A DNA stretch of 64,000 bases from an uncultured Candidatus Altimarinota bacterium (GTDB lineage Bacteria > Patescibacteriota > Gracilibacteria > BD1-5 > UBA2023), in assembly GCA_963763105.1 (NCBI GenBank), contig CAVXMT010000005.1, positions 4,685 to 68,684 of the forward strand. Reading direction: 5' to 3'. Positions 1 to 64,000 of this stretch are shown piece by piece. The number at the start of each line of letters is the position of its first letter. Positions within the stretch are counted from its first letter, which is position 1. A program made the position numbers and the translations under genes. The notes under the pieces are model-generated. The model ran no database searches. It was not told the origin of the DNA and saw nothing but the letters and a program-made list of their open reading frames with translations.

Positions 1-135
1 TGATACGATTGGGTGAAACGGTGGAAATATTTCGGTATCATTCAAATTGTCCAGATGATCCGAATAATTCTCGAAGATATCATAAGGAAAATCAAGTAAA
101 AGATAATCATCTTCCAGAATTAAAGCGAGCAGCAT
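1..135 (-). CDS. hypothetical protein, 5' fragment running off the window edge
   Basis: ATG at 135-133, 3 nt after the rarA stop. 45 sense codons to nt 1 without TAA/TAG. No motif recognised. Confidence 0.3.
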   Translation of the reverse strand, partial: MLLALILEDDYLLLDFPYDIFENYSDHLDNLNDTEIFPPFHPIVS

Positions 136-138
136 AGA

Positions 139-1527
139 CTATTTCCTATACTTTCTCCCCTTGAGTTCCTCTGGAAAATGTTCCTGTTCACTTTTCTTCG
201 ATTCAAGATTATGAGCATACTCGTATCCTTTTCCGTATCCAGCTTCTTTCATGAGACTTGTTGGAGCATTCCGAAGATGAAGAGGGACTCATAGATTTCA
301 GAATTCTCGAATATCACTGTGCATGGCTTGCATCGCTATGTATACGGAGTTGTCTCGTGGGGCTCATGCAAGATGGTAGGCAAGCTTGCAGAGTGGAAGT
401 TCACATTCTGGCATTCCCATTTTTTCACATATATCATAGACAGAATTAGCCATGATCATTGCGAGAGGATCAGCGAGTCCGACGTCCTCGGAAGCAAAGT
501 TGATCATTCGTCTGGCGATAAATCGAGGATCTTCACCACCAGCAAGCATGCGTCCTATCCAATATATTCCTGCATCGCCATCAGAATCACGGAGAGATTT
601 ATGCATGGCAGAGATGAGATTGTAGTGTTCTTCACCATCTTGATCATAGTTCAGAGATTTACTTCCAGCTTCAAGGATATTTTCTCGAGTGAGAGCTCAT
701 GTTCATTGGAGAATGCAAGCAGTTTCAAGAAGATTCAGAGTGTTACGAAGATCGCCTCATCAGAGCTTGGCAATAAGTCTGAGTACCTGTCATTCCTGCG
801 AAGGCAGGAATCCAGTATTTTTCTCTATACTTTTGTGACCAAAAGTATCAAAAGTCTCGGTGGAAGAAAAACTCGTTCGCTGTCGCTCATTATTTTCCTG
901 TTCTCATCTAACTCAGACAGTTTCTTCCCCCGAACCCTGCTGATTTCACTGTTCTCATGGCTTTACTGAAAAAATAATTTTCGGGTAGCGTGATTGAATT
1001 TCTGAGATATTCTTCTCGAGAAAAGCAATAATATCCTCTTCTTTTATCGGTTCGAGAATATATGTCCGACAGCGTGATAGGAGTGCATTGATCACCGTAA
1101 AACTCGGATTTTCTGTCGTTGCGCCAATGAGGGTGATGATGCCTTTTTCTACCCATGGAAGGAGTACGTCTTGTTGCGACTTGCTCCAGCGATGGATCTC
1201 ATCGAGAAAAAGGATAGTCTGTCTCCCTTCCTTGAAGTTTTTTTGGGCCTTTGCAATGATCTTTACGACATCTTCCTTTTTCGATAGGACTCCAGAGAGA
1301 TGGAAAAATTCTCCATCGAGTGAATTCGAGATGACACGAGCAAGTGATGTCTTTCCACATCATGGTGGTCACCAGAGAAGAATCGAAGGAAGTCTGCCTG
1401 CTTCGATAAATTTTCTGATCGATTTTCCTGGTCCAATAAGATGGGATTGTCCTACGAGATCATCGAGAGATTCAGGGCGGAGAAGCGAAGCGAGGGGAGT
1501 AATATTTTTTTCGAAGAGAGAATTCAT
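139..1527 (-). CDS. rarA: replication-associated recombination protein A (AAA+ ATPase RarA/MgsA) carrying a ~56-codon in-frame insertion
   Basis: Table-25 translation. Walker A is W-G-PP-G-CGKTS with both Gly encoded by TGA (1369-1371, 1360-1362). Also [31 protein letters not shown] and the C-terminal MgsA region [24 protein letters not shown] stop at 139-141. Confidence 0.9.
788..957. repeat. repeat-derived in-frame insertion inside rarA with two perfect hairpins (REP-like family, copy 1)
   Basis: Hairpin 1: ATTCCTGC-GAAG-GCAGGAAT (792-811). Hairpin 2: ATACTTTTG-TGAC-CAAAAGTAT (827-848). The GTCATTCCTGCG...CAGGAATCCAGT core recurs at 32146 and, as a variant, at 38235. Confidence 0.7.
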
Positions 1528-1616
1528 GGAAGGAATTATAGGTATTTTTGTGAATATGTAAAAAAACACTTGAAAATTAAGAGAATTCAGTATATTGACT
1601 ATTATAAATAATATTT

Positions 1617-2477
1617 ATGAATCCATTATCTGACTTTCCTCTCTTACATTCTCAAGATTTCAAGCTTTCGGCACCGCTTACCGATGAGCAATTCCAAGAT
1701 ATTTGTACTCAAATTAAGACAAGAGTTGTAAAACTGGTACAGAAAAAACCACAAGTTTCAATTGTTTTTCCTGCGTTTAATGAAGAGATGTATCTTCCAC
1801 TTATGCTCTGGACGCTCTCTAAGCTTGCTACTTCTACACCAATTGAAATTATAGGAGTGAATAATTCGAGTACAGATAGAACAGGGGAGATAATGCAAGA
1901 ATGTTGAATTATCAAGATAGACGAGAAGAGAAAGTGAGTTTCATATGCTCGTCAAGCAGGACTCGAAGCAGCACAAGGAGAATATATTGCTACTACAGAT
2001 GCTGATACTCAAGTGCCACGAGATTGGATAGATGTAAATTTGGATTATTTCAGAAATGACAAGAATTTAGTCTGTTTTTCCTCATGATCTCGAATGGAAA
2101 ATATTCATCCTTCCCACCGATACATCCAGAAAATTCCTCAATTTATTAGGGCTATATTATGAAAATCACATCCAGAAGGATTACAAATTTTTCCTGGACA
2201 TAATATGTTCTTCAAAAAAGAAAATGCTTTAAGTATTTGATGATATGCTCCATGATTTGATCTTGGTGAAGATAATATGCTTGCACAAAAACTGAAAAGT
2301 ACATGAAATATTTATACTGCCAGTAATTCGTCATCCCAAATTGTAGTAAGTTCAAGACGTTTAGATTCCTTTGTTAAGCTTATGACAATGTATTATCAGA
2401 GAGTTTTTTCTATTCAATGGCTTGATTACAGAGACTCTATCAGCAATGAGCCACAATCATTTCCAGATATCAGATAA
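1617..2477 (+). CDS. glycosyltransferase family 2
   Basis: VSIVFPAFNEE...IIGVNNSSTDRT...TTDADT (DxD) pattern. Nine in-frame TGA codons read as Gly. TAA stop at 2475. Confidence 0.8.
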
Positions 2478-2551
2478 AAACTTGCTTTTCCCTATTTTTC
2501 GCTATAATCCACTCATGATAACGGTGCCAAACACATATGTCGTCATACGAT

Positions 2552-2585
2552 AAAAAGAGGTCTTTCTTGACCTCTTTTTTCTTTT
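2552..2585 (+). terminator. intrinsic terminator-like hairpin
   Basis: AAAAGAGGTC-tttctt-GACCTCTTTTTT. Confidence 0.5.
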
Positions 2586-2627
2586 TAAGCGGCGCTTCTC
2601 ATTTCTATTCTTCGTTTTAATCTCAAT

Positions 2628-4268
2628 ATGAAAATAATTTTTGTCACATGAGGTGTTCTCTCTGGTATTGGGAAAGGTATTTCTGCCGCCTCGATCGGAG
2701 CTATCCTCAAGGGTATGGGAAAGAATGTCTATTGTCAAAAGATTGACTGATATCTCAATGTTGATCCAGGAACCATGTCGCCATTCCAGCATGGAGAGGT
2801 TTTTGTCACAGAGGATTGAGCCGAGACAGATCTCGATATTGGTCACTACGAGCGATTCCTCGATACCGACATGAATCGATTTTCCTCATTTACTTCTGGA
2901 AAACTCTATGAAGAAATCATTACCAAAGAGCGTCGTGGAGATTATCTTGGTGGTACTGTCCAGATCGTACCACATTTGACGGATCTTGTGAAAGAAAAAA
3001 TACGATCAGGATTTGATCTCGCAGGTGCTGATATTTCGATCGTCGAAATCGGAGGAACAGTCGGAGATATGGAGAATGAATATATTCTCGAATCAGCCCG
3101 TCAACTTCAGCATGATCTTGGAAAAGAGAATGTAATTTTTGTTCATGTAGCACTTCTTCCATATCTTGCTGCAAGCAAAGAACTCAAGACAAAGCCAATC
3201 CAGCACTCTGTCCGAACACTCATGAGCTATGGAATCAATCCTGATTTTCTCATCATCCGTGCGGATGCCCCGATTCCAGAGGATGTGATAGAGAAGATTG
3301 CACATTCGACGGGAATTTCCAGTACACATGTGATTCCAGCGCCGACGCTTGATTCGATTTATCGAGTTCCACTTTCTTTTCATGCGGAGCATTTCTGAGA
3401 GAAGATTTTTGCTGATCTCGGACTTCCAGAAGTGAAAGCAGACATGAAAAAATGGGAAATTCTTCTTGCAAACATAGACGCTTCACACGATATTCTTCGT
3501 ATCGCTATGGTCGGGAAATATGTCGGACTTGAGGATGCATATTATTCACTCAATGAATGACTCAAAGCAGCAGGATTTGCTCATCAGAAAAAGGTAAAAC
3601 TTGAATTCATCGAAGCAGAAGATATAGAAAAGGAATTGAAAATTGAAAATTGAAAATTGAAAATTACGGATCAAGGAAAGATCTCAGAAATCAAAATCCT
3701 TCAATGATTCGATGGAATCTGCATTCCTGGAGGATTCGGGACGCGTGGAACAGAAGGGATGATCGAAGCTGCAAAGTATGCTCGAGAGAATAAAATTCCT
3801 TATCTCGGAATCTGTCTTGGCTCACAAATAATGGCAATCGAATTTGCACGCAATGTTCTCGGAATTGTGGATGCTTCGAGTGAAGAATTCAATGTTGAAT
3901 GAAAGAATAATATCATCCATATTATGGAACATCAAAAAGGCCTCACGACGAAGTGAGGAAATATGAGACTTGGATCCTATCCATGTATCATTCATGAAGG
4001 GACATTGGCTGGAAAAATTTATAATGAACTTACTGTCTCAGAACGTCATCGTCATCGATTTGAATTCAATCCTGCATATCGCGAACAGATGGAAGCAAAA
4101 GGATTTCTCGTCTCAGCGACGTCACCTGATGGGACACTTGCTGAAGTCGTAGAGATCAAAGATCATCCATATATGATCGCAACACAATCTCATCCTGAGC
4201 TTATTTCTCGTCCGACAAGACCTCATCCACTTTTCATGGGATTTGTGAAGGCAATGATCGGTTCGTAA
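2628..4268 (+). CDS. pyrG: CTP synthase
   Basis: MKIIFVT-G(TGA)-GVLSGIGKG N-terminus, GGTVQIVPH, GATase domain PGGFGTRG...LGICLGSQ...HRHRFEFN. Single frame from 2628 to the TAA at 4266. Confidence 0.95.
3634..3665. repeat. (AATTGAA)x4.5 heptamer tandem array inside pyrG
   Basis: aattgaa aattgaa aattgaa aattgaa aatt, translated in frame as ELKIEN-G(TGA)-KLKI in the inter-domain linker. Confidence 0.9.
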
Positions 4269-4308
4269 TTTGCTTTTTACCCCATTTTTTCTATACTTTT
4301 TCACGCCT

Positions 4309-4394
4309 GCCCAGGTGATGAAATGGTAGACATGTGCGTTTCAGATACGCATGAGAGCAATCTCGTGTGGGTTCAAATCCCATCCTGGGCACCA
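4309..4394 (+). tRNA. tRNA-Leu (anticodon CAG), type II with long variable arm, CCA encoded
   Basis: Acceptor stem GCCCAGG/CCTGGGC. Anticodon stem TGCGT/ACGCA with loop TTCAGAT. Variable arm TGAGAGCAATCTCGTG. T-loop GGTTCAAATCC. Discriminator A followed by CCA. Confidence 0.9.
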
Positions 4395-4453
4395 TTCTTT
4401 TTGCCATTTCTCAAAATATCTGCTACACTTATAGCAGATATTTTATATTCACT

Positions 4454-5005
4454 ATGGCACAAGAAATCGAACGACAATATGTCGTCAATGCGACACATCC
4501 AGATTGGGAGAAGCTCAGAGCTTCGCTCCCAGCAAAGAAATATGTCCAAGCAACGATTCATCGTGGTGAGTGAAATAAACTTCGAGTACGACTTATAGAA
4601 GATCTCTGAACAGGAAAGAAAACGGCTGCCTTTACTTTCAAAGTACAGAAGAAGTCAAAAAGATATGAACCAAATATTCGTGATGAGTATGAATGGGAAG
4701 TGCCGTACCGCGTTGCACTATTTATCATGATCGGACACAAGGATGTCCAGAAAATTCGCTACGAATATCGTCATATCGATGGGAAAATATGGGAACTTGA
4801 TGAATATATTGCTGATAATGAATGAATTGTTCTCGCTGATATAGAGCTCTCCACGCTCGATGAAAAATTCGAGATTCCTTCGTGGGTCTGACAAGAGACA
4901 ACAAAGCTCAAGAAGATTACCAATAATTCATTCTCGCTTCATCCATACAAGAGCTGGTCAGGAGAAGAAAAGAAGTGGTATGAGACACTCAAAACAAAAA
5001 AATAA
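4454..5005 (+). CDS. CYTH-domain protein (triphosphate tunnel metalloenzyme family)
   Basis: MAQEIERQYVV start (EIERKF-like motif) and ...EIPSWV-G-QETT tail. Four TGA-Gly codons. TAA stop at 5003. Confidence 0.7.
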
Positions 5006-5009
5006 TTTT

Positions 5010-5169
5010 TTGACAAACACCCATATATCTCTATCATCAGCTTATGAATTTCCAAGCTCGTCTTGCATACCTTGTCCAGCCTCCCCTTTCGACTCTCGGA
5101 AGGTAATTTCATATGAAATCTCAAATCCCTCCTCGAGAGTCTTAATTGACAAGAAGGGGGGATTTTTTA
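5010..5169 (+). ncRNA. candidate small structured RNA or elaborate terminator: promoter-like element followed by a long imperfect hairpin and T-tract
   Basis: TTGACA (5010-5015), 16-nt spacer, TATCAT (5032-5037). Nested pairings: CCTCCCCTT/AAGGGGGG, GACTCTCG/CGAGAGTC, ATTTCA/TGAAAT (5080-5163), then TTTTTT. Confidence 0.3.
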
Positions 5170-5473
5170 TTTATATTTCTTTCTCTATGATATCTTCAGC
5201 TATTTACAGACTTAATACTGTCGGCTCAGAGCTCTATTCAGAAGTCTGTGTAGATCGATGACGGACAGTCTATGATTTTCATGTGACATCAGAGCAGGTA
5301 GGAATGATACTCTCTATACAAGATCGAATATCAAGAACAGAATATAATCGATGGAAAATTTCTGGAAAAAAACGACAATGATGACATCTTAATCTCGAAA
5401 AATTCAGAAACACGTTTTTTGATAGCGAAAAATAGATTTCTTTCTATAATATCAACCATTAACTTTAACTCTT

Positions 5474-7165
5474 ATGCTTAAGCTTTCCACGTTCCCATTC
5501 AAGACACTCAAGACCCTTCCAAAAGTGAGTGATAATAAGTCTACTTCTATCCTTCTTCAGGGATGATATATTCGCCAATGCATGGCAGGCGCGTATGAAT
5601 TTCTCCCGATAGGATATAGAGTACTTCGTAATATCGAAAATATTGTCCGTGAAGAAATGGATAATGCTGGCTATCATGAGATGCTTATGACTATACTCAC
5701 TCCTCGTGAGCTCTGGGATACGACCAATCGATGGGATATTCCAGAATATTTCAAGGTGCCTGGATGGGGAACGAGCGAGTTTCGTATTGCACCGACGAAT
5801 GAAGAAAATGTCACCAGTATTTTCCGAGAATTTATCCAGTCGTACAAGGATCTTCCGACGTGCGTCTATCATATTCAGAAAAAGTTTCGAAATGAGAAAC
5901 GAGCAAAATCAGGACTTCTTCGTGGTCGAGAATTTATCATGAAGGATGCCTATTCTTTCCATGCAAATATAGAGGATTTCGAAGCTTTCTATGAGAATAT
6001 CAAGTGAGTCTATATGCGAGTTTTTGAGCGACTTGGAATTGGTGCTGATACAGTCATTGCTGATGCTGATGGTGGCGCTATTTCTGACAAGAATTCTCAT
6101 GAATTTCAGACATTTATCGAAATTGGTGAAGATACTATTGTGCAGGATAGCTCAGGATATTCATACAATCTTGAGCTTGCTTCAGGAATTGCCGATACAA
6201 AAAATCCTGATGAGAAAATACAGTCTCTTGAGTATATCGATACCATCGATGAGATCGTCACTATGGAAAAGATGACGAAATATTTCAATGCTCCAGCTTG
6301 GCAGATGCTCAAGACAGTTGTCTATAAGACAAAAAGTGGAAAATTTTTCTCTATTGTCATTCGATGAGATCTTGATGTGAATGAGATCAAGGTTCGTAAA
6401 TTTGTCGCAAAAAAATATGGTGAAGAATTTACTCAAGCAACAGAGGATGACTTGATTTCTCTCGGTACTGTTCGTGGATTTATTACACCAATACGAGCTT
6501 CAAAACTCAAGATGGAAAACTTTGGTGATGAATCTCTTATGAGTGCGAAGAATTATTTTGGTGGCGCGAATACACTCGCAAAATCGACAAAAAATGTAAA
6601 TATTGCTGATCTTGATATTGCTGAATTCCTTGATTTCAATGAACCAATCGAATGATTTACTTCTCGAAATGTATCTGGCGAAAAGCTCACATTTCGTAAA
6701 GCATGTGAAGTAGGGAATATTTTTCATCTGGGAGAGAAATATTCGAAACCATTCGGACTCGCATATTCTGATGAGAACAATAATACTGTAAATCGAGTAG
6801 AAATGGGATGTTATGGAATCGGAGTTTCGCGACTTATGGGCGTTCTCGCTGAGTATTTCATGACAGAAAGTGGAATTGCTTGGCCAGAATCTGTTGCCCC
6901 TGCTGATTATTATATTATTGTGCTCGGTGAAGAAAATATTGCTTGAGCAACTATCCTTGCAAAATCTCTCGAGAAAGAATGAAAGACAGTTATTCTTGAT
7001 GATCGAATGGGTGGAAAATTTGGATTTGGTCAGAAGGCAGCTGATTGCGATCTCTGGGGTATTCCGAATCGGATTGTTCTTTCACCGGGGACTCTTGGAG
7101 AAGGAGGATACGAAGTGAAGGGGCGAACACAAAGTGAAAGTGAAATAATTCCATATTCTTTTTAG
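5474..7165 (+). CDS. proS: prolyl-tRNA synthetase
   Basis: Class II aaRS motifs FRNEKRAKSGLLRGREFIMKDAYSF and EVGNIFHLGEKYS, GCYGIGVSRLMGV, plus a C-terminal anticodon-binding domain. Every codon from 6653 to 7165 checked in frame. Confidence 0.95.
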
Positions 7166-7175
7166 CTTAATTTTT

Positions 7176-7802
7176 GTGAAGAGATTTCTTCTTTTTTTCA
7201 TCTTTCTCGGAGTTCTTTCTCTTTTTCCATGGTTTCTGATCTCAGGGATGGTATCAGATTCACTCTATCGTGATGTGGACGCTATTCCAGAACGAGAAGT
7301 CGGACTTCTTCTTGGGACGACCCCAAGTGTAAATGGAATCAATAATGTTTTCTATTCGACTCGCATCGAAGCTGCGAAAATGCTCTATGAACGGGGGAAG
7401 ATCCACCATATTCTTGTCTCATGAGATAATAGCACTGCCGCATATAATGAGCCTGAAGCGATGAGAAAATCACTTGTAAAGTCATGAATTCCAGAATCAG
7501 CGATTACACTCGACTATGCTGGATTTCGAACACTTGATTCTGTAGTGCGTGCTGGAGAAGTATTTTCTCTTACATGATGATTCACAATTATTTCTCAGCC
7601 ATTTCATGTCGAGCGAGCCCTCTTTCTTGCTCGGGCTAATCATATCGATGCGATCTGATATGGCTCTGCAAATGTGAGTCTATCTCTTGGGCTTCGTACC
7701 TATATTCGAGAAATTGGAGCTCGGTGGTTGGCGCTCTATGATGCTATTTTCGGAACAAATCCTATAGTGCTTGGTGATGTAGAGTTGCTCAATGGGAAAT
7801 AA
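7176..7802 (+). CDS. SanA/YdcF-like DUF218 membrane protein
   Basis: GTG start, N-terminal TM helix, then EREVGLLLGT...ILVS-G-DNSTAAYNEPEAMRKSL...IISQPFHVERALFLA. Confidence 0.75.
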
Positions 7803-7858
7803 TTTGCTCTCAGGGAGAAAATCTATACAATCCGCGACATTGTAACTTGTAGATTTTT

Positions 7859-9301
7859 ATGCCAAAAAACCAGATACTTGAAAATATCACAATCGATAAA
7901 CTTATATTCTGAGGAAAATGACTCTGAGTCGCGCCTGATGGAAGGAAGATTATTATTACTGGTGGGTGTATACCACAGAGCATTGTGAATGTCCGAGTTC
8001 TCAAAGAACGAAAGTCTCACTATGAAGGACAAGAACTTCAAGTCGTAAAGAAATCTCCGCTTGAAATTCCTCTCCAGAAATGACATCAACTCTATGGTGG
8101 AGCAAAGTGGCTTACGATCGGATATGAGGACCAACTGAAAATCAAGGAATGACAGGTGAGAGAAGCATTTCATCATCTTCGCGATTACACAATAGATACA
8201 GTATGGTATCCAATCATTGCATCACCACAGATCTATGGATATCGAAATAAAGTCGAGTTTTCATGGGGAAAATACATAAGTGAGCGAGAATGAATTCATG
8301 ATGATTTCCGATTTGGATTCCATGCTCAATGACAATTTGATCGGATTATTGATTGCACCTACTGTGCTCTAGTAGATGAGGAGATTAACGATATATTTCA
8401 TACAATTGATACACTTTCCCGATCTTCGGGATTTCCGACATATGATCCAAAAACGTCAGAAGGTTTCTGGCGTCATCTTGTCATAAGAAAGGCACATAAA
8501 ACCGGAGAGATTATGCTTATTTTTTCAGTGAATGGAACATGGGAACCGACACATACAAAAACAGAAAACACAAAGGAATATTTCTTCGCAAAAATGGTTC
8601 AACAGTTGACCGAAAAATTTCCTCATATTGCATCCGTATTCTTTCTAGAAAATATTGGACGAGCAGATATTGTGCAATGAAATTCTATCATTCTCTTTGG
8701 TCAACCAGCGATTACTGAGACACTTCTCGGACTTACATTTGAGATTCAGCCGAAGAGCTTTTTCCAAGTCAATACTCTCGGAGCTGAAAAACTCTATACA
8801 CAAACGAGTGATTTTATTCGAAATAAATGAGGAATACTTCTTGATCTCTATGCAGGAACTGGGACTATTGGCATCCTTCTTGCGAAGAACTTTGAACAAG
8901 TCTATTCAGTGGAGATGATTGAGTCTGCAAGTGAAGATGGACAAAAAAATGCGGAGAGAAATAATGTCACTAATATAGAATTTATCTGTAAAAAAGTAGA
9001 AATATTTGCACAGGAATTCAAGGATGCAAGAAAAAAGGTAGATACGATTGTCATTGATCCACCTCGAGATGGGATGCATCCATCGACACTTCCGAGTCTT
9101 CTTTCTTTTGATGCTTGAGAGATTATTTATGTTTCCTGTAATCCAGCTACTCTTACACGTGATCTCGAAGTCCTTGTTGGGAAGGCTCGTGATGAGAAGC
9201 TCGAAAATAAAACAAAATACCGTATTACGGATGTTGCACCCGTCGATATGTTTCCACATACGCATCATATTGAGACAATAGTCAGACTCGAGAAGATATA
9301 A
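7859..9301 (+). CDS. TrmA/RumA-family RNA (uracil-5)-methyltransferase with N-terminal TRAM domain
   Basis: [10 protein letters not shown] (SAM motif I), [21 protein letters not shown]. 480 codons in one frame under table 25. Confidence 0.85.
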
Positions 9302-9338
9302 AAAATGGAAATGAATATTTATTCAGTTCCATTTTTTT
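9301..9338. terminator. bidirectional terminator hairpin between convergent genes
   Basis: AAAAATGGAA-N16-TTCCATTTTTTT. Confidence 0.6.
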
Positions 9339-9361
9339 AAGCTATAGTATTTTCAGAATTC

Positions 9362-9808
9362 TTATTTTGAGGCACATCCAGTAAGAGTCTCTGATCCTAC
9401 GAGAACAGTTGCCTTATAGGTATATTTTGTCTCACTCATACCATCACTACAAGCTCCTTTTACGAGATTGATAAAGAAATCACCTTTTACACCACTGATT
9501 GTTACAAGAGCTCATTTATCACTTTGTGTTGTAGAAAATGTCAATGTTTTTACTCCAGCATCTCCAGGACGGCTGAGTACAACACCCGTAGCAGATATAT
9601 CTGCTGACCAAAATGGCTCAGTTCCCTTTGCTTTATACGATTCACCCTTTGCGGGTATAGCTATAGGGGTAGTTGCCTCACCAGAGGCAGTTAGTGGTAC
9701 ACTCGGATATGTATTTACAGGAACAGGAGATTCGGCACTAGGAGTTCACCACCATGTACAAGAAGCGAGGAAAACGAGCGAAGAAATAGCAAAAATAGAA
9801 TATTTCAT
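9362..9808 (-). CDS. lipoprotein (EPFW-motif small periplasmic protein)
   Basis: Signal peptide with lipobox MKYSIFAISSLVFLAS-C, and GTEPFWSADIS. The 9468..9935 plus-strand ORF is its antisense shadow. Confidence 0.7.
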
Positions 9809-9865
9809 AGAAAAAGAATTAAAAAATAGATATTCGTATTTTATTCTTTTTATTGGAGAAGTAAA

Positions 9866-11062
9866 CTATTTTATCGAGAGAGTAAATACTGTCCCTTCAT
9901 TCACAATACTTTTCACAGATATTTTCCAGCCATAGAGCTTTACTATACGATCGACGACAGAGAGTCCAATGCCAGTTCCTTCATATTTTCCACTGCGATC
10001 TACACGAAAAAATCGGTCAAATATTTTTTTGGTATCTTCTTCATTCATTCCAATTCCCGTATCTCTGATGGAAAGGAGATTATTTTTCCATGAGATATGT
10101 ATTTTTCCACCTTCTTTATTGTAACGGATCGCGTTTTGTAGGAGATTGGAAAAAAGAATATGAAAATGATGAGGATTCACCGAAATTTTTGCATTTTTTG
10201 CTATATCAAGAGTGACACTAAGATTCTTTGATTCGATTTCTCTTTTTCGAGTTTCGATAATTTCTTCAATAGCTTTTCATATTTCTATATGTTCTGCTTT
10301 TCCTGATTTTTTAATATTTACAAGCTCGAGAAGGCCATCCAGGGAACTACTCATAGAAAGTATAGTAGCAATATTTTCTTCGATGAGATCTTTCTCAAAG
10401 TGTTTCGAATCTCTGAGTATCTGAAGATTGCCAGAAACAATTGCAAGTGGAGTCTTGAGCTCATGCCCAGCATCATGAACAAAGTGTGACATAGCATTCA
10501 TATTTGCTTCTACAGGAATGAGTGTCTCACGAATGAAATATCTTCCCATGAGATAAAATGGAATCAGAATAGCAAAATCCATAGCAAGAAATCGGAGAAT
10601 ATCACGAAAAATATCTTCGAGAGGATATCAAGATCTTCGGAAGAATATTGTAAATTGTTCCTGTCCAGAGCCACTTGATACTTTCCGTAGAAGAAGATCA
10701 TCATATTCTGTGGTGGTCTCAAGAGGAAGAGATTTGAATACTTCTTTTTTTACGAATTCATCATCACTTTCGATATTGAGATTTCCTTGATTCCTGATAA
10801 CATTTCCTTCAATATCCACAATCACCGTATTCATTCCGATAGCTGGAGCCCTTCTTCATTTTCAGACGGGAGGTTCGTGAGAATTCTGTCTTTCGAGAAC
10901 ACGAGTAATCTGACTTTCAAAATTTTGTTTTTGGAATTGGCTTTCCATCAGCAGTCTTCAAATTATGAAAAATCCTTCAAATAAAAGAAGAAAAATAAAG
11001 GCTCATCAGACAAAGAGTGTCACAAGCCGTCGTTCAGTAGATAGAAGTGAATGTTTTTCCAT
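9866..11062 (-). CDS. sensor histidine kinase
   Basis: H-box HDAGHELKTPLA, N-box LLQNAIRYN, G-boxes DTGIGM and GTGIGLS, N-terminal TM segments. TAG stop at 9866. Confidence 0.85.
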
Positions 11063-11073
11063 AAGAAGATGTT

Positions 11074-11739
11074 TTATTTTTCAGCGAGGAGATATCCGAT
11101 TCATTTTCTAGTCTCAATGACGGTTGGATCGATTTTTTTTCGAAGATATCCGATATAAACTTCGACGACTTTTATTTCTCCCCATGCATCATATATTCAC
11201 CAAACCTTCTCAGCGAGTTCTATTTTCGTGATGATTTTACCAGTATTTTGTGCGAAATAGAGAAGGAGTTCATATTCTCGTTTTGAAAGATTCTTTGATT
11301 CACCTTTCCAAAACACAGTATGATTTTCTGCATTAATACTGAGATTTCCTACTTCGATTTCTTCAGTACTTTTTTGTGTATGATTTCTTCGTCCGAGAGC
11401 TTTGATTCGAGCAACCAATTCTCGATAATCACAGGGCTTCGAGAGATAGTCATCTGCACCATAATCAAGTCCAGCAATAATATCGCTTCGAGTACCACGA
11501 GAAGTGAGCATGATAATAGGAGTAGATTTTCCCTCCTTTCTGAGCCTTCGGCAGATTTCTATACCATCCATTCCAGGAAGCTCGATATCGAGAATTATGA
11601 CATCATAATTATTGTTCACAGCTTCCATATATCACTCTTGTCCATCAGTCCTGAGTGTACAAGAAATCTCCTCATTCGCGAGGTAGCGAGTGACGGTCTG
11701 TGCAAGTGCGATGTTGTCCTCGATAAGAAGGGTATACAT
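11074..11739 (-). CDS. OmpR-family response regulator
   Basis: Receiver domain MYTLLIEDN...DVIILDIELPGMDG...IIMLTS...DDYLSKP, plus a winged-helix output domain EYELLLYF...VEVYIGYLRKK. Confidence 0.9.
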
Positions 11740-11905
11740 AGTTTTCTAAGGGTAAAAATATTATATAGATGCTTCTTCTATTTCCAAATTTCGAGAATCG
11801 AGAGAAGAAAATATTTTTTATTCAATGTAACAAAATACCGTAAGAAGAAGGTAAGAGTAGCATGAAAGGATTTGCATTTACGAGAAATACTCTAAAATTA
11901 CTTTT

Positions 11906-12586
11906 ATGAAATTCTCCTGCATCATCCCTGCCTATAATGAGTGATCTCGCATTGCTAATGTCATCATGACAGCTCTTTCCTGCGATGAACTCGATGAGGT
12001 GGTCGTCGTGAATGATGGCTCTGGAGATAATACGTGGGAAATCATCAATTCCTTCACTCATCCGAAACTTAACAAAATAAATATTGAGAAGAATGGTGGG
12101 AAAGCAAAAGCAATACTCACATGAGTTCATGCTTCAAAATGAGAATATATTGTCATGATTGATTCGGACCTACTCAATCTCACCCCTGAACATATCGCAT
12201 CTCTCATAGATCCTATTCAAGGAAAAGAGGCAGATGTGACACTATCTGTGAGAAAAAATAGTCTCCCATTCTATAAGTGGATTGGTAGTGATTTTGTCTC
12301 CTGAGAGCGAATTGTTCCTCGTTCTCTCTTTGATGAATGAGAATATTACACATCTTGACCAGGATTCGGACTCGAAGTAAAGATGAACGAACGAATCGTA
12401 AAACGAAACTATAAAGTCAAAAATATTGTTTTTTCTGGGGTTATTACCCCGAGAAAGGCTGATAAACTCTGATATATAAAATGAACTCTTGCAGATTTTC
12501 TTATGGTATGGGAAATCCTCTCTGTTATGCCGATTCATCGGATTTGTCGTCAGCTTTGGTATTTTTCTCGGTTTTCTTCAAAATAA
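11906..12586 (+). CDS. glycosyltransferase family 2 (DPM1-like)
   Basis: FSCIIPAYNE-G-SRI...VVVVNDGSGDNT...IVMIDSDL. The 3' end overlaps the convergent DedA gene. Confidence 0.8.
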
Positions 12587-13220
12587 GCTCTTCTTTCTCC
12601 AACACCTTTGCTGTTTTTCTTCTCAGAAAAAAGAATGCACCAACTGCAATAAAAATCATTCAGAGTGCCCAGAAAAAATATTCTATAGATTCTGTTTGAG
12701 ACGATCCTTCTGCTCATAAATACTTTTGGGTGAGAGTGCTAATATATCCAAGATTGTACCCAATAAGTACAGATATAATAGGAATTGGTACACATAAAAT
12801 AGCTGAATAGAGAATATACTTTTTCATGGCTACATTCGTTTTTCCTATATAAGTCAGTCCTATTGGTGGTGCATATGGAGTGAACTTCACAATAAGGAGT
12901 GCGAGCATAAGATTCGTGCGAATCAGATGATCCAGATTCAAGAGGAAAGAGGATTTCTTTTGGCTATCAATAACCGTTTTTTTTGCAAAAAGAGACAACC
13001 CGAAATGTCCGATGGAATAATAGAGTGCATCTCCCGTGGTCTGTCCAATCCATCAGAGAAGAAGCACAATCCAAATGTCAAAGACACCAAAAGATGCAAG
13101 GAAAGCTCAGGCAATAATAGCCACCGGTCATTCAACTATAGCGAGTCCAAACAGGAGAAAATATCCTCCTGTCTGAAGCGTTGCAAGCGTTGCTGGATTG
13201 AGATATTGATTTAGGTCCAT
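12525..13220 (-). CDS. DedA/SNARE-associated family membrane protein with extra C-terminal TM helix and charged tail
   Basis: GGYFLLFGLAIVEGPVAIIAGAFLAS plus several hydrophobic helices. TAA stop at 12525. Confidence 0.65.
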
Positions 13221-14254
13221 ATTTTCTTGGGTATAGGAGATTGTGCTCTGAGAAATTTCTTGCTATAGTCACCCCAATTATAAGTATCTGCTTTTTTCCT
13301 ACAATCGTCTTTTCCTATTTTTTCTATCAGAGAAAGTCCAGATGAGAGTGGCTTCCCATAAGGAACGAGAATACCATCCTTGCCTTGAGTGATTATTGAA
13401 TTCGGTCACTCGACATCATACGCAAGGACAGGGAGTCCACAAGAAAGAGCTTCGATATTCACAAGTCAAAGAGTATCTGTGAGTGATGGAAATACAAATA
13501 TATCAGCGCTTCGATAAATTTCTCGAAGTTCTTCTTTTGTCTTGTATCCAAGAAAGTGTACATCTTCGAAGTTCTTCTCTAGAGATTCACGAAGTGGTCC
13601 ATCTCCGACGACGACTTTTGTTCACTGAGTTTCGATCGAAAGAAAGTCGCCAATATTTTTCTCGATGGCAACTCGTCCAACAAAAAGAAGAATTGGCTTT
13701 GGAAGATTCTGAAAAAGTGTTTTTTCTCCTGGAGAAAATAGAGAGTGATCGACTCAAAATGGAATGACTTCTATTTTTTCCCGAGAATAGCTATTTTTCT
13801 CGAGATACATTCTCATAGCTTCACTTGAGACAATGATACGTGATGCTGCATCGTGAATATACCGAAGAGCCTTGTGTACAATCTTTTCTTCTATAAAAGG
13901 CATTCTTATCGCTATATATTCAGGAAATTTTGTATGAAATGCTGAAGTATAGGGAATTCCGAGCTTCTGACATGCACGAGCAGCAGCAAATCCTATCGTT
14001 CATTCAGTCACTATGTGAATCATATCAGGCCTTTCTTTTTTTATGATCGATGAGATATGGCGAGGAGTTACCATAGCAAAACGAACTTCCGTATATGTCG
14101 GAAATGGAATCGTGAGAAAGTCATCTGCAGAAATAATAACAATTTCGATATTTTTCGAGCAATTTCGAGCAAGTTCTTCGAGCGTTACTTTTGCTCCATT
14201 GATCTGATGAGCATAGGTGTCAGTAAAGAGGAGAAGTTTCTTTTTCTTTGACAT
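13211..14254 (-). CDS. glycosyltransferase family 1/4
   Basis: KLLLFTDTYAHQINGA N-terminus. GT-B C-terminal signature ADIFVFPSLTDTL-G-LVNIEALSCGLPVLA. Overlaps the DedA start by 10 nt. Confidence 0.85.
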
Positions 14255-14255
14255 A

Positions 14256-15362
14256 TTATTCTTTCTTAGAAAGGGTGATAATGACGATCTCACTTTTTGA
14301 TCCAACTCGCATCGGAGGTCACCATGTTCCTACGCCACTTGATGTATAGAGAGAATAATCACCGATACGAGTGAGGCCATAATCTCTTCATCGAAAGATA
14401 AAATAGGTAATAATGCCAAATGGCCACATCTGACCTTTGTGTGTATGTCCACAGAGTTCCAGATCGACCCCAGTTTTTGCTATAGAATCTATTTGAAATG
14501 GTGTATGATAGAGAAGAATTGAAGGATTTTCTTTCTTGAATCAAGGAAGATTCGTAATAGTTTCTGCGAGATTTTTTTTCACTCATGGTTCTGGATAATC
14601 TATCCCGATAATATCAAGTCCATCAAGTGTCACGATCTCATCTCGAAGAATTTTTGTCTTCGTATGTCCGAGTGATTCGAAAGCCCGATCGACACCAAGA
14701 TAAGTCTCATGATTCCCATCGACATAGTAGATTCCATGAGGTGCTTCGAGCTCATTGAGTGGATCGACAAGATGTTCTAGTCGTCCATCCATCCCATCAA
14801 AAAGATCACCACTAATACATACCATTTCTACATTCTCAGCATTAATTTTTCGAACTATACGATGGACAAATCACGATCTCAAAATATGTCCGACATGAAC
14901 GTCAGAAATATGTGCGATTTTTCTTCCTTCCCATGATATAGGAAGATCTTTTATCTCGACATTTATACGGGTGATAGAAAGTATCCGAGCCTTTGATATT
15001 CCATAAAGCACAGTGATTCCGCTTATACCAAGTCCAATGATTCAGAGAAGATCGAGAGGAAATGAAAAACGTGTTCATTCCGTGAGGAAGGCGAGGCCCC
15101 AAATAAAAATAAATGAGAGAAAAAGATATTGAAGTATACCGAGCCAAATAGCAGAGAGATAATAGGCATATCGTGTTTTTCTATTGTCCCAATAGCTTGC
15201 ACAGACTGAACTTGTGAGGAATGTGAGAGAAAGAAATCCCAATATAGCCACAAGATAGAAGTTTTCTCGCTCACTAACATCAATAAATCGGGTCAAAGAG
15301 AAATAGACAAAATAATGAATCCATCCAAGGATAATGAGGAGAAATCATACGAAAAGACTCAT
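14256..15362 (-). CDS. membrane-anchored calcineurin-like metallophosphoesterase
   Basis: ISDVHVG, SGDLFDG, VDGNHE and CGHTHKGQ motifs after 3-4 TM helices. Every codon from 14256 to 14585 verified. Confidence 0.85.
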
Positions 15363-15522
15363 GAAAAAAGTACTCTGTGGGCGGTGCATGAATAGTGCCT
15401 TATGAAATAGAAATGATATTGGGCGTCATTATAGGGAAATACTCAAAATAGCGAAAAATTTTTAGAAAAATGCTCGCCTTCTCATGCGAGCATTTTCATA
15501 TTCTTTTCTTTCGGTAGCTTTT

Positions 15523-16074
15523 TTACTGAGCGACGGTTCCAGAGAGAGTAGATGTATTTCTACGTGGACCTTTTTTCTCTACTGATCCTTCATGCCCGCG
15601 TTTCCCATTCATCTTTGGCATACTATCGAGTAGCGCTTGTTCCTCTGCTGTGAGTGTAGTACCAGCTGCTTTCTTTGCTATAATTGTTGCCATCTGTGTA
15701 TGTTTTGCCTTCATATCCGCACGATCTTTGATAATTTCTTGTCGAATAGTCTCTTCGTCTGTTGTAAGTGCAGTTCCAGCAAGGAGCTTATCGATGACCA
15801 CTTCATGTGCATCACGTTTTGCCTTCATATCTGCGAGTTTCTTATCGAAGAAAGCCTTTTTTTCTGTATTGGTCATGGATGTGAGCGCTGTCTGTTCTGT
15901 AGGTGTGAGTGCTTCTCCCATCATTCCACATTCTCCATGCATTCCTTGAGCAAATGATCCCATTCATTCAGTAAATGAAGTCGATCTTGGAGAAGTAGCA
16001 GCAAATGTGCTGACTGCTGCAAGGAGTCCGATAGTTCCAGCAACTGCAGATGTAATAATCATTGATTTTTTCAT
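15523..16074 (-). CDS. secreted low-complexity protein with internal repeats
   Basis: Signal peptide MKKSMIITSAVAGTIGLLAAVSTFA. Repeated L(L/A)AGT(A/T)LT(T/A)(D/E)EE and ADMKAK(R/H) units. Confidence 0.6.
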
Positions 16075-16368
16075 ATAAATAGGGTTAAGAAATAAAATCA
16101 ATTTTGTAAATCTAAGGATATGAGACAAGAGTACTCTCGGGAAGTGATAGCAGTAAAGTATAGTGCCTTTCCGTCAGCGAGCATCTCATATGTGAGATTA
16201 CGAGGACAGTATATCAGGCTGAAGTAAGGAGTGAGTAAGACTCCATTATTCACTTCTCAGAGCATCTATCGGTTTCATTTTTGCGGCTTTAGAATCAAAG
16301 GCTGTAATCACAGGTGTTTTTAGTAAAAAGTTGCTTTTATTTTTCCCCATTCTCTGTATTATAGAGAT

Positions 16369-17580
16369 ATGATTGCACAGAAAAAGCGAAATATTCTCGG
16401 GGAAAACATTCCTCATCATTCGCTCTTTATTCTCATCGGAAAAGAAGAACAGATACGAAACGGTGATGTGATGTATCCATTCAGGCAGGATTCAGATATC
16501 CTTCTTTTTACTGAAGTGAGCTCTCCAGATATTATCCTCGTAGGAATAAAGAAACAAGAAAATATTGAGTGGATTCTCTATTCTGATCCGATTTCTGAGA
16601 GTGAAAAAATCTGGGGAACAAGTCGACAGAATTATGATGAGATTCGAGAAGCTTCATGAATTGAGAATATTCGTCCGCTGTATTCTCTCCAAAAGGATTT
16701 GAGAAAATGGACTATAGAATCTGAGAGAATTTATCTGAAGTGAGACCCCAATTTTCATAGAAATATTGGAAAATGAATACATATTCCGAAAGAAAAAATT
16801 CATTCTTGTGATTCATTCTTAAGGCCACTTCGTATGATCAAGATTCCGGAAGAAGTCGAACATATCAGGGAAGCAATTCGTGTGACGAAAATTGCTCACG
16901 ATCTCGTCAGGGATTCGATACGACCAGGAATGTATGAATATGAGATTGAGGCAATGATTGCTTCAGTGTTTCGCTCTCATTATCTCACAGAAGCATATCC
17001 GACTATTGTCGCAAGCGGTCCGAATGCATGCACACTCCACTATATCTGACATGATAGAAAAACAGAGACATGAGATATTGTTCTCATCGACGCGTGAGCA
17101 GAATATCGAGGATATGCGGCAGATATTACTCGTGTTTATTTTTGTTCTATATCCCACTTAACAACGGAGGACAGGGGGGATTTTTCTTCACGACAGAAAG
17201 AAGTCTATGAAAGCGTCCTTGCTGTGAAGAAATATGCTGAATCTCTTATTCGTCCAAGAATGAAGAAATTAGATTATGAGAAAAGAGTGAGAGAAAAAAT
17301 GAATGAAGAACTTATAAAGCTTGAACTTATTCCAAAGTGAGCTTCTTCAGAAATTGTGGAGAAGCTTTCTCGAAAATATTACCCTCACTCGGTTTCTCAC
17401 TTTCTCGGACTTGATGTTCACGATACCTGAGAGCGAGATGAGATATTTCACTCTGGAATGATCATTACCTGTGAACCAGGAATTTATATTTCCGAAGAGG
17501 GAATCGGCATTCGTCTCGAAGATGATATTCTTATAACAGAGAATGGATGCGAGAATCTCTCAAAAAATATAGCAATTTAG
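16369..17580 (+). CDS. pepP: Xaa-Pro aminopeptidase (M24B)
   Basis: YPTIVASGPNACTLHY, LIDA-G-AEYRGYAADITR, HSVSHFLGLDVHD, EPGIY, IRLEDD. Confidence 0.88.
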
Positions 17581-17588
17581 AAATTCCA

Positions 17589-17616
17589 TTGAAAATTTTC
17601 ATTTTTTGCATATAAT
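17589..17616 (+). promoter_or_regulatory. sigma70-like promoter for the 17641 / grpE unit
   Basis: TTGAAA, 16-nt spacer, TATAAT, located 25 nt upstream of the ATG. Confidence 0.5.
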
Positions 17617-17640
17617 CCGCTTATCTTAACCACTTTATAT

Positions 17641-18192
17641 ATGAGACTTATTACACTTCTTGCTGGGTATGCTGCCGGACTTGCTGTAGCGATGAAATAT
17701 CGTAAAGATGCTGGAGTATCCAAGATTGAGACTGATTCAAAAAAATCAAAAGTGGATGGTTTTATCGATGAGATTGTTGATATTCACAAGACCGCTTATG
17801 GTGAAGTAAAAGGGTTTGTATCGACGCATTTTGATGATGTGAATGATTTTGATGCTCTCAAGACAAAAGCATCCTCCTTGATTGATTCATTTACGACCGA
17901 AGCGGAGAATCTTATCACTTCCTTGAAAAATAAATGAACTTCTGAGTGAGAATCTGCTATTGCAAAGGTCGATGCTTTGTATCAAGAAAAGGCTGAGATT
18001 CTCGATAAGGCAAAAGAAAAAGGATCCACTTTCGTCGATGTGGCACATGACACACTCATGAGTTGGATTGATGAGGTGAAGTCTCGACTCACACAAGCTC
18101 ACACAAGTATCAAGTCCACACTTGATAATCCAGTCGTCGAAAAATCAACACCAAAAAAGAAGGCACCTACAAAAAAAACTCCCGTTGCGTAG
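17641..18192 (+). CDS. membrane-anchored coiled-coil protein (YtxH-like)
   Basis: N-terminal helix LLAGYAAGLAVAM, charged helical remainder and a K-rich tail. Two TGA-Gly codons. Confidence 0.5.
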
Positions 18193-18279
18193 AACTTTGA
18201 AATTTTATGATATTCTATTTGCTTACATGGAGTGAATGTTTTTCATATTTTTTCCCTTAAATTTTAATATCATACTTCT

Positions 18280-18795
18280 ATGACTCATAAAGGTACTACC
18301 AAGAAGACTGATGCTGAGATCCTCCCTGAAGAAATTGTCATTGAAGATGAGCTTCCAGTGCAAAAAGATCCAGTCGAAGAAATTAAGCGTCTTCAAGATT
18401 CACTTGCTCGTTCCCAGGCTGATTATCAGAATTTTGTCATGCGAACTGAGCGAGATAAAACTGATATGGTACATTTTCTCTCTGCAAAAATCCTCCTTCC
18501 ATTTCTTACTCAAGTAGATAATCTCGAACGTGCTGTAAAACTCAAAGAATGAATAGAGGGGGATACTTTTGTCGATGGAGTTCGGTCTGTCCTTGCAAGC
18601 ATGCAGAAATATCTAGAATCTCAATGAGTGAGTGCATTTGAATCTGTCGGGCATGAGGTCGATCCTGATCGTCATGATGTGATGACTGAAGCACCAGGTG
18701 AAGCTGGAAAGATCATTACAGAATTCGAAAAAGGATACTTGCTCAGAGATCGAGTTCTTCGTCACGCAAAAGTCGTAGTAGGTTCGTCAAATTAA
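18280..18795 (+). CDS. grpE: nucleotide exchange factor GrpE
   Basis: RSQADYQNFVMRTERD...LLPFLTQVDNLERA...FDPDRH-like...GYLLRDRVLRHAKVVV. Confidence 0.9.
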
Positions 18796-18804
18796 GTAGA
18801 CACT

Positions 18805-19416
18805 ATGAATCAAAATATTAAGGATATACTCGAGAAGATTGAATCACTCAATAATGATCTCAAAGAAGAATATAGCCGACTCTCTGAAAAGTATGGATTC
18901 TCTCTCGAAGAAAAAAGAGTTATATTTCTCGAAGAGATAAGAAAACGAAATAAAAGTCTTAAGCTTCCAAAATGGAGATTTCCAATTACATCGACTAATG
19001 TTCGACAAATTATTGCTATACCATTTATCCTTGGAATGATTGTTCCTGCTATTATTCTTGATTTTTGTATTACGATATATCATACAATAGCATTTTCTCT
19101 CTATCGAATACCAAAAGTAAAACGCTCTGAATATATTATATATGATCGGAAATTTCTCGACTACTTGAATATTATCCAACAACTCCAATGTCTCTATTGT
19201 AGCTATGTAAATGGACTTTTTGCATATTCAGTCGAGATTGCTGCCCGTACAGAGCGATATTGGTGTCCAGTCAAGGCTGCACACAAGCCAAGATTTTCTC
19301 ACGGATGGTATCAGGACTTTGCTGACTATGGAGATCCCAAAGAGTGGGAAGAGAAATACCGTCATGATGAGAAAGCCTTTGCGAATATAGAGAAAAATAC
19401 TCCTTCTACTAAATAA
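18805..19416 (+). CDS. hypothetical membrane protein with Cys-rich C-terminal domain
   Basis: Uninterrupted 203-codon ORF with no TGA. Two TM helices, then CLYCSYVNG...RTERYWCPVKAAH. Confidence 0.6.
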   Translation: MNQNIKDILEKIESLNNDLKEEYSRLSEKYGFSLEEKRVIFLEEIRKRNKSLKLPKWRFPITSTNVRQIIAIPFILGMIVPAIILDFCITIYHTIAFSLYRIPKVKRSEYIIYDRKFLDYLNIIQQLQCLYCSYVNGLFAYSVEIAARTERYWCPVKAAHKPRFSHGWYQDFADYGDPKEWEEKYRHDEKAFANIEKNTPSTK

Positions 19417-19426
19417 TTTCCTCACC

Positions 19427-20422
19427 TTGCTTCCAAAACTCCTCACATCTCGACTTCAGACAATTCTTTCGACTGATTATGATAGTGTCATAGAAGCATT
19501 TTCTCATGAGAGGAAGTGATCTTTTCGTATCAATACTCTGAAATGAGATGGTACGGAAGTATTCTCAGAATTCGAAAAGAAATGAATCAAAGTCGAGAAA
19601 TTCGACGGGATACCATGAGCGTATTTTTTTGATCGAAAAGATGACTATGCGATGAAGGGAACTGATGCTTTCTATTCTGGAAAAATCTATCTCCAGTCAA
19701 TATCAAGTATGTTTCCCGTTCGCGCACTTGATCCACAGGCAACAGATACTATTCTCGATGTCTGTGCGGCGCCTTGATCCAAGACGACACAGATAGCTAT
19801 GATGATGAAGAATGAAGGAAAGATTGTCGCTCTCGAACAAAATCAGATTCGCTATGATAAACTCATGCACAATGCTATTCTTCAGTGAGCGACTATTATT
19901 GAGTGAGTGAAGATGGATGCAAAAAAATGGCTAATTGACAATTGACAATTGATAATAAAACAACAAAAAAATTGTATCAATGATTATCCATTATCCATTA
20001 TCCATTGTCAATTTAATCGTGTCCTCCTCGATGCACCATGTAGTGCTGAGGGGCGTATCTCTCTCTCGAACGAGAAGACATACGGTTTCTGGTCCCGTGA
20101 TAACATTCAGCAAAAAGCAGAGCTTCAGTATGAACTCCTCTCTCTTGCTTTCTCTCGTCTCAGGGTAGGAGGAACTCTCGTCTATTCGACATGTACTCTT
20201 GCGCCAGAGGAGAATGAGTGAGTAATATCTCGTTTTCTCGTAGACTGTCCTGATGCACGTCTTGAATCTATAGATATATGACTTTCCCATGCGACATGGT
20301 GGAAAAATGGACTTACTTCTTTTGGTAAATCTGAATATGGAGAAGAAATGAAAAAGGCAGTTCGGGTATTGCCAAGTGATGAGACAGAAGGATTTTTTAT
20401 GGTAAAAATTATTAGACCATAA
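19427..20422 (+). CDS. RsmB/RsmF-like rRNA cytosine-C5 methyltransferase with repeat insertion
   Basis: TTG start (no ATG in the open frame). FRINTLK, DVCAAP-G-SKT, LLDAPCSAEG, LVYSTCTL. Confidence 0.8.
19933..20011. repeat. inverted pair of heptamer arrays inside the RsmB/F-like gene
   Basis: AATTGAC AATTGAC AATTGAT AAT (19933-19956), 27-nt A-rich spacer, then TTATCCA x3 TTGTCAA (19984-20011). TTGTCAATT is the reverse complement of AATTGACAA. Confidence 0.9.
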
Positions 20423-21302
20423 GGATTTTCTTCCAATCTTCTATTTTTATTGCTTCCGCTCGTATCTTCTCATCATATCAGAACTTGACGAGGATTGATC
20501 GTATATTTTCGAGATTATAGGTGCTTCATTTCAGATTCGAGAGAAGCGTCTTACGAGGATGAGTGAAAGCCACTTTCCAAATATTGAGAAGTTTTTTTTC
20601 TATCTCATGATTCCGAGATTTTTTTACAGAAAATTTGAGTACAATTGAGTCAACTTTCGGCGCCGGGTCAAATGATTCTCTTCCAACATATCGGATAATC
20701 TCAATATTGTCACAGGCTTGTTCCATGGCGAGTGAGAGAAATGAATGATGGATTTTTTTTCCTCTTCCAGCGAGGATTTTTTTCCCGACCTCTTCTTGCA
20801 TCATAATGACCATTTCTTGAGGTGGATTGAAACCCCCCTTATCAAGGGGGGTAGGGGGGATATTACCCCCTCCGACTCCCCCTGTTAGGGGGAGGGCCTT
20901 TGGATACAAAAAATGAAAAAGAATCGGACTCGTGATATAATAGGGAATATTTGCAATCACAGAATATTCTTCATAAGAAGGTATGAAGGTGAGAACATCC
21001 TGATGATGCAACGTTATTGGTGTCGTTTTTACGAGATGAGATTCATCTCAGAATATCTTCGGAGCTTCTTCGTCCCCCATGAATCGTGCATCGAGAAGAC
21101 TTACCATATCTGTATCGAGCTCGACAAGATCAAGAGAGAGAGGATGATGAGAGAGAATATACTCAGTGAGAGCACCATATCCGGGACCGATTTCTATGAT
21201 ACACTTCTCGGCGATAGTGATCGATCGTGCAATATCGGAGAGTGCCTCCTCATCGATAAGAAAGTTTTGTCCGAGGGATTTCTTCGGTTTTATAATGCGC
21301 AT
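20412..21302 (-). CDS. rsmA: 16S rRNA (adenine1518/1519-N6)-dimethyltransferase
   Basis: LGQNFL, EIGPGYGALT, ANIPYYITSPILF. Contains a G/C-palindrome insertion. TAA stop at 20412. Confidence 0.9.
20831..20895. repeat. G/C-run palindromic element, in frame in ksgA
   Basis: CCCCCCTTatcAAGGGGGG, GGGGGGAtattaCCCCC, CTCCCCCTgttAGGGGGAG. Encodes ...LPLTGGVGGGNIPPTPLDKGGFNPP. Confidence 0.85.
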
Positions 21303-21426
21303 GATGCATATTTTAGTGAAGCTTGCTGATTCTCCAAATCTCGTCTACATTTTTTGTTCGACTTTTATTTTTCTTGTTTGATTCTTCCTTTCCTCTTCTC
21401 ATATGACTTCTTTTTCGAAAAATATT

Positions 21427-21454
21427 TTGACATTCGTTTACTCTTTCATATAAT
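21427..21454 (+). promoter_or_regulatory. consensus sigma70 promoter of the ribosomal-protein operon, followed by a ~135-nt structured leader
   Basis: TTGACA, 16-nt spacer, TATAAT. The leader contains the hairpin GCTTCCTTCacccGAAGAAAGC. Confidence 0.6.
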
Positions 21455-21591
21455 CCCGTCACTTTTGTATATCTCTTCGCTTCCTTCACCCGAAGAAAGC
21501 CAGATCCACTCATAGTGACGTTGCCGGGTAACCATTCGATTCCGAATGCCTCCTGACAACCTCTCATTTTAATATCTATCTTTCCATTATC

Positions 21592-22146
21592 ATGGCTGGT
21601 ATTATCGGAAAAAAACTCGAAATGACTCGCGTCCTTCATAATGGCGCATTCACTCCTGTCACACTTATCAAAGTTCCCACTCTCACTGTTGCTCAAGTCA
21701 AGACTATAGAGAATGATGGCTATACTGCTATCGTTATCTCCATGCAAGATGGCAAGCAAGAGACACTTCGCGAAGTTCCTGCTACAGGTGCTTTCGCTTC
21801 ACTTGAGAAAGGTTCTGAGATTTCTCTCGATGTTCTCGAGGGAATAGAAACACTTGAGATTGCCTCCATCTCTAAAGGTAAAGGATTCCAAGGTGCGATG
21901 AAACGCTGGAACTTCCATGGAGGTCCTGCTGCTCACGGATCAAAATTCCACCGAGCACTTGGATCCATCGGTAATCGCAAACCTCGTCGTACAAAACTCG
22001 GAAAGAAAATGCATGGGCATATGGGACTTGATCGTATCACTCTCAAAGATGTCCCACTTATTCTTGTAAATAAAGAACTCAGAGTAATAGCTGTAAAGGG
22101 TCCAGTCGCTGGTGCTCGCAATTCACTTGTCACTCTTCTCTTCTAA
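21592..22146 (+). CDS. rplC: 50S ribosomal protein L3
   Basis: SKGKGFQGAMKRWNFHGGPAAHGS. Intact ORF. Confidence 0.95.
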   Translation: MAGIIGKKLEMTRVLHNGAFTPVTLIKVPTLTVAQVKTIENDGYTAIVISMQDGKQETLREVPATGAFASLEKGSEISLDVLEGIETLEIASISKGKGFQGAMKRWNFHGGPAAHGSKFHRALGSIGNRKPRRTKLGKKMHGHMGLDRITLKDVPLILVNKELRVIAVKGPVAGARNSLVTLLF

Positions 22147-22196
22147 TAACGTATAGGTATTCCCCTTTTTGACTCTCAAAATCTAAAATTTCATTT

Positions 22197-22820
22197 ATGA
22201 AAGCTCCTCTCTTCGACACTCACGGAAAAAATAAAGGTACTATCGACCTTGCAGATTCTCACTTTGGAGTCACTCCAAATCTTGGACTTATGCATCGTCT
22301 CCTTGTCCTCCAGCAGGCCAATGGGCGTATCTCAATAGCACACACAAAACATCGCGGTGAAGTCGCTGGATCGACACGAAAACTCTTCAAGCAAAAAGGA
22401 ACAGGAAATGCTCGTATGGGTGATAAGCGTTCTCCAATGCGTCGTGGTGGAGGTGTTGTATTTGGTCCTCGAAGTGAGAGAAATTTTTCTCTCTGTATGA
22501 ATGCTCAAGAGCGTCGACTTGCTCTTCTTTCTCTTCTCTCGACAAAGGCAACAGCAGAAAATGTAAAAGTCGTCGAATCATTTGGAAAAGATGTCGCAAA
22601 GACAAAAGGAATGATGGTTTTTCTCTCTACTATGGAAGCAAAAAAACCTCTCATTGCTATCACTCGAGAAGAAAAAGACCAGATTGCAGGAGCATGGAAT
22701 ATTCCAGAACTTAAGGTGGTGAATGTCGAATATCTCAATCCGCACTCACTTCTCAAATACAAAGATCTCGTCTTTACAGAAGCTTCTCTCAAGCATCTCT
22801 ACGAACACTTTACAAAATAA
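22197..22820 (+). CDS. rplD: 50S ribosomal protein L4
   Basis: KQKGTGNARMGDKRSPMRRGGGVVFGPR. Confidence 0.95.
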   Translation: MKAPLFDTHGKNKGTIDLADSHFGVTPNLGLMHRLLVLQQANGRISIAHTKHRGEVAGSTRKLFKQKGTGNARMGDKRSPMRRGGGVVFGPRSERNFSLCMNAQERRLALLSLLSTKATAENVKVVESFGKDVAKTKGMMVFLSTMEAKKPLIAITREEKDQIAGAWNIPELKVVNVEYLNPHSLLKYKDLVFTEASLKHLYEHFTK

Positions 22821-22891
22821 TAGATTCGAGATGACAAATTCCAGGAATGAAATCTCTTCATCTAAAACTAAAACCCTCTAAATCTCTTCTT

Positions 22892-23185
22892 ATGAACTCT
22901 CTCTACTCAGTTATCAAACGATTCATCGTCACCAACAAGTCTACCGATGGTGAGGTACGTGGTGTATACACATGTTTTGTAGATCCAAGTGCGACAAAGA
23001 TTGATATAAAAAATGCATTTAAAACTCTCTATTGAGTTGGAGTCAGCAAAGTGAATATTCTTATGACTCGTGAGAAATTCCATAATACAAAGGCTTGAGT
23101 TACTCAAAAGAGACACTCAGAAAAGAAGGCTATGGTAACACTCAATGATGGACAGAAGATAGTAAATTTTGACGCTATAAAATAA
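22892..23185 (+). CDS. rplW: 50S ribosomal protein L23
   Basis: Position between L4 and L2. ...FVDPSATKIDIKNAFKTLY-G-VGVSKVNIL. Internal ATG chosen at 22892. Confidence 0.85.
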
Positions 23186-23204
23186 TTTCTCATTTTTCCC
23201 CACT

Positions 23205-24047
23205 ATGCCAATCAAGAAGTATAAGCCTACCACCCCATCTCGCCGTTTTATGACAGGGCTTACATATGAAGAACTCACTACCAATGAGCCGTATAAGCCA
23301 CTTACAACATATAAAAAAGATCAAGCAGGTCGCAATCATGCTGGGCGTATTTCAGTCCGTCATCAAGGTGGAGGGCATAAGAAACTCTATCGTATTGTAG
23401 ATTTTATTTTCGATAAGATTGATATTGCTGCTCGTGTGGAGACTGTCGAATATGATCCATACCGTTCTTCATTCATTGCTCTTGTTTGTTATAAGGATGG
23501 AGAAAGAAGATATGTTCTTGCTCATACAGAGACAAAAGTTGGTGATGAGATCATTACAGCACGACAGGCAAAACCAATCCCAGGGAATCGTATGGAAATC
23601 GGAAATGTCCCTACAGGTCTTTTCGTACATAATGTCGAGATGATTGTTGGACAAGGAGCAACCGCTATTCGATCGGCTGGATCGTCTGCACTTGTTCTCT
23701 CTCAAGAAGGCGAATACACACAACTCAAGATGTCAAGCGGAGAAATCAGACTTGTCCACAAGAATTGTTTCGCTACCATTGGAGTTGTCTCAAATGCTGA
23801 TTGGAATCAGATAACTATCGGTAAGGCAGGACGATCACGTTGGATGGGAAAAAGACCTACAGTTCTCGGTTCTTCTATGAATCCAGTCGATCATCCACAC
23901 GGATGAGGTGAAGGACACCAATCAGTCGGTCAGAGAAAGGGTCCAAAAACTCCATGGGGACAACTCGCTCGTGGTGTCAAGACTCGTTCTCGAAAATACA
24001 CAGACAGATGGGTTCTTCGTACTCGTGCTGGAAAACTTCAGGGCTAA
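23205..24047 (+). CDS. rplB: 50S ribosomal protein L2
   Basis: SSMNPVDHPHG-G(TGA, 23904-23906)-GEGH. This is the universally conserved HPHGGGEG motif. Confidence 0.97.
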
Positions 24048-24075
24048 TTCAATCTAAACTTTAATTTCTCTTATT

Positions 24076-24339
24076 ATGACTCGTAGTCTTAAAAAATGAC
24101 CATACATTGATCCTCGTGTCTCAAAAAAAATTGAGGTACTCAATGCAAGTGGAAGAAAAAATGTTATCAAGACATGGTCTCGAGCATGTATGATTGCTCC
24201 AGAATTTGTCGGACATACATTTGGAGTTCATAATGGAAAACAACATATTCCAGTCTTTGTCACAGAAGATATGGTATGACACAAGCTTGGAGAATTTTCT
24301 TTCACTCGACGATTCCAAGGACATTCTGGAAATAAATAA
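24076..24339 (+). CDS. rpsS: 30S ribosomal protein S19
   Basis: MTRSLKK-G-PYID...[29 protein letters not shown]. Confidence 0.95.
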
Positions 24340-24392
24340 TAGAAAATTCCAGAAATGGAAAAATTCAATCTAAACTCTAAAATCTTCATTTT

Positions 24393-24719
24393 ATGAAAGC
24401 TTCTGTACAAAATGTTCGCATCTCACCAAAAAAACTTAATGTGATTGCATTCATTATTCGAAATATGTCAGCAAAGGATGCACTTGATACACTCCGATTT
24501 ATGCCAAAAAAAGGAGCTGATATTATGCATAAGGTTGTCTCAAGTGCTGTAGCAAATGCAACACACAATGACAGTCAATCACTTTCTGAGCTTGTAATCG
24601 CATCCGTAAATGTGACACAAGGTCTTGTATATAAGCGTATCAACCCTATCTCTCGTGGACGCGCTCATCGCATTCTCAAGAGAACTTCCCATGTTTTTCT
24701 TACTCTTTCTGTAAAATAA
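24393..24719 (+). CDS. rplV: 50S ribosomal protein L22
   Basis: Synteny and RISPKKLNVIA...RGRAHRILKRTSH. Confidence 0.93.
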   Translation: MKASVQNVRISPKKLNVIAFIIRNMSAKDALDTLRFMPKKGADIMHKVVSSAVANATHNDSQSLSELVIASVNVTQGLVYKRINPISRGRAHRILKRTSHVFLTLSVK

Positions 24720-24737
24720 TTTTTCTTCTATTTTTCT

Positions 24738-25376
24738 ATGTGACACAAGGTCTCACCTCTTGCATTCCGAATCGGATATATCAAAACTTGGCGTACTACA
24801 GGATATTATAATCGTAGCGATTATGCTCTCCATACAGCGCAAGATGTTGCTATCCGTGCTCTCGTCATGAAGCACTTCAAGAATCTTCCACTTGCGAATG
24901 TATTCATGAATCATAACGGGAATAGCCTCCTTTCTATTACACTTTTCACGTCTCGACCAGCGATCATTCTCGGTACAAATGATGACAATGTAAATAACCT
25001 CAAGGATATTCTCGTGAAGAGATTTCCAGGGTATACATTTACTCTTGAGGTGAAGGAAGTCAAAAAACCTGAACTCTCAGCATCTATTGTCGCTGATTCT
25101 ATTGCTCGTCAGATCGAGAAAAAAATGCCATACCGTCGAGTAATCAAGAATGCTATTGCAAAAACTATGGAAAAAGGGGGACTCGGTATCAAGGTCAAGC
25201 TTGGTGGTCGTCTCAATGGTGCAGAAATTGCTCGTCGTGAAACCTTCAAGGATGGAAGTATTCCAAGCCAGACGATTCGTGCTGATGTAGAATTCGCTTA
25301 TGAAAGAGCAGAGACCCCATCAGGAACAATCGGACTCAAGGTTTGGATCTATAAGGGCGATGTTTTCAAAAAATAA
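24738..25376 (+). CDS. rpsC: 30S ribosomal protein S3
   Basis: M-G-HKVSPLAFRIGYIKTW..., KVKLGGRLNGAEIAR. Confidence 0.95.
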
Positions 25377-25421
25377 ACTTGCAATTCCCAGTTTTTATCT
25401 ATAATCTTAACGATTCTTCTC

Positions 25422-25838
25422 ATGCTACAACCGAGCAGAACAAAATATCGAAAGGCGCATCGTGGTGTTATCAAAGGTCTTGCCACTCGTGGTTCAGACG
25501 TATCATTTGGTGAATACGCGCTTAAGACAACCGAATCTGGTTACATTACATCTCGACAGATCGAGAGTGCCCGAAAGGCTATCGTCCGCTTTCTCAAGAA
25601 GTGAGGCCAACTCTGGATTCGCATATTCCCAGACAAACCATATACAACTCATGCTGCAGAAGCTCCAATGGGTGGTGGTAAGGGAAGTGTCGAAATGTAT
25701 CGTGCCCCTGTAAAACCTGGACGTATTCTCTTTGAAATGGGAGATATCTCTCCAGAAATTGCTAGGGAAGCATTTACGATTGCATCTCATAAGCTTCCTG
25801 TGAAGACAAAAATTCTCATGTCAAAACACGACCTCTAA
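25422..25838 (+). CDS. rplP: 50S ribosomal protein L16
   Basis: [15 protein letters not shown]...APMGGGKGS. Confidence 0.95.
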
Positions 25839-25872
25839 GATTTCTCTGATCCACACTTAAATTCTCTCTCTT

Positions 25873-26082
25873 ATGGTAAAGGCAAAAAAAACATCAAAAG
25901 TTACGAAAGATTTCAAATCTCTCGATACAGTAGAACTTTCAAAAGAACTTACAACAGCAAGAAAAGAACTCTTTTCACTCCGTATGAAGCACTCTGTCGG
26001 TGAACTCAAGCAGCCTCACCTCGTTCGTGTCGCTCGCCGAAGCATTGCTCAGATTTCTACAGCCCTTCATTCGTCTATCTAA
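25873..26082 (+). CDS. rpmC: 50S ribosomal protein L29
   Basis: Synteny and [19 protein letters not shown]. Confidence 0.9.
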
Positions 26083-26102
26083 TTCCCTTACTTCAATTTC
26101 CT

Positions 26103-26351
26103 ATGCGTACTAAGACCGGTGTCGTCACAAGCACTAAGATGCAAAAAACTATCGTCGTCACTGTCGATACTTATAAGACGCATCCAAAGTATCAAAAGCG
26201 CTATAAATCTTCTGTAAAATTTTATGCTCATGATGAAAAAGGACTTGCGAAACTTGGTGACACTGTCACTGTTTCTGAGACTCGTCCCCTCTCTCGTCTT
26301 AAGCGTTGGGCTCTTGTAGAAGATTCTATCGTTTCTATCTCTAGTAAATAA
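26103..26351 (+). CDS. rpsQ: 30S ribosomal protein S17
   Basis: [14 protein letters not shown]...HPKYQKRYK...YAHDE. Confidence 0.93.
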
Positions 26352-26362
26352 TTTTCTTTTCT

Positions 26363-26731
26363 ATGATTCAGGCAGAAAGCAGACTTGTCGTCGTGGATAA
26401 TACGGGTGCTAAAGAAGTACTCTGTATCAAAGTTCTCAAAGGATCAAAGCGTCGCTATGCGAGCGTCGGTGATATCATCGTCGTCTCTGTGAAGCGCGCC
26501 CTTCCAAATGGAAATATCAAAAAGAAAACTGTCTGTAAGGCAGTCGTTGTTCGTACTTCAAAAGAGGTAGGACGTGATGATGGAACCTATGTACGTTCTG
26601 ATGATAATGCATGTGTTATTATTGATGATAAGCTCGAACCAAAAGGAACTCGTATTTTTGGTCCTGTATTCCGAGAACTGAAAGCGAGAGGATATCAGAA
26701 AATTATCTCTCTTGCCCCAGATGTTATCTAG
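26363..26731 (+). CDS. rplN: 50S ribosomal protein L14
   Basis: [18 protein letters not shown]...[12 protein letters not shown]. Confidence 0.96.
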
Positions 26732-26799
26732 GCCCTCGTTCTCGTCACAGAAAAATACAATTCATTCTTCCAAAACTCTAAAATCTCTCTATTCACTCT

Positions 26800-27102
26800 A
26801 TGAAAATTCACAAAGATGATCAAGTCATCGTCATTTCCTGAAAAGATAAAGGAAAAAAAGCAAAGGTTCTCCGTGCAATACCTGGAGATAATGCTATCGT
26901 GGTAGAAGGAGTTGGTATGGTTACTCGCCATATGAAGCGCCAAGGATCTACTCCTGGACAGAAAGTCACTTTTGAAAAACCAATCAATTCTTCCAATGTG
27001 ATGCTTCTCGATCCAAAATCAGGAGAGCCAACGCGTATCGGATACAAAATCGAAAATGGGAAAAAAGTTCGGTTCGCAAAGAAATCTGGAAATATTCTCT
27101 AA
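26800..27102 (+). CDS. rplX: 50S ribosomal protein L24
   Basis: MKIHKDDQVIVIS-G-KDKGKKAKV (KOW motif). Confidence 0.92.
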
Positions 27103-27151
27103 AAAATCTCATCGTATTATTTACTCTATAATACGCCCTTAATTCTCTTCT

Positions 27152-27691
27152 ATGACTTTCAAAGAACAATACATCAAAAAAATTCTTCCAGCACTTGCGA
27201 AGGAGCTCGGTATAGATAACACTATGGAGGTTCCTCATATCGAAAAGATAGTCCTCAACATGGGTATTGGTACATATGTTGCCTCTGGAAATAAAGATTT
27301 TTCAAGTCTCAAGAATGATCTTGCCCTTATTTCTGGACAGCTTCCAAGAATCAATCATGCACGTATAGCTATTTCGAACTTCAAGCTCCGTGAAGGTATG
27401 CCTGTCGGTATGACAGTAACTCTCCGAGGAGATCGTATGTATAATTTTCTCGAAAAACTTATTGCCATTGTTCTTCCTCGAGTTCGTGACTTTCGTGGTA
27501 TTTCTGCTCGTGGATTCGACCAAGAAGGGAACTTCAACTTCGGTATCAGAGAGCACACTATATTCCCAGAAGTTCCTCAGCTTGATGTCGTCAAGTCACA
27601 TGGACTTCAGGTCACAATCAAGATGAAGTCAGGTACTCCTACTTATTCCAAGGCTCTTCTCGAAAAACTCAGCTTTCCATTCAGTAAGTAA
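27152..27691 (+). CDS. rplE: 50S ribosomal protein L5
   Basis: [28 protein letters not shown]...DFRG. Confidence 0.95.
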
Positions 27692-27723
27692 TCCTACTCT
27701 CTCTAAAATCTAAATTTCTTTCT

Positions 27724-27948
27724 ATGGCTCGAACAGCTCTCGTCAATAAATGCAGAAATGCTCAAAATGCAGCATCTCGTGCTCATGAAAATGGCAAGGA
27801 TCCAAAATTTGCCACTCGACTCTATCATCGTTGTTCACACTGTGGACGTGCGTATGGATATATTGGAAAATTTGATCTCTGTCGAATCTGTGTCCGTGAG
27901 AAAGCAAATGCCTGAGAACTTATGGGCGTTCGAAAGTCAAGCTGGTAA
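27724..27948 (+). CDS. rpsN: 30S ribosomal protein S14 (Cys-containing form)
   Basis: [24 protein letters not shown]...[11 protein letters not shown]. TAA stop at 27946. Confidence 0.9.
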
Positions 27949-27990
27949 TAGTCCAAAAGAATAATTTTTACTTCCGTTTTTTCTCTTTTT

Positions 27991-28377
27991 ATGATCATCG
28001 ATCCTATCGCAGATCTCCTCACTCGCATCCGAAATGGCTACCTTGCTCGTCTTTCGACTATCGAGGCACCATATTCAAAACTTAAAGCAGAAATTCTCCG
28101 AATTCTCAAGAAGAATGGACATATTGTCAGCTTTACGCTTTCCGAAGAGACTCATACATTTACGATTACTCTTCAGGATGTTCGTAAGACAAAGTATGTT
28201 CCGTCTTTCCGACGTATTTCTCGTCCAGGACAACGTATTTATATTCGTTCTTCTGATATCAAGAAGTCACGAAATGGAGTTGGTATATTTATCCTCTCAA
28301 CTCCGAAAGGAATTGTCACAGGATATGAGGCACATACTCTTGGCGTTGGTGGTGAGCTTCTCTGTGAAATATTCTAA
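27991..28377 (+). CDS. rpsH: 30S ribosomal protein S8
   Basis: DPIADLLTRIRNG...GGELLCEIF. Confidence 0.95.
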   Translation: MIIDPIADLLTRIRNGYLARLSTIEAPYSKLKAEILRILKKNGHIVSFTLSEETHTFTITLQDVRKTKYVPSFRRISRPGQRIYIRSSDIKKSRNGVGIFILSTPKGIVTGYEAHTLGVGGELLCEIF

Positions 28378-28443
28378 ATATTATAAAGCTGGAAATGGTG
28401 GATACTTCCACTTTCCATAACTAATCTCTAAATTCTACTCATT

Positions 28444-28995
28444 ATGTCTCGAATCGGAAAACAACCCGTCAAGCTCCCTACAGGAGTTTCTGTGGAGATC
28501 ACCTCTACAGAGGTAAAGATAAAATGACCAAAAGGAAATCTTTCGTTCAATATTCTTGAATGAGTATCTGTAAAACAAGAAGGAGAAACACTTCTTGTAT
28601 CAGTAAAGAACCCTGAAGCAAAACAAGAACGTGCCTATTGGGGACTTACTCGTGCAATGCTTCAGAATATGACAGTTTGAGTCTCAGAAGGATATACAAA
28701 GAGTCTCGAGATTCTCTGAGTTGGATACAAATTTGATGTAAAATGACCACGAAAACTTGAGCTTGCTATCGGATTTTCTCACAAGGTTAATGTCGATGCT
28801 CCAGAAGGAATTACTATCGAAGTTGATAAAGAAGAGAAAAATAAGATTCATCTCCGTTCTCATGACAAACAACTTCTCGGATATTTTGCAGCGTATGTCA
28901 GATCTCTCAAGAAGCCTGAGCCATACAAAGGAAAGGGAATTAGATATGTCGGTGAATATGTCAGAAAAAAGGCTGGTAAAACAGCTGGAAAATAG
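28444..28995 (+). CDS. rplF: 50S ribosomal protein L6
   Basis: MSRIGKQPVKLP...KKPEPYKGKGIRY. Five TGA-Gly codons. Confidence 0.94.
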
Positions 28996-29033
28996 TCTCA
29001 ACTATAAATTGTCAATTATAAATTTTCTTATCT

Positions 29034-29375
29034 ATGCTTATCAAAGTAAAAAATCGTCTTCGTAGAGCCAATCGTGTCAGAGCTCGTATAGAGTGAACTG
29101 CCATGAAACCTCGTCTCTCTGTCTTTCGAAGCAATACTCATATCACGGTACAGGCAATCGATGACACTACAGGTGTCACCCTTTGTAGCGCACATGATAT
29201 TGCAGCAAAAAAAGGAACAAAGTCAGAACGAGCTCGAGAAGTCGGGGCAACTATAGCAAAGACTATGCTCGAAAAATGAATCACAGCATGTATTTTTGAT
29301 CGAGGTGGATACCTCTATCACGGTCGAGTCAAGGCTCTTGCTGAAGGAGCTCGTGAAGCTGGTCTTGCTTTCTAA
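29034..29375 (+). CDS. rplR: 50S ribosomal protein L18
   Basis: [18 protein letters not shown]...[24 protein letters not shown]. Confidence 0.94.
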
Positions 29376-29412
29376 TCACGATTTATTCCACTTTCTTAAT
29401 AACTCTTTTTCT

Positions 29413-30168
29413 ATGTCAGATATCCAGACTCAAACTCCTCCTGAAACTCTCGAAACTCCTCAAGAGCAATCTGGGGCGCCTTCACAAAGTCGTCCACCTC
29501 GAGATGGTGCTCGAAAGGAACATGGCGATCGTCCACGAGGACCACGCCGTGATGGTATGCGTGAAGAAGAAAAAGAATTCAAAGAAGAGCTTCTTGCTAT
29601 TGATCGAGTGACTCGTGTGACTGCCGGAGGTCGTCAGATTCGATTCCGTGCTTCTATCGTCATCGGTGATGGGAAGGGTCGTATCGGACTCGGTGTCGGA
29701 AAGGCTGGAGAAGTCCAAGTGGCTATCGAAAAGGCTATTCGTGATGCAAAAAAGAATCTTGTGACATTTCAGATCGTCAATGGAACAATTTCTCATGAAG
29801 TTTGTGTAGAATACAAGGCATCGTCTCTTCATATCCTTCCTGCTCATCCAGGTACAGGTATCATCGCCTGAGGTGCAGTACGAAAGATTTTCGCAGTATC
29901 TGGAGTCAAAGACGTCATCGCAAAACAACATGGAGCCCCAAATAAAATCACGAATGCTCGTGTCACACTCAAGGCACTCAGCGCACTCAAGCCTACGGCA
30001 CTCATCATAAAATTCTGATCTCAGAAGGCAGTAGTAGAAGTCAAAGAAGCTCCAGCTCCAAAAGAAGTAAAGGCTTCAGATGCAAAAACAACACCAGAAG
30101 TAAAAGCTGAAAAAGTAGCAAAAGCTGCTCCAGCAAAGAAAGCTCCAGCAAAGAAAAAAGCAGAATAA
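29413..30168 (+). CDS. rpsE: 30S ribosomal protein S5 with P/R/E-rich N-terminal and K/A/P-rich C-terminal extensions
   Basis: AIDRVTRVTAGGRQIRFRASIVIGDGKGRIGLGVGKA core. 251 codons. Confidence 0.93.
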
Positions 30169-30257
30169 TTCACTCAGATACTAGATTTCTGATGACAAAT
30201 TCTAGAAATGGAACAGTCAAACTAAAATCTCATCGCTAAAATCTAATTTCCCAATTT

Positions 30258-30713
30258 ATGACAACTCTTACTACACTCAAGCCTACTCTCGGTTCTCAAA
30301 CACGTTGACGTCGCGTCGCTCGCGGTGTGAGCTCCGGTCTCGGAGGAACATGTGGACGCGGTATGAACGGACAGAACTGTCGTACAGGAAAAGGAAAACG
30401 TTATCCTACATTCGAAGGAGGACAGACTCGTCTTTTTATGCGTACTCCGAAAAAGAGAGGATTCACCGCTTATGCTCCAAAAGAATTTGTCACAATCAAT
30501 CTTGATCAGATCCAGAAGATCGCTGACTCAGGAGTCACGACTATTGACTACGCTGTTCTCTATGAACGTCGCATGATCAGAGAGAAAGGAAAACTTCTTA
30601 AGATTCTCGGTCGCGGTACTCTCACTTCAAAAATTGAACTCATGGCTGACTCAGTCTCTCTCGGTGCTCGCACTATGATTGAGAAAGTAGGAGGGAGTGT
30701 GAATGTTGCATAA
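30258..30713 (+). CDS. rplO: 50S ribosomal protein L15
   Basis: [36 protein letters not shown]. Confidence 0.94.
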
Positions 30714-30760
30714 TACAATCCTAGAAAATAATCTCTCATGAAAATGGGGGATTTTTTGTT
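30681..30760 (+). repeat. left copy of the direct repeat (rplO 3' end plus terminator) bracketing the AbiE cassette
   Basis: GAGAAAGTAGGAGGgAgtGTGAATgT...AATCTCTCATGAAAATGGGGGATTTTTTGTTT, repeated at 32111-32250. Confidence 0.85.
30731..30758 (+). terminator. rplO terminator hairpin
   Basis: ATCTCTCA-tgaaaa-TGGGGGAT followed by TTTTTT. Confidence 0.55.
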
Positions 30761-30763
30761 TTT

Positions 30764-30780
30764 TTGCAATAGTATTGCAA
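30764..30780. promoter_or_regulatory. perfect 8-1-8 palindrome, candidate AbiEi operator
   Basis: TTGCAATA-g-TATTGCAA, 52 nt upstream of the AbiEi ATG. TATACT lies at 30796-30801. Confidence 0.4.
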
Positions 30781-30831
30781 TATTTTTATTATTGGTATAC
30801 TATAACCATGATAAAATCTAATGTATAGTAT

Positions 30832-31425
30832 ATGAAAAATAAGTTTGTACAAATTGCCACTTCAGGAAGTACGGTTTTTTCGTATAGTGATCTTGCATAC
30901 TTTTTCGGAAATGATAAACAAAAATTAACAGCAAAGATTGCTTATTATGCCAAGAGAGGATACCTATATCAGATTAAAAGATGACTCTATTCTCTGGGGA
31001 AAGATTATGATATATTTGAGATGGCAACAAAGATACAGAAACCAAGCTATATCAGCCTGCAATCAGCACTTTGATTTTATGGGATGAATTTTCAGCATGA
31101 TGGAACTATCTATGTGGTAGGATACAAGACAGAAGAGATAGATGTTGATGGTAAGAAAATATCCTTCAAAGTACTGAAGAAAAAAATACGAGAAAACTTT
31201 TCTGGTATCATATCTGAAAAAGGGTACGCAATTGCATCAAGAGAACGAGCTGTCCTTGATACTCTCTATCTCTATAAACAGTACTTTTTTGATAATCTCG
31301 AAGGCATCAATTGGATCGCGGTAAAAGAACTTGTAAAAATCTATGATTCAAAAATCTTCGAAAGGAGAGTGAATATTTTATATGCTAACTATACCAAGAA
31401 TGGATACTATAGCGAGATTGGATAA
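30832..31425 (+). CDS. AbiEi-like antitoxin/transcriptional regulator (type IV TA)
   Basis: Paired with and overlapping an AbiEii gene. N-terminal wHTH-like ...AYYAKRGYLYQIKR-G-LYSL; C-terminal ...RERAVLDTLY. Identification is by family resemblance only. Confidence 0.65.
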
Positions 31426-32104
31426 GGAAAAGCACCGAAATATCATGCTGAATATACTCGTCGATATATATAGAGACTTTGATCTTGGAACTTCTTTGGT
31501 TTTCAAGTGAGGAACAGCTTGTTATTTTGTTTATGGACTTGATAGGTTCTCTACTGATTTGGATTTTGATCTCATTGGGGAAATAGATGAGTCTCTCATT
31601 CTTGAGAAGATCAATACAATTATCTGAAAATACGGAACAGTAAAAAATGTCTATAACAAGAGAAATACGCTCTTTTCTCTCCTCAGTTATGGTGATATAG
31701 ATCACAATATCAAGATAGAGATTTCGAAAAGATGAATCAGAGGATCCTATCACAAGGAGAATTGGCACTCTCTCAGTATGCTCGTCATGGATGAATCATC
31801 TATATTTACCAACAAGCTGTTTGCTCTGACGAACAGAGCATCTTTGGCGAATAGAGACATCTACGATATCTACTATTTCTTCAGAAAATGAGTGGATTTT
31901 GATCAAGATCTCCTCGAACAATTGACAACAAAAAACTATAAAGAATATTTTAGAGATATCATTCTCTTCTTGGATAATCTTCCGAAAAGTCATAGGATTC
32001 TTGAATGACTCGGAGAGGTTTTGGATGAGAAACAGAAGGCGTTTGTCAAAAATGATCTTGTACGAGAATTGCGGTGATTTTTGGAGATGAGGATAGGGTT
32101 TTAA
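31382..32104 (+). CDS. AbiEii-like nucleotidyltransferase toxin (DUF1814 family)
   Basis: LVFK-G(TGA, 31508-31510)-GTACYF...RFSTDLDFD nucleotidyltransferase motif. ...ANRDIYDIYYF. TAA stop at 32102. Confidence 0.75.
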
Positions 32105-32145
32105 TGAGGTGAGAAAGTAGGAGGTACGGTGAATATATAGTTTCC

Positions 32146-32207
32146 GTCATTCCTGCGTAGGTCTTCGATCAAATGGAGTGATACCCTTGCGGTACAGGAA
32201 TCTAGAA
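32146..32207 (+). repeat. REP-like element, copy 2 (long form)
   Basis: GTCATTCCTGCGtagg...N35...ggtaCAGGAATCtAGaAT. Compare GTCATTCCTGCGaaggCAGGAATCcAGtAT at 788. Confidence 0.7.
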
Positions 32208-32218
32208 TAGAAAATCAT

Positions 32219-32247
32219 AATCTCTCATGAAAATGAGGGATTTTTTG
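32219..32247 (+). terminator. duplicated terminator hairpin upstream of secY
   Basis: ATCTCTCA-tgaaaa-TGAGGGAT followed by TTTTTT. Confidence 0.55.
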
Positions 32248-32408
32248 TTTAGTTATTTCATGAAAGAAGAAGTAAAAAATCTTTTCAAAAAAATAATTTA
32301 TGATAAAAAGAAGTTTCTACTTTTCTTTGCTTTTTCCGTTTTTTTCCCTAGAATACGCTCGATTCATTGCTTTTGCATCCATATTTTGTCTTACTAATTC
32401 TTCTCTCT

Positions 32409-33734
32409 ATGATCGCTAATCTCCAAAAAGTCTGGGAAACAGAACATATCCGCAAAAAAATACTCTTCACGCTTGGGATTGTTGTTGTATATAAGCTCCT
32501 TGCGACTATACCAGTTCCAGGAGTGAATATTGCACTATTGGATGCCTTTACTGAGCAACTTCGTGCGAATACACAGCTTGCATTTTTTGGCTCTATTATG
32601 GGAGGTGGACTCGAGCAATTCTCGATTATCCTCATGGGTCTTGCACCATATATCAATGCGACGATCATTATACAGCTTCTTACTGTCATTATCCCTTCAC
32701 TTGAATCACTCAAAAAGGAAGGTGAACAAGGACAGAAGAAAATCAATAATTATACTCGATACCTCACAGTTCCTCTCGCTCTTGCTCAGAGCTACGGTAT
32801 GATCTATCTCTTGAATACTATTATCGGAACTCAGGCTGGTGGTGGTGGGGCAAGCATTATAGATACTACCAATTTTTGGTGAGTAGTCCTTCCTGCGATG
32901 CTTGCTATTACCGCAGGTACTATGGTTCTTCTCTGGCTTGGTGATCTCATCACAGAGTCTGGTATAGGAAATGGAAGCTCGATCATCATCTTTGCCTGAG
33001 TCCTTGCCTGAGTTCCTCAGCATATATTGAATTATGTGACAACGGAAAACTACGGGCTTCTTCTTATTCTTGCGCTTCTTACAGTAGTCGTCATCTATAT
33101 TATCGTGAAGTTCACAGAATGATATAGGAAAGTTCCTCTTATCTATACACGCACAGGCCGAGATGAGCGATCGTATTTTCCTATCAGAGTCAATCAAGCA
33201 GGAATGGTTCCTATTATCTTCGCCGTTTCTCTTATCACTTTCCCTTCTCTTATTGGACAGATTCTCCAGCGTCGTGGAACAGGGATGGGTGCAAATGTGG
33301 GAGAATGGCTCGCGACAAACCTTTCTATGCAAAATCCAGGATGGATATATATTCTTGCGTATGCTCTCTTGGTTCTTGGATTCTCATTTTTCTATGTATC
33401 TATTACCTTCAATACGACAGAAGTCGCAGAAAGTGTCCAGAAGCGTGGTGGATATATTCCAGGAGTTCGTCCAGGAAAAGAGACAGCGACATATCTTCAA
33501 AAAGTTTCTGATAGACTCAATCTTTTTGGTGGTGGATTTCTTGCGCTCATTGCTGTATTTCCATATCTTGCGACAAAAATAGTTCCTCTTCTTGGATTCT
33601 CATCAGCTGGTGCTACACAGATAGATTTTCTCATCTCTGGTTCTGGACTTATCATCGTCGTCGGAGTCATCCTTGATATTATTCGTCGAATTGATACCGA
33701 TATGAAGAGTTTTGATTATAAGAAATTCCATTAA
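32409..33734 (+). CDS. secY: preprotein translocase subunit SecY
   Basis: [18 protein letters not shown]..., [46 protein letters not shown]. Codons 32880-33204 verified in frame. Confidence 0.95.
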
Positions 33735-33736
33735 TT

Positions 33737-34336
33737 ATGAAAATCTGCGTCTGGGATACAGAGACAACGGGATTCGCCACGAGAGGAGGAGACCTTTCTC
33801 AACAGCCCTATATTATACAATTTGCTGCAATAGAGTGAGAAATTGAAGGAGGAATATATCGTGAGATCACGCGTCACAATATGCTTATCAAGCCATTTAT
33901 ATCAATTCCTTTTTGAGCCTCCCAGGTCAATGGAATCTATGATAAAGATGTCGCAGAATGTGAGCATATGAAGAGTCATATCGATGATATTCTCCGCGTT
34001 CTCAATAGATCTGATCTTGTCGCCTGACATAATATCGAGTATGATGAAGAGATTCTTTCTTATGAGCTTGCGAGACTTGGAAAGAAGGGGGAATATGCTC
34101 CACAGAAAACTGCATGTACGATGCGATCATCGACTGATTATTGTAAGCTTCAATGAAGAGGATTTGCCTATAAGCCTCCTAAACTTTCAGAACTCCATAA
34201 GCATCTTTTTGGTGAATTTTTCGAAGGTGCTCATGATGCTCTTGTCGATGTTGAAGCGACGATGCGATGCTTTGTTGAGCTTATTCGTCTTGGAGTCATA
34301 GTTCCTGAGACGTCGAATGTGATGAGATTATTCTAG
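33737..34336 (+). CDS. DEDDh 3'-5' exonuclease (DnaQ/epsilon-like)
   Basis: ExoI VWDTETTG, ExoII VA-G-HNIEYDEEIL, ExoIII GAHDALVDVEAT. Confidence 0.8.
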
Positions 34337-34344
34337 ATATTGTT

Positions 34345-35085
34345 CTATTCCTTCCGTGGTTCAGGATTATTGGAAATATGATGATGAATATTTCTCGAAA
34401 GAAATATCTCATTTCTATAGTTTTTCGACGGATCGTATTCGATAAGAGTATCAAGAGAGACAAAAGTATATCCAGTATTTTTGAGTCAAGAAAGTATCAT
34501 TGGAAGTGCTTTTACAGTATCTTCCTTGATATCATGAAGGAGGATAATGCTTCATGGTTTTGTCTGGGCAATGATTTTTTTCGCGAGAAGGACTGGATTT
34601 TTTGCCTTCCAGTCATAGGCATCGACATTCCATCCGATGATCGGCCCGGAATAGAAATTTCCGATTCGTTCATCGAGAAGCCCATAAGGGAATCGGAAAA
34701 AGTGTGGATACTTTTCAGTGACAGAATAGATTATTAGACTTGTCTCGAGAATCTCTTGTATATAAGAAAATACTGGAATCTGAGAAAGTCGCGCATGGTC
34801 ATAGCTATGATTTCCAATAGTATATCCATCGTCGCTTATTTTTCTCACAATACTTGGATATCTTCTGACTCTATTTCCTATGACAAAAAAAGTCGCAGGC
34901 ACTTTTTCTTTCTTGAGGATTTCGAGAATGGAAAGAGTATTCGTGGGGTGTGGCCCATCATCGAAGGTGATACTGATTTCTTTTTTCTCTGATATACACC
35001 AAGGAATTACTTTTTCTGATAGAGTAATCTCAGAAGAAGGGTGTGATCCGAAAAAGATGAGAATAAAAGAAACAAAAGAGAACAT
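34345..35085 (-). CDS. polysaccharide deacetylase (NodB homology domain)
   Basis: ISITFDDGPHP, GNHSYDH, RFPYG and LLHD motifs. N-terminal hydrophobic segment. Confidence 0.85.
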
Positions 35086-35129
35086 ATACTCCCGAGTGTA
35101 CTCGGAAGAAGGGCATTTGCAAGGATATA

Positions 35130-36293
35130 TTACACTATAATTCCACTTCCAAGTACGCGATCTTCGTCGTAGACAACACAGATTTGTCCAGGAGTTATCG
35201 CGCGTTGAACTACCTCGAATCTCACTGTCAACTGTCAACTGTCAACTATGAATTCTCCATTTTGATCCTCTTGTCGATAGCGAATCTTGACTCAGTATTT
35301 TTTTCACGCTTCAGGAATTTCCCCACTCCATTCCACGAGAATACATTCATTTTTATAGAGCGAGAGTTCATCTTCATTTCCTACGGTGATAGTATTTGCC
35401 CGTGTATCTTTTGCAATGACAAAAAGGGCTTGCCCTCCACCGACTTTGATACCTTTTCTCTGGCCAATCGTATAGGAAAAAGCTCACTCATGTTCTCCAA
35501 TGATTTTTCCATGAATATTCAGAATATTTCCTGGCTTTTTCGGAAGTCGACGTTCGAGAAATTCTTTCATGCTTACTTTTCCGATAAAGCAGAGTCACTG
35601 AGAATCTTTCCTTTCCGCATTGGGAAGTCCTACTTTTTTTGCAATCTCACGAACTTCTGACTTCATAAGGTGTCAGATCGGGAATATTGCCTTCTCAAGC
35701 TGAAATTCTGAGAGTCGAGAAAGAAAATATGACTGATCTTTATTTGGATCGACTCATTTTAATAGTTGATAGTTGATAGTTGATAGTTGATAATTCTTCT
35801 CGGCTCTTTCATTCTCAATTCTCAATTCTCAATTCTCAATTATTCGTGCATAATGCCCGGTTGCGATAGCGTCAAATCCAAGTGAAAGTGCCTCTTCGAG
35901 AAAGAGATCAAACTTCACAAGATTGTTGCAAAACACATCCGGATTGGGAGTGCGCCCTGCATCATATTCTCTATAGATATACTCTACGATACGTTTCTCG
36001 TATTCTTCTCGATAGTCGAATGTGTAGAAAGGAAGATTGAGAAATTCTGCTACTTTTCTTGCTTCTTCGAGGTCTATCCGAGTCGGACAATATCCCCCCT
36101 GTCCCCCCTTGACAAGGGGGGTGCCCAAAGGGCGGAGGGATTCGTCTTCGAGATAATTGATCATAAATCCACAGGATACGTCATAGCCTGCTTCTTTGAG
36201 AAGATATGCGGATACTGCAGAGTCGACTCATCATGAGAGTCCGACAAGAACTTTCGTTGGATTTTTTTGGGAATGATGATTTTTATCTTCCAT
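35130..36293 (-). CDS. mnmA: tRNA 2-thiouridine(34) synthase MnmA, carrying three repeat-derived in-frame insertions
   Basis: PP-loop VGLS-G-GVDSAVSA, NPDVFCN, ATGHYAR, DPNKDQSYFL, GQRKGI. Every codon from 35130 to 35831 verified. Confidence 0.93.
35226..35246. repeat. (TGTCAAC)x3 heptamer array in the mnmA C-terminal domain
   Basis: The coding strand reads GTTGACA x3, giving IVDS-G-QLTV. Confidence 0.9.
35764..35841. repeat. two heptamer arrays (AGTTGAT)x4 and (CTCAATT)x4 separated by 22 nt, inside mnmA
   Basis: 35764-35791 and 35814-35841. Encodes IEN-G-ELRIENERAEKNYQLSTINYQLLK-G between the ATGHYAR and DPNKDQSYFL motifs. Confidence 0.9.
36088..36140. repeat. G/C-run palindromic element (same family as 20831), in frame in mnmA
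   Basis: ATATCCCCCCtgtCCCCCCTTgacAAGGGGGGtg. Encodes LRPLGTPLVKGGQGGYCPT. Confidence 0.85.
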
Positions 36294-36927
36294 GAGGGAG
36301 GCTTTCTATTATTTCTTGCCAATCTTTCACACGGTACACGAGAGGATGATTGATGATATGATCACGATTCCATGGTTTTTCGAGGAGAATCGTCACTATA
36401 TTGTTGGCTGCGAGGTCACGAGCATTCTCTATATGATCATCGATCATGAGATCAATCCCAAGAGTCTTACATACAGCTGATTTCGGGAGTGCTTCAGTGC
36501 TATAGTGATTTACAAAATGAATATCGTTTTCAGGAATTTCTCAGAAATAATATCCTACCCAATCAAGAGTTCTTCTTTTTTTGATCTGATCACTCCCATT
36601 TCGTGCCGTAATGATGGAATATTTTTTTCCAGCACTTCTGAGCATTTCTACTCACTCTCTTGATCCATGTACGAGGGGAGTATCAGTCGGTCAGGTGATA
36701 TTCATACCATACTTATGCCAGAGTTCTACAGTCTCTTCTTTTGTAATTTTGAATCTCGGATTCTCGAACATATCATGAGTCGTGAAGTCTTCTATACTTG
36801 CACACATGAGAAGGAAATTCTTCGTATGGGCGTACTTGAGGAATTCTGAAAAAGTAGCAGCAAGTGTCTCATCGAGATCGAGTCCAATATGTGTATGTTT
36901 TTCCCAGTCAAGGTCGCGTATATTCAT
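36283..36927 (-). CDS. HAD-superfamily phosphatase (5'(3')-deoxyribonucleotidase-like)
   Basis: Motif I GLDLDETLA. ...IITARN...MIDDH. Overlaps the mnmA start by 11 nt. The start could instead be an upstream ATG. Confidence 0.65.
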
Positions 36928-37009
36928 TTTTGCATTGAGGTTGATGAAGAGTGAGTATAGAGAAATTAGCGAAAAAGTAAAAAGCATTATTTCCAAACAT
37001 TTTTTTGAT

Positions 37010-37032
37010 TTTTTGAGATTTATTCTCATAAT
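37010..37032. promoter_or_regulatory. Fur/PerR-type operator overlapping the regulator's own start
   Basis: ttTTGAGATT-T-ATTCTCATAAT. The right half is identical to the 38146 palindrome. Confidence 0.5.
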
Positions 37033-37038
37033 GTGCGC

Positions 37039-37377
37039 ATGCGAAAACACCAGTACCGTGAGATCATCTGCAATACCTGCGAATGTCGACATCTTTCAGC
37101 TGATGATATCTATGAGGAAGTGAGACGAAAAAGTCCAGAGATTGGTCGTGCGACTGTCTATCGAAATATCGAGGCAATGGCAGAAGAAGGTACGCTCAGA
37201 CGATTTCCTGGTATTCATGGAAAGACATATTATGAATGCAATCCCCATACGCATGCTCACTTGGTCGATGAGATCACTGGAATATTTTGTGATTTTCCGA
37301 TCGAGAACATTTCTGTTCGAGATATTCCTGTAGGCTATAAAGTCTCCGAAATCCGTATCCAAATCACTCGCGAATAA
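37039..37377 (+). CDS. Fur-family metalloregulator (PerR/Fur-like)
   Basis: HLSADDIYEEVRRKSPEIGRATVYRNIEAMAEEG (wHTH), H-x-H-x-H patch. GTG 37033 is an alternative start. Confidence 0.7.
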   Translation: MRKHQYREIICNTCECRHLSADDIYEEVRRKSPEIGRATVYRNIEAMAEEGTLRRFPGIHGKTYYECNPHTHAHLVDEITGIFCDFPIENISVRDIPVGYKVSEIRIQITRE

Positions 37378-37379
37378 AT

Positions 37380-38111
37380 ATGAAAAACGTTATCGAAATT
37401 CATCATCTTACAAAAAAAGTAGGAAAGGCAATACTTCTTCATGACATCCATTTTTCACTCACGAAAGGAGAAGTTTTCTGATTTCTCGGACCAAATGGCT
37501 CTGGAAAGACAACAACAATGAAGTGTATACTTGGTATTATGCGACCTACAGAATGAGATGTGAAGATTTTATGAGGATCTATAGATAATGCGAAAATTCG
37601 CAGTAAGATAGGATTCATGCCAGAGAATACCTATCTCTACAAGTATCTCACGTGAGATGAATTTCTTGATTTCAATGCGGAATTCTATGGACTCCGAGGT
37701 GAGATGAGAGAAAAAAGAAAAACCCTCATTCTCGAAAAAGTCGGACTGCTACCCGCTCGAAAAAAAAGACTTAATACTTATTCAAAGGGGATGCTTCAGA
37801 GAATTGGTCTCGCACAAGCAATTCTCCATGATCCAGAAGTTATCTTTCTCGATGAGCCAATGAGTGGACTCGACCCACTTGGTCGCAAGATGGTAAAAGA
37901 TCTCATTCTCGAGCTCAAATCCGAAGGGAAAACCATATTCTTCAATACCCATATTCTCTCTGATGTCGAAGCGCTCTGCGATCGATTTGCTATCATCTCC
38001 TGATGAGAAATCATTCTTGATATGCAGACAAAAGACCTCAAAGAACCACTCGAAGATCTTTTCATGAAAATGATTCTCGAACACAAAGGAACCGAATTCA
38101 CGGGAGAGTAA
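37380..38111 (+). CDS. ABC transporter ATP-binding protein (no adjacent permease)
   Basis: Walker A GPNGSGKTT, signature YSKGMLQR, Walker B VIFLDEPMSGLD, H-loop. Confidence 0.88.
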
Positions 38112-38145
38112 TCCTATTTCAAAAATATTTTTCCCCCATGTATAT

Positions 38146-38168
38146 ATTATGAGAATTATTCTCATAAT
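38146..38168. promoter_or_regulatory. perfect 11-1-11 palindrome, candidate PerR/Fur box upstream of the peroxiredoxin
   Basis: ATTATGAGAAT-T-ATTCTCATAAT. Confidence 0.55.
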
Positions 38169-38234
38169 TATTTGATTTCATAGAAAATATTTATATAATT
38201 CTGTCTGTTGTTCGATTATGGAGTATTTTCAGAA

Positions 38235-38266
38235 AAACTGGATTGCTTCGTACCTCGCAATGACGG
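38235..38266 (-). repeat. REP-like element, copy 3 (variant core, opposite orientation)
   Basis: The reverse complement reads cGTCATTGCGAGGTACGAAGCAATCCAGTTTTTCT. Confidence 0.6.
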
Positions 38267-38308
38267 GAAACCCCTACTTTTTACTATCTCTATTAACTAT
38301 TACTATTT

Positions 38309-38926
38309 ATGTCTTGTTGTGATAATGAATTTATGTTTGAACAGGTAAAAATCGATACCCCAGTTCCTTTCTTTGATCTTCCTGCCTACGATCCTATCAA
38401 GGATGACACTACTCAGATTTCTCTCGAAAGTATGCACGGAAAGTGGACAGTACTTTTCTACTATCCAGCTGATTTTACTTTTGTTTGTCCGACAGAACTT
38501 AAGGATATGGCAGAAGCAAAAACACAATTCGATGAGCTCGGAGTCGTGGTCCTCGCAGCAAGTACTGACACAGTATTTTCTCATCGCGCATGGGTGAAGC
38601 ATGAAGGTCTCATGAAGAATTTCCCTTATCTTATGCTCTCGGATCATGGACTCGATGTTGCTGCCGCATACAATCTTCTTGATGAGAAATCAGGAATCGC
38701 TGGTCGTGGTACATTTATCATTGATCCAGAGGGAATCTGCCGAGGTGTTGAAGTCACGAGTGGTCCGCTCGGACGCAACTCTGTCGAGCTCCTTCGAAAG
38801 ATCGAAGCACTCCAATATATGAGTGCCAATCCTGGAACAGCGTGTCCAGCACGATGGACTCCAGGAGCGAAGACCCTTACTCCATCTATCAAAATAGCTG
38901 GTGAAGTGGAAGCACAACTTCAGTAG
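38309..38926 (+). CDS. ahpC: typical 2-Cys peroxiredoxin (AhpC/Tsa family)
   Basis: KWTVLFYYPADFTFVCPTEL (peroxidatic Cys) and ...ACPARW (resolving Cys). No TGA codons. Confidence 0.85.
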   Translation: MSCCDNEFMFEQVKIDTPVPFFDLPAYDPIKDDTTQISLESMHGKWTVLFYYPADFTFVCPTELKDMAEAKTQFDELGVVVLAASTDTVFSHRAWVKHEGLMKNFPYLMLSDHGLDVAAAYNLLDEKSGIAGRGTFIIDPEGICRGVEVTSGPLGRNSVELLRKIEALQYMSANPGTACPARWTPGAKTLTPSIKIAGEVEAQLQ

Positions 38927-38941
38927 ACCATTATCTTACAC

Positions 38942-38978
38942 AAAAGACCCTCTAAAATTTGAGAGGGTCTTTTGATTT
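38942..38978 (+). terminator. intrinsic terminator after the peroxiredoxin
   Basis: AAAGACCCTCT-aaaatttg-AGAGGGTCTTTTGATTTT. Confidence 0.7.
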
Positions 38979-39005
38979 TGACAAAGCCCCTATTTTCTAT
39001 ATTAT
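38978..39005 (+). promoter_or_regulatory. promoter-like element upstream of infB, followed by a ~180-nt leader with hairpins
   Basis: TTGACA, 16-nt spacer, TATTAT. Leader palindromes: GAGTTCTacAGAACTC and TTCCTAttgtccgTAGGAA. Confidence 0.4.
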
Positions 39006-39187
39006 CTTCCTACATTTTCGTATGAGTTCTACAGAACTCTCGTATTTCCTATTGTCCGTAGGAATTTCCGAAAAACGGCGAATTTCTTTGTCAGCATCGA
39101 ATTTTTCTCAGTCATTTACTTACTTATGGTAAATTCCCTCCGAAAAATCCTTGCTTTCTCGAACTTCTTGTTTTTGGAAAATTCCTC

Positions 39188-41722
39188 ATGAAATACGAGA
39201 ATTTCTTCGTAAGAGGCCAAGAGAGTTATGACCTCGAAGCATTCATATATAACCCATTTTTCATGACTCCCACTGCCAATCAGGATGATTACTACGCTCA
39301 GGTAAAAGCTACAGGAACATCTGGTACCGATGATAAAAAACCACTCAAGCTCAAGCTGAAAGTAGTGGTAAAAAAACCGACAGAATCAGAAGAAGTCGTC
39401 CCGAGTAAAGAGGATGAAGGAGAAAAAATTTCTCAAGAAGTGATTTCTGAAAAACCGAAAGCTCGTCTTGTCGAACGTGAACACGCAAGCTCTGGACTTA
39501 TGCGGAGCGTGATGAGAGGAAATGAAGAGAAAGATAGATGAGGAACAAGAGAGAAGACAGGATTTCCAAAAATATCCTTTAATAAAGTAGAGAGCAAAGT
39601 AAAAGTCCTTGAGAATCGTCCTGTCATGAAGCTTCCTGATGAAGTTCCAAAGAGACGAACAGATGGATCATTCACTTCAGGGAATTCGACTGGGCCAAAG
39701 CGTCTTCGTGATGATGCGAAACCAATGTTTCAGCGCAATATAGGATTTGCAACTCCTTCGAAAGATGGAACAGCAAAGAAGGGTGGAAAAGGAAAATGAG
39801 GAAAAGACTACGTCGATGATGGAAAAAAACGAAGCGTGAAGACAGTCGGATGAGTGGCTGATGATGGATCATTTCGTCGTGGACACAAAGTCTCAAAGAA
39901 AAGAGAGAAGTCACTCGAAGATATGAATCAGATTCTCGTCGATCATACAGGCCAAGAGGTATCGGTCGGCGATGTCATCTCTGTGAAGGAATTTTCTGAT
40001 AAGATCGGTATTCCAGTAGCAAAGGTCATCGGAGAGCTCATGAAAAATGGTGTTCTCGTGAATCTCAATGCACCAATTGATTATGATACTTGCTTTCTTA
40101 TTGGTGAGGCATTTAATATTATCATCACAAAAGAGATTTCTGAAAATGCTTCCGTCTCTGATCTCATGGATGGAAATATCGATGATATGATCAAAGAGGA
40201 AGATAGCTCTCACCTCATTCCTCGTTCACCAATAATATCGGTGATGGGACATGTCGATCATGGAAAGACATCAATTCTCGACTATATCCGCAAGGCTTCC
40301 GTGGCATCTGGAGAAGCTGGAGGTATCACACAGAAAATTGGTGCATATCAGGTAGAAAAAAATGGAGGAAAGATTACTTTTCTCGATACTCCTGGACACG
40401 AAGCATTCACGATCATGCGAGCGCGAGGAGCGAAGCTCACAGACATTGCTGTCATTGTCGTCGCAGCTGATGAAGGGATGAAGCCTCAGACAATAGAATC
40501 CATCAACCATGCAAAAGCTGCCGAAGTTCCGATGATTATTGCTATCAATAAGATGGATAAGCCATGAGCAAATGTCGATCTCATCAAGGGACAACTTGCT
40601 GAGCAAGGACTTCAGCCAGAGGATTGGGGTGGTACAACGGTCGTCGTACCAGTATCTGCTCATACTGGACTTGGTATGGAAAATCTTCTCGAAATGATTC
40701 TTCTTCAGGCAGAACTTCTCGAACTTCGAGCTAATCCAGATCGAGGTGCGATCGCTACTGTCATCGAGGCACATCTCGATCAGAAGCTCGGATCAGTCGC
40801 GACTATTCTTATCAATACAGGAACAATTAGAAAGACTGATAATATTGTCTGTGCCTGAGCCTATGGAAAGGTCCGAACACTGAAAGATTATAAATGAAAA
40901 AATATTGAATCAGCAGGTCCAGGAGTTCCTGTCCAGATTACTGGACTCTCTGATGTGGTCCAAGGAGGTGATATTCTCCAGGTTCTCTCGACTCCAGAGC
41001 TTACTGCGACTCGAGCAAAGGAATTTTCTCTCGCAAAAAACAAGAAATCTATCCATGCCTTCGAATGAGCTTCTCTCGGAATGCTCATGAGTCGACTCAA
41101 ATCAGGAGCATTGAAGCAATTGAAGATTGTCCTCAAGACTGATACAGGAGGATCGCTCGAAGCTCTCAAGGCTTCTCTTACGAAGCTTTCTACACCTGAG
41201 ACGCAAGTTGTATTTATCCACTCGGCAGTCGGAGATATCAATCAATCTGACGTCATGATGGCTGGTACTTCCCAGGCACTTCTCATCGCCTACAATGTGG
41301 GAGTCAATCCTGCAGCAAAACAGGCACTCTCTGCTTCGAAGATAGAATTTATCGAAAAGAAAGTCATCTATCATATTATCGAAAAGGTCGAAGCTATCAT
41401 CACTGGAATGATCGATATTCGCTATGAGGAACTCGAGCTTGGAATATCCAAGGTGAAAGCAATATTCTTCACAGGAAAAAATAATTCTATGATGATTGTC
41501 GGTATGGGAGTGACTTCTGGAAAGATCGAGAATCGTGCTAAGGTTCGTGTCATCCGCGCTGAACACAAAGTCGGAAGTGGTGAAGTCGCCAATCTCAAGA
41601 TGTGACCACTCGATGTGAATGAAGTCGAAGAGGGGAATGATTGTGGTATCAACTTCAAGTGAGATGTACAGATCATGGAAGGTGATGTACTTGAGTTCTA
41701 CAAGATGGTACAGAGAAAATAA
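39188..41722 (+). CDS. infB: translation initiation factor IF-2
   Basis: [27 protein letters not shown], domains IV-VI. All TGA junctions (39539, 39797, 39851, 40565, 40856, 40895, 41066, 41603, 41660) verified in frame. No nusA upstream. Confidence 0.95.
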
Positions 41723-41791
41723 GGATAGAGTTATTAAAAAAGGCTTAATGGACAAAAGTTGGTGGTTTTTTCTCTCAATTTAATCTTTCCA

Positions 41792-41828
41792 AAGAAGACT
41801 CAGTGCTAAACTGAGTCTTCTTTCTTTT
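41792..41828 (+). terminator. hairpin plus T-tract inside the IS-B end, downstream of infB
   Basis: AAGAAGACTCAG-tgctaaa-CTGAGTCTTCTTTCTTTT. Confidence 0.5.
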
Positions 41829-41926
41829 GAGAGTCAACGATGTATTTTTACTTTGGGTTTCAGATGAGAAAATATTCACTCTATTCGATTACTCGTATTG
41901 ATAATTGGATTCTTGAGATTTGGATA

Positions 41927-42679
41927 GGGTCTTCCCCAGTTATCGGTTAGTTTTTCGGAGTAATTTTAAGATTTCTTTGTAGATATCTTTTCATTTTATA
42001 CGACAATTATATCTAAATTCAGATTCTTTCAAATAATAATAAAAGTAGGCTTTCTTAATTCCATTGAATCTTGAGAGTCTTCTTTTTGTGAAGCTCCAAA
42101 ATGATTCAATTCAGTTGATGTGTTGGTTTCATCTGGCAAATTCATTCGCTCCATGATGAACTCTATAATGCTTTTCATATCCAATATCCACAAGTCCATC
42201 ATATGCAGGCCATCCATCACTATTTATCTCTGTATCTTCTATCTTTACTTTTCATCTGATTATAGGTAATAGAGTCTTCTTTTTTACATCAGGAACTATC
42301 TCAGTATATACTTTTCAGTTTCTTTTCAGGAGTCCAAATACTATTGTTTTCATTCCAGCTCATCTTCATCGTTTTCCACGAACTCGAGTAGGTCAGAAGT
42401 AAGATTCATCTATCTCCATAGTTCCACTCCACACTTCTGCTTTCTCCTTTTCTTGATTCTCAAATATACATTTACGAATATAGAGATACCAATCATCTAT
42501 AGTTTTTGGATTTAAACCAATAATTTCATGTGTTTTTGAAGCGGGTAAATCCAGTGAAAAGAACTTGATAATTTCTCTTGTTTTCTTGTTTCAAATTCGG
42601 GATTTTTTTCGATACAGGTTTTTCTTCTCCATAGAGCCAGTATATTAGGTAAATAAATACCGTCAACTGGGGAAGACCC
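41927..42679 (-). mobile_element. IS element 'A' (IS1595/ISXO2-like) nested in IS-B
   Basis: Perfect 15-bp inverted repeats GGGTCTTCCCCAGTT / AACTGGGGAAGACCC. 7-bp direct repeat TTGGATA at 41920-41926 and 42680-42686. Confidence 0.85.
41940..42632 (-). CDS. IS1595-family (ISXO2-like) DDE transposase
   Basis: MEIDESYF-G-PTRVRGKR-G-R-G-AG, NSDGWPAYDGL, HINGIESFWSFTKRRL, FRYN. Several TGA-Gly codons. Confidence 0.85.
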
Positions 42680-43648
42680 TTGGATAATCTCGTTGTATGG
42701 TTTGGATAAAATCCAAACAAACAAAAAGTTGATCAATACTTCTCATCAATGAATTATATGCAAAATGAAGTCTTGGATGAACTGGCTTATCTCTCAGTGT
42801 TTTAGTATCCAGTTCTTGTTGTCTAAAGTCCGCCTCATACTTGTTCCTAAATCCCCTAAGTTGCCAAAGAAAAGTTGCCTTATCTGTATGTACTACTCAA
42901 TGAGTTATCTCCTTGAGTTTCTTGTATGATTCTATCCTTGGATATTTGAGAAGATATCTGTCTATGGTGGCTATTTTATGTGCTTGGCAGAGTTGTATAG
43001 GAATATTTGAATAGTATTTCCATATGGCAGTATCTACTCCATTTCTTCCATCAATCACAGCAAAGAAAGGAAGTGGATATCCCCCATGAGACAAATAGTG
43101 AAGTAATATTTCGTAATCTTCTTTGGTTTCTTGAAGAATGTGTTTAGATGCAAGAATATCTCCTGTAATGCCATCTATTGCCACCAAGAGTCACCATTGT
43201 GTATCTGAACCCTTTCGACCGAAGAATGTAGCATCGAGAATAAGGACAGATGAGGTATATTGAGAGAGATTTGGATTAAGACGGATATTATAATGAAGCT
43301 GAGACAACTCTATCTTTTCATAGAAGATAGAAGTCAGTTTCCTGTGTATTGTTTTGATGGACATTCAAGAATCATCTGCAAGTTCAGAAAGGGTTTGTTT
43401 ATGGAGAGAATAATCTTGAAATAATTGATCGTTCTGTTTCTGTGATGCTCTTCGAGAACTTCGGAAAACATACTTACAATTCATACACTTATATCTCTGT
43501 CTTCACCGTTCTTTACCATCTTTTCTGACAAGGTTATTCAAACATTTTGGACAGATTTTAATCATAAAAATAAAATAAAGCGGATAAACCGCTTTATTAT
43601 GCTGAGAACTCAGGAAAAAACCCACCAATAAATGTCCATTAAGCCATT

Positions 43649-43681
43649 AAAAATCCCCTACAAGAAAGTAGGGGATTTTTA
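43649..43681. terminator. bidirectional terminator hairpin
   Basis: AAAATCCCCTAC-aagaaa-GTAGGGGATTTTT. Confidence 0.65.
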
Positions 43682-43685
43682 GAAT

Positions 43686-45131
43686 CTATCTTTTAGGAGT
43701 AAATGCTCTTTTCCTTATTTCAGGAAAAGGAGGAAGTTCCAAATTTGCCAGGTCAACTTTTATATCTCTTCATCCAAGAAGTCTCAGTACGCCATCCTGA
43801 ACCTTCAATCATATCTTTTTTGGAGAATGATCATTAAAGCGATTTTCATCTCAAAGTATTATCGATCATCACTTCCTAACAACTGATTGTGCAAAGCGAA
43901 AGCTATTGTGGGCGAGAGTTCATCCATGTGCATCACCATGGAAAAATATTTGAAGATCTTTATGGTAGTCGGATGCACATAGATCATCACTATTTTTTGC
44001 TGGTCGAGCAGCAAAACTGGAACTATAGTCTTGATTCCGCACTCCTTCCCAGATATTCCATCTATAGTTGCCATCAATTATTGGAACATTGATTTCTTCT
44101 CACTCCGTGAGTCCAGTGATGATGCGAGTTACACTCGAACCATACATATTTCGAGGAAGCACCTTCTCATTTATGAGTGTGTCAGTATTGATAGGATTCT
44201 TTTTTGCGAATTCTTTTATCTGAAAAAGTATGAATTTCGAAGGCGTCTCTTCTATCCATCCGAATTCAAACTGATACGTCATATTCGGATCTAGCATACC
44301 TTCTACTTTCAATAGAGAGATAATTTGTGCTATATTCTTTCATTCTGGACTTGAATTCCTTTCATCGAATGCATTTTTTGCTTCATCCAATCTTCAAAAA
44401 GCCTCATCCATTTTACAAAACATGCGTGCGAGGTTTGCCTTGGGGCTCATATCGTTTGGGTCAATATCAGTCATAGGTTTTACTTCTTTCGTGGTGGATG
44501 TTTCGGTGTATTCAACACGTCTCATAATTCTGTCACCATCTTTATTACTATGAAGTGTATCGATAAAGAGCCTATCATCTCTATTTGGGTCTTCGGTGAC
44601 GGTTACGATTGGGAGAACAAGCGTTGGAACAACTCATATCTGAATATTTTCCGGATTCCAATAGACTCATTCATTTTGTGCATAGTGTCCAATTTCTTGA
44701 GTTTGATTCATTGCTCAATGACGTATCTTCTCAATTGCTCAAATGATAATATCTCTTGAAGGCATTCCTTGAATAATAGGAGTTCTCATAACATCCACCA
44801 GTCATTTCATATCTCATGGGCTTCATCCACGAATATGATATGTACCCCTTTTGATATAGTTGAGGAGTTCTTTTGGAAATCTTGAGATATTTCATTGAAG
44901 TCGTATGAAGAACTCATCATCGGGATCTTCATGAGAGAGAAGTATAGTGGGATTTGTACTTCATACAATTACTCAGAGCTTCTTAAGTTTTCCTACGAGC
45001 TCAGGATTCTTGGATATAATCTCCAGCATTCAGAATTTCCCACTTCGTTCTTTGATAGTGGAGAGAGTTCATTGAGAATAATTTCAAATTGCTACGAGAT
45101 TATCAGGAATCTCAGAGAGAGAGTGGTTCAT
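43686..45131 (-). CDS. hypothetical 481-aa protein (weak ATP-grasp / PEP-utilising-enzyme-like patches)
   Basis: Every codon hand-translated. Open from ATG 45131 to TAG 43686 with about 30 TGA-Gly codons. Patches: YQFEFGWIEETPSKFILFQIKEF and HG-G-TLAHNSFRFAQ. Confidence 0.7.
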
Positions 45132-45173
45132 ATAAGTTAAATAATTTTATAAGTTCTTAAAGAGTTCATCCTT

Positions 45174-45473
45174 TTAATGAGCTAATCTAAGAAGTTCCCG
45201 TAGAGTCTGTATGTTGCGTTCTTTCATAAAAGATTCTGCTGCAATTGCTAGAAAATCCCAAGGTTTCTCATGATTTTCTTTTCAAAAGAGGAGTCAAGTT
45301 AATCGCATGTTATATTTATCCATTGTTCTTCTTATTTCATTTGTCCAGACTGGAAGTGGTGCCTGTCAAAAGTTTTCAATCTTGCGTAATTCACGAATCA
45401 GTGCTGCGGCAGCATCTACATTTGGATGTGTTGAAATATGAACAGGATGAGGAGGATAGTCACTAAGTTGCAT
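45174..45473 (-). CDS. hypothetical 99-aa protein, upstream partner of 43686..45131
   Basis: ATG 45473 to TAA 45174 with three TGA-Gly codons. 42-nt gap to the next gene. No motif recognised. Confidence 0.5.
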
Positions 45474-45777
45474 AGGAAGATGAATGAATTATCAATACAC
45501 TTTAATTTAAAATAGTATATAGTCAAGTACATTTTTCATTAGACGTACTCTATCATCTATATTTATCTCGAGGAGTTTACTTATTTACTGGAATGAACAA
45601 TTTTCTCACTTTTCTTCTCGTGCACAATTTGTGAGCGCAGTATGCTCATCCAGAAGCGGAAATAACGGGAGTTCTTCAGAAATCAAGAAAAAGTTATAAA
45701 ATTATTTGCTTTTACCCCTCTTTTTTATATACTACACGAGCTTATTTTTGTAGTTTCCTCACCTTTTCAGCATCCTT

Positions 45778-46059
45778 ATGCCGAAAGACGATAAGATCGA
45801 AGTCGAAGGGAAAGTGCTCAAAGCCCTCCCATGAGCCATTTTTGAAGTCGAGCTTCCTGAAGCCTTCTCAAATATGGTGATTCGTGCGTATGTATGAGGA
45901 AAAATGCAAAAAAATAGGATTCGTCTTATTCCTGGAGATACTGTCACTGTCGAGCTCACTCCGTATGATCTTACCCGTGGTCGCATCACCTTCCGTAAGC
46001 CAAATGCAAATGCTCCAGTAAGAGTTCCAGGAACCAATACAAACAATCATCGTCGATAA
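45778..46059 (+). CDS. infA: translation initiation factor IF-1 with ~20-aa C-terminal extension
   Basis: [20 protein letters not shown]...[34 protein letters not shown]. Confidence 0.93.
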
Positions 46060-46080
46060 TTCTTTTCTCATTATATTCCT

Positions 46081-46194
46081 ATGAAAGTCCGTCCATCTGT
46101 CAAAAAAATCTGCGAAAAGTGTGTTGTCATTCGCCGAAAGGGTGTGGTACGAGTTATCTGTCAAGAACCAAAACATAAACAACGCCAAGGGTAA
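46081..46194 (+). CDS. rpmJ: 50S ribosomal protein L36
   Basis: [37 protein letters not shown]. Confidence 0.95.
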
Positions 46195-46230
46195 TCTATA
46201 ATTGTAAATGGTGAATGACAAATCCCCAAA

Positions 46231-46258
46231 CAATTAACAATTAACAATTAACAATTAT
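46231..46258. repeat. (CAATTAA)x3 plus CAATTAT heptamer array in the rpmJ-rpsM spacer
   Basis: caattaa caattaa caattaa caattat. Confidence 0.9.
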
Positions 46259-46264
46259 TTTTTT

Positions 46265-46630
46265 ATGGCCCGTATCGCCTGAGTTAATCTCCCTGATGGG
46301 AAACATGCTGAAATCTCTCTCATGTATATATATGGAGTAGGACGTCCTCTCGCTCAGACAATTCTCACGAAAGTAGGAATTGCATGGTCGAAGAAAATGG
46401 GAGAACTCACAGAATCTGAGCTTGATCTTATTCGTGAAGAACTCAAGAAATATATTATCGAAGGTGATCTTCGTCGAGAAGTCTCAAGCAACATCAAGCG
46501 TCTTCAGGATATTGGATGTTATCGCGGATCTCGTCACAAGAAGCGTCTCCCAGTTCGTGGACAGCGTACAAAGACAAACGCTCGTACTCGTAAGGGTAAA
46601 GTCGTCACTATCATGAACAAGAAGAAGTAA
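46265..46630 (+). CDS. rpsM: 30S ribosomal protein S13
   Basis: MARIA-G-VNLP...[29 protein letters not shown]. Confidence 0.95.
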
Positions 46631-46672
46631 TTTATTACTAAAACCTCACTCTAAACTCTAAAATCTAAACCT

Positions 46673-47065
46673 ATGGCAAAAGTCACACTCCGCCGCTCAA
46701 AAAAAACTCGAAAAGTTGTTCCTGAGGCTGTCATCAGCATCACAGCAACGCTCAATAATACTCATGTCGTCGTTTCTGACCTTGCAGGGCAAGTACTTAC
46801 TTGGTCTACTGGTGGTACGGCAGGATTCAAATGAGCTCGAGAAGCAACACCATATGCAGCTCAGATTACAAGTGAGCAAGCAGTCGGAAAGGCAAAGACA
46901 CTTCATAATGTTGAGAAGGCTCATGTCTATGTCAGAGGTATTGGTGCTGGTCGTGAACAGGCAATTCGTGGAATTATCAATTCATGAGTTGAACTTATTG
47001 GTATCTATGATATCACCCCGGTTCCTCACAATGGTTGCCGAAAACGAAAAGCACGAAAACTCTAA
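46673..47065 (+). CDS. rpsK: 30S ribosomal protein S11
   Basis: NNTHVVVSDLAGQVLTWSTGG...VRGIGAGREQAIRG...TPVPHNGCRKRKARK. Confidence 0.95.
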
Positions 47066-47111
47066 TATCAAAGATTCAATTCTAAAACACTAAATTCTAA
47101 TAACTCTCTCT

Positions 47112-47732
47112 ATGCGTTATACTGGGCCAAAAATGAAACTCTGCCGCCGTGAAGGATACAATCTCTTCGGTGTAGAAAAATACAATCTCGAGAACAATCA
47201 CCGCAAGGTAAGGCGTGCTGGAAAGCTTTCTGAATTTGGAGTACAGCTTCGAAAGAAGCAAGCTGCAAAGCGTCAATTTGCTCTCTCTGAAAAGCAATTT
47301 TCTCGATACTATTCTCGAGCAGCAAAATCAAATGAAATTACTGGTGATGCTATGCTTCGACTTCTTGAGACACGTTTTGATACTGTTGTTCTTAGGGCCA
47401 ACTTCGCTCGTACTATTATGCAAGCTCGACAATGTGTCGGACATGCTCACTTTCTCGTGAATGGAAAAAAGGTCAATATTCCTTCATATGAAATGAATAT
47501 TGGTGATGTCATTACACTCAAGGAGCGTATGAAAGAGTCGTCTCTTTACAAGTCTCTTATAGAAGAATTTCAAGCTTTTGCTACGAAGAATTCTGCAGCA
47601 CAAGTCTCAGCTTCTCGTTGGCTTACTGTCGATCCAAAGAAGCTTTCGATTACTGTCACAGCTCTTCCTGAAAAAGGTGATTTTGATCAAATGATTGATG
47701 TTCAGCGTATTGTGGAGTTTTACTCGAAATAA
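47112..47732 (+). CDS. rpsD: 30S ribosomal protein S4
   Basis: MRYTGPKMKLCRREG...RLLETRFDTVVLRANFARTIMQARQCVGHAHFLVNGKKVNIPSY. Confidence 0.95.
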   Translation: MRYTGPKMKLCRREGYNLFGVEKYNLENNHRKVRRAGKLSEFGVQLRKKQAAKRQFALSEKQFSRYYSRAAKSNEITGDAMLRLLETRFDTVVLRANFARTIMQARQCVGHAHFLVNGKKVNIPSYEMNIGDVITLKERMKESSLYKSLIEEFQAFATKNSAAQVSASRWLTVDPKKLSITVTALPEKGDFDQMIDVQRIVEFYSK

Positions 47733-47798
47733 TTTGATTATTTCTCTTCCCAAAGAGAAATACCTCGGTTTTTTTACTCCTTCATTCCCTTTCGAACT

Positions 47799-48776
47799 AT
47801 GCACATTATCCACAACACTATCGGAGTTCCAAAAATTCGTAGAGAAATCGTTTCCCCTACAGAAGAGCGCTTTATTATTGAGCCACTTCCAAATGGATAT
47901 GGAGTCACTCTCGGAAATTCCCTTCGTCGTGTTATGCTCTCATCGATTCCAGGTGCTCGTGTCACAGGTATCAAGATTGCTGGTGTATCACATGAATATA
48001 CAACACTTCCAGGAGTACGAGAGTCAATTCTCGATATTATGCTCAATATGAAGACATTGATCGTCTCCAAGGATTCTACAGATATTGAATGGCTTTCTGT
48101 TTCGAAGAAAAAAGGTGGAGTAATTACAGGAGCTGATGTGAAGTGTCCATCGGGAGTAGTCATACTGAATCCTGATTGTTATATCACGACAGTAGATGCT
48201 GGATTTGATTTTGCTATGCAAGTACGAGTCGAAAAGAATGTCGGATACGCTTCTATCGAAGATCTCAAAAAACGTGAAGATGATGTGGAAGTTCTTGTTC
48301 TTGACGCAAGCTTCTCTCCAGTACAAAATGTAAAATATGAAATAAAGACAACTCGATATGGTGAGATTACTTCACTTGATTCTCTCGAGATTACCGTTCG
48401 AACAAATGGTGTTATGTCTCCCTCAGATGTCATGAAGTTTTCATCAAAGATGCTTGAATCATATTTTTCTCTCTTCAATGAAGATCGTCTTCAGGTCGGA
48501 GGAGAATTCATCTCAGATATTCGTGAAGTGATCGAACGTGAGAAGCAGGAAGTGAAGTCAGAACTTGAGAAGGAGACATATACTCCGATCGAAATCATGG
48601 GACTTTCTCCACGTACACTCAATGCTCTCGTCAACGGAGATATCCTCTCTATAGAACAGCTCACAAAGTGTACTGAAGCAAAACTTTCTTCAATAAAAGG
48701 ATTTGGAAAAAAGGCGATGACTGAAGTACGTGATTGTCTCAAGACTCGCGGACTCAAGCTTCTCTGAGACGACTAA
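47799..48776 (+). CDS. rpoA: DNA-directed RNA polymerase subunit alpha
   Basis: IEPLPNGYGVTLGNSLRRVMLSSIPG, and C-terminal domain LSPRTLNALVNGDILSIEQL. Extended past the TGA at 48765 to the TAA at 48774. Confidence 0.95.
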
Positions 48777-48784
48777 ACCAACCG

Positions 48785-48805
48785 ATAATTCATAATTCAT
48801 AATTC
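48785..48805. repeat. (ATAATTC)x3 heptamer array in the rpoA-rplQ spacer
   Basis: ataattc ataattc ataattc. Confidence 0.9.
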
Positions 48806-48811
48806 AATACC

Positions 48812-49171
48812 ATGCGACACCGAGTCAAAAAACATCTCCACCTCAGTGGAAAGGATACAAATCACCGAAAGGCAGTAGTCCGCAATCTTCTTACAAGCCT
48901 TTTTACTCATAAGAGTATAGAGACAACTGAAAAAAAAGCTCTTGCAATGGAATGAAGTGCTCATAGACTTATTGAGATAGCAAAGTCCTCCCAGCCTGAA
49001 TACAATAAGATTCGAGCAATTAGCGCTCTTCTCTTTACAAAAGAGGCTGGAGTGTCACTTATGACACTTGCGCAGAACTATAAAGATAAGAGTGGAGGAT
49101 ACACTCGTATTACTCCGATCAAGTATCGTGATGGTGACTCTGCAAAGCTTGTCAAAATTGAGCTTGTCTAA
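48812..49171 (+). CDS. rplQ: 50S ribosomal protein L17
   Basis: MRHRVKKHLHLSGKDTNHRKAVVRNL...GGYTRI. Confidence 0.93.
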
Positions 49172-49205
49172 TCCACATAAATTCTAAAAATTTAAAAAAT
49201 TCCTT

Positions 49206-49637
49206 ATGAAAACTCTCGTTGCAAAACAACTTCTTGGACAAGAAAGAAAATGGCTCGTCATCGATGCTGCCGGAAAAAACCTTGGACGTATCGCTACCGG
49301 TATTGCTCGATTTCTCGCTGGTCGAGATCGAGTCGACTATACTCCACACATTGATAATGGTGCGTATGTCATTGTTCTCAATGCTGATAAGATTACCGTC
49401 ACTGGTACAAAAGAATCAGTAAAAATGTATCGATCTCATTCACAATATATGGGTGGACTCAAGGAGACAGTTTTTTCAAGAATGAAGGTGAAGAATCCAA
49501 CTCACATGCTTTCTCATGCGATCGAAGGAATGCTTCCAAAAAATAAACTTCGTTCTAATATGGTACAGAGACTTAAGCTTGTCATTGGTGACAAACATGA
49601 ATTTGAAGCTCAGAAGCCAGAAATGATATCCCTCTAA
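49206..49637 (+). CDS. rplM: 50S ribosomal protein L13
   Basis: RKWLVIDAAGKNLGRIAT...VIVLNADKITVTG. Confidence 0.95.
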   Translation: MKTLVAKQLLGQERKWLVIDAAGKNLGRIATGIARFLAGRDRVDYTPHIDNGAYVIVLNADKITVTGTKESVKMYRSHSQYMGGLKETVFSRMKVKNPTHMLSHAIEGMLPKNKLRSNMVQRLKLVIGDKHEFEAQKPEMISL

Positions 49638-49660
49638 TTTACTTTTAATACCTTCACTTT

Positions 49661-50056
49661 ATGTCAGAGATTAATTATATATACGCTGTCGGTCGTCGCA
49701 AGACGGCAGTTGCACAAGTCCGCCTCTATAAGGGGAAGGGAGTAAATACAGCAAATGGAATACCACTCGAGACCTATGTAAAACGAGCGGACCTTTTTGC
49801 AACTATCTATTCTCCACTCAAGACAGCGGGGGTGTATGAATGATTTTACTTTGATGTAAAGGTAGCTGGTTCATGAGAAGCTGCTCAGGCAGAAGCAATT
49901 CGTCATGCTATTACTCGAGCTCTTGTCGTCGATGACGAGAATCTCAGAAAGTCTCTCAAATGAGCTGGGTTCCTTACTCGTGACTCTCGTCAAGTAGAGC
50001 GAAAGAAACCAGGTCGTCCAAAAGCACGCAAGGGTCCATCTTGGTCAAAGCGTTAA
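49661..50056 (+). CDS. rpsI: 30S ribosomal protein S9
   Basis: YAVGRRKTAVAQVRL...LTRDSRQVERKKPG...KARKGPSWSKR. Confidence 0.95.
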
Positions 50057-50081
50057 AATCAATTATCAATTATTTCCTCCC

Positions 50082-50501
50082 ATGCCTACTATCAATCAGC
50101 TTGTTCGTCGAAAACGCAAAGATCCATCTCGAAAGAGTAAATCTCCAGCGCTTCAATTTACAAAAAATACACTCAAACAGAAGATTTCTCCACTCGCTTC
50201 TCCACAGAGACGATGAGTATGTCTTAAGGTATATACTTCTACTCCAAAGAAGCCAAATTCTGCCCTCCGAAAGGTAGCAAAAATTCGTCTTACAAATGGA
50301 TATGAAGTCATTTCCTATATTGGATGAGAAGGACACAATCTTCAAGAGCATTCAGTCGTCATGATTCGATGAGGACGTGTGAAGGATCTCCCAGGAGTTC
50401 GTTATCATATTCTTCGAGGTGTTCTCGATTGTCAGGGTGTCGATAAACGTGGACAGAGTCGATCTCTCTACGGAGCAAAGAAGCCAAAAGCAAAAAAATA
50501 A
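50082..50501 (+). CDS. rpsL: 30S ribosomal protein S12
   Basis: MPTINQL...[19 protein letters not shown]...[26 protein letters not shown]. Confidence 0.96.
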
Positions 50502-50606
50502 TATCTGTTATCTGAATCAGAATCAAGAAGCGTAAGGTGTGAGTATAACATAGCTGTCATAATCTTCCTTCAAATATCTTAATCTTTATTCTAAATCTCC
50601 CATTCT

Positions 50607-51062
50607 ATGAGTACTAAAGGAAGTGTTTCATTCACTACACAAAACGAAAGACTAAAAAAATTTGTAAATTATGTTATGAAAGAGGGTAAAAAAACTCTTG
50701 CACATAAAATAATAAATGCAACTTTTGATATTCTTCGAGAAAAAGGATATACCAATCCAGAAGAAGTATTCGATAAAGCACTTGATAATGTCATGCCAAA
50801 AATCGAATGTCGTCCAAAACGTGTTGGCGGATCTATCTACCAAGTTCCGACTGAGGTCCCTCCAGGACGTTCATTTGCTCTTGCTTCTCGTTGGATTCTT
50901 GCTGCTGCTCGTGGAAAGAGTGGAAAAGATTTTTCTCACTTCCTTGCTCAAGAGATTATTGATGCTGCGACTGAGACTGGAGTAGCTGTCAAGAAAAAAC
51001 TTGATGTCTATAAGATGGCAGAAGCGAATAAGGCATTTGCTCGTTACGCAAACAATAAATAA
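50607..51062 (+). CDS. rpsG: 30S ribosomal protein S7
   Basis: RVGGSIYQVPTEVPPGRSFALASRWIL...KMAEANKAFA. Confidence 0.95.
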   Translation: MSTKGSVSFTTQNERLKKFVNYVMKEGKKTLAHKIINATFDILREKGYTNPEEVFDKALDNVMPKIECRPKRVGGSIYQVPTEVPPGRSFALASRWILAAARGKSGKDFSHFLAQEIIDAATETGVAVKKKLDVYKMAEANKAFARYANNK

Positions 51063-51080
51063 AAAGAATTAACAAAACTT

Positions 51081-51101
51081 ATAATTAATAATTAACAATT
51101 C
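51081..51101. repeat. ATAATTA ATAATTA ACAATTC heptamer array in the rpsG-rpmA spacer
   Basis: Direct reading. Confidence 0.8.
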
Positions 51102-51106
51102 AGTGT

Positions 51107-51379
51107 ATGGCACATAAAAAAGCGATGTGATCGACCTCCAATGGTCGTGATAGTCAAGCAAAAAGACTTGGTGTAAAAATTTACGGAGGAACACCTGCAA
51201 CCTCTGGAAACATTATTATACGACAGAAGGGTAATACTTTCTGGCCTGGAAATGGTGTAGAACAAGGAAGTGACTTTACACTTTTTGCAGTTCGTGATGG
51301 AATCGTATCATTCCAAGAAAAACGTCGAGTCAGATTCGATGGACGCGTCTATCGTGATACTTATGTAAATGTAGTCTAA
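51107..51379 (+). CDS. rpmA: 50S ribosomal protein L27 (no rplU upstream)
   Basis: [28 protein letters not shown]...[16 protein letters not shown]. Confidence 0.94.
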
Positions 51380-51420
51380 TTCAGACTAAAATCTCAATCT
51401 AAAATCTAAAATTCCTTTCT

Positions 51421-51657
51421 ATGACTATCTCCCCTAAACAGCAACTCTCAAAAGTTCGCGGAAAAAAACGATATGCTGCATGGCTTCGTCTCAATGCAAA
51501 AAGACTCAAGGATCTTGTCTCTCTTCAGTATAATGAACAGGGAGAAGCTACTGCTCTTTCTCACTTTGCTTCCCCAGTCACTGGTGAATACAAGGGAAGA
51601 AAAATATTCTCTATCCGCAGCGGAAAGGGAGTAACTCCGACAAAGATTCGTGCGTAA
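51421..51657 (+). CDS. rpmF: 50S ribosomal protein L32 (Cys-less form, C-terminal extension)
   Basis: SPKQQLSKVRGKKRYAAWLRLNAKRL matches the L32 PKRKTSKSRRdKRRAhw pattern. ...SHFASPVTGEYKGRKI matches H-x-vC-x-G-Y-x-GR with the Cys residues lost. Confidence 0.65.
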   Translation: MTISPKQQLSKVRGKKRYAAWLRLNAKRLKDLVSLQYNEQGEATALSHFASPVTGEYKGRKIFSIRSGKGVTPTKIRA

Positions 51658-51703
51658 TTTATTCCCATTATCCTAAGTTTGTTTAAATTCCAATCTCATA
51701 CTT

Positions 51704-51731
51704 AAAAACTCGCCCAAACGGACGAGTTTTT
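51704..51731 (+). terminator. terminator ending the ribosomal-protein cluster
   Basis: AAAACTCG-cccaaacgga-CGAGTTTTT. Confidence 0.65.
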
Positions 51732-52115
51732 CTATTTTAAGTCTAGAATAGAGATTGCTCTTTCTTCTGCAACTTCTCGAAGAGGAATATTTTTAGTTTT
51801 CGCTTCTCAACTAAGACTTTCTATATAGTCATAAAATCTATCCCCAGTATGTCATGTAACCTTTTGAAAATCTTCAGAAGCTTTTACAGACTCTTGTCTA
51901 TGACGATCATCGTTATTAACACTTAACATTAAATACTGCTCATAATGACTTCGACGATGCCAGTATTGTTCAAATATCATTCAAGATCAAGATGGCATCT
52001 TTGTAGAATCAAACTTTAATTTTCCTCAAAACACAGGAAGATAAACCAACCAATTATTAAATTCTCTTATTTCTTCTTCTGTAAATGAAGACACTACTGG
52101 AATTGCTTCTGTCAT
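51732..52115 (-). CDS. hypothetical 127-aa protein
   Basis: ATG 52115 to TAG 51732 with six TGA-Gly codons. No motif recognised. Confidence 0.5.
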
Positions 52116-52211
52116 GAAAAGAGAATAACAGTTTATGTATCTCTTGTCAATTTTCTGCTCGCTTTTTTTTCACTTTTCCATACAATCCTTCAAATTTCTA
52201 AATAGATACTT

Positions 52212-52688
52212 ATGATTTCTCGTCGTCGTACTCGTGAATTTCTCCTTCAGTCCCTCTATTCTCGTCATGAGCTTCGAGAGGCATTTATTCGTGAGAATTT
52301 TATCGAATCATACTTCGATGATGAGAATGTCGCAGCCATTGATATGGCGTATGTCGATACTATGGAGATAGCAATTCTTTCACATGAGAAGGAGCTTATC
52401 TCGCTAGTGAGCATTCTCATACCAAAATTTGATCTTGCGACAATTCCCGTCATGCATATCATGATTCTCATGATTGCTCTCACGGAAATGCTCTATACAC
52501 CAATTCTCGAGACTCCAGAGGCAGTCAGTGTTAATGAAGCTATTGAGCTTGCGAAACGCTTCTCTGATGATCAATGAAGAATGCTGATCAACTGAGCATT
52601 ATCACATTTTCTTAAGGAAAAAGAAAAAGTAATGAGTGAGATACAAGATATTCCATTTCGTATTTTTGATATAGCTTCTAAAAATTAG
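52212..52688 (+). CDS. nusB: transcription antitermination factor NusB
   Basis: RRRTREFLLQSLY..., ...VSVNEAIELAKRFSDDQ-G-R. Confidence 0.85.
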
Positions 52689-52709
52689 TTTTATTTCCTA
52701 AAATAATGT

Positions 52710-53480
52710 ATGCCTCGCACATCTCTCCGCTACGATAGACCGGAGTTTGAAGAAAAGGTAGGAATACTCCTCGCTTCTCTTCAGATTCTTCCAAAAAAGA
52801 AAAATTTCTACATCCTCGCATGTATTCATAGAAGCGTGCTCAATGAAGCCCATATAGGGTATACTGAGTCCAATGAGCGTCTCGAATATCTTGGCGATGC
52901 TGTTCTCGAGCTTGCTGTCACTGAGCGTCTTTATCATGATTATGCTGAGAAATCAGAAGGAGAGCTTACTGATATTCGCTCTGCACTCGTTCGAGGTCGC
53001 AATCTTGCACTTGTTGCTAAGAAGCTCTGATTTGCTGATGTGATCCAGCTCTCTCGAGGTGAATCTATTGCGAGCGGGCATGATAATCCCTATATTCTAG
53101 CCAATACACTTGAAGCAATGATTGGCGCACTCTATGTTGATCATGGTTTTGTAGTTGCTCGAGACTTTATTCTCAAGTATATCTACACTACACTTCCACA
53201 GATTCTCGAAGAAGAGCTCTATGTCGATCCGAAGTCCTATCTTCAGGAATACACACAGGCTATCTGGGGAATTACACCGACCTATACTGTCGTGAGCGAA
53301 GAAGGTGCAGATCACAATAAGCTTTATATTATAGTAACCTCTCTTGGTGATCAGCTTCTCTGACAGGGAAAATGATCAAGCAAGAAGAAGTGAGAACAAG
53401 ATGCTGCAGAAAATGCTATCTCAAGAAAGAAAGAGTGGGAAGAAGAAGTAAATCTTCCAAAAAAAGTGATTGGAGTATAG
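52710..53480 (+). CDS. rnc: ribonuclease III
   Basis: NERLEYLGDAVLELAV signature, ...ANTLEAMIGALY, and a dsRBD (DPKSYLQEY...). The tail is rich in TGA-Gly. Confidence 0.92.
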
Positions 53481-53520
53481 AATTTTTGCCTTTTTCTCTT
53501 ATTCCTGATATACTTCTTTC

Positions 53521-54420
53521 ATGTTCCACCTCGAAAAAAACCAATATCCAAAGGATTTCTATTATCATCGTACAGCATCTGCTACCTATAGGGAGTACCT
53601 TCATACATGTAAGCTTGCAACTTTTGATATACAAAATCCACCACAATATGCATGGAAAAAACATATTTTCGGAAATTCTTTTGGAATCATAAAGTATGAA
53701 CGTATCGATGTCGAGCCCGATATCGAATATCTTAAGCAAGTGACAGGATTTCAGCATGCGTTTGTCGTATGGATACCTTATTCACGTGAGAATATCGATA
53801 GACCATGGAGATGACTCTGGCTCACAGATCACTTCGAAGAGACTGGATACGCTGAGTTAATTCATAATTGACAGTTGAGAAGTGACAGTTGAGAAGTGAC
53901 AGTTGATAATTTAGAAAAGATACCATATCTCTCTTCTTGGAATGATCGTGCGAAACGAGCACGAAAAAAATTTCTCGCTTCAGGGTGCACGATTCGTGAT
54001 GTGACTCCTGATGAATTCACGGAGGCATTCAGAACGACCAAAGTGAAACATTGGTATAAGTGAGCATACATAAGCTACTACAAGCGTATGGTTGGTATTG
54101 ATGCGACGAAGATTCGTCAATGGCTCGCATATGATCCTACTGGAAGGGTAATTGCCTGACTTGCTGTCCATGATTTCTGTGAAAATCATTCCGTCCATCT
54201 TGTGGCGTTTACTGATCAGAAATGATACCACTATCAACCTGGAACAGGGCTTATAGATCGGTGGTTTTCTGAGTCGTATGATCGTGGATACAAATATCTT
54301 TCATTCGATCAGCTTCGCAATAAAAATGGACCAAAAGACCAAAAAGGATATACGGAGTTCAAGGAAAACTTTCTCTCTGTATGACTCTCATTTAAGAAGG
54401 CATTCTTTCGATTCTTTTAG
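53521..54420 (+). CDS. hypothetical protein (possible FemAB/CelD-like acetyltransferase fold) with a 14-mer repeat insertion
   Basis: All 300 codons verified. ...HLVAFTDQK-G-YHYQPGTGLIDRWF...GPKDQKGYTEFKENF. The functional call is weak. Confidence 0.6.
53869..53910 (+). repeat. 14-mer x3 tandem array, in frame
   Basis: TGACAGTTGAGAAG, TGACAGTTGAGAAG, TGACAGTTGATAAT. Encodes -G-QLRSDS-G-EVTVDN. The last unit is identical to the tlyA repeat unit. Confidence 0.92.
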
Positions 54421-54422
54421 GA

Positions 54423-56774
54423 TTACATTCCATTGTTTTTTGGAACCTTATAATATTCGAGAAGATACTGAGCAATCTGAGAAAAAAGTGCGGATGATGT
54501 CGTCTCAGAGTAGATACCAGACCTAGGGCGATTGATCGAGACAATAAGAACAAATTTTGGATTATTTGCAGGAGCATATCCTCCATATGAAGTGATAGTA
54601 TGTCCAATATCTTGGCCGAGAATACGATTCTCATACCCTCATTTCATTGGGATTTGTGATGTTCCTGTCTTTCCAGCAATTGTATAGCCTGCAACTCATC
54701 ATTTTTTCGCAAAACCATTTCGTACACTATCGATAAGCATAGCGGTAACTTGTTTTGAAGTCCCTTCTTTTATTACTCTCCTTATTGGAGTTGGTATGGT
54801 ATCAATCTTTCTTCCATCAGGGTAGGTCAAAGATTCGACGATATACGGCTCCATATAGAGTCCACCATTTGCGAGAACAGAGTATGCGGCGGCCATTTGT
54901 AGAAGTGTGATATTGATTCCTTGGCCGAATGCCATAGTAAAAAATTGTGTGCGTGACCATTTCTCGTAGGGGCTGATCTGTGCATAATGTTCCCCATCAA
55001 GTGTGATATTTGTCTTTGTTCCGAGTCCAAAATCCCCAATATATTTATTGAAAAGAGAAGGCCCAACTTTTTGGATAATGTCGATCATTCCAACATTACA
55101 CGACCAATCTACAGCGTGTATATAAGTATGAAGACCACTACATTGCGATGCGAGATTTGATATTCTTCATTTTTGCCCTCCGCCATAATCAAGCTCCACA
55201 TAGCCTTTGTCATAGTATGTATCCGTTGGAGTGATCTCACCAGAATCTATACCAATAGCCACAGTGATAGCCTTGAATACTGATCCGGGCTCGTAGAGGG
55301 CGGTGATAATATCATTTGTATAGACTCATGCTCCATATTTGTTTTTATATTTATATTTTGGTATGGCGAATGTTGCAATCTCATCATCAGTTGCCTCTCG
55401 AAGCTTGAGTCGTTGGCCATCAATATTCGAAAAGAGTGTCCCACTCTGAGTGTCGACGACAAAAAGAGGAATACCAAAAAGATCAAAACTTGGATTCTCA
55501 TAGCGTGCATAATTTACCTTTTCCATATCATAGACATCAGTAAAACTATTTGGATCAAAATCAGGGTAATTGACCATAGAAATGATTGCCCCTGTCTTTG
55601 GGTCCATTACGATCACACTTCCTTTATTTCCTCGAAATTCTTCGATAGCTTTCGCGAGACGCGTTGATATTTCTTTCTGTATATTTCGATCAATTGTGAG
55701 AGTAATATTCACATTATTTTTTATACTCAATCAGTCCTTTCATGTGTAGAGTCCGATCGGTCTTCAGGCAGCATCTTTTACAACTCTTTGTGTGGGACTC
55801 TCAGTTTGGAGGGTATCTTCAAAGTATCACTCAATTCCATACTTTCCTTTTCCTTCATGATCGACAAATCCTGTGATTTGACCAGTAATATTCCTTTCAG
55901 GATAAAAACGAATAAGATTTTCACTGTTATCAATATCTTCCTGTTTGATAAAAGGGAGAATACTTTCTTCCAAAGTAATTTCCTTATTTTTTATGGCGTC
56001 TCTTTCCCTCGAGAGTCTTTTGAGTACAGCATCTCGCGTACTTACATTTATATTTTTGATAATATCAAGATGTGCTCTTTTTCGAAGAGATAAAGACTTC
56101 TGAACTTCTATAGCAGGAATACCCAGGGCGTCTGAAATTTTTACGCTAAGGGCATTTCTATCGATTATTTTTGTAGGATTGACCCAGAGATTATTCGCTA
56201 TAAAATAAAGCGATGGTTCCTGCCATGCCATAACTCGCTGTATATTCGCTTCATCTAAATTTTCTTTTATCAATACTTCATCCCGAGGTGAATCAATCTT
56301 TGACTGAAGGTATGTTTTTATTCTATTTTTGAGATCTGAGACCGTGATATTCTTTTCGAGACTAAGATCACTCCGGAGGTAGGTACTCATATTTTCGAGA
56401 CAGGGAGTTGTCGAATAGGTACAGAACTCCTCAAAAACTATATCAGAAAGAAAAGTAGTAAGCTTATCTCGAGATCCTGTCTGGGATGGGTCAATCGAGA
56501 GATTTCCAAGATTGGTTGATACGGCGAGAGCTCCCTTAAGGGAAGAATCGGAAGAATAAATACTTCCGCGTGAGACAGGATTCACAACGACTTTCGTTTG
56601 TTGTTCATAGGCTATTTTCTTATAAAAAGTACCGTTGATGACTGTATAACTAAATGTCGTAATAAGCAAAAAAATGACATAGAGTATTCCAAAATACCAT
56701 ATAATTCCAATGCGATCAAGCCGCTTGAAATGATTGTAAATGAGCGTGAGAATGTGTTCGAGAGAAAACTTCAT
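54423..56774 (-). CDS. penicillin-binding protein 2 / FtsI-family transpeptidase
   Basis: N-terminal TM segment. SxxK (GSVFKAIT), SxN (WSCNVG), KTGT (AGKTGTS). All inter-ORF junctions verified. TAA stop at 54423. Confidence 0.9.
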
Positions 56775-56780
56775 GGAAAG

Positions 56781-57677
56781 TTAGTTCAGTTTTTTTCTAA
56801 TGGGTATTATCTGAAAATCGCGGAAATTCGCAAAAAGTGAAAGTGTTGGCGAAGAAGAGATAATAGTAATATCAAATTTTTGAGATAGAGCTATATATCG
56901 AAGGATATCAAGGTTTTTTATTCGAGTTGGATATTGATAATATTCCATGCCAAATGCGTCTTCTATATATATGATATGTTTGTATTTTTCGAGATTATAG
57001 TAAAGAAGTCGCCGAGTTCAAACAATTATTTTATATTTCTTTTCATAGATATCGATCCATCCTTGAGATCTCCGCGTGGGAGTGGATTCTGCATAGAATT
57101 TCGAGTATGTGAGTGTTGTATTTTCTTGCCCCAATTTCTCTAGATTCGTATCGATAGCATCTTCAAATGAAGAGAGAAACATATCATCAGGGAAAATAAA
57201 AACAGCTCCTTCCTCAAGAAAATTCTCTATATTAGTAGATGGATTGAATATTGTATCGACAAAGTTCAAGATTCTTAGTTGAGGATTATTTGTATTTTCC
57301 TCGTTTGATGAGTGATTCTTAAGAAGATAATTCTTTTTATCGAGACGAGATTGGAGCGGAACAGGAAAAAACAGTGCAAGGGCCTTGTGAATGGGGAGAG
57401 AATATCGACCTGCTATCGAGAGTATAGCAGTGAGAATATAGGGAGGGAGAAGAGGGATAGAAGAAATAACAGATAGTATTGGCTTAATAGATTCTAGAGG
57501 AATATCATTGGGTGGGGCGAATCCTATAGATGCCACTATTCACCTCTCGATATAATGTCATATTGAAACTTCGACCATTCCTCCCATGACAATTTGCTCT
57601 GACCAAGTAGAAGTGACAAAATATGTATATGGACGCGGATGAAGTGATCGGGAAAGAGGAATGACAGCAATGTACAT
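56781..57677 (-). CDS. short, degenerate PriA-like protein (N-terminal DNA-binding region only; no Walker A, no Zn-finger or C-terminal half)
   Basis: MYIAVIPLSRSLH-PYTYFV...GGMVEVSI...GIVASIG and LLPPYILTAILSIAGRYSLPIHKALALFFP resemble the PriA N-terminus. VGTRRLL and IIYIEDAF sit where GTRSA and DEEHD are expected. Confidence 0.55.
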
Positions 57678-57715
57678 GTAAAAAGTATATGAAAAATCCT
57701 TGAGAAAGGAAAGAT

Positions 57716-57743
57716 AAATAAAAAACCACCCATGTTGGGTGGT
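57716..57743 (-). terminator. terminator after the 57762..58250 gene
   Basis: Minus strand: CCACCCA-aca-TGGGTGG followed by TTTTTTATTT. Confidence 0.55.
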
Positions 57744-57761
57744 GAATATAATTTTCATGTT

Positions 57762-58250
57762 TTAAAGTCAGAGACTTTTTTTCAGATCTTCCGCTTTCTG
57801 TGCATCAGCATTTGATGCGATTTGAGCTTTTATTTCCTCGATATAGATATCCTTGAGTTGTTCCCACTCATTTTGAGCTTTTCCTACAAGACCCTTGATA
57901 ATCTCACCTTCTGTTGGCATAAGCTTACGGAATTCGACACGTTCATCTTCGAAAACCTTTACGAGTTCATCGATCTGGAATTGAGAAAGCGTTGGAATTG
58001 CATCAATAACTCGTTTTTTCTCGAAAGTCGAGAGTGAAAGTGAATGTTCAAGAAGGTTCATGAAAGAACTCTCATCGAATGTCGTAAGTGGATGAACAAG
58101 AAATCTTTTTGCGATTTCCTCATTTGAGGTTTTTGGACGAGGTGGAGGTGGCGGAGGAAGTGGTGTACCGCCTTGATCACCTATTTGAGGAACTGGAGGA
58201 TTTTGTCCTGTACCAGGATTCTGGTCAGTTTGAGGTTCGGACATATACAT
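57762..58250 (-). CDS. hypothetical protein with Pro-rich N-terminus
   Basis: The track ORF is extended two codons past its TGA (57768) to the TAA at 57762. PLPPPPPPRP linker followed by a helical domain. Confidence 0.6.
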
Positions 58251-58306
58251 AAAATTAGATAATTTTATTATAGACTCATTTTCTTGTTTTTCAAAAGATT
58301 TTTCTT

Positions 58307-59077
58307 TTATGTACGGAATCGACTCATTTCGACCTTTTTTTGTGCCTCTTGCCAGAGAGAGTCAGATATGTCAGCATTGTTGTATACCATCTCTACATCC
58401 TCATCTTCTTCACATGCTTCGAGAAAACTATAAAGCTGAAGAATATGGCCTGAATCAGTCGTTTCAATATAGGTCTTTGGTCTATAGATAAGACTTGCTG
58501 TATCTATAGTGTATCATCCACCTTTTAGGGAATTTTTTACACTCATGAGTTTTTCACGAGAAGTGATGACGGAGATAACTTCTCATTCGATAGAATAGTC
58601 GAGAGCATCTGTCTCAAGGATACTATTCTCGAATGCTTCCATATCTTCAGGAAGTATAAGTCTAATCTCTCCAATATGATCAAAAATATAATTTGAAACT
58701 GATCCCGTTTCTCCAAGATTTCCTCATACGGATGAGAAAATATGACGAATACTTGGAGCTGTACGATTGCGATTATCAGTAAGTGCTTTTACGATCACAG
58801 CAATACCTCATGGAAGATAGCCTTCATAGAGAATTTCTTCGACTTTCTTTGTATCAGTATCAAGCCCTGCTCAGCGCTTGATAGCTCGATCAATGACATC
58901 AATATTGACTCAAGCTTTTTTTGCTGTCGTTATTGCATCAGCAAGGGCATTATTCTGTCATGGATCTGCTCCACGTTCTGCAGCGAGAGCAATAATCTTT
59001 GAATGAATAGCATACGTTTTTGATTTTGCTTTGGCACCAGCTTCTTTCTGAGCCGCAACTGTTGGTCAGCGTCACAT
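58307..59077 (-). CDS. yebC: YebC/PmpR-family transcriptional regulator
   Basis: M-G-R-G-PTVAAQK..., NALADAITTAKKA-G-VNIDVIDRAIKR-G-AG, YEGYLP-G-GIAVIV, NRNRTAPSIRHIF. Confidence 0.88.
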
Positions 59078-59082
59078 AGGTG

Positions 59083-59110
59083 TAGAGTTTAGATAATAGA
59101 GTTTAGGATA
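59083..59110. repeat. 14-mer x2 tandem in the yebC leader
   Basis: tagagtttagataa, tagagtttaggata. On the coding strand this reads ...TCCTAAACTCTATTATCTAAACTCTAcacctATG, the same CTAAAC/TCTAAA motif as the r-protein leaders. Confidence 0.8.
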
Positions 59111-59133
59111 TGAAAATACAAGAGAAAAACAAG

Positions 59134-59869
59134 TTACAATTTTTTTATCCAGTACATCCATTCCTCATTCCCTGCCTCTCCAATGACAGTTGATTTCTCT
59201 TTTTGCAAAATTTCGCAAGATGAAGACTCAAGAAGATCTTCCCATATTTTCATTTTTTCTTCGATGATTTTTTCTCATTTTGGAATGCCAGTCTTTCGAA
59301 GATTTTCAGCACCAACTTCGAATTGAGGCTTATAGAGAAGGAAAATATTTGTCGATATATTTGCGAATCTGAGTATGGCAGGAAGTATTATTGTTATAGA
59401 AATAAAAGAAACATCGCAGGTGATAATATCATATTGTTTTTTCTGATTTTGGAATGTACGAATATCCGTCTGCTCATATGAAGTCACTCGCGAATCAGCG
59501 CTGATTCTTGTATCAAGCTGGCCTGTACCGACATCGACAGCATCTACGTGAAGTGCTCATTTTTCGAGAAGTACCTGAGTGAATCCTCCTGTCGAAGCAC
59601 CAATATCGAGACAATCACTTCCTGTAATTATCAACTGTCAATTATCAACTGTCAATTGTTCTAAAAATCCATCAAGTTTTCCAGCACTCCGAGACACCCA
59701 ATGAAGTCGCTTATCTTCAACAAGGCTAACGGTATCAGTCCCAGTAATATCAAAAGAAACTTTTGTTATGATTTTTGAATTGACGAGAACAAGTCCAGGA
59801 TTCGATAAATTGTTTTGCTTTATTTCTCGTAAATCCATACTGGAGAGCAATGTGTTGATCAAGTCGCAT
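59134..59869 (-). CDS. tlyA: TlyA-family rRNA 2'-O-methyltransferase; needs a +1 frame change near 59797
   Basis: The S4-like N-terminus MRLDQHIALQYGFTRNKAKQFIES is in the frame of ATG 59869. The rest (GLVLVNSK...DIGASTGGFTQ...TCDVSFIS) is one nt out of frame: GAA TCC t GGA. Confidence 0.7.
59627..59658. repeat. 14-mer x2 tandem array inside tlyA
   Basis: ATTATCAACTGTCA x2 followed by ATTG. The coding strand reads TGACAGTTGATAAT x2, encoding LTVDN-G-QLII. Confidence 0.92.
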
Positions 59870-59871
59870 AA

Positions 59872-60406
59872 TTATTCTTTTATCCAATCTTCTATAAGTA
59901 TTTCGATAGTACCTGACACTTTATTTTTGAGCGCTTCTTTTTCTTCTTTTGTGAACTTTGAGAGTACCCAATCACTGACCTCAAATCTCGGATCACGTCC
60001 AATACCGACTTTTATCCGAGAAAATTCATCATTTCAGAATTTTGCTATGATATCTTTAAGTCCATTTTGTCCACCATGACTTCATTTCTCTCGCTTACGC
60101 ACCTTTCAGAATTCCATATCAATATCATCTGAGATGACCATAAGATCATTTTTTGGATCAAGCTTATAGAAATTCACTATACTTGATACCGCTTCGCCAG
60201 AGAGATTCATATACGTTGTCGGTCTGAAAAGAATAATATCACTTCCAGCCTTTCTTGAGAGAGTTCATTTATGTTTTGACTCTTCCCATTCACCAAAATC
60301 CCATGCTTTATCGGATATACTCAATCATGAGAAATCCGACATTATGTCGAGTATTTTCATATTCTTTTCAGGGATTCCCGAGTCATACGATAAGTTTCAT
60401 AGGCAT
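59872..60406 (-). CDS. pth: peptidyl-tRNA hydrolase; needs a +1 frame change near 60313-60319
   Basis: [30 protein letters not shown] runs into TAA at 60308-60310. The remainder (DKAWDF...[11 protein letters not shown]...[12 protein letters not shown]...RIKVGIGR) is in the +1 frame. Confidence 0.7.
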
Positions 60407-60571
60407 AAGTCTATTTTTTCTTACGAAAAAGTCAATCAGCCAAAAATCTTGTTTTTCATATATTTTTCCTTTTTGTCCAGACATTTTCCTTTTATAAATT
60501 CTCTCGGAATTGACAGAAGACAGAGAAATATGGTAGGATTTTTCTATATTCTCCTTCCTAAAAAATATTTT

Positions 60572-61626
60572 ATGGATATTGACCGATTTCTCTCACTTAT
60601 TGATGATATCATCAAAAATCATATATCAGATCTTCATTTTACGACGGGGGAGTTTCCTTATATTAGAAATAGTGTTGGAGATATGACTCCTGTACAGGCT
60701 TTCGGAAAGCTTACCGAAGCAGATATTGAGACTATTACAACACATTTGGTTGGTAGGACCCTTTCACTGATAGAACTATCGATATATCTTTTGAGCGACT
60801 TCCGACACGTTTTCGTGTAAATATTTCTCGTGTCATTCGCGGAACGACAATCGCTTTTCGTATGATTCCCTCACTTATCCCAGAGCCTGAGTCTATCAAT
60901 CTTCCCAATCATATTCTCGATCTTACACTTGCAGAAAAAGGAATTATTCTTGTCACTGGTCCAACAGGAAGTGGAAAATCGACGACTATGGCGGCTATGG
61001 TCGAGCACATCAATCGTAATTCCCAGCGACATATTATGACTCTTGAAGATCCAGTAGAATTTATCTATCAGAATAAAAAATCTCTTATTCATCAGCGAGA
61101 GCTTGGAAAACAATTTGATACTTTCCCGGATGGAATCCGCTCAATTCTCCGTGAGGATCCTGATGTCATTGTCGTCGGAGAAATGCGAGACCTTGCCACT
61201 ATCCAGACAGCTATCACACTTGCCGAGACAGGACATCTCGTCTTTTCGACACTCCATACCAATGATACTGTCCAGACGATTGATCGTATCATCCAGTCTT
61301 TCCCGCCAAATGAGCAAAATCAGATCCGTATGCAACTTGCTCTCGCTCTTACATGAGTCATTTCTCAGACACTTCTTCCGAGAGCCGATGGAAGTGGACG
61401 AATCGTCGCACGCGAAGTCATGCTTAATAATGATTCTATTCGAAATCTTATCGTCCGCTGAGAAACGCAACATATGTACTCAGTTCTTGAGATTTCAAGA
61501 CAGGAATGAATGGTGCTTATGGACGATTCGATTATTGACCTCTATAGACACAAGCACGTCTCTCGTTCAACAATAGAGAGATACATCCATGATCGGAGTA
61601 GAATCGCTATGTTTACTGATGAATAA
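60572..61626 (+). CDS. pilT: type IV pilus retraction ATPase PilT; frame change (-1) near 60757
   Basis: The N-terminal 62 codons (ISDLHFTTGEFPYIR) are in frame 2. From 60757, frame 1 reads DPFTDRTIDISFERLPTRFRVN, GPTGSGKST, DPDVIVVGEMRD, GHLVFSTLHT. Confidence 0.75.
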
Positions 61627-61631
61627 TCTCT

Positions 61632-62456
61632 ATGCTTAAAAACAGTCTCTTTACATCACTTCTTTCTCTTTGTGAGAAACATGAAGTAGAAACGCGATCT
61701 TTCAAAGGATGAGAAATTGTTCTTGATTATGAATCCAATCATAGTCTTTATATTTTTATATCTTGATGGTATAGTGTCTGGGCCATGAGCTCATTTTGAT
61801 GACTTCATGAAGTATGAGAAATCAATGCTCCAAGTACTCTTGGGGAAGGAATATTTTTTGGATCTTTTAAAAAACCAGTAAAAGTAATCGCAGAATCCGA
61901 GTGAGAAGTTTATATCCTGAGTGAGAAATTTATAGCGAAACTTGCCCGACTGTATCCATCATTTCATGAGCTTCTCATGAGGGCATGTCTTTCGACGACT
62001 AATGAGCGAATCAAAGAAGCGAATACAGAACGATCCATAGGGTATGCTCTTGTCGATGCTCTCGAGACAAATACATTTGGAAATATTCCGACACTTCTCT
62101 CGACACTCAAAAACACCTTTTCTCTTACGGATGTTCTTTGGATTGAGCGGCATGAAGTACTTTCTGATCTTTTCGCATTGAAATATAGAGAATCTCTCTG
62201 AAATATACCAGTCAATGAGCGCATAAAAAATCCAATTTCTGAAAAATCCTATGTCTGTATCAAAAATTTTGTAGATATTGAGTGATATTCTCATATTTTC
62301 CCACTTATTTCTCGGGAAATATGCTATGGATATCTTGTCTATATTCTTCCAATTGACCATATTCCTGGATATGTGCGACGCATCACTGATGATATGATTC
62401 CAAACTGTATTCGACTCATTGAATCTGAATGGAAGTGAGGACATTTGCTGAAATAA
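61632..62456 (+). CDS. cyclic-nucleotide-binding-domain protein with uncharacterised C-terminal domain
   Basis: -G-GEIVLDYESNHSLYIFIS-G-W...LGEGIFFGSF...VKVIAESE-G-EVYIL (cNMP-binding fold pattern). Frame verified from 61632 to 61990. Confidence 0.6.
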
Positions 62457-62552
62457 AGATATATTGAATATTTCTCTTATCTGTCAAATCAAAAACTCTC
62501 GTATTTATCGAGTTTTTTTGTTCTAGAAAAGGGATTGTGGCAGAATATATAC

Positions 62553-64000
62553 ATGCTTAGGCGTATTCTCGCATCTTGTATGGTTGCTATCGTTCTTTTT
62601 TCGAATTTTTGACAGGGAATTTTCGCGGTTGAGATTGAGCCAGTGAACTCACTTGATGTTCTTCCATTCAATACCGAAACAGAGGTAGATCGAGCAAATC
62701 TTCTCGAAACCATAGATTCTCTCGTAACTGATGCTCAAAAAAAGAATGAAGTCATATCTTCTTCTGCACTTCCTGAAGATACTCTCATTCTTCTCGGAGA
62801 AAAACGTTCATTTGATCTCACTCCTTCACTCACTCCTGGATTTATCATTGATCCATTTTCTCATGTTTTTTCTGGGGATACCTCTATCTTGACTAATTTC
62901 CTTGGAGGAAATTCTCCTACTATTTCTGATGATTTTTCGACAGGAACCATGTTCATATCTTGAGAAATTGGGAAGCGTATTCATGTACAAAATGAAATGA
63001 AAAGAAAGGAACATATTCCTTCCGTCACGGGAAATCTTTTTGTAGAAATTGCTACAGGAACGATCATAACAACACTCAGTGGTGATATAATTGATACATC
63101 AAAAATCGGAATCTTTCCTCTTGATTCCAGTAAGAAACTTCAGGCAAAAGCTCAATATGAAGGAAAAATGAAAAATAGAGGAAATAAGAAGAAAGGACTT
63201 GGGCAAGCTGCAGTTGAGGGATTTGAATTTGGGCTTTCGGGGACACATCTCATCTTCTCTTCACCAGTTTCACTTACGATCGAGACACCAAATATGGGCG
63301 AAGGAATGGCAGTTGATATTTTGACACTTCATGCGGGAGACACAAGTTTCCATACTGGATGACTTTCTGTCGATCCAAGTACAGCATGTCAAAATTGAGT
63401 TGCATCAATACCAGGTTCACAGGCGACAGTCAAAAATGGGAAAGTCACATTCTATACTTGTGGTGCTTCGAGCTTCACGATGAATCCCACTGGTGGTACG
63501 GCAGGATCAAATGATCTTAGGATTATCATTGGTGACTGTGCTCAGGCGCAAATATATTACAATAACCTTACGCAAATATATACAGGAAATCCTGCAGCAA
63601 CTGGATGTGGACTGCCAGGACTTTGGGCTGCACTTCGTATCGGTGCGACAACCTACGGAAATGGAGTCTATGGGGTCACAGCGACAGCATGGTCGACTCA
63701 GACAACAACAGGATCAACAAATGGGAATACCTATACAGCTACATCTACGATGACTCGAGTTGTTGGAGCTCTGACATATACACTCATAATTGATTGGGCT
63801 CATACAGCACCAAATAAATATTTTACTTGGTCATATCGTGTCATTGTACCCGCAGGAAATACTGCAAATGTCAGATTTTATTTTGCAAATGATAGTTTTG
63901 TTGCTGGGGCAGATGCAAATGATATTGGATATTTTACAAATACATGAGGACAGACGGTCGGAGTCTATGATAGTGTTGCGAATGTCCTCTCAGCATTTCG
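62553..64000 (+). CDS. large secreted/surface protein, 3' end beyond the window
   Basis: Signal peptide MLRRILASCMVAIVLFSNF-G-QGIFA. T/G/N-rich beta-like C-terminal region. Frames of ORFs 62643, 62997 and 63480 are identical. Confidence 0.65.

Follow-up and report, generated by a model that had tools for sequence, protein, structure and literature searches.

An in-frame insert in rarA

We analysed a 64,000-nt window (C5:4685-68684) of a 0.94-Mb draft Gracilibacteria genome (G000, the source genome; 15 contigs, 83% complete), whose genes translate as open frames only under genetic code 25, in which TGA encodes glycine. The rarA gene in this window encodes an MgsA/RarA AAA+ ATPase (Table 1) with Pfam matches to MgsA_C (E = 3e-52), AAA, AAA_assoc_2 and RuvB_N, and the product shares 96% identity with the RarA orthologue of the sister genome G010. 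The original prediction placed an insertion of about 56 codons at 788-957 of this gene; the insertion is real, but code-25 translation of the minus strand from 757 to 1002 brackets 60 extra residues after RYPKIIFS and therefore extends it to 787-966. Translation also bore out the five TGA codons within the insert and a frame that stays open solely with code 25. Both of the perfect hairpins that had been proposed are present, one at 792-811 (ATTCCTGC-GAAG-GCAGGAAT; -14.7 kcal/mol, z = -4.15, with 0 of 200 shuffles as stable) and one at 827-848 (ATACTTTTG-TGAC-CAAAAGTAT).

The insert is repeat-derived, as had been suggested, but it is composed of two repeat families rather than one. A family A hairpin accounts for 27 of the 180 inserted bases, and the remainder is a separate structured element of about 130 nt, termed family B, that fills most of the insert (approximately 816-955). 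Along the gene strand the modules run in the order B1 with a stem of about 15 pairs, B2 with a 9-12-bp stem, an A-rich spacer and the family A hairpin, with the GTC tag of family A forming the outer end of the composite.

Table 1. Positions of rarA, the modules of its insert and two further family A sequences, in window coordinates
Feature	Position	Strand	Description and basis
rarA (MgsA/RarA AAA+ ATPase)	142-1527	-	462 aa under code 25; all motifs intact; Pfam
Whole in-frame rarA insert	787-966	-	60 codons (VKPGEQ...SQEGQ) with five TGA = Gly codons; translation
Family A unit, CGTC-tagged REP	788-815	+	Tag tGTC, stem ATTCCTGC, loop GAAG, stem GCAGGAAT, tail CCAg; 27-nt unit at 789-815; encodes TGFLPSQEG on the gene strand
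A-rich spacer GAGAAAAATA joining B to A	816-826	-	Homologous in other B-A composites (alignment of copies and flanks)
B2 module	827-848	-	Hairpin ATACTTTTG-GTCA-CAAAAGTAT (gene strand); encodes (T)FGHKS; stem covaries (helix 2); alone in some relatives
B1 module	849-955	-	Leader GAACAGTGAAATC and long stem GGGGGAAGAAAC/GTTTTTCTTCCACC around a loop of about 55 nt; copies by nhmmer and BLAST; 15-pair helix, 7 covarying pairs
Long-loop variant of the rarA family A subtype, GTCATTCCTG...CAGGAATCTAG	32146-32205	+	Flanked by the duplicated rplO tail and the duplicated terminator
Family A unit, abundant GCGA subtype, cGTCATTGCGAGGTACGAAGCAATCCAG	38238-38264	-	Intergenic

Two dispersed repeat families

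A hairpin-aware search identified 34 GTCAT-hairpin-ATCCAG units of family A in the source genome, supporting the claim that part of the rarA insert belongs to a dispersed repeat family. The GTC tag is preceded by C or T in 31 of the 34 units (CGTC or TGTC; TGTC at 788-791 in rarA), 32 end in CCA(G/T/A) (CCAG in rarA), and 27 measure exactly 27 nt, or nine codons. At least eight inverted pairs occur with spacings of 6-30 nt, and the rarA unit is single. About 20 units (~60%) lie in frame within Pfam-recognised open reading frames, including those for CysRS, the NAD-ligase LigA, RecG, a class II aminoacyl-tRNA synthetase, a MiaB-like enzyme, RecJ, an HI0933-like protein, MurG, an ABC ATPase, Xth and a Type ISP enzyme. 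Most units belong to a GCGA subtype with five perfect stem pairs, an internal loop and one closing pair, in which both the stem (ATTGC/GCAAT versus ATCGC/GCGAT) and the first and last loop positions covary; the rarA unit represents a rarer ATTCC subtype, whose 8-bp stem is perfect. The pattern GTCATYGCGA-N4-7-GAAGCRATCCA matches the source genome 28 times, compared with 0 matches for a reversed control, and across 61 related genomes the copy number of this subtype ranges from 0 to 28 with the reversed control at 0 in all. As read from the consensus, code 25 leaves all six frames of a family A unit open and the standard code five of them.

Two other occurrences had been proposed within the window. 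The core recurrence placed at 32146-32207 inside the duplicated rplO tail exists as GTCATTCCTGCG...CAGGAATCTAG, but it lies directly after the tail, and this long-loop form folds no better than shuffled sequence (z = -0.3). The variant placed at 38235-38266 is likewise present, as GTCATTGCGAGGTACGAAGCAATCCAG on the minus strand, but with its weak 5-bp GCGA stem it belongs to a different subfamily from the rarA copy.

BLAST and nhmmer searches revealed three copies of family B in the source genome, located in genes that Pfam assigns to RarA, an RNB-domain RNase R and a HemW-like radical-SAM protein, and all three are in frame. Full copies number two to six per genome across the genus and also occur in one neighbouring genus, with some of the copies in relatives intragenic and others intergenic, and the 3′ hairpin module B2 is additionally found on its own in more distant relatives. 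Both families are thus dispersed, with copy numbers that vary between related genomes. The RNase R and HemW insertions are orthologous across several species and therefore old, the RarA insertion is likewise old and shared among species, and the copies within the source genome are only about 80% alike. Comparisons of the source genome and its relatives caught no recent transposition, and the sister pair G000 and G010 yielded no precise empty site, the B loci found only in G010 having no counterpart in the incomplete G000 assembly.

Intragenic B elements adopt a single orientation and a single frame at all five independent host sites (RarA, RNase R, the HemW-like protein and two more genes in relatives), encoding a peptide of the form G-x-GEETVGVRGEQEN...FGTFGHKS. 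This frame holds two to five TGA codons and is open because TGA is read as glycine in the host code: 15 of 19 copies are open under code 25 and 0 of 19 under code 11. One antisense frame is open in 17 of the 19 copies, more often than the sense frame that is used, and the bias in orientation and frame therefore goes beyond stop avoidance alone. Selection may act on the peptide that B encodes: the sense frame gives a hydrophilic one, and the antisense frames give peptides rich in Phe, Leu and Ile.

RNAalifold analysis of the 19 B copies defined the 15-pair long stem and the 3′ hairpin, and a model with the hairpin extended contains 26 pairs, of which 11 are altered on both sides, with 92% pairing overall. 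None of 500 column shuffles reached this alignment on any of five measures, and structures slid by one to three columns paired at 37-58%. Compensatory changes are present even between orthologous RNase R copies. Pairing in the stems of B is thus maintained by compensatory changes, which could arise from selection or instead from palindrome-templated repair. Two apparent likenesses to known RNAs were rejected: a match to the Rfam family FtrB (RF02748) scores 27.8 bits against a gathering threshold of 66, reflecting a shared CGTC-type hairpin (GUCAUUCC-GCG-AGG-C-GGAAUC) and not sRNA homology, and a hammerhead-like reading of CAGATGAG...CGAAC in B lacks the conserved U and has no Rfam match.

The two families are physically linked outside rarA as well. 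At six independent loci (rarA in G000/G010, rarA in G001, L046, L057, L047 and L044/L054), an ATTC-type A hairpin follows B through a homologous A-rich spacer in constant relative orientation, and this recurrence identifies the rarA insert as one mosaic unit, B1-B2-spacer-A.

Repeated turnover at the RarA site

We searched for RarA in 41 related genomes and found the protein in 20 of 24 relatives from the same family, the remaining matches being weak ones to different AAA+ proteins. The RarA match is broken in many relatives into two parts, residues 2-188 and residues 249-463, with few bases between them, and in seven genomes (G003, G017, G013, G006, G019, G022 and G018) only three to six residues separate RYPKIxF from NLxLIAxLG. 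Alignment of RarA orthologues, in which the site is of empty length or differently filled in relatives, upholds the original reading of the segment as an insertion.

Repeat-derived inserts occupy the site in six genomes (G000, G010, G007, G001, G009 and G004). G000 and G010 carry the same insert at the same position, with 92-95% DNA identity over the insert and its flanks; G001 carries a B-A composite between ATGG and GGACAC; and G007, G004 and G009 carry B without A. Tag-outward A dimers are found in G011 and G008, with G011 retaining the AATGAC/GGACAC junction of G001, and the site in G023 encodes a DUF559 nuclease domain (E = 8e-31). The site is empty in G003, and the G002 gene, although of "empty" length, contains a perfect solo B2 hairpin (TTACTTTTG-GATA-CAAAAGTAA) that encodes TFGYKS in the frame of B. 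Comparison of the filled G001 site (ATGG/GGGCTCGGGGG...GGAATGAC/GGACAC) with the empty G003 site (ATGG/GAAACA) reveals no terminal inverted repeat and no duplication longer than 2 nt, at junctions where small target-site duplications could be hidden because of some 20% divergence between the alleles. A quick RarA tree shows these site states scattered among each other. The site has been occupied, changed and emptied repeatedly inside the genus, and from these varied and interspersed states we conclude that it is a permissive loop in which elements have repeatedly been gained, replaced and lost.

AlphaFold2 modelling with an 18-sequence alignment assigns insert residues 188-245 a pLDDT of about 25 and no secondary structure, compared with 80-90 in the flanks, and in this model the insert appears to be a floppy, disordered surface loop of RarA. 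Relative to G010, dN/dS is 0.31 within the insert, a value based on 14 substitutions only (8 non-synonymous, 6 synonymous), compared with 0.04 over the remainder of rarA. Judging by frame, length and stop-codon statistics, the ribosome most likely reads through the insert to produce a disordered loop of about 60 residues.

Origin of the insert and comparison with known repeats

We consider it probable that selfish palindromic DNA repeats, lodged in a permissive RarA loop, make up the mosaic rarA insert and are translated straight through. This loop is flanked on either side by an element of the AAA+ lid region. The units may spread as single-stranded hairpin DNA in the manner of REP/BIME sequences, using neither terminal inverted repeats nor target-site duplication, with a mobilising enzyme presumably supplied in trans. 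Selection would then retain only those insertions that keep the frame, avoid TAA and TAG, specify a hydrophilic Gly/Glu/Ser/Thr-rich peptide and fall in a surface loop, the peptide itself probably having no required function.

An insert that evolved in place as a lineage-specific RarA extension, serving as a functional disordered linker or interaction loop with only secondary likeness to other loci, would be compatible with its retention in G000, G010, G007, G004, G001 and G009, with an insert dN/dS below 1 and with the constant frame of intragenic B copies. We judge such an origin improbable, however, as the same 130-nt DNA is found in unrelated genes and in intergenic DNA, base pairing is conserved rather than peptide, AlphaFold2 predicts no structure for the insert, and other relatives have unrelated elements at the site or, in the case of several close ones, nothing. 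The conserved, covarying and RNA-compatible structure of the element raises a further alternative, in which it is removed before or during protein synthesis as a small intron-like RNA, a bypass element comparable to mitochondrial "byps" or T4 gene 60, or an intein-like peptide, leaving mature RarA without the insert. All intragenic copies nonetheless hold the frame and exclude TAA and TAG from the frame used, which counts against removal because a spliced or bypassed element would be free of this constraint, and 27 of the 34 family A units are exactly nine codons long. Rfam returned no group I or II intron and no other family above threshold, with no intron match in the insert region at E values up to 10; 60 residues are too few for an intein, and the Cys/Ser/Thr ... 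His-Asn junctions are absent. Removal is accordingly very improbable.

A chimeric join during assembly or binning, with the insert absent from the real rarA, is conceivable in a 15-contig draft at 83% completeness, and repeats misassemble easily. The probability of such an artefact is close to negligible: the independently assembled G010 genome has the same insert at 92-95% DNA identity across insert and flanks, and related versions occur in G007, G004, G001 and G009, with an intact frame in all.

Beyond the reading of the insert as a translated repeat mosaic, we entertain a more specific proposal that we regard as unlikely though worth stating, namely that the B-A composite is a still-active, non-autonomous single-strand-DNA element specific and adapted to Gracilibacteria that read TGA as glycine, with stems recognised in trans, homing to hairpin-like sequences and a safe frame that is itself an adaptation. 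The covarying stems would then be the recognition structure for a trans-acting nuclease or transposase, and the "safe" frame, with its two to five TGA codons and its closure under the standard code, would have evolved for life inside essential genes. Homing to hairpin-like sequences would explain how, in one genus, the RarA loop came to be hit, B subtypes swapped, A dimers placed and the site emptied, and would also explain the "empty" G002 allele with its solo B2 hairpin in the frame of B.

We next compared both families to known repeat systems. In the available text on CGTC-tagged REPs (Di Nocera, De Gregorio and Rocco 2013, BMC Genomics 14:522, PMC3733652), these repeats are defined by a CGTC tag (or TGTC/CCTC) and a CCA tail on either side of a hairpin whose stem of 8-9 bp opens with AT and whose loop spans 4-5 nt; they often form inverted dimers, can lie within genes, have no transposase dedicated to them and are equated with Neisseria dRS3 and Rickettsia RPE-4/-6. 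The rarA unit displays every feature published in that text, in line with the REP/dRS3-type likeness originally proposed: it combines a TGTC tag, an AT-initiated 8-bp stem, a 4-nt GAAG loop as in the CGTC-1 geometry and a CCA tail, and its family shares with the described repeats a dispersed distribution, often in inverted pairs, some intragenic copies, many in replication and repair genes, and no evident dedicated transposase. In contrast to the repeats covered by that text, family A resides in a code-25 Gracilibacterium, a phylum the available text does not name; about 60% of its units fall within genes; the abundant GCGA subtype, whose perfect stem is limited to 5 bp and accompanied by an internal loop, shares the published stem only in part; and in rarA the unit is joined to a longer element. 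None of the papers listed by our literature search for such elements in Gracilibacteria mentions Gracilibacteria.

The rarA hairpin also resembles Neisseria NTS/Ssn-related motifs (SRM), the single-stranded DNA targets of SsnA GIY-YIG nucleases (Chenal et al. 2025, Nat Commun 16:2388, PMC11893778), matching the NTS consensus CGTCATTCCCGCGMAVGCGGGAATCYRG at 25 of 28 positions, with two of the three differences forming a compensated stem pair. Unlike in the Ssn system, the degenerate SRM pattern is not enriched in the source genome (3 matches versus 1 in the control) and matches none of the local units, and no cd10448-type ssnA of about 94 aa flanked by the motif is found. A link to Ssn is not established for this genome, since the pattern is unenriched and the only small GIY-YIG protein is UPF0213-like and unflanked.

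The proposed likeness to in-frame Rickettsia palindromic elements is borne out by family B, which occurs in several unrelated open reading frames, always in sense orientation and in the same frame. RPE-1-type elements of Rickettsia, as reported by Ogata et al. in 2000, are palindromic repeats of 100-150 nt that interrupt unrelated housekeeping genes in frame, are always read in one frame, are tolerated in loops and carry a CGTC tag at one end. The element in rarA behaves alike in these respects, a likeness we draw as an analogy only; unlike in RPE-1 elements, the frame it uses requires TGA to encode glycine and the element is a mosaic of the separable modules B1, B2 and A. RPEs are discussed in PMC3733652 and named in a MITE review (PMC10969869). 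A and B share their status as small non-autonomous repeats with classical MITEs and with the Coxiella burnetii QMITEs, which reportedly can bear on protein and small-RNA evolution (PMC5896051), but they differ from these in the G001/G003 filled and empty junctions, where no terminal inverted repeat or target-site duplication is visible. They also differ from REPIN/RAYT systems in carrying a CGTC rather than a GTAG tag, and the Y1_Tnp domain resides in a separate IS200-like element present in 2 of 12 genomes of the genus.

In-frame palindromic repeats of the Rickettsia type are an already known phenomenon of which the rarA insert is a new example, and some novelty lies in B as a structured family that keeps strictly to one frame and depends on TGA encoding glycine. 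The findings extend selfish palindromic repeats read as protein to a recoded relative in the candidate phyla radiation, in which more frames become open to such repeats once TGA no longer acts as a stop (15 of 19 copies in the B frame under code 25, none under the standard code). Such inserts disrupt gene calls and domain matches in Gracilibacteria annotation and mark permissive loops in conserved enzymes including RarA, RNase R, tRNA synthetases and RecJ. Family B constitutes a well-defined structured repeat family with covariation support that bears on what mobilises CGTC-tagged repeats.

No mobiliser of A or B was identified in the source genome and its relatives, where we examined an IS200-like Y1 transposase and a small GIY-YIG protein. 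An Ssn-type GIY-YIG partner was rejected: the only small GIY-YIG gene (84 aa, C1:233528-233809) best matches the UPF0213 structures 1zg2 and 1ywl, is present whatever the repeat load, and has no hairpins within 700 nt in the source genome or at six orthologous loci. The IS200/IS605 Y1 transposase was likewise set aside, as its own end hairpins are unlike A and B; the gene is confined to G000 and G008 among the 12 genomes of the genus, and the 10 others bear A or B without it. The IS200-like element that carries Y1_Tnp is 605 bp long and present in four copies in the source genome that are 99.7-99.8% identical, and one of these copies lies 0.5 kb from the HemW copy of B.

Hairpin modules at rarA and rplO

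We identified a hairpin in the rarA allele of the related genome G002 (L032, G002:C4), which is of 'empty' length yet carries a perfect 9-bp-stem hairpin, TTACTTTTG-GATA-CAAAAGTAA, encoding TFGYKS. This is element B's 3′ hairpin module (B being the ~130-nt structured repeat), read in the element's own frame; it may be what a deletion left behind, a solo module or a host sequence that resembles a target. At window 767-876 (+), a full-length but sub-threshold Rfam match aligns with the Francisella sRNA FtrB (27.8 bits vs a gathering score of 66). A GUCAUUCCCGCGUAGGCGGGAAUC hairpin is part of the FtrB consensus too, an indication that a repeat of the CGTC type underlies this family of sRNAs. At window 32146-32205, the ATTCC-type hairpin recurs as a variant with a long loop, placed exactly between two duplicated features, the rplO tail and the terminator, which bracket a 1.5-kb cassette inserted after rplO. 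The variant may mark the cassette junction.

In-frame units and nuclease domains in host genes

Inverted pairs spaced 6-30 nt apart are a frequent arrangement of units of family A, the 27-nt CGTC-tagged hairpin, in the source genome G000, each usually made up of one ATCGC-stem and one ATTGC-stem unit. Such pairs occur in frame within genes for CysRS, an M3-like peptidase, a class II aaRS, Xth, RecJ, an ABC ATPase and a Type ISP enzyme. DUF559 (Vsr-like nuclease) domains are also found in frame: in RarA of the related genome G023, a complete one occupies the same loop as the G000 rarA insert and is flanked by PLDKGGGGDL and NPPNPLSQGG, peptides encoded by G-rich palindromes. RecG of G000 holds an in-frame DUF559 domain between its DEAD and Helicase_C domains and also a family A hairpin.

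Positions of repeat pairs, nuclease domains and mobile elements
Feature	Position	Detail
IS200/IS605-like copy 1	G000 C1:105194-105802
IS200/IS605-like copy 2	G000 C2:~38060-38660
IS200/IS605-like copy 3	G000 C5:~100800-101400	outside the window
IS200/IS605-like copy 4	G000 C7:~22440-23040
GIY-YIG gene (UPF0213 type)	G000 C1:233528-233809
Family A inverted pairs	G000 C1:35368-35440, C1:143603-143685, C2:60713-60791, C3:34138-34205, C3:45674-45749, C6:205293-205371, C6:247502-247584, C7:1085-1146
DUF559 in RarA	L030 (G023:C1:529350-532985)	RarA residues 211-315; E = 8e-31
RecG with DUF559 and family A hairpin	L004 (G000 C2:29006-31441)	DUF559, residues 434-540; hairpin, residues 270-279

Transposase and GIY-YIG genes

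A Y1 transposase whose gene contains TGA codons is encoded by a ~605-bp IS200/IS605-like element in G000. Its four copies are 99.7-99.8% identical, and the element therefore looks recently active; one copy adjoins the HemW-like gene containing an element B copy. Only two of 12 genomes of the genus have a Y1_Tnp match. Small GIY-YIG genes number at least one in each genome of the genus, with eight matches in the related genome G001, and the stand-alone G000 protein (84 aa) has its best PDB matches to 1zg2 and 1ywl.

Follow-up and report, generated by a model that had tools for sequence, protein, structure and literature searches.

A paired heptanucleotide repeat in a connector loop of an RNA methyltransferase gene that reads TGA as glycine

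Host gene, genetic code and fold

The stretch of DNA analysed here, hereafter the window, spans 64,000 nucleotides and carries an m5C RNA methyltransferase gene of the NOL1/NOP2/Sun (RsmB/F) type (Table 1). The gene probably starts at the TTG at position 19427, ends with TAA and encodes a product of 331 residues under genetic code 25. The open reading frame is broken by ten TGA codons under translation table 11 and is open throughout under table 25, which reads all ten as glycine. One of them, the only TGA checked individually, corresponds to the glycine of the invariant APGSKT motif, which is a conserved glycine in the orthologues. This codon, together with the continuity of the gene across the ten in-frame TGAs, forms the basis of the TGA=Gly assignment; a tRNA-Gly(UCA) gene was not found within the 64-kb window. 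Homologues are named Candidatus Gracilibacteria, G+C is 38.9%, and the genome is of the Gracilibacteria type, using code 25.

The family membership proposed by an earlier sequence-only reading was confirmed by Pfam, in which the protein matches PF01189 with an E-value of 3.9e-43 (147.9 bits against a cut-off of 27), in addition to a match to the RsmF N-terminal domain PF17125 (34.7 against a cut-off of 34). Sequence matches in the PDB include 1ixk, 2yxl, 3m6u and 2frx, and a Foldseek search revealed that the structural model resembles NOP2, NSUN6, aTrm4, RsmF and RsmB (E-values of 1e-15 to 1e-21, TMq of 0.65-0.77), with TM values of 0.70-0.77 for the first four. The SAM motif I (DVCAAPGSKT), motif IV (LLDAPCS) and motif VI (VYSTCTL) all lie in invariant alignment columns. 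A strict assignment as the RsmB or RsmF orthologue acting on C967 or C1407 of 16S rRNA was rejected, because this 331-residue protein reaches none of the NCBIfam equivalog cut-offs, with scores of 174 against 319 for RsmB and 150 against 588 for RsmF; its best NCBIfam match is TIGR00446 nop2p (197 against a cut-off of 210). Compared to the sister species described below, the gene has a dN/dS of ~0.21, and is thus under purifying selection.

Table 1. Coordinates of the methyltransferase gene, its repeat segment and sibling arrays, counted from the first letter of the window (TRF, Tandem Repeats Finder)
Feature	Position	Strand	Basis
m5C RNA methyltransferase gene, NOL1/NOP2/Sun (RsmB/F-type)	19427..20422	+	code-25 translation, Pfam, PDB matches, fold, dN/dS
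Lineage-specific segment I169-Q194, 78 nt	19934..20011	+	empty-site DNA, protein alignment, AF2 model
Left heptamer array, AATTGAC x2 + AATTGAT + AAT	19933..19956	+	direct reading, TRF, shuffles
A-rich 27-nt spacer AAAACAACAAAAAAATTGTATCAATGA, encoding KQQKNCIND	19957..19983	+	direct reading
Right heptamer array, TTATCCA x3 + TTGTCAA	19984..20011	+	direct reading, TRF
Sibling array (AATTGAA) x4.6 in CTP synthase PyrG, in frame, encoding ELKIENGKLKI	3634..3665	+	TRF
Sibling pair in MnmA, sense (AATTGAG)x4-AAT, 18-nt spacer, (TATCAAC)x4	35762..35841	-	TRF
Sibling array (AGTTGAC) x3.4, sense, MnmA C-terminal hairpin (VDSGQLTV)	35224..35247	-	TRF
Sibling 14-mer array (AATTGAC AGTTGAT) x2.6, sense, TlyA-type rRNA 2'-O-methyltransferase	59622..59657	-	TRF
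Sibling 14-mer array (TGACAGTTGAGAAG) x2.7, uncharacterised ORF (NGQLRSDSGEVTVDN), in frame	53868..53906	+	TRF, shuffles

Organization of the repeat segment

The left array comprises the units AATTGAC (19933-39), AATTGAC (19940-46) and AATTGAT (19947-53) and a terminal AAT (19954-56), with an in-frame TGA (Gly) at 19943-19945, whereas the right array has three TTATCCA units (19984-20004) followed by TTGTCAA (20005-11). This layout had been read from the sequence, and both direct reading and Tandem Repeats Finder, which calls the two arrays with scores of 41 and 48, bear it out. The right array is approximately the reverse complement of the left one, and between the 9-mers at the two outer ends, AATTGACAA and TTGTCAATT, the reverse complementarity is exact. 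The claim that the outer units are reverse complements is therefore correct, and the inverted relation in fact exceeds it: a repeat finder delimited two arms of 24 nt (19933-19956 and 19990-20013) that are 88% complementary. The arms are complementary over the whole arrays because TTATCCA, when reverse-complemented and rotated, becomes AATGGAT, one mismatch from AATTGAT.

The region 19933-20011 is 79 nt long, of which the codon-delimited, lineage-specific segment comprises 78 nt or 26 codons. It encodes the peptide LIDNGQLIIKQQKNCINDYPLSIIHCQ, as had been predicted, in a frame that is open under code 25 only. Read in frame, the AATTGAC repeat yields N-G-Q-L-T-I-D, which is rich in turn formers. 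An interpretation of TTATCCA as a DnaA box was rejected; the units are two mismatches away from TTATCCACA, the window has 19 matches with at most one mismatch compared to 17.6 by chance, and neither a DnaA-box cluster nor a clean skew switch was found near 20 kb.

Position of the segment in orthologues and in the fold

Comparison with empty-site DNA from L089, L090 and L003, the closest orthologues that lack the insert, revealed that an ancestral loop of 21 nt (S-L-P-T/S-E-x-L) is replaced by 78 nt, a net gain of 57 nt or 19 residues. The insertion of ~80 nt that had been proposed thus stands as an in-frame, lineage-specific expansion, at a smaller net size. Consistently, HMMER alignments to the solved structures break at query residues ~147-190, where the protein has ~20 extra residues. 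In an alignment of 38 orthologues, the short ones (311-312 residues) have ~9 residues from DAKKY to FDRILLDAPCS. The statement of the sequence-only reading that just a few residues separate DVCAAPGSKT from the motif IV region (FDRILLDAPCS) in orthologues is incorrect, as the shortest have ~56, and the expansion touches only the last ~7 of the ~56 residues that separate DVCAAPGSKT from DAPCS.

The segment sits in the connector that leads from Rossmann strand 3, with motif III (...MDA), to strand 4, with motif IV (DAPCS), that is, in a peripheral loop and not in the catalytic centre, contrary to the catalytic-core placement initially suggested. The AF2 model was built on the database copy P0002, a code-4 translation with Trp at TGA that lacks the N-terminal 75 residues. 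In this model the segment (residues 94-120 of P0002) lies between strands 83-87 and 121-127 and has a pLDDT of 54-58, compared to above 90 for the core. Both the orthologue alignment and the structure model, the proposed check for a surface loop, hence place it in a connector loop, which has low confidence in the model.

The same connector varies widely in length. Counted from the IRYDK anchor to DAPCS in 117 orthologues, the spacing is 41-42 residues in 62, 52 in 23, 73 in ten, 67 in five and 60-61 in four, with other values in addition. The inserts of the different length classes are unrelated in sequence, and some are translated copies of classic palindromic repeats (HCEERSNP...LAMTE, PLLGGVGGG...PP and FDKLRAGS). 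Long conserved segments, of the kind named as a refutation by the sequence-only reading, do exist in some orthologue clades (the +11 and +32 residue classes), but they are unrelated to the insert in sequence, so that this criterion as worded does not discriminate; they point to an indel hot spot and not to an ancestral equivalent. Judged from these alignments, the connector between strand 3 and motif IV is such a hot spot.

Comparison with the sister species

A sister species (84% identical in protein and ~89-90% in DNA) has the insert too, with equal unit copy numbers and a conserved spacer. It is represented by two further assemblies, the Logan assembly L001 and the NCBI metagenome-assembled genome L002 (JAVHOR01), which differ from each other and from the window. 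Altogether, the insert was found in the methyltransferase gene of three independent assemblies from two species, in frame in each, and is old. In the sister species the left array reads AATTGAC GATTGAC GATTGAT, in which units 2 and 3 share an A-to-G change; this parallel change suggests, at the sequence level, turnover of units by slippage or conversion at constant length. No copy-number variation of the arrays was found among the window, L001 and L002, and the variation is confined to unit sequence.

Nei-Gojobori comparison with the sister species gave a pS of 0.27 and a pN of 0.068 for the methyltransferase gene outside the insert. The insert itself has four differences in 81 nt, all of them non-synonymous, with none of 14.5 synonymous sites changed. 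About 12 changes would be expected at the local synonymous rate (P ~0.008) and ~22 at the gene-wide rate (P ~4e-6). The synonymous divergence of the codons flanking the insert is also low (pS 0.13-0.16), and against these local flanks an argument for nucleotide-level constraint from the lack of synonymous changes is lost, leaving the deficit of total changes alone. Since four changes were found where ~12 were expected, the insert is constrained to some degree, beyond mere tolerance. Preservation of the frame, selection on the peptide or on the nucleic acid, and a local recombination tract could each contribute.

Heptamer arrays elsewhere in the window and in relatives

Further analysis of the window revealed seven exact period-7 arrays of at least three copies, compared to 0.0 in 30 dinucleotide-preserving shuffles, and no exact array of at least three copies with a period of 5, 6 or 8-15. 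Units are commonly of the ANTTGAN type, and such arrays lie in frame and on the sense strand in several genes of the window. The PyrG array falls within a 15-residue insertion relative to solved CTP synthases (1vco). The MnmA pair forms a 16-residue insertion in the GHYAR...KDQSYFL loop relative to 2hma, and the sister species has in its place an unrelated GC-rich double hairpin between flanks that are 89-92% identical. The TlyA array encodes LTVDNGQLII and amounts to a 5-residue insertion, whereas the C-terminal array of MnmA leaves the length unchanged relative to homologues. The uncharacterised ORF that carries the remaining array of Table 1 has no Pfam match. KsgA, a neighbouring gene, and MnmA each contain a different small palindromic element in frame, a GC-rich hairpin.

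Period-7 arrays also occur just upstream of the start codons of ribosomal-protein genes, and single arrays are abundant in intergenic DNA. Four close Gracilibacteria relatives (L003, L084, L085 and L086) carry period-7 arrays as well, whereas ~840 kb of distant relatives, used as a negative control, are nearly devoid of them; this set came from a metagenome scan with the methyltransferase alignment and is mostly at or below 50% identity. By these sequence comparisons, the methyltransferase insert is one case of a lineage-wide excess of heptamer tandem repeats.

Three regularities emerge from the arrays. TGA lies on the sense strand in 12 of the 15 arrays inside genes, where an expectation of 19-25% applies to heptamers free of stops (P 5e-7 to 1e-5), and all three exceptions are partners of another array within a pair. 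Where two arrays are paired, one is the reverse complement of the other; this was seen at four independent loci, namely the target, the window MnmA, the MnmA of L084 and L091, with a combined P of ~0.001; at the level of single units, a reverse-complement match of at least six of seven positions has a chance of ~0.014, and one of at least five of seven, as in the window MnmA pair (5/7), a chance of 0.11. In L084, the same MnmA loop contains quite different units (AAAATTC and AATCTTG) that form 33-nt arms with 76% complementarity. In L091, an inverted pair of the GACAATT/GACAGTT type is located between convergent genes of an organism that apparently uses the standard code. Among the sibling arrays, unit sequence, spacer and copy number all vary, and many stand alone. 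The third regularity is rapid turnover, as in the MnmA pair of the window, in place of which the sister species has the unrelated double hairpin.

A seed hypothesis, in which the codons of N-G(TGA)-x-L(TTG) supply TTGA-N3-TTGA seeds, was tried. It gave 22 matches compared to ten expected, of which 18 lie inside arrays and four outside; as most of the matches are the arrays themselves, they offer no reservoir of two-copy seeds and speak neither for nor against the idea. When synthetic heptad peptides (IDNGQLT and its relatives, carrying G or W) served for a profile search, it retrieved only short hypothetical ORFs over long arrays, many of them cyanobacterial (Microcoleus, Symploca), and led to L091; it does not gauge how many housekeeping proteins carry short arrays.

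Proposed origin of the insert and alternative explanations

We propose, as the reading we hold to be reasonably probable, that replication errors produced the insert as a lineage-specific, in-frame lengthening of a surface connector permissive enough to tolerate it, with no transposition involved. Slipped-strand mispairing would multiply the 7-nt units in a lineage unusually prone to heptamer tandem repeats, and intramolecular, hairpin-assisted template switching would copy one arm onto the other and keep the arms complementary. With UGA read as glycine, the array would be translated straight through into a 26-residue, low-complexity excursion in place of a loop of ~7 residues. Selection would then filter the arrays in genes for the absence of TAA and TAG in any phase, for an intact frame and for a peptide that the loop tolerates, and the expansion would persist in a connector that accepts almost any sequence. 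Units of the AATTGAN type are allowed in a reading frame because of the reassignment of TGA to glycine, as three or more copies place TGA in all three frames. The computed slip of a single unit in either array truncates the protein at 173-244 residues, before motif IV or motif VI. As any change by one or two units would be lethal to the enzyme by frameshift, the states that are seen are those that keep the frame, and the frozen copy numbers are explained with no need to invoke a function. We infer from these comparisons a mutational origin, translation of the segment and the lack of a specific function.

Several observations argue for this replication-error origin. The excess is specific to period 7 (seven arrays against none expected), with the other periods from 5 to 15 not enriched; the sibling arrays in PyrG, MnmA and TlyA are in frame, and three of these fall in insertions that solved homologues lack; the methyltransferase loop, an indel hot spot, grew from 21 to 78 nt with no target-site duplication, by an element unique in the window; the catalytic motifs are intact, in line with the dN/dS of 0.21 and with the contrast between the AF2 core (above 90) and the insert (54-58); and the parallel A-to-G change of units 2 and 3 fits turnover at constant length. 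On the other side, the insert is not neutral, given its four changes against ~12 expected locally, its copy numbers are identical in two species, unlike those of a free-running microsatellite, and neither the reverse-complement pairing at four loci nor the 12 of 15 sense-strand TGAs is fully accounted for. These two regularities hint at a dedicated mechanism or at selection. Altogether, the constraint that remains, together with the bias in TGA and the rule of pairing, leaves a limited, rather small room for a functional or dedicated-mechanism reading.

The inverted arms of 24 nt, 88% complementary around a short unique core in a total of 79 nt, and the abrupt presence or absence of the segment among orthologues would also suit the MITE-like or foldback architecture that the sequence-only reading had in mind, taken as a mobile element with terminal inverted repeats of tandem heptamers that was inserted by a transposase. 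In-frame insertions of MITEs are known from the Rickettsia palindromic elements (PMC10969869), and a different small palindromic element does lie in frame in KsgA and MnmA. However, the flanks TGGCTA and TTTAAT share no repeat that could be a target-site duplication, and the 21-nt ancestral loop is missing and not split. A second copy of the spacer (allowing up to three mismatches) or of the whole unit was not found in the 64-kb window, so that spacer and element are single-copy there; the sibling arrays vary in unit, spacer and copy number, many being unpaired, and the arms belong to a microsatellite type that abounds as single arrays between genes. With a marginal fold as well (z-scores of -1.8 for DNA and -1.4 for RNA), the MITE-like claim is not sustained; the segment is not demonstrable as a mobile element, and we consider its insertion by a transposase improbable. 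Still less likely, in our judgement, is a contingency switch in which unit slippage would turn the methyltransferase off and on (phase variation), as in neuO. The unit length of 7 and the truncation before motif IV or VI upon gain or loss of one unit in either array are what such a switch needs, a compensating combination (left array plus one, right array minus one) restores the full-length protein, and NeuO provides a precedent for coding heptanucleotide repeats (PMC3046976). Against it, each array has just three units, the copy numbers are the same in three assemblies of two species with all of them in frame, similar arrays occur in the housekeeping genes pyrG and mnmA, where an off state would presumably be costly, and the methyltransferase gene is under purifying selection. 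An assembly or sequencing artefact, to which short tandem and inverted repeats are prone, can practically be dismissed, because the sister species carries the same insert, with few substitutions, in L001 (Logan) and L002 (NCBI), in addition to which the reading frame and the flanking conservation are intact.

A functional element in the coding sequence, either a hairpin or protein-binding repeat selected at the level of DNA or RNA or a new, adaptive peptide loop that modulates RNA substrate binding, seems unlikely to us, though less so than transposition. It would explain the deficit of changes (four against ~12 at the local neutral rate, none at the 14.5 synonymous sites) and the preservation of copy number and spacer between species at ~89-90% DNA identity. 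Moreover, two lineages have an inverted pair in one and the same loop of MnmA, built from different units, a pattern reminiscent of covariation, and the L091 pair between convergent genes of a standard-code organism could form a hairpin that terminates transcription. Yet the fold of the segment is weak and barely beyond shuffles (DNA -10.8 kcal/mol, z -1.8; RNA z -1.4). A known RNA family was rejected, as Rfam has none near threshold for the segment, the best being a plant miRNA hairpin with 28.6 against a gathering score of 72. The flanking pS of 0.13-0.16 makes the lack of synonymous changes locally insignificant, each of the insert's four substitutions alters the encoded residue, most orthologues work without the segment while other clades have unrelated sequence at the same site, the window MnmA pair is swapped for a different element in the sister species, and the structure model assigns the segment low confidence (pLDDT 54-58). 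A broader possibility, to which we give a modest chance, is that the Gracilibacteria have an actively generated class of TGA-sense, often self-complementary-paired heptamers that remodels permissive loops of core enzymes (the RsmF-like methyltransferase, MnmA, PyrG, TlyA and Fmt are named in this respect), and that its conservation reflects function. If so, the change of UGA to glycine would have opened coding sequence to repeats that are confined to intergenic DNA in standard-code bacteria, genes with arrays would not be expressible in any standard-code host owing to UGA in all frames, and the arrays might function as register-tolerant hairpins or translational pauses.

Implications

A change of the genetic code alters which junk or repeat DNA a proteome can absorb. 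Heptamers with TGA in the unit would be a translation stop in every frame under the standard code, whereas here they would appear as Asn-Gly/Ser-Gly-rich loops in core enzymes. Gene calls under an incorrect code are broken by such arrays, and the database copies of the methyltransferase are indeed truncated or have Trp for Gly. They also inflate the apparent variation of protein length in candidate-phyla genomes, and expose housekeeping genes to a latent hazard of frameshift. Seen in its context, the single locus is ordinary; the pattern of the lineage consists in the sense-strand TGA bias, the inverted pairing and the turnover of loops. Should the TGA bias and the inverted pairing extend to the whole genome, it would become directly testable how bacterial heptamers originate, a point noted as unexplained since at least 2007.

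Comparison with known repeat systems

Overall, the insert is best filed as a heptamer microsatellite foldback in a permissive enzyme loop, presumably translated, and made possible by TGA=Gly. Quasipalindrome correction and hairpin-assisted slippage (template-switch mutagenesis) would make and maintain reverse-complementary arms that grow in step. This is a mechanism and not a family, and the paired arrays at four loci are consistent with it.

Among the families compared, the Rickettsia palindromic elements are in-frame MITE insertions in unrelated metabolic and housekeeping genes, at positions compatible with fold and function, and form dispersed families of ~100-150 bp with a conserved consensus and encoded peptide (PMC10969869). 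The insert likewise is a palindromic repeat in frame inside a housekeeping gene, but it is 79 nt long and unique, and shares no core with the sibling arrays; the Rickettsia elements are matched more closely by the GC-rich hairpins that the window has in KsgA and MnmA. The poly-psi domain of NeuO, an O-acetyltransferase of an E. coli K1 prophage, is encoded by a heptanucleotide VNTR of the unit AAGACTC, an N-terminal and hypervariable tract of 2-93 copies in an accessory gene that is a proven device for phase variation and activity tuning (PMC3046976). Similar to NeuO, the insert consists of coding heptanucleotide repeats in which three units correspond to one 7-residue peptide repeat, full-length enzyme results only where the copy number preserves the frame, and the encoded peptide is flexible or unresolved, as is that of NeuO (PMC3046976). 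It differs from NeuO in having three units per array, in its location in an internal loop of a housekeeping enzyme, in its inverted pairing and in the constancy of its copy number.

The closest comparison is with over-represented lineage heptamers, including TAACTGA of Beggiatoaceae, Cyanobacteria and Bacteroidetes, the cyanobacterial STRR and GGGAATC of Xanthomonas (PMC4679880; PMC4692102). They occur with 2-6 copies per site at many sites in one lineage, essentially between genes or at ORF ends, with most of the intergenic copies just ahead of a start codon, at a distance of a few nucleotides, ribosomal-protein genes included; inverted pairs are found occasionally, and stop codons in the unit dictate the location and orientation of the arrays (PMC4679880; PMC4692102). 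Their origin has been ascribed to slippage of the polymerase (PMC4679880; PMC4692102), and PMC4692102, which cites Mrazek 2007, describes the excess of heptamer SSRs and an explanation by polymerase slippage or footprint. A link between Gracilibacteria and heptamer repeats was not found in the literature searched, which is absence of evidence only. The window arrays resemble the known heptamers in unit length, copy numbers, sites upstream of start codons and inverted pairs. Unlike these heptamers, which lie between genes, at ORF ends or in hypothetical ORFs, the window arrays occupy conserved catalytic domains of housekeeping enzymes, belong to a degenerate family of ANTTGAN and related units, and carry TGA on the sense strand, which code 25 alone allows.

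Different elements occupy the same MnmA loop in different lineages

At one loop of MnmA, the window has an inverted heptamer pair, and in its place the sister species (locus L085) has a double hairpin that is GC-rich, 95 nt long and unrelated to the pair (SSPTLLLKEKGLGTDSSSLKERGLGGEV); the flanks are 89-92% identical between the two. The MnmA loop has thus undergone replacement of one element by another at a single site over a short time scale. A 69%-identical Gracilibacterium (L084, GCA_028687475.1) has yet another inverted heptamer pair at the same loop, in the order (AAAATTC/AAAATTA)x4, TGGTACAGAT and (AATCTTG)x4.4, the arms of which are complementary at 76% over 33 nt or at 83% over 24 nt. 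The units of the window and L084 pairs differ by lineage, while arm complementarity is kept. Further in-frame arrays are found in the relatives, encoding the peptides VESGELRVESG in methionyl-tRNA formyltransferase, and NEEGRMKNE (L086) and MNNEQGTMN (L084) in the C-terminal hairpin of MnmA.

In the window, a 203-aa ORF adjoins the methyltransferase gene. This ORF, for which hydrophobic stretches are predicted, has no match in NCBIfam and no counterpart in the two sister-species assemblies (L001 and L002), in which window position 18795 is joined to 19404. It represents a lineage-specific gene gain or loss.

Coordinates of the repeat elements and the adjoining ORF
Feature	Locus	Position	Strand	Context
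203-aa ORF	window	18796-19416	(+)	directly 5' of methyltransferase gene
GC-rich palindromic element	window	20802-20906	(-)	KsgA/RsmA; core hairpin 20833-20851
GC-rich palindromic element	window	36072-36149	(-)	MnmA; core hairpin 36103-36121
Heptamer pair	window	35760-35839		MnmA loop
GC-rich double hairpin	L085	10273-10367		MnmA loop
Heptamer pair	L084	10379-10457		MnmA loop
Heptamer pair	L091	2486-2618		between two convergent genes
(AGTTGAG)x4.9	L085	1337-1370		methionyl-tRNA formyltransferase
(AATGAAG)x4.9	L086	11047-11080		MnmA C-terminal hairpin
(AACAATG)x4.6	L084	10969-11000		MnmA C-terminal hairpin
Start-codon-proximal arrays	window	24367-24385, 46229-46257, 46648-46670, 48785-48806, 50058-50073, 51081-51100, 51386-51412		2-8 nt 5' of ATG
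Heptamer array	L084	20194-20229		13 nt before S19
Heptamer array	L086	2093-2111		13 nt before L17

A GC-rich palindrome inserted in two housekeeping genes

The palindrome CCCCCCTTG(A/T)(T/C)AAGGGGGG, flanked by runs of G and C, lies in frame in the genes of KsgA/RsmA and MnmA, two copies in the window against none expected. The KsgA/RsmA copy encodes the peptide LPLTGGVGGGNIPPTPLDKGGFNPPQ. The copy in MnmA is read as LRPLGTPLVKGGQGG, which adds 13 aa in comparison with the solved MnmA structure (PDB 2hma). A peptide akin to that of this element is present in the loop of a methyltransferase orthologue (P0017), at the place where the methyltransferase of the window has its heptamer pair.

TGA in the sense-strand units depends on the genetic code

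Among all intragenic heptamer arrays of the window and the relatives' loci L084-L086, 12 of 15 have TGA, read as Gly in code 25, in the sense-strand unit, compared to an expected 19-25% (P 5e-7 to 1e-5). As at least three copies of such a unit place TGA in all three frames, an intragenic location is impossible under the standard code. Many Gracilibacteria records among the database proteins P0001-P0240 are code 4 translations with Trp in place of Gly (e.g. APWSKTT), and others are cut off at TGA; the window methyltransferase itself is represented in the databases only by a fragment of 256 aa that begins with an internal Met.

Heptamer arrays outside genes and outside Gracilibacteria

In an ENA metagenome scaffold (L091), an inverted pair is built of GACAATT/GACAGTT/GACAGTG-type arrays, and could act as a terminator-like hairpin. 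Its host apparently uses the standard code, which indicates that the ANTTGAC family and the paired architecture are not limited to Gracilibacteria; the genes nearby include those of a sigma-54 activator and of an outer-membrane efflux protein.

A further set of arrays in the window, with the units AATCTAA/ACTCTAA, AACAATT, ATAATTC, ATCAATT, ATAATTA and CTAAAAT, ends shortly before ATG start codons, mostly of ribosomal-protein genes (L22, S13, S11, L17, S12 and L27, as assigned by N-terminal sequences). The arrays preceding S19 in L084 and L17 in L086 parallel this pattern.

Comparison with known repeat systems

The GC-rich palindromic element is closer to an in-frame MITE like the Rickettsia palindromic element than the heptamer pair of the methyltransferase is. 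The start-codon-proximal arrays of the window are placed similarly to the TAACTGA repeats of Beggiatoaceae, which also precede start codons (PMC4679880).

Follow-up and report, generated by a model that had tools for sequence, protein, structure and literature searches.

The ribosomal-protein genes in the 64,000-nt stretch of DNA analysed here (the window), from an uncultured Gracilibacterium that reads TGA as glycine and uses two stop codons, raise the question of what marks a start codon for the ribosome when no Shine-Dalgarno (SD) site precedes it.

Leaders in the window and the absence of SD sites

The leaders that raised this question precede rplD, rplV, rpsN, rpsK, rpmF, rplO and yebC. 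All seven were located in the sequence as written in the original prediction, and Pfam confirms them as L4, L22, S14, S11, L32, L15 and YebC, respectively. The coordinates stated with the prediction, 22147-30257, span the S10/spc cluster alone; leaders occur outside it too. Specifically, the G-poor rplD leader (22147..22196, + strand; quoted stretch 22176-22196) contains TCAAAATCTAAAAT, with TAA at -13 and U at -1; the rplW leader (22821..22894, +) consists of a small hairpin, TTCCAGGAATGAA, followed by TCTAAAA, CTAAAAC and TCTAAAT units; and the rplV leader (24366..24392, +) comprises two heptads, ATCTAAAC and TCTAAAAT, with the last TAA at -15. A hairpin with a GAAA loop, TTCCAGAAATGGAA (24347..24360, +), sits just 5' of the rplV heptads and is one of three such hairpins, each located in a ribosomal spacer. 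Farther downstream, the rplX leader (26732..26799, +) contains CTCTAAAATC, with TAA at -21; the rpsN leader (27692..27723, +; quoted stretch 27699-27723) contains CTCTCTAAAATCTAAATTTCTTTCT, with TAA at -20 and -13; the rplF leader (28378..28443, +) contains a hairpin, GGAAATGGTGGATACTTCCACTTTCC, followed by CTCTAAATTCTACTCATT, with TAA at -14; and the rplO leader (30169..30257, +) contains a hairpin, TTCTAGAAATGGAA, followed by CTAAAATCTCATCGCTAAAATCTAATTTCCCAATTT, with the gene starting at 30258.

Outside the interval, the rpsM (S13) leader (46229..46264, +) is a G-free array of four CAATTAA heptads, the rpsK leader (46631..46672, +) reads TCTAAAC TCTAAAA TCTAAAC followed by CT and the ATG at 46673, and the rplQ (L17) leader (48777..48811, +) is an array of three ATAATTC heptads, with Pfam supporting rpsM and rplQ as well. 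The rpmF leader (51380..51420, +) contains CTAAAATCTCAATCTAAAATCTAAAATTCCTTTCT, with the gene starting at 51421, and the yebC leader (59078..59110, - strand) contains CCTAAACTCTATTATCTAAACTCTACACCT, a 14-mer present twice, with TAA at -14. The start calls used here are noisy and first placed rplW and yebC at the wrong ATG: the true start of rplW is 22895, not the first ATG at 22847, and yebC was mis-extended, its start at 59077 being confirmed by the Pfam N-terminal domain.

The lack of SD sites extends well beyond these leaders. GGAGG is present in 1 of 862 upstream regions genome-wide; across the genome, the SD 4-mers GGAG, GAGG and AGGA occur less often at -20..-3 than they do at -60..-43; and an SD is present in 0 of 160 ribosomal leaders of the same genus (homology-anchored starts, 10 genomes). 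At -20..-1, 75% of 28 ribosomal-cluster leaders are G-free, and G accounts for 5-10% of bases genome-wide. The 16S rRNA tells the same story in the relatives to which we turned, the gene not being assembled in this MAG: the 16S tails of three same-genus genomes are GGACUAUCUCUUUA, in which UCUCU replaces CCUCC, and from these we infer loss of CCUCC in the MAG. The corresponding tail is UCUCC in family f2 and CCUCU in family f3. Upstream regions show enrichment neither of the classical SD nor of the complement to the altered 16S tail. The genome thus has both marks of an SD-scarce lineage, namely a 16S tail lacking CCUCC (as seen in the three same-genus genomes) and few genes with an SD-like motif, in agreement with the prediction that SD pairing is not used. 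Comparison across the class suggests that the anti-SD decayed on several occasions, and only after use of the SD had been lost.

A YUAA element at a fixed distance from start codons

The original prediction took the TCTAAAN heptad to be the replacement signal. The heptad is real and is enriched over background: the density of TCTAAA[ACT] is 1.35/kb in the sense orientation in the 45 nt before starts, as compared to ~0.3/kb in antisense or other intergenic positions and 0.13/kb in coding sequence; 42 sense and 10 antisense copies lie within 45 nt of starts; and lag-7 identity in ribosomal leaders is 0.427 versus a null of 0.325 (z = 7.2). However, the strict heptad is present in only ~100 of 866 genes, and the general element is YTAA at -14 +/- 2, so TCTAAAN represents the extreme form of a broader but weaker signal. 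The arrays are a variable, slippage-prone amplification, found mostly before highly expressed genes. They cannot all work through UAA, because two of them, CCACTAT x5 and CTACCTC x4, contain none.

The general signal is YUAA (YTAA in DNA); its TAA starts between -15 and -12 and occurs in each of the three frames. In 567 genes with an upstream gap of at least 45 nt, TAA counts at -15, -14, -13 and -12 are 46, 39, 46 and 32, versus ~12 elsewhere. Single UAA elements with the -14 spacing fall in the three frames 27, 39 and 34 times, with no preference. In the 160 same-genus ribosomal leaders, TAA is present at -15..-13 in 100, with a second peak at -22..-20. T occupies -1 in 93% of these leaders, in which G reaches at most 6%, and in 68% of genes genome-wide; the spacer between YUAA and the start is pyrimidine-rich and G-free. 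Of 28 ribosomal-cluster genes, 21 (75%) have TAA at -16..-12, versus 194 of 652 others (30%), against a background of 9.7% (Fisher p = 2e-6). Only about one third of called genes have it, and the general motif is low in information content.

The element is found even where no intergenic spacer is available. Among 55 gene pairs separated by 0-5 nt, 28 out-of-frame TAA were counted at -18..-10, versus 4.9 expected; the element there sits out of frame within the upstream coding sequence and is selected there. The surroundings of starts are distinctive as well: mean MFE is -4.1 around starts versus -6.8 inside genes, and ATG is depleted from -20 to +12, with 0.7-1.1 per 100 nt near starts, 1.3-1.6 farther upstream, and 2.0-2.3 inside genes.

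These observations define a position-locked, strand-specific signal that is tied to start codons and conserved throughout the order. A lineage-specific signal at starts, as the original prediction suggested, is thus supported, but its unit is YUAA at -14, with a second register at -21, within a leader that is free of G and ends in U(-1), and not TCTAAAN.

Proposed initiation mechanism and competing explanations

We propose, with a probability of about 65%, that the leaders are SD-independent translation-initiation regions that replace the SD, the YUAA leader most likely acting as a ribosome landing signal. In this Gracilibacteria lineage, with its 16S anti-SD decayed and its mRNAs devoid of SD sites, the ribosome would load on a short stretch that lacks AUG, GUG and UUG and that would be unstructured because it is G-free. 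Three positioned features would be offered to it: a YUAA whose U lies at ~-14, or at -21 in the second register; a spacer rich in pyrimidines; and U at -1. In the leaders of highly expressed genes, slippage would have multiplied the UAA unit into 7-nt tandem arrays, adding upstream copies while the start-adjacent copy stayed in place.

The element would be read by the ribosome itself, with the OB-folds of bS1, positioned on an A/U/C-rich single strand, as likely readers. Involvement of S1 is plausible because a bS1 homologue is encoded (374 aa, with S1 domains; G000:C8:26404-27528), and the genome thus combines a bS1 with A/U-rich, unstructured leaders, as an S1-type enhancer would require. 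Two contacts could potentially assist: one of 3-4 bp between UAA(A) and the UUUA at the 3' end of 16S rRNA, and pairing of U(-1) with A37 of the initiator tRNA, an idea that comes from the extended codon-anticodon model. More extensive pairing with 16S rRNA fares poorly. The suggested complementarity to the heptad, through TTTAGA, has no matching site in 16S, and the base after UAA is A in 54% of cases in the genus and in 28-31% in other lineages whose 16S ends in UUUA or CUUA; pairing beyond UAA is unsupported because this base does not follow the 16S tail from family to family.

A more specific reading, which we advance only tentatively, is that UAA(-14), with its 7-nt second register (-21), and U(-1) form a dedicated ribosome-binding signal that replaces the SD order-wide and is read by a defined ribosomal component. 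Candidate readers would be the 3' end of 16S rRNA in its remodelled form (UUUA-3') or the short bS1, whose OB-folds, with a footprint of ~7 nt, would set the repeat period; on this view, the genes that are translated most strongly would have evolved heptad arrays as multi-site enhancers.

An improbable explanation, and yet the one that competes best with SD-independent initiation, is that the arrays are heptanucleotide microsatellites, neutral or selfish and prone to slippage, that belong to a dispersed hairpin-plus-repeat module, build up in spacers and have no translation role, the poverty in G being simply intergenic composition. Array behaviour is in keeping with this: unit sequence varies among genes and strains, copy number and unit differ between near-identical strains and between species (rplV has two heptads here versus three in near-identical strain G010), arrays of unrelated units occur, and identical heptad arrays are present in 45 unrelated viral contigs, where their position relative to starts is not fixed. 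What it leaves unexplained is the sharp, frame-independent distance from the last TAA to the ATG, the strand bias, and the enrichment of out-of-frame TAA within the upstream gene of pairs that lack a spacer; moreover, single-copy leaders are near-identical across strains.

Less probable still is that the UAA units are stop codons, with three heptads stopping all frames so that ribosomes terminate just before the next ATG and then re-initiate. A period of 7 does set TAA in frames 0, 1 and 2, as MacGregor 2015 (PMC4679880) pointed out for the three-frame stops of TAACTGA repeats, and the upstream stop is itself the TAA at ~-14 in the compact operons of family f3 and at some junctions here (rpsQ-rplN). 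Against termination-reinitiation coupling, the upstream gene in this genus normally ends 20-90 nt before the array, and in-frame ribosomes therefore never reach it; single UAA elements, moreover, keep the -14 spacing without frame preference, and promoter-proximal first genes carry the element too.

We give similarly little credence to the possibility that a specific regulator acting after transcription, for instance a cold-shock-domain (CSD) protein or an autoregulatory ribosomal protein, binds the repeats and tunes expression, the repeats not serving general ribosome loading. OB-fold and CSD proteins cover ~6-7 nt per domain, which matches the array period, and the arrays are concentrated on ribosomal-protein genes; S1, Csp or CsrA was proposed for the TAACTGA repeats (MacGregor 2015, PMC4679880). 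Yet the single-copy element is genome-wide and order-wide, not confined to a regulon, and array units differ among genes.

Promoters were defined from tRNA genes, which yield TTGACT/TTGCTT-16/17-TATAAT for this organism, and the element lies downstream of such promoters, in short 5'UTRs. A separate leaderless class comprises 30 genes in which the -10 box ends exactly 6 nt before the ATG. The frequency of TTG at the -35 distance from the element is flat among 104 genes, and 111 leaders yield 1, 0, 1 and 0 occurrences. The element does not match the sigma-70 -10 box of a leaderless gene, and the least probable alternative of all is that it is a -10-like box (TAAAAT for TATAAT) giving each gene its own leaderless transcript from the A of ATG: TAAnnT does match TAnnnT, U(-1)/A(+1) suits the pyrimidine-purine start-site preference and the leaderless class is genuine, but real promoters have a strong TTGnnn -35 with TATAAT and the element has no TTGnnn 16-18 nt upstream, a hexamer with its first base at -14 would stop 8 nt short of the ATG and not 6, T is the sixth base in only 59%, the element often lies between a canonical -10 box and the ATG, and tandem copies would create overlapping -10 boxes.

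Gene finders and expression models assume SD pairing, and starts are mis-called in recoded CPR bacteria because the genetic code and the start signal both differ. A defined replacement signal (G-free, UAA at -14, U at -1, with a leaderless subclass) would improve the annotation of Gracilibacteria, would tie the puzzling heptamer repeats known from several phyla to the initiation of translation, and would provide a concrete, mutable target for studying start-codon choice without SD pairing.

Comparison with known systems

A close parallel to the arrays comes from marine Beggiatoaceae, some Cyanobacteria and Bacteroidetes, in which intergenic TAACTGA heptamer direct repeats lie just 5' of start codons (MacGregor 2015, PMC4679880). 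Both systems have forward tandem 7-nt repeats ending a few nt before starts, usually no SD, an association with ribosomal-protein operons, stops in three frames, and copy-number steps of 7 nt; S1 and Csp were suggested as readers there, and S1 is a candidate here. The units differ, being TCTAAAA/C, CAATTAA, ATAATTC, CCACTAT and CTACCTC here, where TGA is a sense codon. In addition, Beggiatoaceae keep AGGAGGU pairing, whereas the host here has lost the anti-SD, and the TAACTGA work described no genome-wide single-copy UAA(-14) signal, of which the arrays here are an amplified form.

Prokaryotes that are scarce in SD and lack CCUCC in 16S rRNA form class iv of PMC10783764, which includes Absconditabacteria SR1 and Peribacter. 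Almost absent SD sites and a mutated 16S 3' tail are common to that class and to the present genome. That survey catalogues loss only and leaves aside what takes the place of the SD; the present analysis defines a leaderless subclass and a YUAA / U(-1) signature at set positions.

In Bacteroidia, exemplified by Flavobacterium johnsoniae (PMC6847099, PMC7797042), initiation is likewise SD-independent, with no SD in mRNAs and with low structure and AUG depletion near starts, as here. Key upstream nucleotides tune initiation in Bacteroidia, and sequence statistics point to positioned upstream bases here. Bacteroidia, however, retain an anti-SD hidden by bS21, bS18 and bS6, whereas the anti-SD here is mutated; the bS21 family (PF01165; PMC9297842) was not found in the 83%-complete genome. 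The Bacteroidia determinant A(-3) also differs, T accounting for 44% and A for 30% at -3 here. In other families of the class, A is present at -3 in 57%.

Published work already covers lineages devoid of SD and CCUCC as well as heptamer repeats that precede start codons; the separation of promoter and leaderless classes, the -14/-21 register, the test of elements embedded in coding sequence, and the class-wide comparison are added here.

Start sites and the 16S rRNA tail

The window (G000:C5:4685-68684) is part of a 943-kb, 15-contig, 83%-complete MAG. TGA is used in writing the HPHGGGEG motif of rplB and the MAG encodes tRNA-Gly(UCA), indicating genetic code table 25. We called genes under table 25, using our own dicodon model blind to upstream sequence, and obtained 866 genes. 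In the window, the S10/spc ribosomal cluster occupies 21.6-30.7 kb and a second ribosomal cluster occupies 45.8-51.7 kb. Pfam bears out the identities of L4, L22, S14, L15, S13, S11, L17, L32, L27, and YebC, and the leaders quoted in the original prediction were all found in the sequence as written. The yebC leader lies on the minus strand, and its start at 59077 is backed by a Pfam N-terminal domain from residue 7.

The original prediction held that no GGAGG-like element precedes the starts inspected, and this extends genome-wide: only 1 of the 862 upstream regions contains GGAGG, and GGAG, GAGG, and AGGA occur at −20 to −3 at about half their frequency at −60 to −43. Upstream of 703 ATG starts, G drops from 17% to 5-10% over −20 to −1, and T occupies −1 in 68%. 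Folding of the 50 nt surrounding starts is weak (−4.1 kcal/mol, versus −6.8 kcal/mol inside genes), and ATG is underrepresented between −20 and +12. Because a G-free leader cannot hold AUG, GUG, or UUG, the first start codon past the leader would be the real start. First-ATG or coding-potential rules misplace the starts of rplW (22847; true start, 22895) and of yebC (59161; true start, 59077, minus strand), and the true ATGs follow a G-free UAA leader. The same errors are likely in automatic annotation of the lineage.

The MAG's own 16S rRNA gene is absent from the assembly. In three same-genus genomes, the 16S 3′ end reads GGAUGGACUAUCUCUUUA versus the canonical GGAUCACCUCCUUA, such that the anti-Shine-Dalgarno (anti-SD) sequence CCUCC has turned into UCUCU; sister-family tails carry UCUCC or CCUCU. 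The complement of the altered tail (TAAAGAG, AAAGAG, AAGAGA) was rejected as a substitute SD, being depleted rather than enriched upstream of starts. Complementarity of the heptad TCTAAAN to 16S rRNA, a possibility raised originally, is not found: same-genus 16S rRNA has no site for TCTAAAAT, CTCTAAAATC, or two heptads, even with G-U pairs allowed, and its sole matches to CTAATTT are G-U-rich and lie inside universally conserved segments. In relatives L005, L008, and L001, the 16S 5′ end GUUCUAAAGAGUUUG includes UAAAGAG, the perfect complement of the tail CUCUUUA in the same molecule, and the spacer directly after the 16S 3′ end is able to fold back onto the tail (ATCTCTTTATTAAGAGAT). Judging from these sequences, such pairing may have a role in tail sequestration or processing.

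A UAA element before start codons

An unsupervised EM motif search of positions −30 to −3 strayed into the purine-rich ends of upstream coding sequence and yielded no matrix that could be used; we relied instead on anchored and positional counts. Every k-mer enriched at −30 to −1 includes TAA (TCTAA, CTAAT, TTAAC, TAACTT, TAATTT, CTAAAAT). In 567 genes with an upstream gap of at least 45 nt, which excludes interference from upstream stop codons, TAA starts at −15, −14, −13, and −12 in 46, 39, 46, and 32 cases, versus ~12 at other positions, with all three frames represented. Near starts, TAA comes after C or T 66% of the time and leads into a pyrimidine-rich tract free of G; elsewhere between genes, it comes after A in 55%. 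Of 28 ribosomal-cluster genes, 21 have a TAA at −16 to −12, as do 194 of the 652 other genes; in distal intergenic windows, the background rate is 9.7%. The proposal that the heptad itself is the initiation signal holds in part: the strict heptad TCTAAA[ACT] is ~4 times denser on the sense strand in the 45 nt before starts than in antisense or other intergenic sequence, and 10 times denser than in coding sequence, but only ~100 of 866 genes carry it, the tandem cases being mostly ribosomal-protein genes, and the general signal is centred on TAA.

We retrieved the ribosomal cluster from 32 relatives, with starts fixed by tblastn with window proteins. Among the 160 leaders from the same genus, 27, 39, and 34 have a TAA beginning at −15, −14, and −13, respectively, with a further peak 7 nt upstream (17, 36, and 23); T occupies −1 in 93%, G does not exceed 6%, and SD-like 4-mers are absent. 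Other genera of the family, as well as one sister family (f2), retain the −14 peak and T(−1); both are weaker in another (f3), where TAA is often supplied by the upstream gene's own stop codon. The G-free UAA leader is a real feature.

Mechanism and rival explanations

Our preferred reading, to which we give a probability of roughly two in three, is that the G-free leader acts as a landing pad for the ribosome that works independently of an SD, with the YUAA element held at a fixed position; ahead of highly expressed genes, the unit would have been amplified into heptads. UAA(A) could make a 3-4 bp contact with the 16S 3′-terminal UUUA, which fits the placement of UAAGGAGG pairing in E. coli. 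This contact is thermodynamically weak and has no covariation support. Pairing extended past UAA was rejected, as the following base does not track the 16S 3′ terminus consistently across families. The best remaining candidate reader is the set of OB-folds of bS1, of which the MAG encodes a short homologue with S1 domains (374 aa, G000:C8:26404-27528). The leader of this gene is itself long and poor in G, and it contains a repeat with a 14-nt period (ttatttcttaa...). bS21 was not found in the 83%-complete MAG, in agreement with PMC9297842.

Two rivals assign the repeats another role: sites of a dedicated regulator, or, for UAA units, three-frame stop barriers. The 7-nt period is marked in 27 ribosomal-cluster leaders (lag-7 identity 0.427, versus 0.325 in a shuffled null; z = 7.2) and lower in the remaining genes (z = 3.4), and the unit varies by gene: TCTAAAA/C in rpsK, rpmF, and rplV; CAATTAA x4 in rpsM; and ATAATTC x3 in rplQ. 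Three arrays directly before starts contain no UAA: CCACTAT x5, before a 1295-aa gene (G000:C6 about 180217, minus strand); CTACCTC x4, which contains CCTCC (G000:C7 about 7163, plus strand); and ACAATGG x3, which has ATG in every frame (G000:C6 about 143833, minus strand). Small GAAA- or GGAA-loop hairpins (TTCYAGRAATGRAA) lie just upstream of heptads at 24347-24360, 22838-22851, and 30199-30212. These are the only three in the genome, all within ribosomal spacers and too few for analysis of a hairpin-plus-heptad module; GATGACAAA precedes the hairpin in two of the three. Relatives G006 and G007 (L028, L029) have a similar module (tctagaaa...) before rplV, rpsN, and rplO. The hairpin may be a processing site or a piece of a dispersed module.

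A third rival takes the arrays as neutral or selfish microsatellites. The heptad per se is a common microsatellite: (TCTAAAA)3 or longer occurs in 45 unrelated, heterogeneous viral contigs (IMG/VR, L183-L227), including giant-virus bins and GC-rich contigs, where it has no fixed relation to start codons, and these matches are uninformative on function. In the near-identical strain G010, whose proteins are 96-100% identical to those of the window, single-copy leaders are almost unchanged; in the array-bearing rplV, rplO, and rplW leaders, copy number and unit sequence differ but the final TAA is still found at −15 or −14. In 55 same-strand gene pairs separated by 0-5 nt, a TAA at −18 to −10 necessarily lies out of frame within the upstream gene; 28 such TAAs are present, whereas 4.9 would be expected judging by the remainder of the upstream genes' coding sequence, an excess for which spacer slippage cannot account.

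A fourth rival takes the element as a −10 box. TAAAAT is similar to a −10 box and U(−1)A(+1) to a transcription start, so we tested this rival directly. The organism's promoter was defined from tRNA genes, which have no use for a ribosome site: TTGACT/TTGCTT and TATAAT separated by 16-17 nt, followed by a GC-rich discriminator. A scan for this architecture revealed two classes of protein genes. In the first, the −10 hexamer of TTGnnn-16/17-TAnnnT ends exactly 6 nt before ATG (30 genes, versus at most 9 at neighbouring distances); this is a distinct, leaderless class, exemplified in the window by 41940-42632 (minus strand). Several of its members are one repeated gene with identical upstream sequence ttgacggtatttatttacctaatatactggctct. 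In the second, broad class, the −10 box precedes ATG by 20-35 nt and the YTAA element falls between promoter and ATG, as in ttgcaa-16-tataat-cctcgcgtt-CTAATTT-tttttct-ATG. For 104 genes with YTAA at −15 to −12, TTG shows no peak at −35 distance, whereas the TATAAT class has it where expected in 18 of 69; in 111 same-genus ribosomal leaders, the counts are 1, 0, 1, and 0. The YTAA element thus belongs to the transcript.

Class-wide distribution and known systems

Among 30 additional genomes of the class, drawn from families that do not belong to the window's order (L055-L084), most 16S 3′ ends retain CCUCC, which was lost independently in several families (UCUCC, CCUCU, UCUCU, CCCCU). Ribosomal leaders lack SD motifs in 18 of 18 genomes checked (0-2 of ~16 leaders per genome), in those with an intact anti-SD as well as in those without, which suggests, from sequence comparison, that SD use was lost before anti-SD decay. 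In those outside lineages, A(−3) is at 57%, TAA is broadly distributed, and T is not preferred at −1; among the genomes sampled, the sharp UAA(−14) and U(−1) signature is present only in the window's own order.

Loss of SD and CCUCC has been catalogued in SR1/Absconditabacteria and Peribacter (PMC10783764); our literature searches on a replacement motif in Gracilibacteria, SR1, or CPR turned up only catalogue-level reports of SD/anti-SD loss. SD-independent initiation is well studied in Bacteroidia, which differ from the window's lineage in anti-SD state and in having A(−3) (PMC6847099, PMC7797042). The TAACTGA heptamer repeats described by MacGregor abut start codons lacking an SD, place stops in three frames, and occur in ribosomal operons (PMC4679880); the heptads here are likewise 7-nt repeats abutting SD-less starts, including those of ribosomal genes. 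New here are the −14/−21 register, the distinction of the element from promoters and from leaderless genes, the enrichment embedded in coding sequence, and the class-wide comparison.

Follow-up and report, generated by a model that had tools for sequence, protein, structure and literature searches.

The window analysed here, a 64,000-nt stretch of DNA from an uncultured member of the Gracilibacteria, holds between rplO and secY an insert whose genes and predicted signals identify it as an AbiE type IV toxin-antitoxin (abortive-infection) operon that is intact and self-contained. Its parts are a predicted promoter, an inverted repeat that is a candidate operator, abiEi, the overlapping abiEii and a predicted terminator, and the whole occupies the ~70-nt spacer between the predicted rplO terminator and the promoter-like element of secY. 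The AbiE module is an ordinary member of a known family; its location is what is notable. Overall, we consider it likely that the operon came to this terminator/promoter boundary by homology-assisted insertion that did not involve a dedicated recombinase. The features of the region are listed in Table 1.

Table 1. Features of the rplO-secY region, with positions counted from the first nucleotide of the window.
Feature	Position	Strand	Description
rplO (ribosomal protein L15), live gene	30258-30713	+	code-25 translation; tail ...MIEKVGGSVNVA, then stop
Direct repeat block 1, left copy (last codons of rplO)	30680-30704	+	22/25 identical to 32110-32134
Direct repeat block 2, left copy (rplO intrinsic terminator)	30728-30761	+	33/34 identical to 32217-32250
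Palindrome TTGCAATAgTATTGCAA	30764-30780	+	left half at insertion junction; right half TTGCAA, 30775-30780
Candidate AbiEi operator	30796-30834	+	inverted repeat TATACTATA (30796-30804) - N19 - TATAGTATA (30824-30832)
abiEi (antitoxin / autorepressor)	30832-31425	+	197 aa; profile and fold matches
abiEii (DUF1814 nucleotidyltransferase toxin)	31382-32104	+	240 aa; overlaps abiEi by 44 nt
Displaced rplO 3' remnant	32110-32140	+	block 1 right copy (32110-32134) plus its own stop; (G)EKVGGTVNI, then stop
Extra segment, imperfect palindromic element	32146-32205	+	GTCATTCCTGCG...CAGGAATCTAG; right copy only
Direct repeat block 2, right copy (second terminator)	32217-32250	+	hairpin 32219-32242
secY promoter-like element	32327-32354	+	TTGCTT - N16 - TAGAAT
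secY	32409-33734	+	code-25 translation

The rplO-secY gap measures 1,696 nt, in line with the 1.7 kb of the first-pass annotation of this DNA. Translated with code 25 (TGA = Gly), it carries an intact antitoxin-first AbiEi/AbiEii operon, with open reading frames and an overlap exactly as that annotation had placed them. The flanking genes are readily identified: the rplO product is 99% identical to P0121 and 70-91% identical to Gracilibacteria L15 proteins carrying Pfam PF00828, and secY shares 80% nucleotide identity with the secY genes of L009 and L011. Read with table 11, the genes are broken by in-frame TGA. There are eight in-frame TGA-Gly codons in total, 2 in abiEi and 6 in abiEii, and one of them encodes glycine G43 of AbiEii motif I, a position at which homologues have G (65) or a code-4 'W' (54). 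Since an essential motif I glycine is thus a TGA codon, the gene itself provides a clean internal proof of TGA = Gly, which supports the earlier claim that both genes use this codon. The GC content of the insert is below that of its flanks. Independent assemblies have the same structure (L010 at 99.97%, L013 at 96%, L002-L004 at 97.7%), which rules out an assembly artefact.

The identity of the two proteins, first proposed without database searches, was confirmed by profile search. AbiEii matches Pfam PF08843 (68.7 bits, E 9.3e-19, exceeding the cutoff of 22.5) and the PADLOC AbiEii profile (1.7e-56, residues 14-236), and has 1,842 homologues, many of them from Gracilibacteria and Patescibacteria. 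Nucleotidyltransferases of this family are defined by motifs I (hG[G/S]), II (DhD with an upstream R), III (KLxAaxxR) and IV (a conserved D), and toxicity of Streptococcus agalactiae AbiEii needs all four (PMC3985639). All are kept here: FKGGTA (G43/G44), RFSTDLDFD (R55, D59, D61), KLFALTNR (K144-R150) and RDIYD; the motif residues are also retained in the alignment with 4o8s/4ok0. AbiEi matches the PADLOC AbiEi profile strongly (8.7e-41, residues 6-185, profile of 186 positions). Its matches to Pfam AbiEi_4 (E 0.0012, 19.4 bits) and NCBIfam TAA_AbiEi (E 3e-8, 33.5 bits) lie under the respective cutoffs of 25 and 150. The AlphaFold model of AbiEi (pLDDT 91.8) has S. agalactiae AbiEi (6y8q) as its top PDB match, with 200 aligned columns, TM 0.61 and probability 1.00. 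The antitoxin-first, same-strand, overlapping gene order also occurs in L001, L005, L059 and L061. By analogy with the family, AbiEii would arrest growth as a GTP-binding nucleotidyltransferase, and AbiEi would both neutralise it and repress the operon. Such a module would serve to defend against phages, to stabilise the locus, or both.

Upstream of abiEi we found a promoter-like match (30764-30792) and two candidates for the site of this repression. S. agalactiae AbiEi binds inverted repeats that overlap its promoter (PMC7319586). In the window, the left arm of the inverted repeat at 30796-30834 lies over a -10-like TATACT and the right arm over the abiEi ATG. Across five cassettes with protein identities of 62-84%, both arms are invariant and the spacer is variable; the window has a single occurrence of the pattern (0 expected), and only the 10 loci with a cassette 5' end have it. 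This conserved inverted repeat is the likely candidate for the AbiEi operator, and repression would act through AbiEi bound to TATACTATA-N19-TATAGTATA, covering the -10 region and the start codon. The first-pass annotation had instead proposed the palindrome TTGCAATAgTATTGCAA as the operator. The palindrome is indeed present where it was reported. However, it is polymorphic within the species, being broken by G30766A in the sister strains L013 and L002, and the homology of the L059 cassette, the nearest foreign one, begins at 30775, so that only the right half is common to both. That half, TTGCAA, is the -35-like hexamer of the cassette promoter. We therefore rejected the palindrome as the primary operator candidate, the conserved inverted repeat being a different one.

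The rplO-secY junction was compared among relatives. Gaps range from 73 to 4,651 nt across Gracilibacteria loci, and in ~20 loci secY is not within 5 kb of rplO. Empty sites, found in L011/L012 and in ~13 GTDB representatives, are 73-220 nt long, have one terminator, and lack both the cassette and the duplication described below; this comparison, which the first-pass annotation had proposed, ties the repeat to the insertion, and neither of the outcomes which that annotation had named as refuting was observed. Between the window and its relatives, homology stops at ~30757-30765 and restarts at ~32318-32320. The rplO terminator hairpin is kept in ~17 Gracilibacteria loci; 96.8% of cells are paired, and 3 compensatory pairs give evidence of covariation. 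Regardless of what lies in the gap, TTG(C/A)(T/A)T-N16-TA(N)AAT is found upstream of secY in ~20 of 24 Gracilibacteria loci. Together, the conserved hairpin and the conserved promoter mark the junction in Gracilibacteria as a predicted transcription-unit boundary, which would explain why it tolerates an insert. At least 11 unrelated gene sets occupy it in different genomes, restriction-modification genes, DUF4143 ATPases, NYN proteins and Schlafen/AlbA_2 proteins among them. Judged by this cargo, the slot is a hotspot flanked by core genes, with a content that differs between genomes and is often of defence type. Among 45 GTDB loci plus extra contigs, AbiE is in the slot only in the species of the window (window, L010, L013). 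The same cassette is found in other neighbourhoods without flanking repeats (L001, L005-L008, L061), and most filled slots are without any duplication.

The insert is bracketed by a direct repeat of the rplO 3' end. The earlier reading of ~80-nt direct repeats holds for the duplication itself but overstates its contiguity: there are two blocks (22/25 and 33/34 identical), and the stretches between them, 23 nt in the left copy and 82 nt in the right, do not align with each other. Each block forms a unique pair in the 64 kb (0 expected from shuffles). As had been noticed, the terminator recurs after the cassette, and both copies of block 2 form terminator-like hairpins. A terminator scan finds the left one (hairpin 30730-30753, then a T-run) and also picks up the right one, the hairpin of which has a fold z of -3.57; by its position, the latter is predicted to stop transcription of abiE before the secY promoter is reached. 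Window-L013 homology stops exactly at 32250, at this right-hand terminator. The remnant reads GEKVGGTVNI and a stop, against the live tail IEKVGGSVNVA, as the first reading had it, with changes that include Ser>Thr and Val>Ile. Its stop coincides with the end of some natural L15 variants (e.g. P0169, ...EKVGGSVNI). EKVGG is present in both tails, in contrast to EKAGG in the nearest relatives. Between strains, the remnant plus extra segment differs at just 1 of 107 nt, versus 3.1% in rplO, which argues that this stretch is not evolving fast.

The extra segment had been described as a 60-nt REP-like insert, and this description stands in part. Its termini (GTCATTCCTGCG...CAGGAATCYAG) are common to two small palindromic elements, being shared with 789-815 (GTCATTCCTGCGAAGGCAGGAATCCAG) and resembling a variant at 38238-38264 on the minus strand; the segment has a single full-length copy in the window. 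However, the fold of the 82-nt stretch is not significant (z of -0.36 and +0.09 on the two strands), and as it is no better than that of shuffles we dropped the idea of a strongly structured RNA. An Rfam search of 30000-32600 (E <= 1) returned only a spurious match to an alphacoronavirus 5' UTR (16 bits), so neither the hairpins nor the extra segment belong to a known RNA family. An integron cassette with an attC site was likewise rejected: there is no intI, and no R''/R' core sites are visible by eye in the extra segment.

Similar scars are present in two other lineages with cargo that differs from that of the window. In L035/L036, a 50-nt, 90%-identical copy of the rplO tail follows the cargo stop codon without a gap; in L048, half of the terminator is repeated exactly over 20 nt. 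The L035 remnant keeps its stop codon, and 4 of its 6 differences are synonymous (including TGA<->GGA), a bias that amounts to approximately p = 0.04 by a rough binomial estimate on six substitutions only. It is followed by a terminator unlike the left one. The remnants start at -33 in the window, at -53 in L035/L036 and at +14 in L048. The cargo stop codon abuts the remnant in all three lineages, an arrangement for which no proposed model accounts. A 24-nt terminal repeat containing the hairpin surrounds a related AbiE cassette in L059, a contig that may be circular.

Homology-assisted insertion, which we infer from these scars, is the least certain step of our explanation. Homology at the conserved 3' end of rplO and its terminator would have aided the insertion, with no need for a dedicated recombinase. 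As the first-pass annotation stated, no recombinase gene accompanies the cassette: abiEi and abiEii fill all the coding capacity of the insert. In one route, a single (Campbell-type) crossover would have brought in circularised DNA in which the cassette was joined to the rplO-3'/terminator segment of a closely related lineage. A second route would be homology-facilitated illegitimate recombination during DNA uptake. This process is documented (PMC3240628), as is merodiploidy generated by transformation (PMC3784515). Both routes would duplicate the rplO end with its terminator and leave the displaced rplO tail of a second allele. Both fit the present data, and their predictions for the origin of the left and of the right copy are opposite. 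A metagenome scan with GAGAAAGTAGGAGGNANNGTGAAT for an empty-site strain, or for a donor with a live rplO that ends like the remnant, gave one chance match, to an unrelated GC-rich contig; across the metagenome and viral-contig scans, neither a same-species empty-site strain nor a donor genome was found. The viral contigs contained no relative of AbiEii, and so give no evidence for a phage vehicle.

Flanking direct repeats made of the 3' end of a conserved gene, like those of islands that target gene 3' ends, could also point to a site-specific integrative element of which the cassette is a remnant or satellite. The rplO 3' end would then be attB and the repeats attL/attR; the element would have carried a replacement rplO tail, and the integrase would have come from elsewhere in trans, as for a CIME- or IMEX-like cis-mobilisable cassette. 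That the remnant resembles a second functional allele, that L059 is possibly circular, and that the inserts of L035 and L048 have repeat-only INT_rpt proteins at the end facing secY all fit this explanation. Nevertheless we regard it as unlikely, because the insert and all slot cargo scanned in other genomes proved free of integrase or recombinase catalytic domains, the differing remnant starts (-33, -53, +14) show no common core, the same cassette occurs elsewhere without flanking repeats, and most filled slots have no duplication.

The duplication may instead have been made in place, by one replication or repair event or by tandem duplication followed by deletion; for example, replication could stall at the terminator hairpin, switch template to foreign DNA and return 82 nt behind its point of departure. 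The copies would have been identical at birth, and the right one would since have decayed and gained the palindromic element. Decay of a local duplicate could account for the three block 1 differences as well as for the middle that does not align. The two terminators differ hardly at all and have derived states in common when set against relatives, strain variants suggest that both began as ...ATGGGGGAT, the derived EKVGG is in both tails, the L048 repeat is exact and local, and there is ATGA/TGAG microhomology at the right junction. On the other hand, the changes in the remnant are conservative or synonymous, and its in-frame stop falls where natural variants end. The 1/107 nt difference between strains for remnant plus extra segment, versus 3.1% in rplO, also speaks against decay, and the L035 remnant, with its different terminator, cannot be a decayed left copy. 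We consider an origin in place to be quite improbable. Still further down the scale, to the point of being scarcely credible, is an ancestral cassette with its duplication, both lost from relatives by recombination between the direct repeats. Such recombination would cleanly restore an empty site with one terminator, and the possible circle L059 would fit excision, but AbiE at rplO is restricted to one species, other genomes hold unrelated cargo or none, and the closest homologues of the cassette are at other genomic sites. Of these readings we retain homology-assisted insertion as the most likely.

A broader proposal, less probable than homology-assisted insertion itself, is that the slot may be a clade-wide, recombinase-free cassette-exchange site in Gracilibacteria, with the rplO 3' end and hairpin as portable homology. 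Small defence and toxin-antitoxin cassettes would loop out and re-insert across lineages. If this were true, each displaced rplO tail would come from the previous host of its cassette, and such tails would document gene flow within the genome's most conserved gene cluster. More immediately, the data bring to light a defence family long resident in recoded CPR bacteria, both genes of which are broken by standard annotation. The rplO-secY junction, which is usually regarded as an invariable piece of the spc operon and serves in marker-gene concatenations and as a synteny anchor, accumulates accessory and defence genes in Gracilibacteria. With the recurrent duplicated rplO tails, the idea that genes are acquired without a dedicated recombinase can be put to the test in organisms that have so far been beyond genetic manipulation.

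The closest characterised counterpart is AbiE of Streptococcus agalactiae/Lactococcus (Dy et al. 2014, PMC3985639; 6y8q), which has the same toxin family (DUF1814/PF08843) with motifs I-IV. The systems also have in common antitoxin-first overlapping genes, an inverted repeat over the promoter/start region and, according to the AlphaFold model, a two-domain antitoxin fold. However, the two AbiEi proteins are only ~12% identical, the genes overlap by 44 nt here versus 4 nt in that system, and the candidate operator has arms of ~9-11 nt that are 19 nt apart, as opposed to two 23-bp repeats 3 bp apart. Unlike its counterpart, the present cassette has eight sense TGA-Gly codons, including that of the catalytic motif I glycine, is chromosomal and lies inside the ribosomal gene cluster. 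MenT toxins of M. tuberculosis modify tRNA acceptor stems. They and JHP933 of H. pylori (4o8s/4ok0) are DUF1814 nucleotidyltransferases too, with an E of 3e-6 between our AbiEii and 4o8s and with the motifs KGxTA, RFSxDLDFD, KxEIS and RDxxD in common, but their partner proteins and targets differ.

Integration hotspots flanked by core genes, and defence islands, are a general concept, and the rplO-secY slot likewise consists of two core genes around a site of turnover rich in defence genes. Unlike hotspots generally, it lies in a normally tight junction of the spc ribosomal cluster. A conserved terminator hairpin forms one border and a conserved promoter the other, and several insertions come with a second copy of the 3' end of rplO, the core gene upstream. 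With regard to mechanism, we read the parallels to homology-facilitated illegitimate recombination (PMC3240628), transformation-generated merodiploidy (PMC3784515) and Campbell-type integration from scars in the DNA alone. As in those processes, the insertion appears to have needed no element-encoded recombinase, has one joint in conserved homologous sequence, and is flanked by a duplicated host segment.

Under translation table 11, the region is a patchwork of short ORFs. With code 25 (TGA = Gly), four genes are read there, namely rplO, ORF-A (abiEi), ORF-B (abiEii) and secY, with 1,696 nt separating rplO from secY (see table). TGA codons occur six times in abiEii and twice in abiEi, largely at glycine columns of the homologue alignment. 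Residue 43 of AbiEii, the essential glycine of motif I, is encoded by TGA; homologues have G in 65 cases and, in 54, 'W', the residue that gene callers set to code 4 write for TGA. These codon columns confirm that TGA is read as glycine, and the many homologues with TGA at the same codon show that the family has a long history in recoded lineages.

Features of the rplO-secY junction and of related loci
Feature	Locus	Coordinates	Strand	Remarks
rplO	window	30258-30713	+	code-25 translation
ORF-A (abiEi)	window	30832-31425	+	197 aa, code-25 translation
ORF-B (abiEii)	window	31382-32104	+	240 aa, code 25; 44-nt overlap with ORF-A
secY	window	32409-33734	+	code-25 translation
Repeat block 1	window	30680-30704 vs 32110-32134		22/25 positions identical
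Repeat block 2	window	30728-30761 vs 32217-32250		33/34 positions identical
Candidate operator inverted repeat	window	30796-30804 and 30824-30832		TATACTATA-N19-TATAGTATA; right arm overlaps abiEi ATG
Extra segment	window, right copy	32146-32205		starts GTCATTCCTGCG, ends CAGGAATCTAG
secY promoter-like motif	window	32327-32354		sigma-70-like TTG(C/A)(T/A)T-N16-TA(N)AAT
rplO tail duplication	L035; L036	3960-4013 vs 5290-5342; 1830-1879		DUF4143/AAA_14 cargo
Half-terminator copy	L048	2949-2968 vs 4191-4210		AATAATCCCACATCGAGAGG; exact 20 nt, left half of rplO terminator

The first-pass annotation had assigned the two genes to the AbiEi and AbiEii families, and both assignments are borne out. ORF-B matches Pfam AbiEii (PF08843; 9.3e-19, above the gathering score) and, over nearly its whole length, the PADLOC AbiEii profile (1.7e-56), and is alignable to the solved DUF1814 nucleotidyltransferase structure 4o8s/4ok0. 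It retains the motifs FKGGTA, RFSTDLDFD, KLFALTNR and RDIYD; in S. agalactiae AbiEii, mutation of the four corresponding motifs abolishes toxicity (PMC3985639). ORF-A matches the PADLOC AbiEi profile over its full length (8.7e-41) and is sub-cutoff in Pfam (AbiEi_4, E 0.0012) and in NCBIfam. Its structure was therefore predicted with 47 homologues as input (pLDDT 91.8), and the top PDB match of the model is 6y8q, the AbiEi antitoxin of S. agalactiae (full length, TM 0.61, probability 1.00, 12% identity).

AbiEi autoregulation is known to act through promoter-overlapping inverted repeats (PMC7319586). The palindrome initially proposed as the operator is present at 30764-30780, but only its right half (the -35-like TTGCAA) falls within the stretch that the window shares with the nearest foreign cassette, and G>A at 30766 breaks it in the sister strains L013 and L002. 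Another inverted repeat, spanning 30796-30832, does not change across five cassettes with 62-84% protein identity, although its spacer does. The pattern occurs once in the window (0 expected) and, among the loci compared, only in the 10 that carry a cassette 5' end. As a candidate AbiEi operator, it fits the known mode of autoregulation.

By its L15 homologues, the window belongs to Gracilibacteria. An 88% identical relative (L011/L012) lacks both the cassette and the duplication: after rplO it has a single terminator hairpin, separated by about 74 nt from the secY leader. Its homology to the window stops at about 30757-30765 and restarts at about 32318-32320. Among 45 GTDB representatives and extra contigs, AbiE occupies the rplO-secY slot only in the window's species (the window, L010 and L013). 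The nearest foreign cassettes (AbiEii 81-84% identical, and 65% or less) share just 30775/30796-32105 with the window, in unrelated neighbourhoods, and those in L001, L005 and L061 have no flanking repeats. The insert is AT-richer than its flanks. The original observation and its main interpretation, an AbiE insertion between rplO and secY, are correct. The refuting case named beforehand, relatives with the duplication but without the cassette, did not turn up; they lack both alike.

The duplication claimed around the cassette is real but not contiguous, and consists of two blocks with an unalignable middle. Block 1 (the rplO 3' end) and block 2 (the rplO terminator) each form one unique pair in the 64-kb window (0 expected by chance), and the stretches between them, 23 nt in the left copy and 82 nt in the right, do not align. 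Both copies of block 2 are a terminator-like hairpin followed by a T-run. The right copy encodes (G)EKVGGTVNI* against IEKVGGSVNVA* in the live rplO tail, the differences being one synonymous change plus the replacements Ser>Thr and Val>Ile; the remnant's stop lies where some natural L15 variants end (e.g. P0169, ...EKVGGSVNI). Live tail and remnant both carry the derived EKVGG; the nearest relatives have EKAGG. An assembly artefact is ruled out by recurrence of the arrangement in independent assemblies (L010, 99.97%; L013, 96%; L002-L004, 97.7%). Small indels in the last abiEii codons (window ~32091-32100; region 32091-32120) are seen in L013 (about 6840-6865) and L002 (about 1360-1390); they shift the frame past TAA, and the AbiEii C-terminus (...GFNEVRK*) then falls within the rplO remnant.

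The right copy exceeds the left by 59 nt. Its extra segment shares both termini with a compact element, also palindromic, at 789-815 (GTCATTCCTGCGAAGGCAGGAATCCAG) and has the TTTCC(C)GTCATT...AATCCAG frame of a variant element at 38238-38264 on the minus strand (GTCATTGCGAGGTACGAAGCAATCCAG); a further small element with this frame lies in the L013 tail (about 7240-7275). The predicted fold of the extra segment is no better than shuffles, and its full length is single-copy within the window. The earlier description of it as 'REP-like' is plausible but weakly supported.

Duplicated ends are also found in other lineages. In the L035/L036 loci, with L15 71% identical, a DUF4143/AAA_14 ATPase gene is directly followed by 50 nt that duplicate the rplO tail at 90% identity. 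This remnant (SASAKVEIEKAGGSANV versus SESAKVAIEKAGGSANV in the live tail; 4/6 differences synonymous, TGA<->GGA among them) still has the stop codon, but the terminator behind it is a different one. The half-terminator copy of L048 directly follows a related DUF4143 ATPase cargo. L059, a 1,488-nt contig with an AbiE cassette (AbiEii 84% identical), has the same exact 24 nt at both ends (1-24 = 1465-1488, with a hairpin inside, CCTCCCCTGAGAAGGGGAGG), so the contig is a circle or else has direct repeats at its ends, in which case its cassette may lie between copies of a duplicated terminator. In sister strain L013, the 96% match to the window breaks off exactly where the right terminator ends (32250), and the sequence beyond diverges completely. 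The terminator thus behaves as a recombination joint. The next 340 nt (L013 6996-7335) contain no secY leader and are similar to the beginning of the L038 cargo that encodes a NYN-domain protein.

A hairpin terminator lies directly 3' of rplO in almost all Gracilibacteria loci, with identical sequence (AATCYCTCAYGNAARTGGGGGATT) in about 17. Across 19 aligned copies, 96.8% of cells pair, versus 44-64% with the 3' partner slid. Compensatory changes are present in three pairs, and the G·U pairs work on the + strand only. Together these indicate that selection acts on the RNA structure. The sigma-70-like motif is found just 5' of secY in about 20/24 loci, regardless of gap content. Conserved hairpin and promoter-like motif suggest that the junction is a terminator/promoter boundary in this clade, not an intra-operon joint, which bears on the read-through question, pending RNA data. 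Tandem CTAAAATCTCAT/CTAAAATCTAAT just 5' of rplO (30222-30247) belongs to a recurrent intergenic motif (AAAAATTCAATCTAAACTCTAAAATCT family; 24043-24069, 24359-24385, 46640-46666 and 51388-51414, within ribosomal-protein clusters) that may act as a leader or in regulation.

The slot measures 73-220 nt in about 13 genomes and 0.55-4.7 kb in others, whose contents fall into at least 11 unrelated gene sets. About 20 genomes have no secY within 5 kb of rplO, so the linkage is broken in part of the clade; these loci (L023, L024, L039 and about 17 more) have a different conserved gene set after the rplO terminator. Among the genes identified in the slot are AAA_14/DUF4143 ATPases, restriction-modification genes of type I and type IIG, DNA methyltransferases, a NYN-domain protein and a Schlafen/AlbA_2 protein, and no recombinase catalytic domain was found in the cargo identified. 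The 1,282-aa type IIG enzyme of L021 (5507-9355; Eco57I/MmeI/TaqI_C domains) has an embedded match to an IS200-like Y1 transposase domain (E 4e-7). Proteins with INT_rpt ('integrase repeat unit') only, lacking a catalytic domain, sit between rplO remnant and secY in L035 (5482-6231) and L048 (4223-5176), both on the minus strand.

A classical att-site mechanism is argued against by the variable remnant starts (-33 relative to the rplO end in the window, -53 in L035, +14 in L048), by the majority of filled slots having no repeat, and by the absence of an integrase. The conservative changes and stop position of the window remnant, with the synonymous bias in L035, give both the look of tails that belonged to functional alleles in closely related lineages. 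We favour a homology-assisted insertion without a dedicated recombinase. A circularised fragment with the cassette and an rplO-3'/terminator segment could have entered by a Campbell-type single crossover, or homology-facilitated illegitimate recombination, a documented process (PMC3240628), could have acted during DNA uptake; transformation-generated merodiploidy is likewise documented (PMC3784515). The two routes predict opposite origins of the left and right copies, and the data do not separate them. In-place duplication by template switching, followed by decay, is a less likely alternative. It is favoured by the near-identity of the two terminators, and an ancestral state ...ATGGGGGAT is inferable for both copies. 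In all three lineages the cargo stop codon abuts the remnant, which none of the models explains.

Were recombinase-free exchange through the conserved rplO end and its hairpin demonstrated, these observations would gain in significance. Their added value is context: a conserved rplO/secY terminator/promoter boundary serves as an accessory-gene slot in Gracilibacteria, where insertions, with no recombinase in sight, repeatedly leave duplicated rplO tails. The module itself adds one more member to the well-known AbiE family.

Follow-up and report, generated by a model that had tools for sequence, protein, structure and literature searches.

The mnmA gene of a Gracilibacteria genome carries repeat-derived DNA at three sites, all inside one open frame. 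The best explanation, to which we assign a probability of about 70%, is that these are additions tolerated in loops, which are translated straight through and whose sources are a miniature mobile element and in situ slippage. The inserts would be read as ordinary sequence, giving MnmA extra surface structure. Site 1 would have been hit by a miniature GC-rich palindromic mobile element that is dispersed in the genome, and sites 2 and 3 would be heptanucleotide microsatellites, most likely grown in place by replication slippage. Selection would retain only events that restore the frame, are free of TAA and TAG, and fall where the fold tolerates them, i.e. an exposed loop (site 1), the tip of a β-hairpin (site 2), and a native hairpin rewritten without change in length (site 3).

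An intact mnmA gene read with TGA as glycine

The window, i.e. the whole 64-kb stretch of DNA that was analysed, contains the features listed in Table 1. Inspection of the sequence, its translation, and Tandem Repeats Finder (TRF) output place the three repeats where a sequence-only reading had reported them, within a single intact mnmA frame. The 10 in-frame TGA codons include both glycines of the SGGVDS PP-loop motif. TGA at this and other conserved glycines indicates that TGA encodes Gly in the host; the code assignment comes from these positions, and no tRNA-Gly(UCA) was found in the window by ARAGORN. Homologues were identified with E values down to 1e-191, together with Pfam domains PF03054/PF20259/PF20258. 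The AlphaFold model, built from the database version of the protein with W at TGA positions, has a pLDDT of 85 and TM scores of 0.82-0.88 to 2hma and 2det (0.88 to 2hma). The gene is intact and looks active, and the modelled fold is normal apart from the inserts. The window protein forms a cluster with a single member. The enzyme had been called essential, which is too strong a word for mnmA in general.

Table 1. Coordinates of mnmA, its repeat-derived segments, and related features in the window
Feature	Position	Strand	Description
mnmA (tRNA 2-thiouridine(34) synthase)	35130-36293	minus	387 aa; code 25; 10 in-frame TGA-Gly
Insert 1 (site 1), GC-rich compound palindrome ATCCCTCC-GCCCTTTGGGC-A-CCCCCCTTGTCAAGGGGGG-ACA-GGGGGGAT	about 36089-36139	minus	encodes SLRPLGTPLVKGGQGGY
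Insert 2 (site 2), 5' arm, (GAATTGA)x4.4 on coding strand (ATTCTCA on +)	35811-35841	minus	encodes IIENGELRIEN; one TGA-Gly
Insert 2, spacer, coding strand ..GAAAGAGCCGAGAAGAAT..	35793-35810	minus	tip of extended hairpin
Insert 2, 3' arm, (TATCAAC)x4.4-4.9 on coding strand (ATAGTTG on +)	35759-35792	minus	encodes NYQLSTINYQL
Site 3, (GTTGACA)x3.4 on coding strand	35224-35247	minus	encodes IVDSGQLTV; TGA-Gly at turn
ksgA/rsmA, host gene of second GC element	20412-21302	minus	
Second GC palindromic element copy, CCCCCCTTATCAAGGGGGG-TA-GGGGGGATATTACCCCC-TCCGACT-CCCCCTGTTAGGGGG...	20825-20900	plus	in frame in ksgA/rsmA; encodes PKALPLTGGVGGGNIPPTPLDKGGFNPP
Further hairpin element	38214-38270		one of four indels between window and L001
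(AATTGAA)x4.6	3634-3665	plus	in frame in pyrG, within 15-aa insertion; gap vs T. thermophilus CTP synthase 1vco
Inverted array pair (AATTGAC)x3 ... (ATTATCC)x3.4 + GTCAATT	19933-20013	plus	in frame in RsmB/F-type methyltransferase gene
14-nt-period array (TGACAGTTGAGAAG)x2.7	53868-53906	plus	in frame in unannotated 299-aa gene
14-nt-period array (reverse complement: TTGATAATTGACAG)x2.6	59622-59657	minus	in frame in FtsJ/TlyA-like methyltransferase gene

All inserts in the window and in relatives are a multiple of 3 nt long and contain no in-frame TAA or TAG. The claim that the three repeats preserve the frame holds for every coding-region repeat seen here and in relatives. The accompanying claim that each array contributes a TGA-Gly codon is correct for the array at site 3 and, within insert 2, for the 5' array; the TGA that follows the 3' array encodes the conserved LLKG glycine, and no TGA occurs in the GC palindrome. 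Tryptic peptides predicted across the insert regions are IIENGELR, IENER, NYQLSTINYQLLK, and PLGTPLVK. An Rfam search of positions 35000-36400, with E values up to 10, returned only chance matches to snoRNA and miRNA.

For comparison with relatives, a metagenome scan with an MnmA alignment gave four useful loci, most of the matches being non-Gracilibacteria MnmA of 40-45% identity. The close relative L001 is about 92-95% identical to the window. Their 6.6-kb syntenic block, with about 91% identity, has only four indels of at least 3 nt, three of which are site 1 of mnmA, site 2 of mnmA, and the hairpin element at 38214-38270. Comparable arrays and elements are found in independent NCBI, ENA, JGI, and Logan assemblies. 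A literature search found no papers describing these mnmA inserts; the 9-mer repeats (PTD) described in Gracilibacteria (PMC6851277) were considered and set aside as a different phenomenon.

The three sites in MnmA

At site 1, 51 nt stand in place of 12 native nt, which is a net gain of 39 nt or 13 aa. This insert is missing from L001 and L124, both of which read TTTCCTGA(T/C)TC(A/T) at this position, and it is unique among 109 MnmA homologues. A homologous copy lies in ksgA. These comparisons uphold the view that insert 1 is a repeat-derived, in-frame insertion, and the sequence evidence supports a recent one. Comparison with L001 and L124, where the site is empty, shows no target-site duplication. 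The ends (ATCCCTCC...GGGGGGAT) form an imperfect inverted repeat, and the right junction shares a 7-nt microhomology (CCGACTC) with sequence inside the ksgA copy. As RNA, the insert has a predicted folding energy of -34.2 kcal/mol (z = -3.1). In the model it corresponds to residues 51-68, a disordered loop with a pLDDT of about 50. Although it had been placed just after the PP-loop domain, the model and the alignment locate it inside the catalytic domain, where it separates strand 2 from helix 2 right before the invariant C69-x-T71.

Insert 2, also confirmed as repeat DNA, adds 16-20 residues (+20 aa; +16 aa relative to 2hma). TRF reports its two arrays at 35762-35792 and 35811-35841, with 4.4 copies and 100% matches each; the spacer between them measures 18 nt and not 22 nt as had been stated. 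The distance between ATGHYAR and DPNKDQSYFL, said to be roughly doubled relative to Escherichia coli, is 31 aa here, which fits if the E. coli spacing is 14 aa, as we take it to be; the direct measurement is the 16 additional aa relative to 2hma. In the model, strands 150-159 and 168-178 form a long β-hairpin (pLDDT 65-82), which, as modelled, could touch tRNA.

Site 2 is highly variable. Its length ranges from 5 to 154 residues among the 109 homologues, with at least 14 aa in 40 and a minimal tip of 5-6 residues in 46, and approximately 37% of Gracilibacteria MnmA have unrelated repeat-derived sequence there. Three classes are seen: heptamer arrays (the window, L123, L128, and L129), GC palindromes (L001, P0016, P0050, and P0083), and a CATTGCGAGG..CGAAGCAATG type (L122 and others). 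The element in L001 consists of two hairpins with G5 TTA G5 ends (CCTCATCCCCAACCC...GGGTTAGGGGGTGAGG) and has the same boundaries as the window insert; the window arrays contain no remnant of a GC hairpin. All three classes are also present at site 3.

Uninterrupted relatives hint at how the arrays began. In L127, site 2 reads IIENKGFHLLKG, encoded by native DNA (ATC ATT GAG AAT AAA GGA) that holds the 9-mer ATTGAGAAT, i.e. the window array unit plus two bases, and L124 reads RIDDEGRLLKG. The 3' arm continues into the native LLKG codons, with a right flank of CTATTAAAATGA in the window versus CTTCTCAAGTGA in L001 and L124; no clear native proto-repeat is seen for this arm. On sequence grounds, insert 2 looks less like an incoming element than like native turn codons that expanded in place.

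Site 3, although listed as a third insertion, is different. Sites 1 and 2 are net insertions, whereas at site 3 the alignment with relatives and with Streptococcus pneumoniae MnmA 2hma has no gaps, and the length of the site (18 residues) is the mode among the 109 homologues. Relatives thus carry homologous sequence of equal length, which was the earlier reading's own ground for rejecting an insertion origin. The array (3.4 perfect copies as assessed by TRF) overlies a native β-hairpin of the C-terminal barrel, modelled as strands 344-351 and 354-363 with a pLDDT of about 90 and Ser-Gly at the turn. L001 reads CTGATAG TTGACAG TTGATAG here, and the site is heptamer-periodic in all four readable relatives (L001, L122, L123, and L125), with different units.

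Heptamer arrays and GC elements beyond mnmA

Period-7 runs are widespread in the window, with 10 observed versus 0.28 expected (maximum of 1) in 50 dinucleotide shuffles; for periods 8-12, no excess over shuffles was found in the window. The heptamer arrays have 3.4-4.6 copies and 100% TRF matches. Stop codons partition sharply between those within and between genes. TAA or TAG occurs in 1/16 units of within-gene arrays and in 10/12 units of intergenic arrays, and TGA in 12/16 of the former, while about 18% of random genomic heptamers contain TAA/TAG and about 18% contain TGA. Together with the frame, which is kept throughout, this contrast bears out the earlier suggestion of selection for frame-neutral events. 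Eight intergenic arrays stop 2-9 nt before an ATG, with ribosomal-protein genes, rpsM and rpsK among them, downstream.

The within-gene pattern suggests how arrays may be seeded. When TGA is Gly, β-turn codons can contain TTGA twice, 7 nt apart, so that slippage can be seeded; the seed would be xTT GAx xxT TGA (I/V-E/D-N/S-G) or TGA xxx TTG Axx (G-x-L-K). A TTGANNN array would then read (I/V)(E/D)(N/S)G x L (K/R/T), an amphipathic strand-turn-strand peptide. Isolated TTGA-N3-TTGA proto-repeats show no excess; the excess consists of the arrays themselves. Since a single 7-nt slippage step breaks the frame, intermediates must be rare or compensated. In paired arrays, the arms are partly complementary (5-6/7 per unit), which may point to a step of inverted duplication or template switching beyond simple slippage. 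In the RsmB/F-type gene, the outermost 10 nt of the pair are perfect inverted repeats, and the RsmB-F Pfam match covers 229 residues for 196 profile positions. The heptamer pairs show no gain in RNA folding over shuffles (z -1.2 for insert 2, and -1.4 and +0.2 for the others), and a strong RNA hairpin role for the arrays was dropped on this account.

The GC element is likewise dispersed. Two homologous copies are found in 64 kb, each within a gene (mnmA and ksgA). The ksgA copy is oriented opposite to its host gene, and alignment of the window KsgA with Bacillus subtilis KsgA breaks for ∼20 residues at the element. The palindrome core is also present in another Gracilibacterium and in a Patescibacterium, and in-frame elements occur in queA (L096) and polA (L017) of relatives. 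A contig scan with the palindrome core, in which matches were mostly from cyanobacteria and other phyla and Gracilibacteria were poorly sampled, found the core hairpin in cyanobacteria, Nitrospirae, Chloroflexi, and other CPR lineages. The element, in the same architecture, would also be dispersed in other CPR bacteria and in cyanobacteria. A scan for short inverted repeats across the window yielded nothing informative.

Elongated forms that share the G-run inverted ends may bear a gene for a DUF559 endonuclease, a domain that presumably belongs to the Vsr-like endonuclease fold. Site 2 of mnmA in L206 contains an in-frame DUF559 domain (E = 2e-26) flanked by inverted GC hairpins, and the domain matches PDB 3hrl ("endonuclease-like protein") with a co-match to a restriction-endonuclease Pfam family. 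DUF559 ORFs of Okeania (L058) and Nostoc (L090) are flanked by inverted repeats G5-6 TT(A) G5-6. With these three cases as its basis, the proposed tie between GC elements and a nuclease-bearing element is an inference from sequence. DUF559 was absent from the window and close loci by tblastn and was nearby in only 2/120 cross-phylum hairpin loci. A protein search with the DUF559 insert gave no match, not even to P0021 itself, which reflects a word-index limit.

Competing explanations and known systems

The earlier reading had raised removal of the inserts before the mature protein, whether by RNA excision and religation, translational bypassing, or protein splicing. Skipped or spliced in-frame mobile elements are reported to exist (inteins, the T4 gene 60 bypass element), and insert 1 has strong RNA structure (-34 kcal/mol, z -3.1). 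However, a length of 3n nt and freedom from in-frame TAA/TAG are needed only if the inserts are translated, which counts against removal. In addition, 13-20 aa is far below intein size, with no intein motifs (no Cys/Ser start and no His-Asn end), no stop follows a take-off codon, no matched landing codon is present, the heptamer pair folds like shuffles without an Rfam match, and the segments are modelled as a loop and a β-hairpin on a normal fold. We therefore regard removal as very improbable, and production of MnmA with its inserts as the probable outcome. Assembly or sequencing artefacts deserve almost no weight: the contig is metagenome-derived, but the arrays are 24-34 nt, well inside one read, none of them disrupts the frame, and similar repeats recur in the independent assemblies. 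Contingency loci, in which slippage of ±7 nt would act as an on-off switch for mnmA (likewise for pyrG, rsmB, and other genes) or alter a loop within the population, are more credible yet improbable. Gain or loss of a 7-nt unit changes the reading frame, perfect arrays with 3-4.6 copies tend to slip, units differ among close relatives at one site, and heptanucleotide repeats are reported to drive phase variation in Haemophilus. Nevertheless, the host genes encode housekeeping enzymes and not surface or restriction functions, the arrays lie mid-gene at structural hairpins, and both close genomes have in-frame alleles.

Adaptive additions kept by positive selection, e.g. a longer hairpin with a new RNA or protein contact, are hardly more probable than switching. 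The ordered hairpin modelled for insert 2 and the retention of some site-2 extension in many lineages would fit, but sequence and length at site 2 are unconserved even at about 92% genome identity, the minimal tip is common among homologues, and insert 1 is unique and disordered. Targeting is somewhat less unlikely: a DUF559-type nuclease element would home into site 2, and the short GC elements, perhaps also the arrays, would be decay or repair products. This fits the complete DUF559 domain exactly at site 2 of L206 between inverted hairpins, the two-hairpin L001 element with its shared boundaries, and the junction microhomology of insert 1. On the other hand, nuclease activity and specificity of this domain are only putative, the elements occur in many genes (ksgA, queA, polA), and the window arrays bear no GC hairpin remnant. 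The presence at site 2 of three unrelated repeat classes, all also found at site 3, favours tolerance over targeting. Read-through translation of tolerated insertions is thus our preferred reading, with slippage as the likely source of the arrays. A broader formulation is tentative and, in our view, may well be wrong. In it, reassignment of TGA to Gly made TGA-bearing heptamer microsatellites translatable, so that they seeded at β-turn codons and lengthened or overwrote hairpins of housekeeping enzymes lineage-wide in Gracilibacteria, while TAA/TAG-bearing counterparts would serve upstream of ribosomal-protein starts; GC-hairpin inserts would be miniature derivatives of DUF559-nuclease mobile elements that, with neither an intron nor an intein, invade conserved genes in frame in CPR bacteria as well as cyanobacteria.

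The preferred reading provides a concrete example of a conserved enzyme remodelled by repeat DNA, which is datable because, in a genome of about 92% identity, insert 1 is missing and another element occupies site 2. It would link a change in the genetic code to which repeats survive within genes, single out one MnmA loop as a recurrent landing or expansion site for three unrelated repeat classes, and suggest that conserved proteins can be remodelled by DNA that is selfish or prone to slippage. A further implication is that CPR bacteria and cyanobacteria may share a family of elements that bear a nuclease and end in G-run hairpins. For annotators, repeat-derived protein segments in Gracilibacteria are not to be taken for domains, frameshifts, or assembly errors.

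The closest precedents already known are in-frame palindromic elements and bacterial heptanucleotide repeats. Rickettsia palindromic elements (RPE) are dispersed, lie in frame in unrelated housekeeping genes, and are translated and thought to be compatible with the fold (PMC10969869). Similarly, the GC element is multi-copy (mnmA, ksgA), in frame without stops, also found in queA/polA of relatives, and, for insert 1, placed in a low-confidence loop on a confident model. It differs in size (about 50-75 nt vs about 150 bp), composition, host (a CPR bacterium with code 25), occurrence of the core hairpin in several phyla, and a possible DUF559 long form. By analogy, GC elements may work like RPE, and we do not file them as members. 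ERIC, BOX, Coxiella QMITE1, and Anabaena MITEs are short non-autonomous inverted-repeat elements that can enter ORFs and add peptide (PMC10969869); in contrast, site 1 has no target-site duplication, and the one transposase found in the window is of the IS1595 type. The candidate partners with similar ends are the DUF559 ORFs between G-run inverted repeats (L206, L058, L090), none of which is in the window. REP/RAYT elements, i.e. palindromes of 20-40 bp outside genes that carry a GTAG or CGTC tag and are associated with a tyrosine transposase, do not match either: the mnmA copy has neither tag, both window copies are genic, and a non-exhaustive scan of window ORFs found no REP-associated tyrosine transposase.

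In-frame invasion of conserved genes, and the DUF559 domain at site 2 of L206, recall inteins and Vsr-like (EDxHD) homing endonucleases (for homing endonucleases, see PMC2677866 and PMC3239194). However, a Hint domain has about 130 aa or more plus junction residues, whereas the window inserts have 13 and 20 aa without them and no ORF. As L206 has no protein-splicing domain or intron at this site, its nuclease domain would remain part of MnmA. Unlike the T4 gene 60 bypass, no in-frame TAA/TAG lies within or beside any insert.

Cyanobacterial STRR heptamers are heptanucleotide tandem repeats. In Beggiatoaceae and cyanobacteria, TAACTGA repeats of 2-6 copies lie in many cases just upstream of start codons (MacGregor 2015, PMC4679880), polymerase slippage being the cause proposed for bacterial heptanucleotide repeats; that paper also cites Mrazek 2007 on long simple sequence repeats. 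The window arrays are comparable in being head-to-tail, with at least three copies, far above chance, and eight intergenic ones lie upstream of starts, including those of ribosomal-protein genes. They differ in that units vary by locus (GAATTGA, TATCAAC, GTTGACA, and others, none TAACTGA), are TTGANNN within genes and TAA/TAG-bearing between genes, and lie inside conserved domains and not at ORF ends, with some inverted pairs encoding both strands of a β-hairpin. Arrays inside conserved housekeeping domains are possible because TGA is not a stop. In Borgs, rapidly evolving tandem repeats are reported to be of recent and independent origin and selected to add new protein regions (bioRxiv 10.1101/2022.05.18.492195). 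Those repeats are reported to create intrinsically disordered regions, and they lie on archaeal extrachromosomal elements, whereas here the model shows the peptide of site 2 as an ordered hairpin, and with a unit of 7 nt, only compensated combinations keep the frame.

Reading frame and repeats of mnmA

Under the standard bacterial code, translation splits the mnmA region into short ORFs. With TGA as a sense codon, the minus strand has a single frame from 36293 to 35130, which encodes an MnmA of 387 aa. TGA encodes both glycines of the PP-loop signature SGGVDS, and eight further TGA codons align with Trp in homologues because the database translated TGA as Trp. The bacterium thus uses code 25; the homologues found by protein search carry the name Candidatus Gracilibacteria. 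The catalytic motifs SGGVDS, DVFCNN, and GLCFIG are all present, and an AlphaFold model (52 homologues as input, mean pLDDT 85) superposes on the solved MnmA structures 2hma and 2det with TM 0.82-0.88. The mnmA gene looks functional.

The window is strongly enriched in period-7 runs (10, versus a mean of 0.28 and a maximum of 1 in dinucleotide shuffles), and the same scan showed no excess at periods 8-12. The sequence-only reading had described three repeat-derived in-frame insertions in mnmA, and all three repeats lie where it placed them.

Repeat features of the window, with site 2 variants and DUF559 ORFs of other genomes (L-numbers are loci from those genomes)
Feature	Position or locus	Context
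GC palindrome, insert 1	~36089-36139	mnmA site 1
Two perfect heptamer arrays, 4.4 copies each	35762-35792 and 35811-35841	mnmA site 2; 18 nt apart
Perfect heptamer array, 3.4 copies	35224-35247	mnmA site 3
Second, longer GC element copy	20825-20900	ksgA; opposite to host gene, in frame
In-frame heptamer array		pyrG; 15-aa insertion vs solved CTP synthase
In-frame heptamer arrays, inverted pair		RsmB/F-type methyltransferase; outer 10 nt are perfect inverted repeats
In-frame array		TlyA/FtsJ-like methyltransferase
In-frame array		Unannotated gene of the window
Eight intergenic heptamer arrays	24367-24385, 28998-29024, 46229-46257, 46648-46670, 48785-48806, 50058-50073, 51081-51100, 51386-51412	
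Site 2 heptamer arrays	Window; L123; L128; L129	L123, (AAAATTC)x4 ... (AATCTTG)x4.4; L128, AATGACG-type; L129, AAATACA-type
Site 2 GC-rich double hairpins	L001	
Site 2 CATCGCGAGGAACGAAGTAATGAT type	L122	
Free-standing DUF559 ORF	L058 1790-2220	Okeania sp. KiyG1; inverted repeats CCCCCCTTATCAAGGGGGGTTAGGGGGGATC ... GATCCCCCCTAACCCCCC
Free-standing DUF559 ORF	L090 1330-1790	Nostoc linckia NIES-25; ~42-nt near-perfect inverted repeat

Comparison of the three sites with relatives

Locus L001 (GCA_036170175.1) is ~91% identical to the window across a 6.6-kb syntenic block, and ~95% identical inside mnmA when variable sites are excluded. At site 1, it reads GAA TTT CCT GAT TCA TGC CCG where the window has a 51-nt GC-rich palindrome, a net difference of +39 nt (13 aa), and L124 has the same empty site. 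This segment spans 7-9 residues in 108 of 109 full-length homologues and 22 in the window alone; S. pneumoniae MnmA aligns with a 13-residue gap. The ksgA copy of the element adds ~20 residues relative to solved KsgA. The empty sites, the ksgA copy, and the unique length bear out an in-frame insertion: a dispersed element entered site 1 recently. At its right junction, insert 1 reads GGGGGGATATT-G-TCCGACTC, which corresponds to GGGGGGATATT-ACCCCC-TCCGACTC inside the ksgA copy, and CCGACTC at this junction is native mnmA sequence in L001. With two copies compared, this points tentatively to an event guided by microhomology and not to cut-and-paste with target duplication. The AlphaFold model leaves insert 1 (residues 51-68, pLDDT ~50) as a disordered loop, directly followed by the invariant C69-x-T71.

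The hairpin tip at site 2 is hypervariable. The spacing from GHYARI to LLKG-x-D is 5-6 residues in 46/109 homologues, 9-11 in 23/109, and 14-154 in 40/109. DNA comparison of the window and its relatives showed that three unrelated repeat classes share the same boundaries, and window and L001 differ wholly here despite flanks that are ~95% identical. The site is uninterrupted in L124 (ATA GAT GAC GAA TGA AGA CTT CTC AAG TGA, encoding RIDDEGRLLKG) and L127 (ATC ATT GAG AAT AAA GGA TTT CAT CTC CTC AAA TGA, encoding IIENKGFHLLKG), which show its native state. The two window arrays are perfect and, as described previously, lie in frame. The L127 9-mer ATTGAGAAT corresponds exactly to a single unit of the window 5' array and two further bases of it, which fits growth of this array in place from native codons. 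The 3' array extends into the native Leu-Leu codons and changes them (CTA TTA vs CTT CTC). We place no weight on the native right flank TTCTCAA being the reverse complement of the 5' unit TTGAGAA. The arms are modeled as a long β-hairpin (strands 150-159 and 168-178, pLDDT 65-82); as RNA they pair weakly (-11 kcal/mol, z -1.2).

At site 3, the segment from RYRQEDQ to QRAIT has 18 residues in the window, the modal length (18-21 in 90/109 homologues), and aligns with 2hma without gaps. Relatives have homologous sequence there: CTGATAG TTGACAG TTGATAG in L001, GTTGAAG ATTGAGA ACTGAGA ATTGAGA ATTGAAT in L122, (AACAATG)x4.6 with +2 aa in L123, and TGAAAGT TGAAAGT in L125. The array therefore encodes the native hairpin of the C-terminal barrel, modeled as strands 344-351 and 354-363 with an S-G turn (pLDDT ~90), and the insertion claimed here is refuted on the sequence-only reading's own terms. 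Site 3 has been homogenized or rewritten with different units per lineage, its length being held.

A 57-nt intergenic insertion at 38214-38270, missing in L001, contains the hairpin GTCATTGCGAGGTACGAAGCAATC; relatives have hairpins of this type in frame, L122 within mnmA site 2 and L124 within site 3.

Heptamer arrays inside and between genes

On the sense strand, TAA or TAG occurs in 1/16 intragenic array units, the lone case being a 14-nt-period array too short for the stop to reach the frame. TGA occurs in 12/16, versus ~18% of random genomic heptamers; TGA-bearing arrays inside genes could not persist in a standard-code genome. Read in three frames, a TTGANNN array gives (I/V/L)(D/E), (N/S)G, and L(K/R/T), an amphipathic strand-turn-strand peptide. 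Common turn strings (ATT GAG AAT TGA or TGA AAG TTG AAA, for example) hold TTGA twice, 7 nt apart, with TGA as Gly, which offers a simple reason for arrays at hairpin turns and for their TGA.

Intergenic units (including AACAATT, ACTCTAA, ATAATTC, and AATCTAA) contain TAA or TAG in 10/12 cases, so that three copies place a stop in every frame. All eight intergenic arrays end 2-9 nt upstream of an ATG start codon, with no obvious Shine-Dalgarno after them, and at least seven of the eight genes that follow encode ribosomal proteins (rplV, rplR, rpsM, rpsK, rplQ, rpsL, and rpmA, named by eye). This placement parallels that of the TAACTGA repeats of Beggiatoaceae, for which MacGregor described the same arrangement before genes (PMC4679880). 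In L123, from a more distant Gracilibacterium, ribosomal-protein operon spacers (16143-16176, 17800-17817, and 20191-20229) hold arrays of AGAATTT, TAGATTG, AGATTTT, and TATGAGA; intergenic arrays are therefore a lineage feature whose units are not conserved.

The GC element, DUF559, and the possible source of the inserts

The GC element core, CCCCCCTT(A/G)TCAAGGGGGG, often followed by N2-5 and GGGGGGAT, spans many phyla. Cyanobacteria are commonest among the matches, and other carriers are Nitrospirae, Calditrichaeota, Chloroflexi, Poribacteria, Patescibacteria, and a Gracilibacterium. Microcystis has the insert 1 architecture, GATCCCCCC-gccNNNNggca-core-ca-GGGGGGATC. The core is in frame in an apparent queA of a Ca. 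Gracilibacteria MAG (L096 ~893-911, …NIVGSPLDKGGTEGGRACEIF…) and in an apparent DNA polymerase I (polA) linker of a standard-code Patescibacteria MAG (L017 3541-3559, …ETPSSPPLDKGGMGGVVKK…), both identified by eye. Housekeeping genes have therefore been invaded in frame outside the window genome and outside code 25 as well. At 5156-5166, 17174-17184, and 30746-30750 of the window, isolated G5-6 runs precede ATTTTT (…ACAGGGGGGATTTTT…) and resemble the right end of the element; they may be element fragments or terminator-like sites.

In the homologous protein P0021 (L206 6001-7473, JGI Ga0654431_0000822), a complete, endonuclease-like DUF559 domain (Pfam E = 2e-26, match to PDB 3hrl) lies in frame in MnmA site 2. 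DUF559 belongs to the Vsr-like endonuclease fold. The domain has its own in-frame TGA-Gly codons and is flanked by two GC hairpins that are mutually inverted copies (CCTCCCCTAAGATAGGGGAGG / TCCCCCTATCTTAGGGGGAG); the fusion shows no intein or intron features. The DUF559 ORFs of Okeania and Nostoc lie between inverted repeats G5-6 TT(A) G5-6, in the same style as the window GC element, and the L001 site 2 element terminates in GGGTTAGGGGGTGAGG. These similarities suggest that the short GC elements could be miniature derivatives of nuclease-bearing mobile elements, and DUF559 ORFs with G-run inverted repeats may represent an undescribed class of such elements.

The most economical account of the mnmA inserts combines read-through translation with filtering by selection. 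Repeat DNA would be translated, and selection would retain frame-keeping, stop-free events at permissive sites. In its favor, every coding-region event is in frame without stops, and the inserts fall in a loop or at the tip of a hairpin. Insert-free alleles exist in close relatives, and the same permissive sites are shared by three unrelated repeat classes. Of the two options raised previously, selection for frame-neutral insertion agrees with these events, whereas a removal step, whether RNA or protein processing, is unnecessary and lacks any supporting feature. Phase variation through the heptamer arrays may occur but suits genes of this class poorly. The site 2 hot spot may owe something to targeting by a nuclease element, and the extended site 2 hairpin is possibly adaptive, although conservation gives this no support.

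The mnmA inserts behave like Rickettsia palindromic elements (PMC10969869) and like MITEs that insert in frame; the arrays fall into an established class, the bacterial heptanucleotide repeats. Unlike these systems, the window shows dependence on a reassigned TGA codon and arrays within conserved domains of housekeeping enzymes, some being inverted pairs that encode hairpin strands, while its GC element crosses phyla and has a possible DUF559 partner. We found no description of these repeat features for Gracilibacteria in the literature.

The only transposase among the window ORFs scanned, an IS1595/ISXO2-type DDE enzyme, adjoins a zinc-ribbon ORF of unknown function (41940-42632 and 42645-43565, minus strand) and has no evident tie to the repeats. 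A RuvB-like/MgsA gene is separated from mnmA by 34 kb in the window (140-1575) and by only ~3 kb in L001 (3785-5220); a rearrangement has therefore occurred between these ~92% identical genomes.
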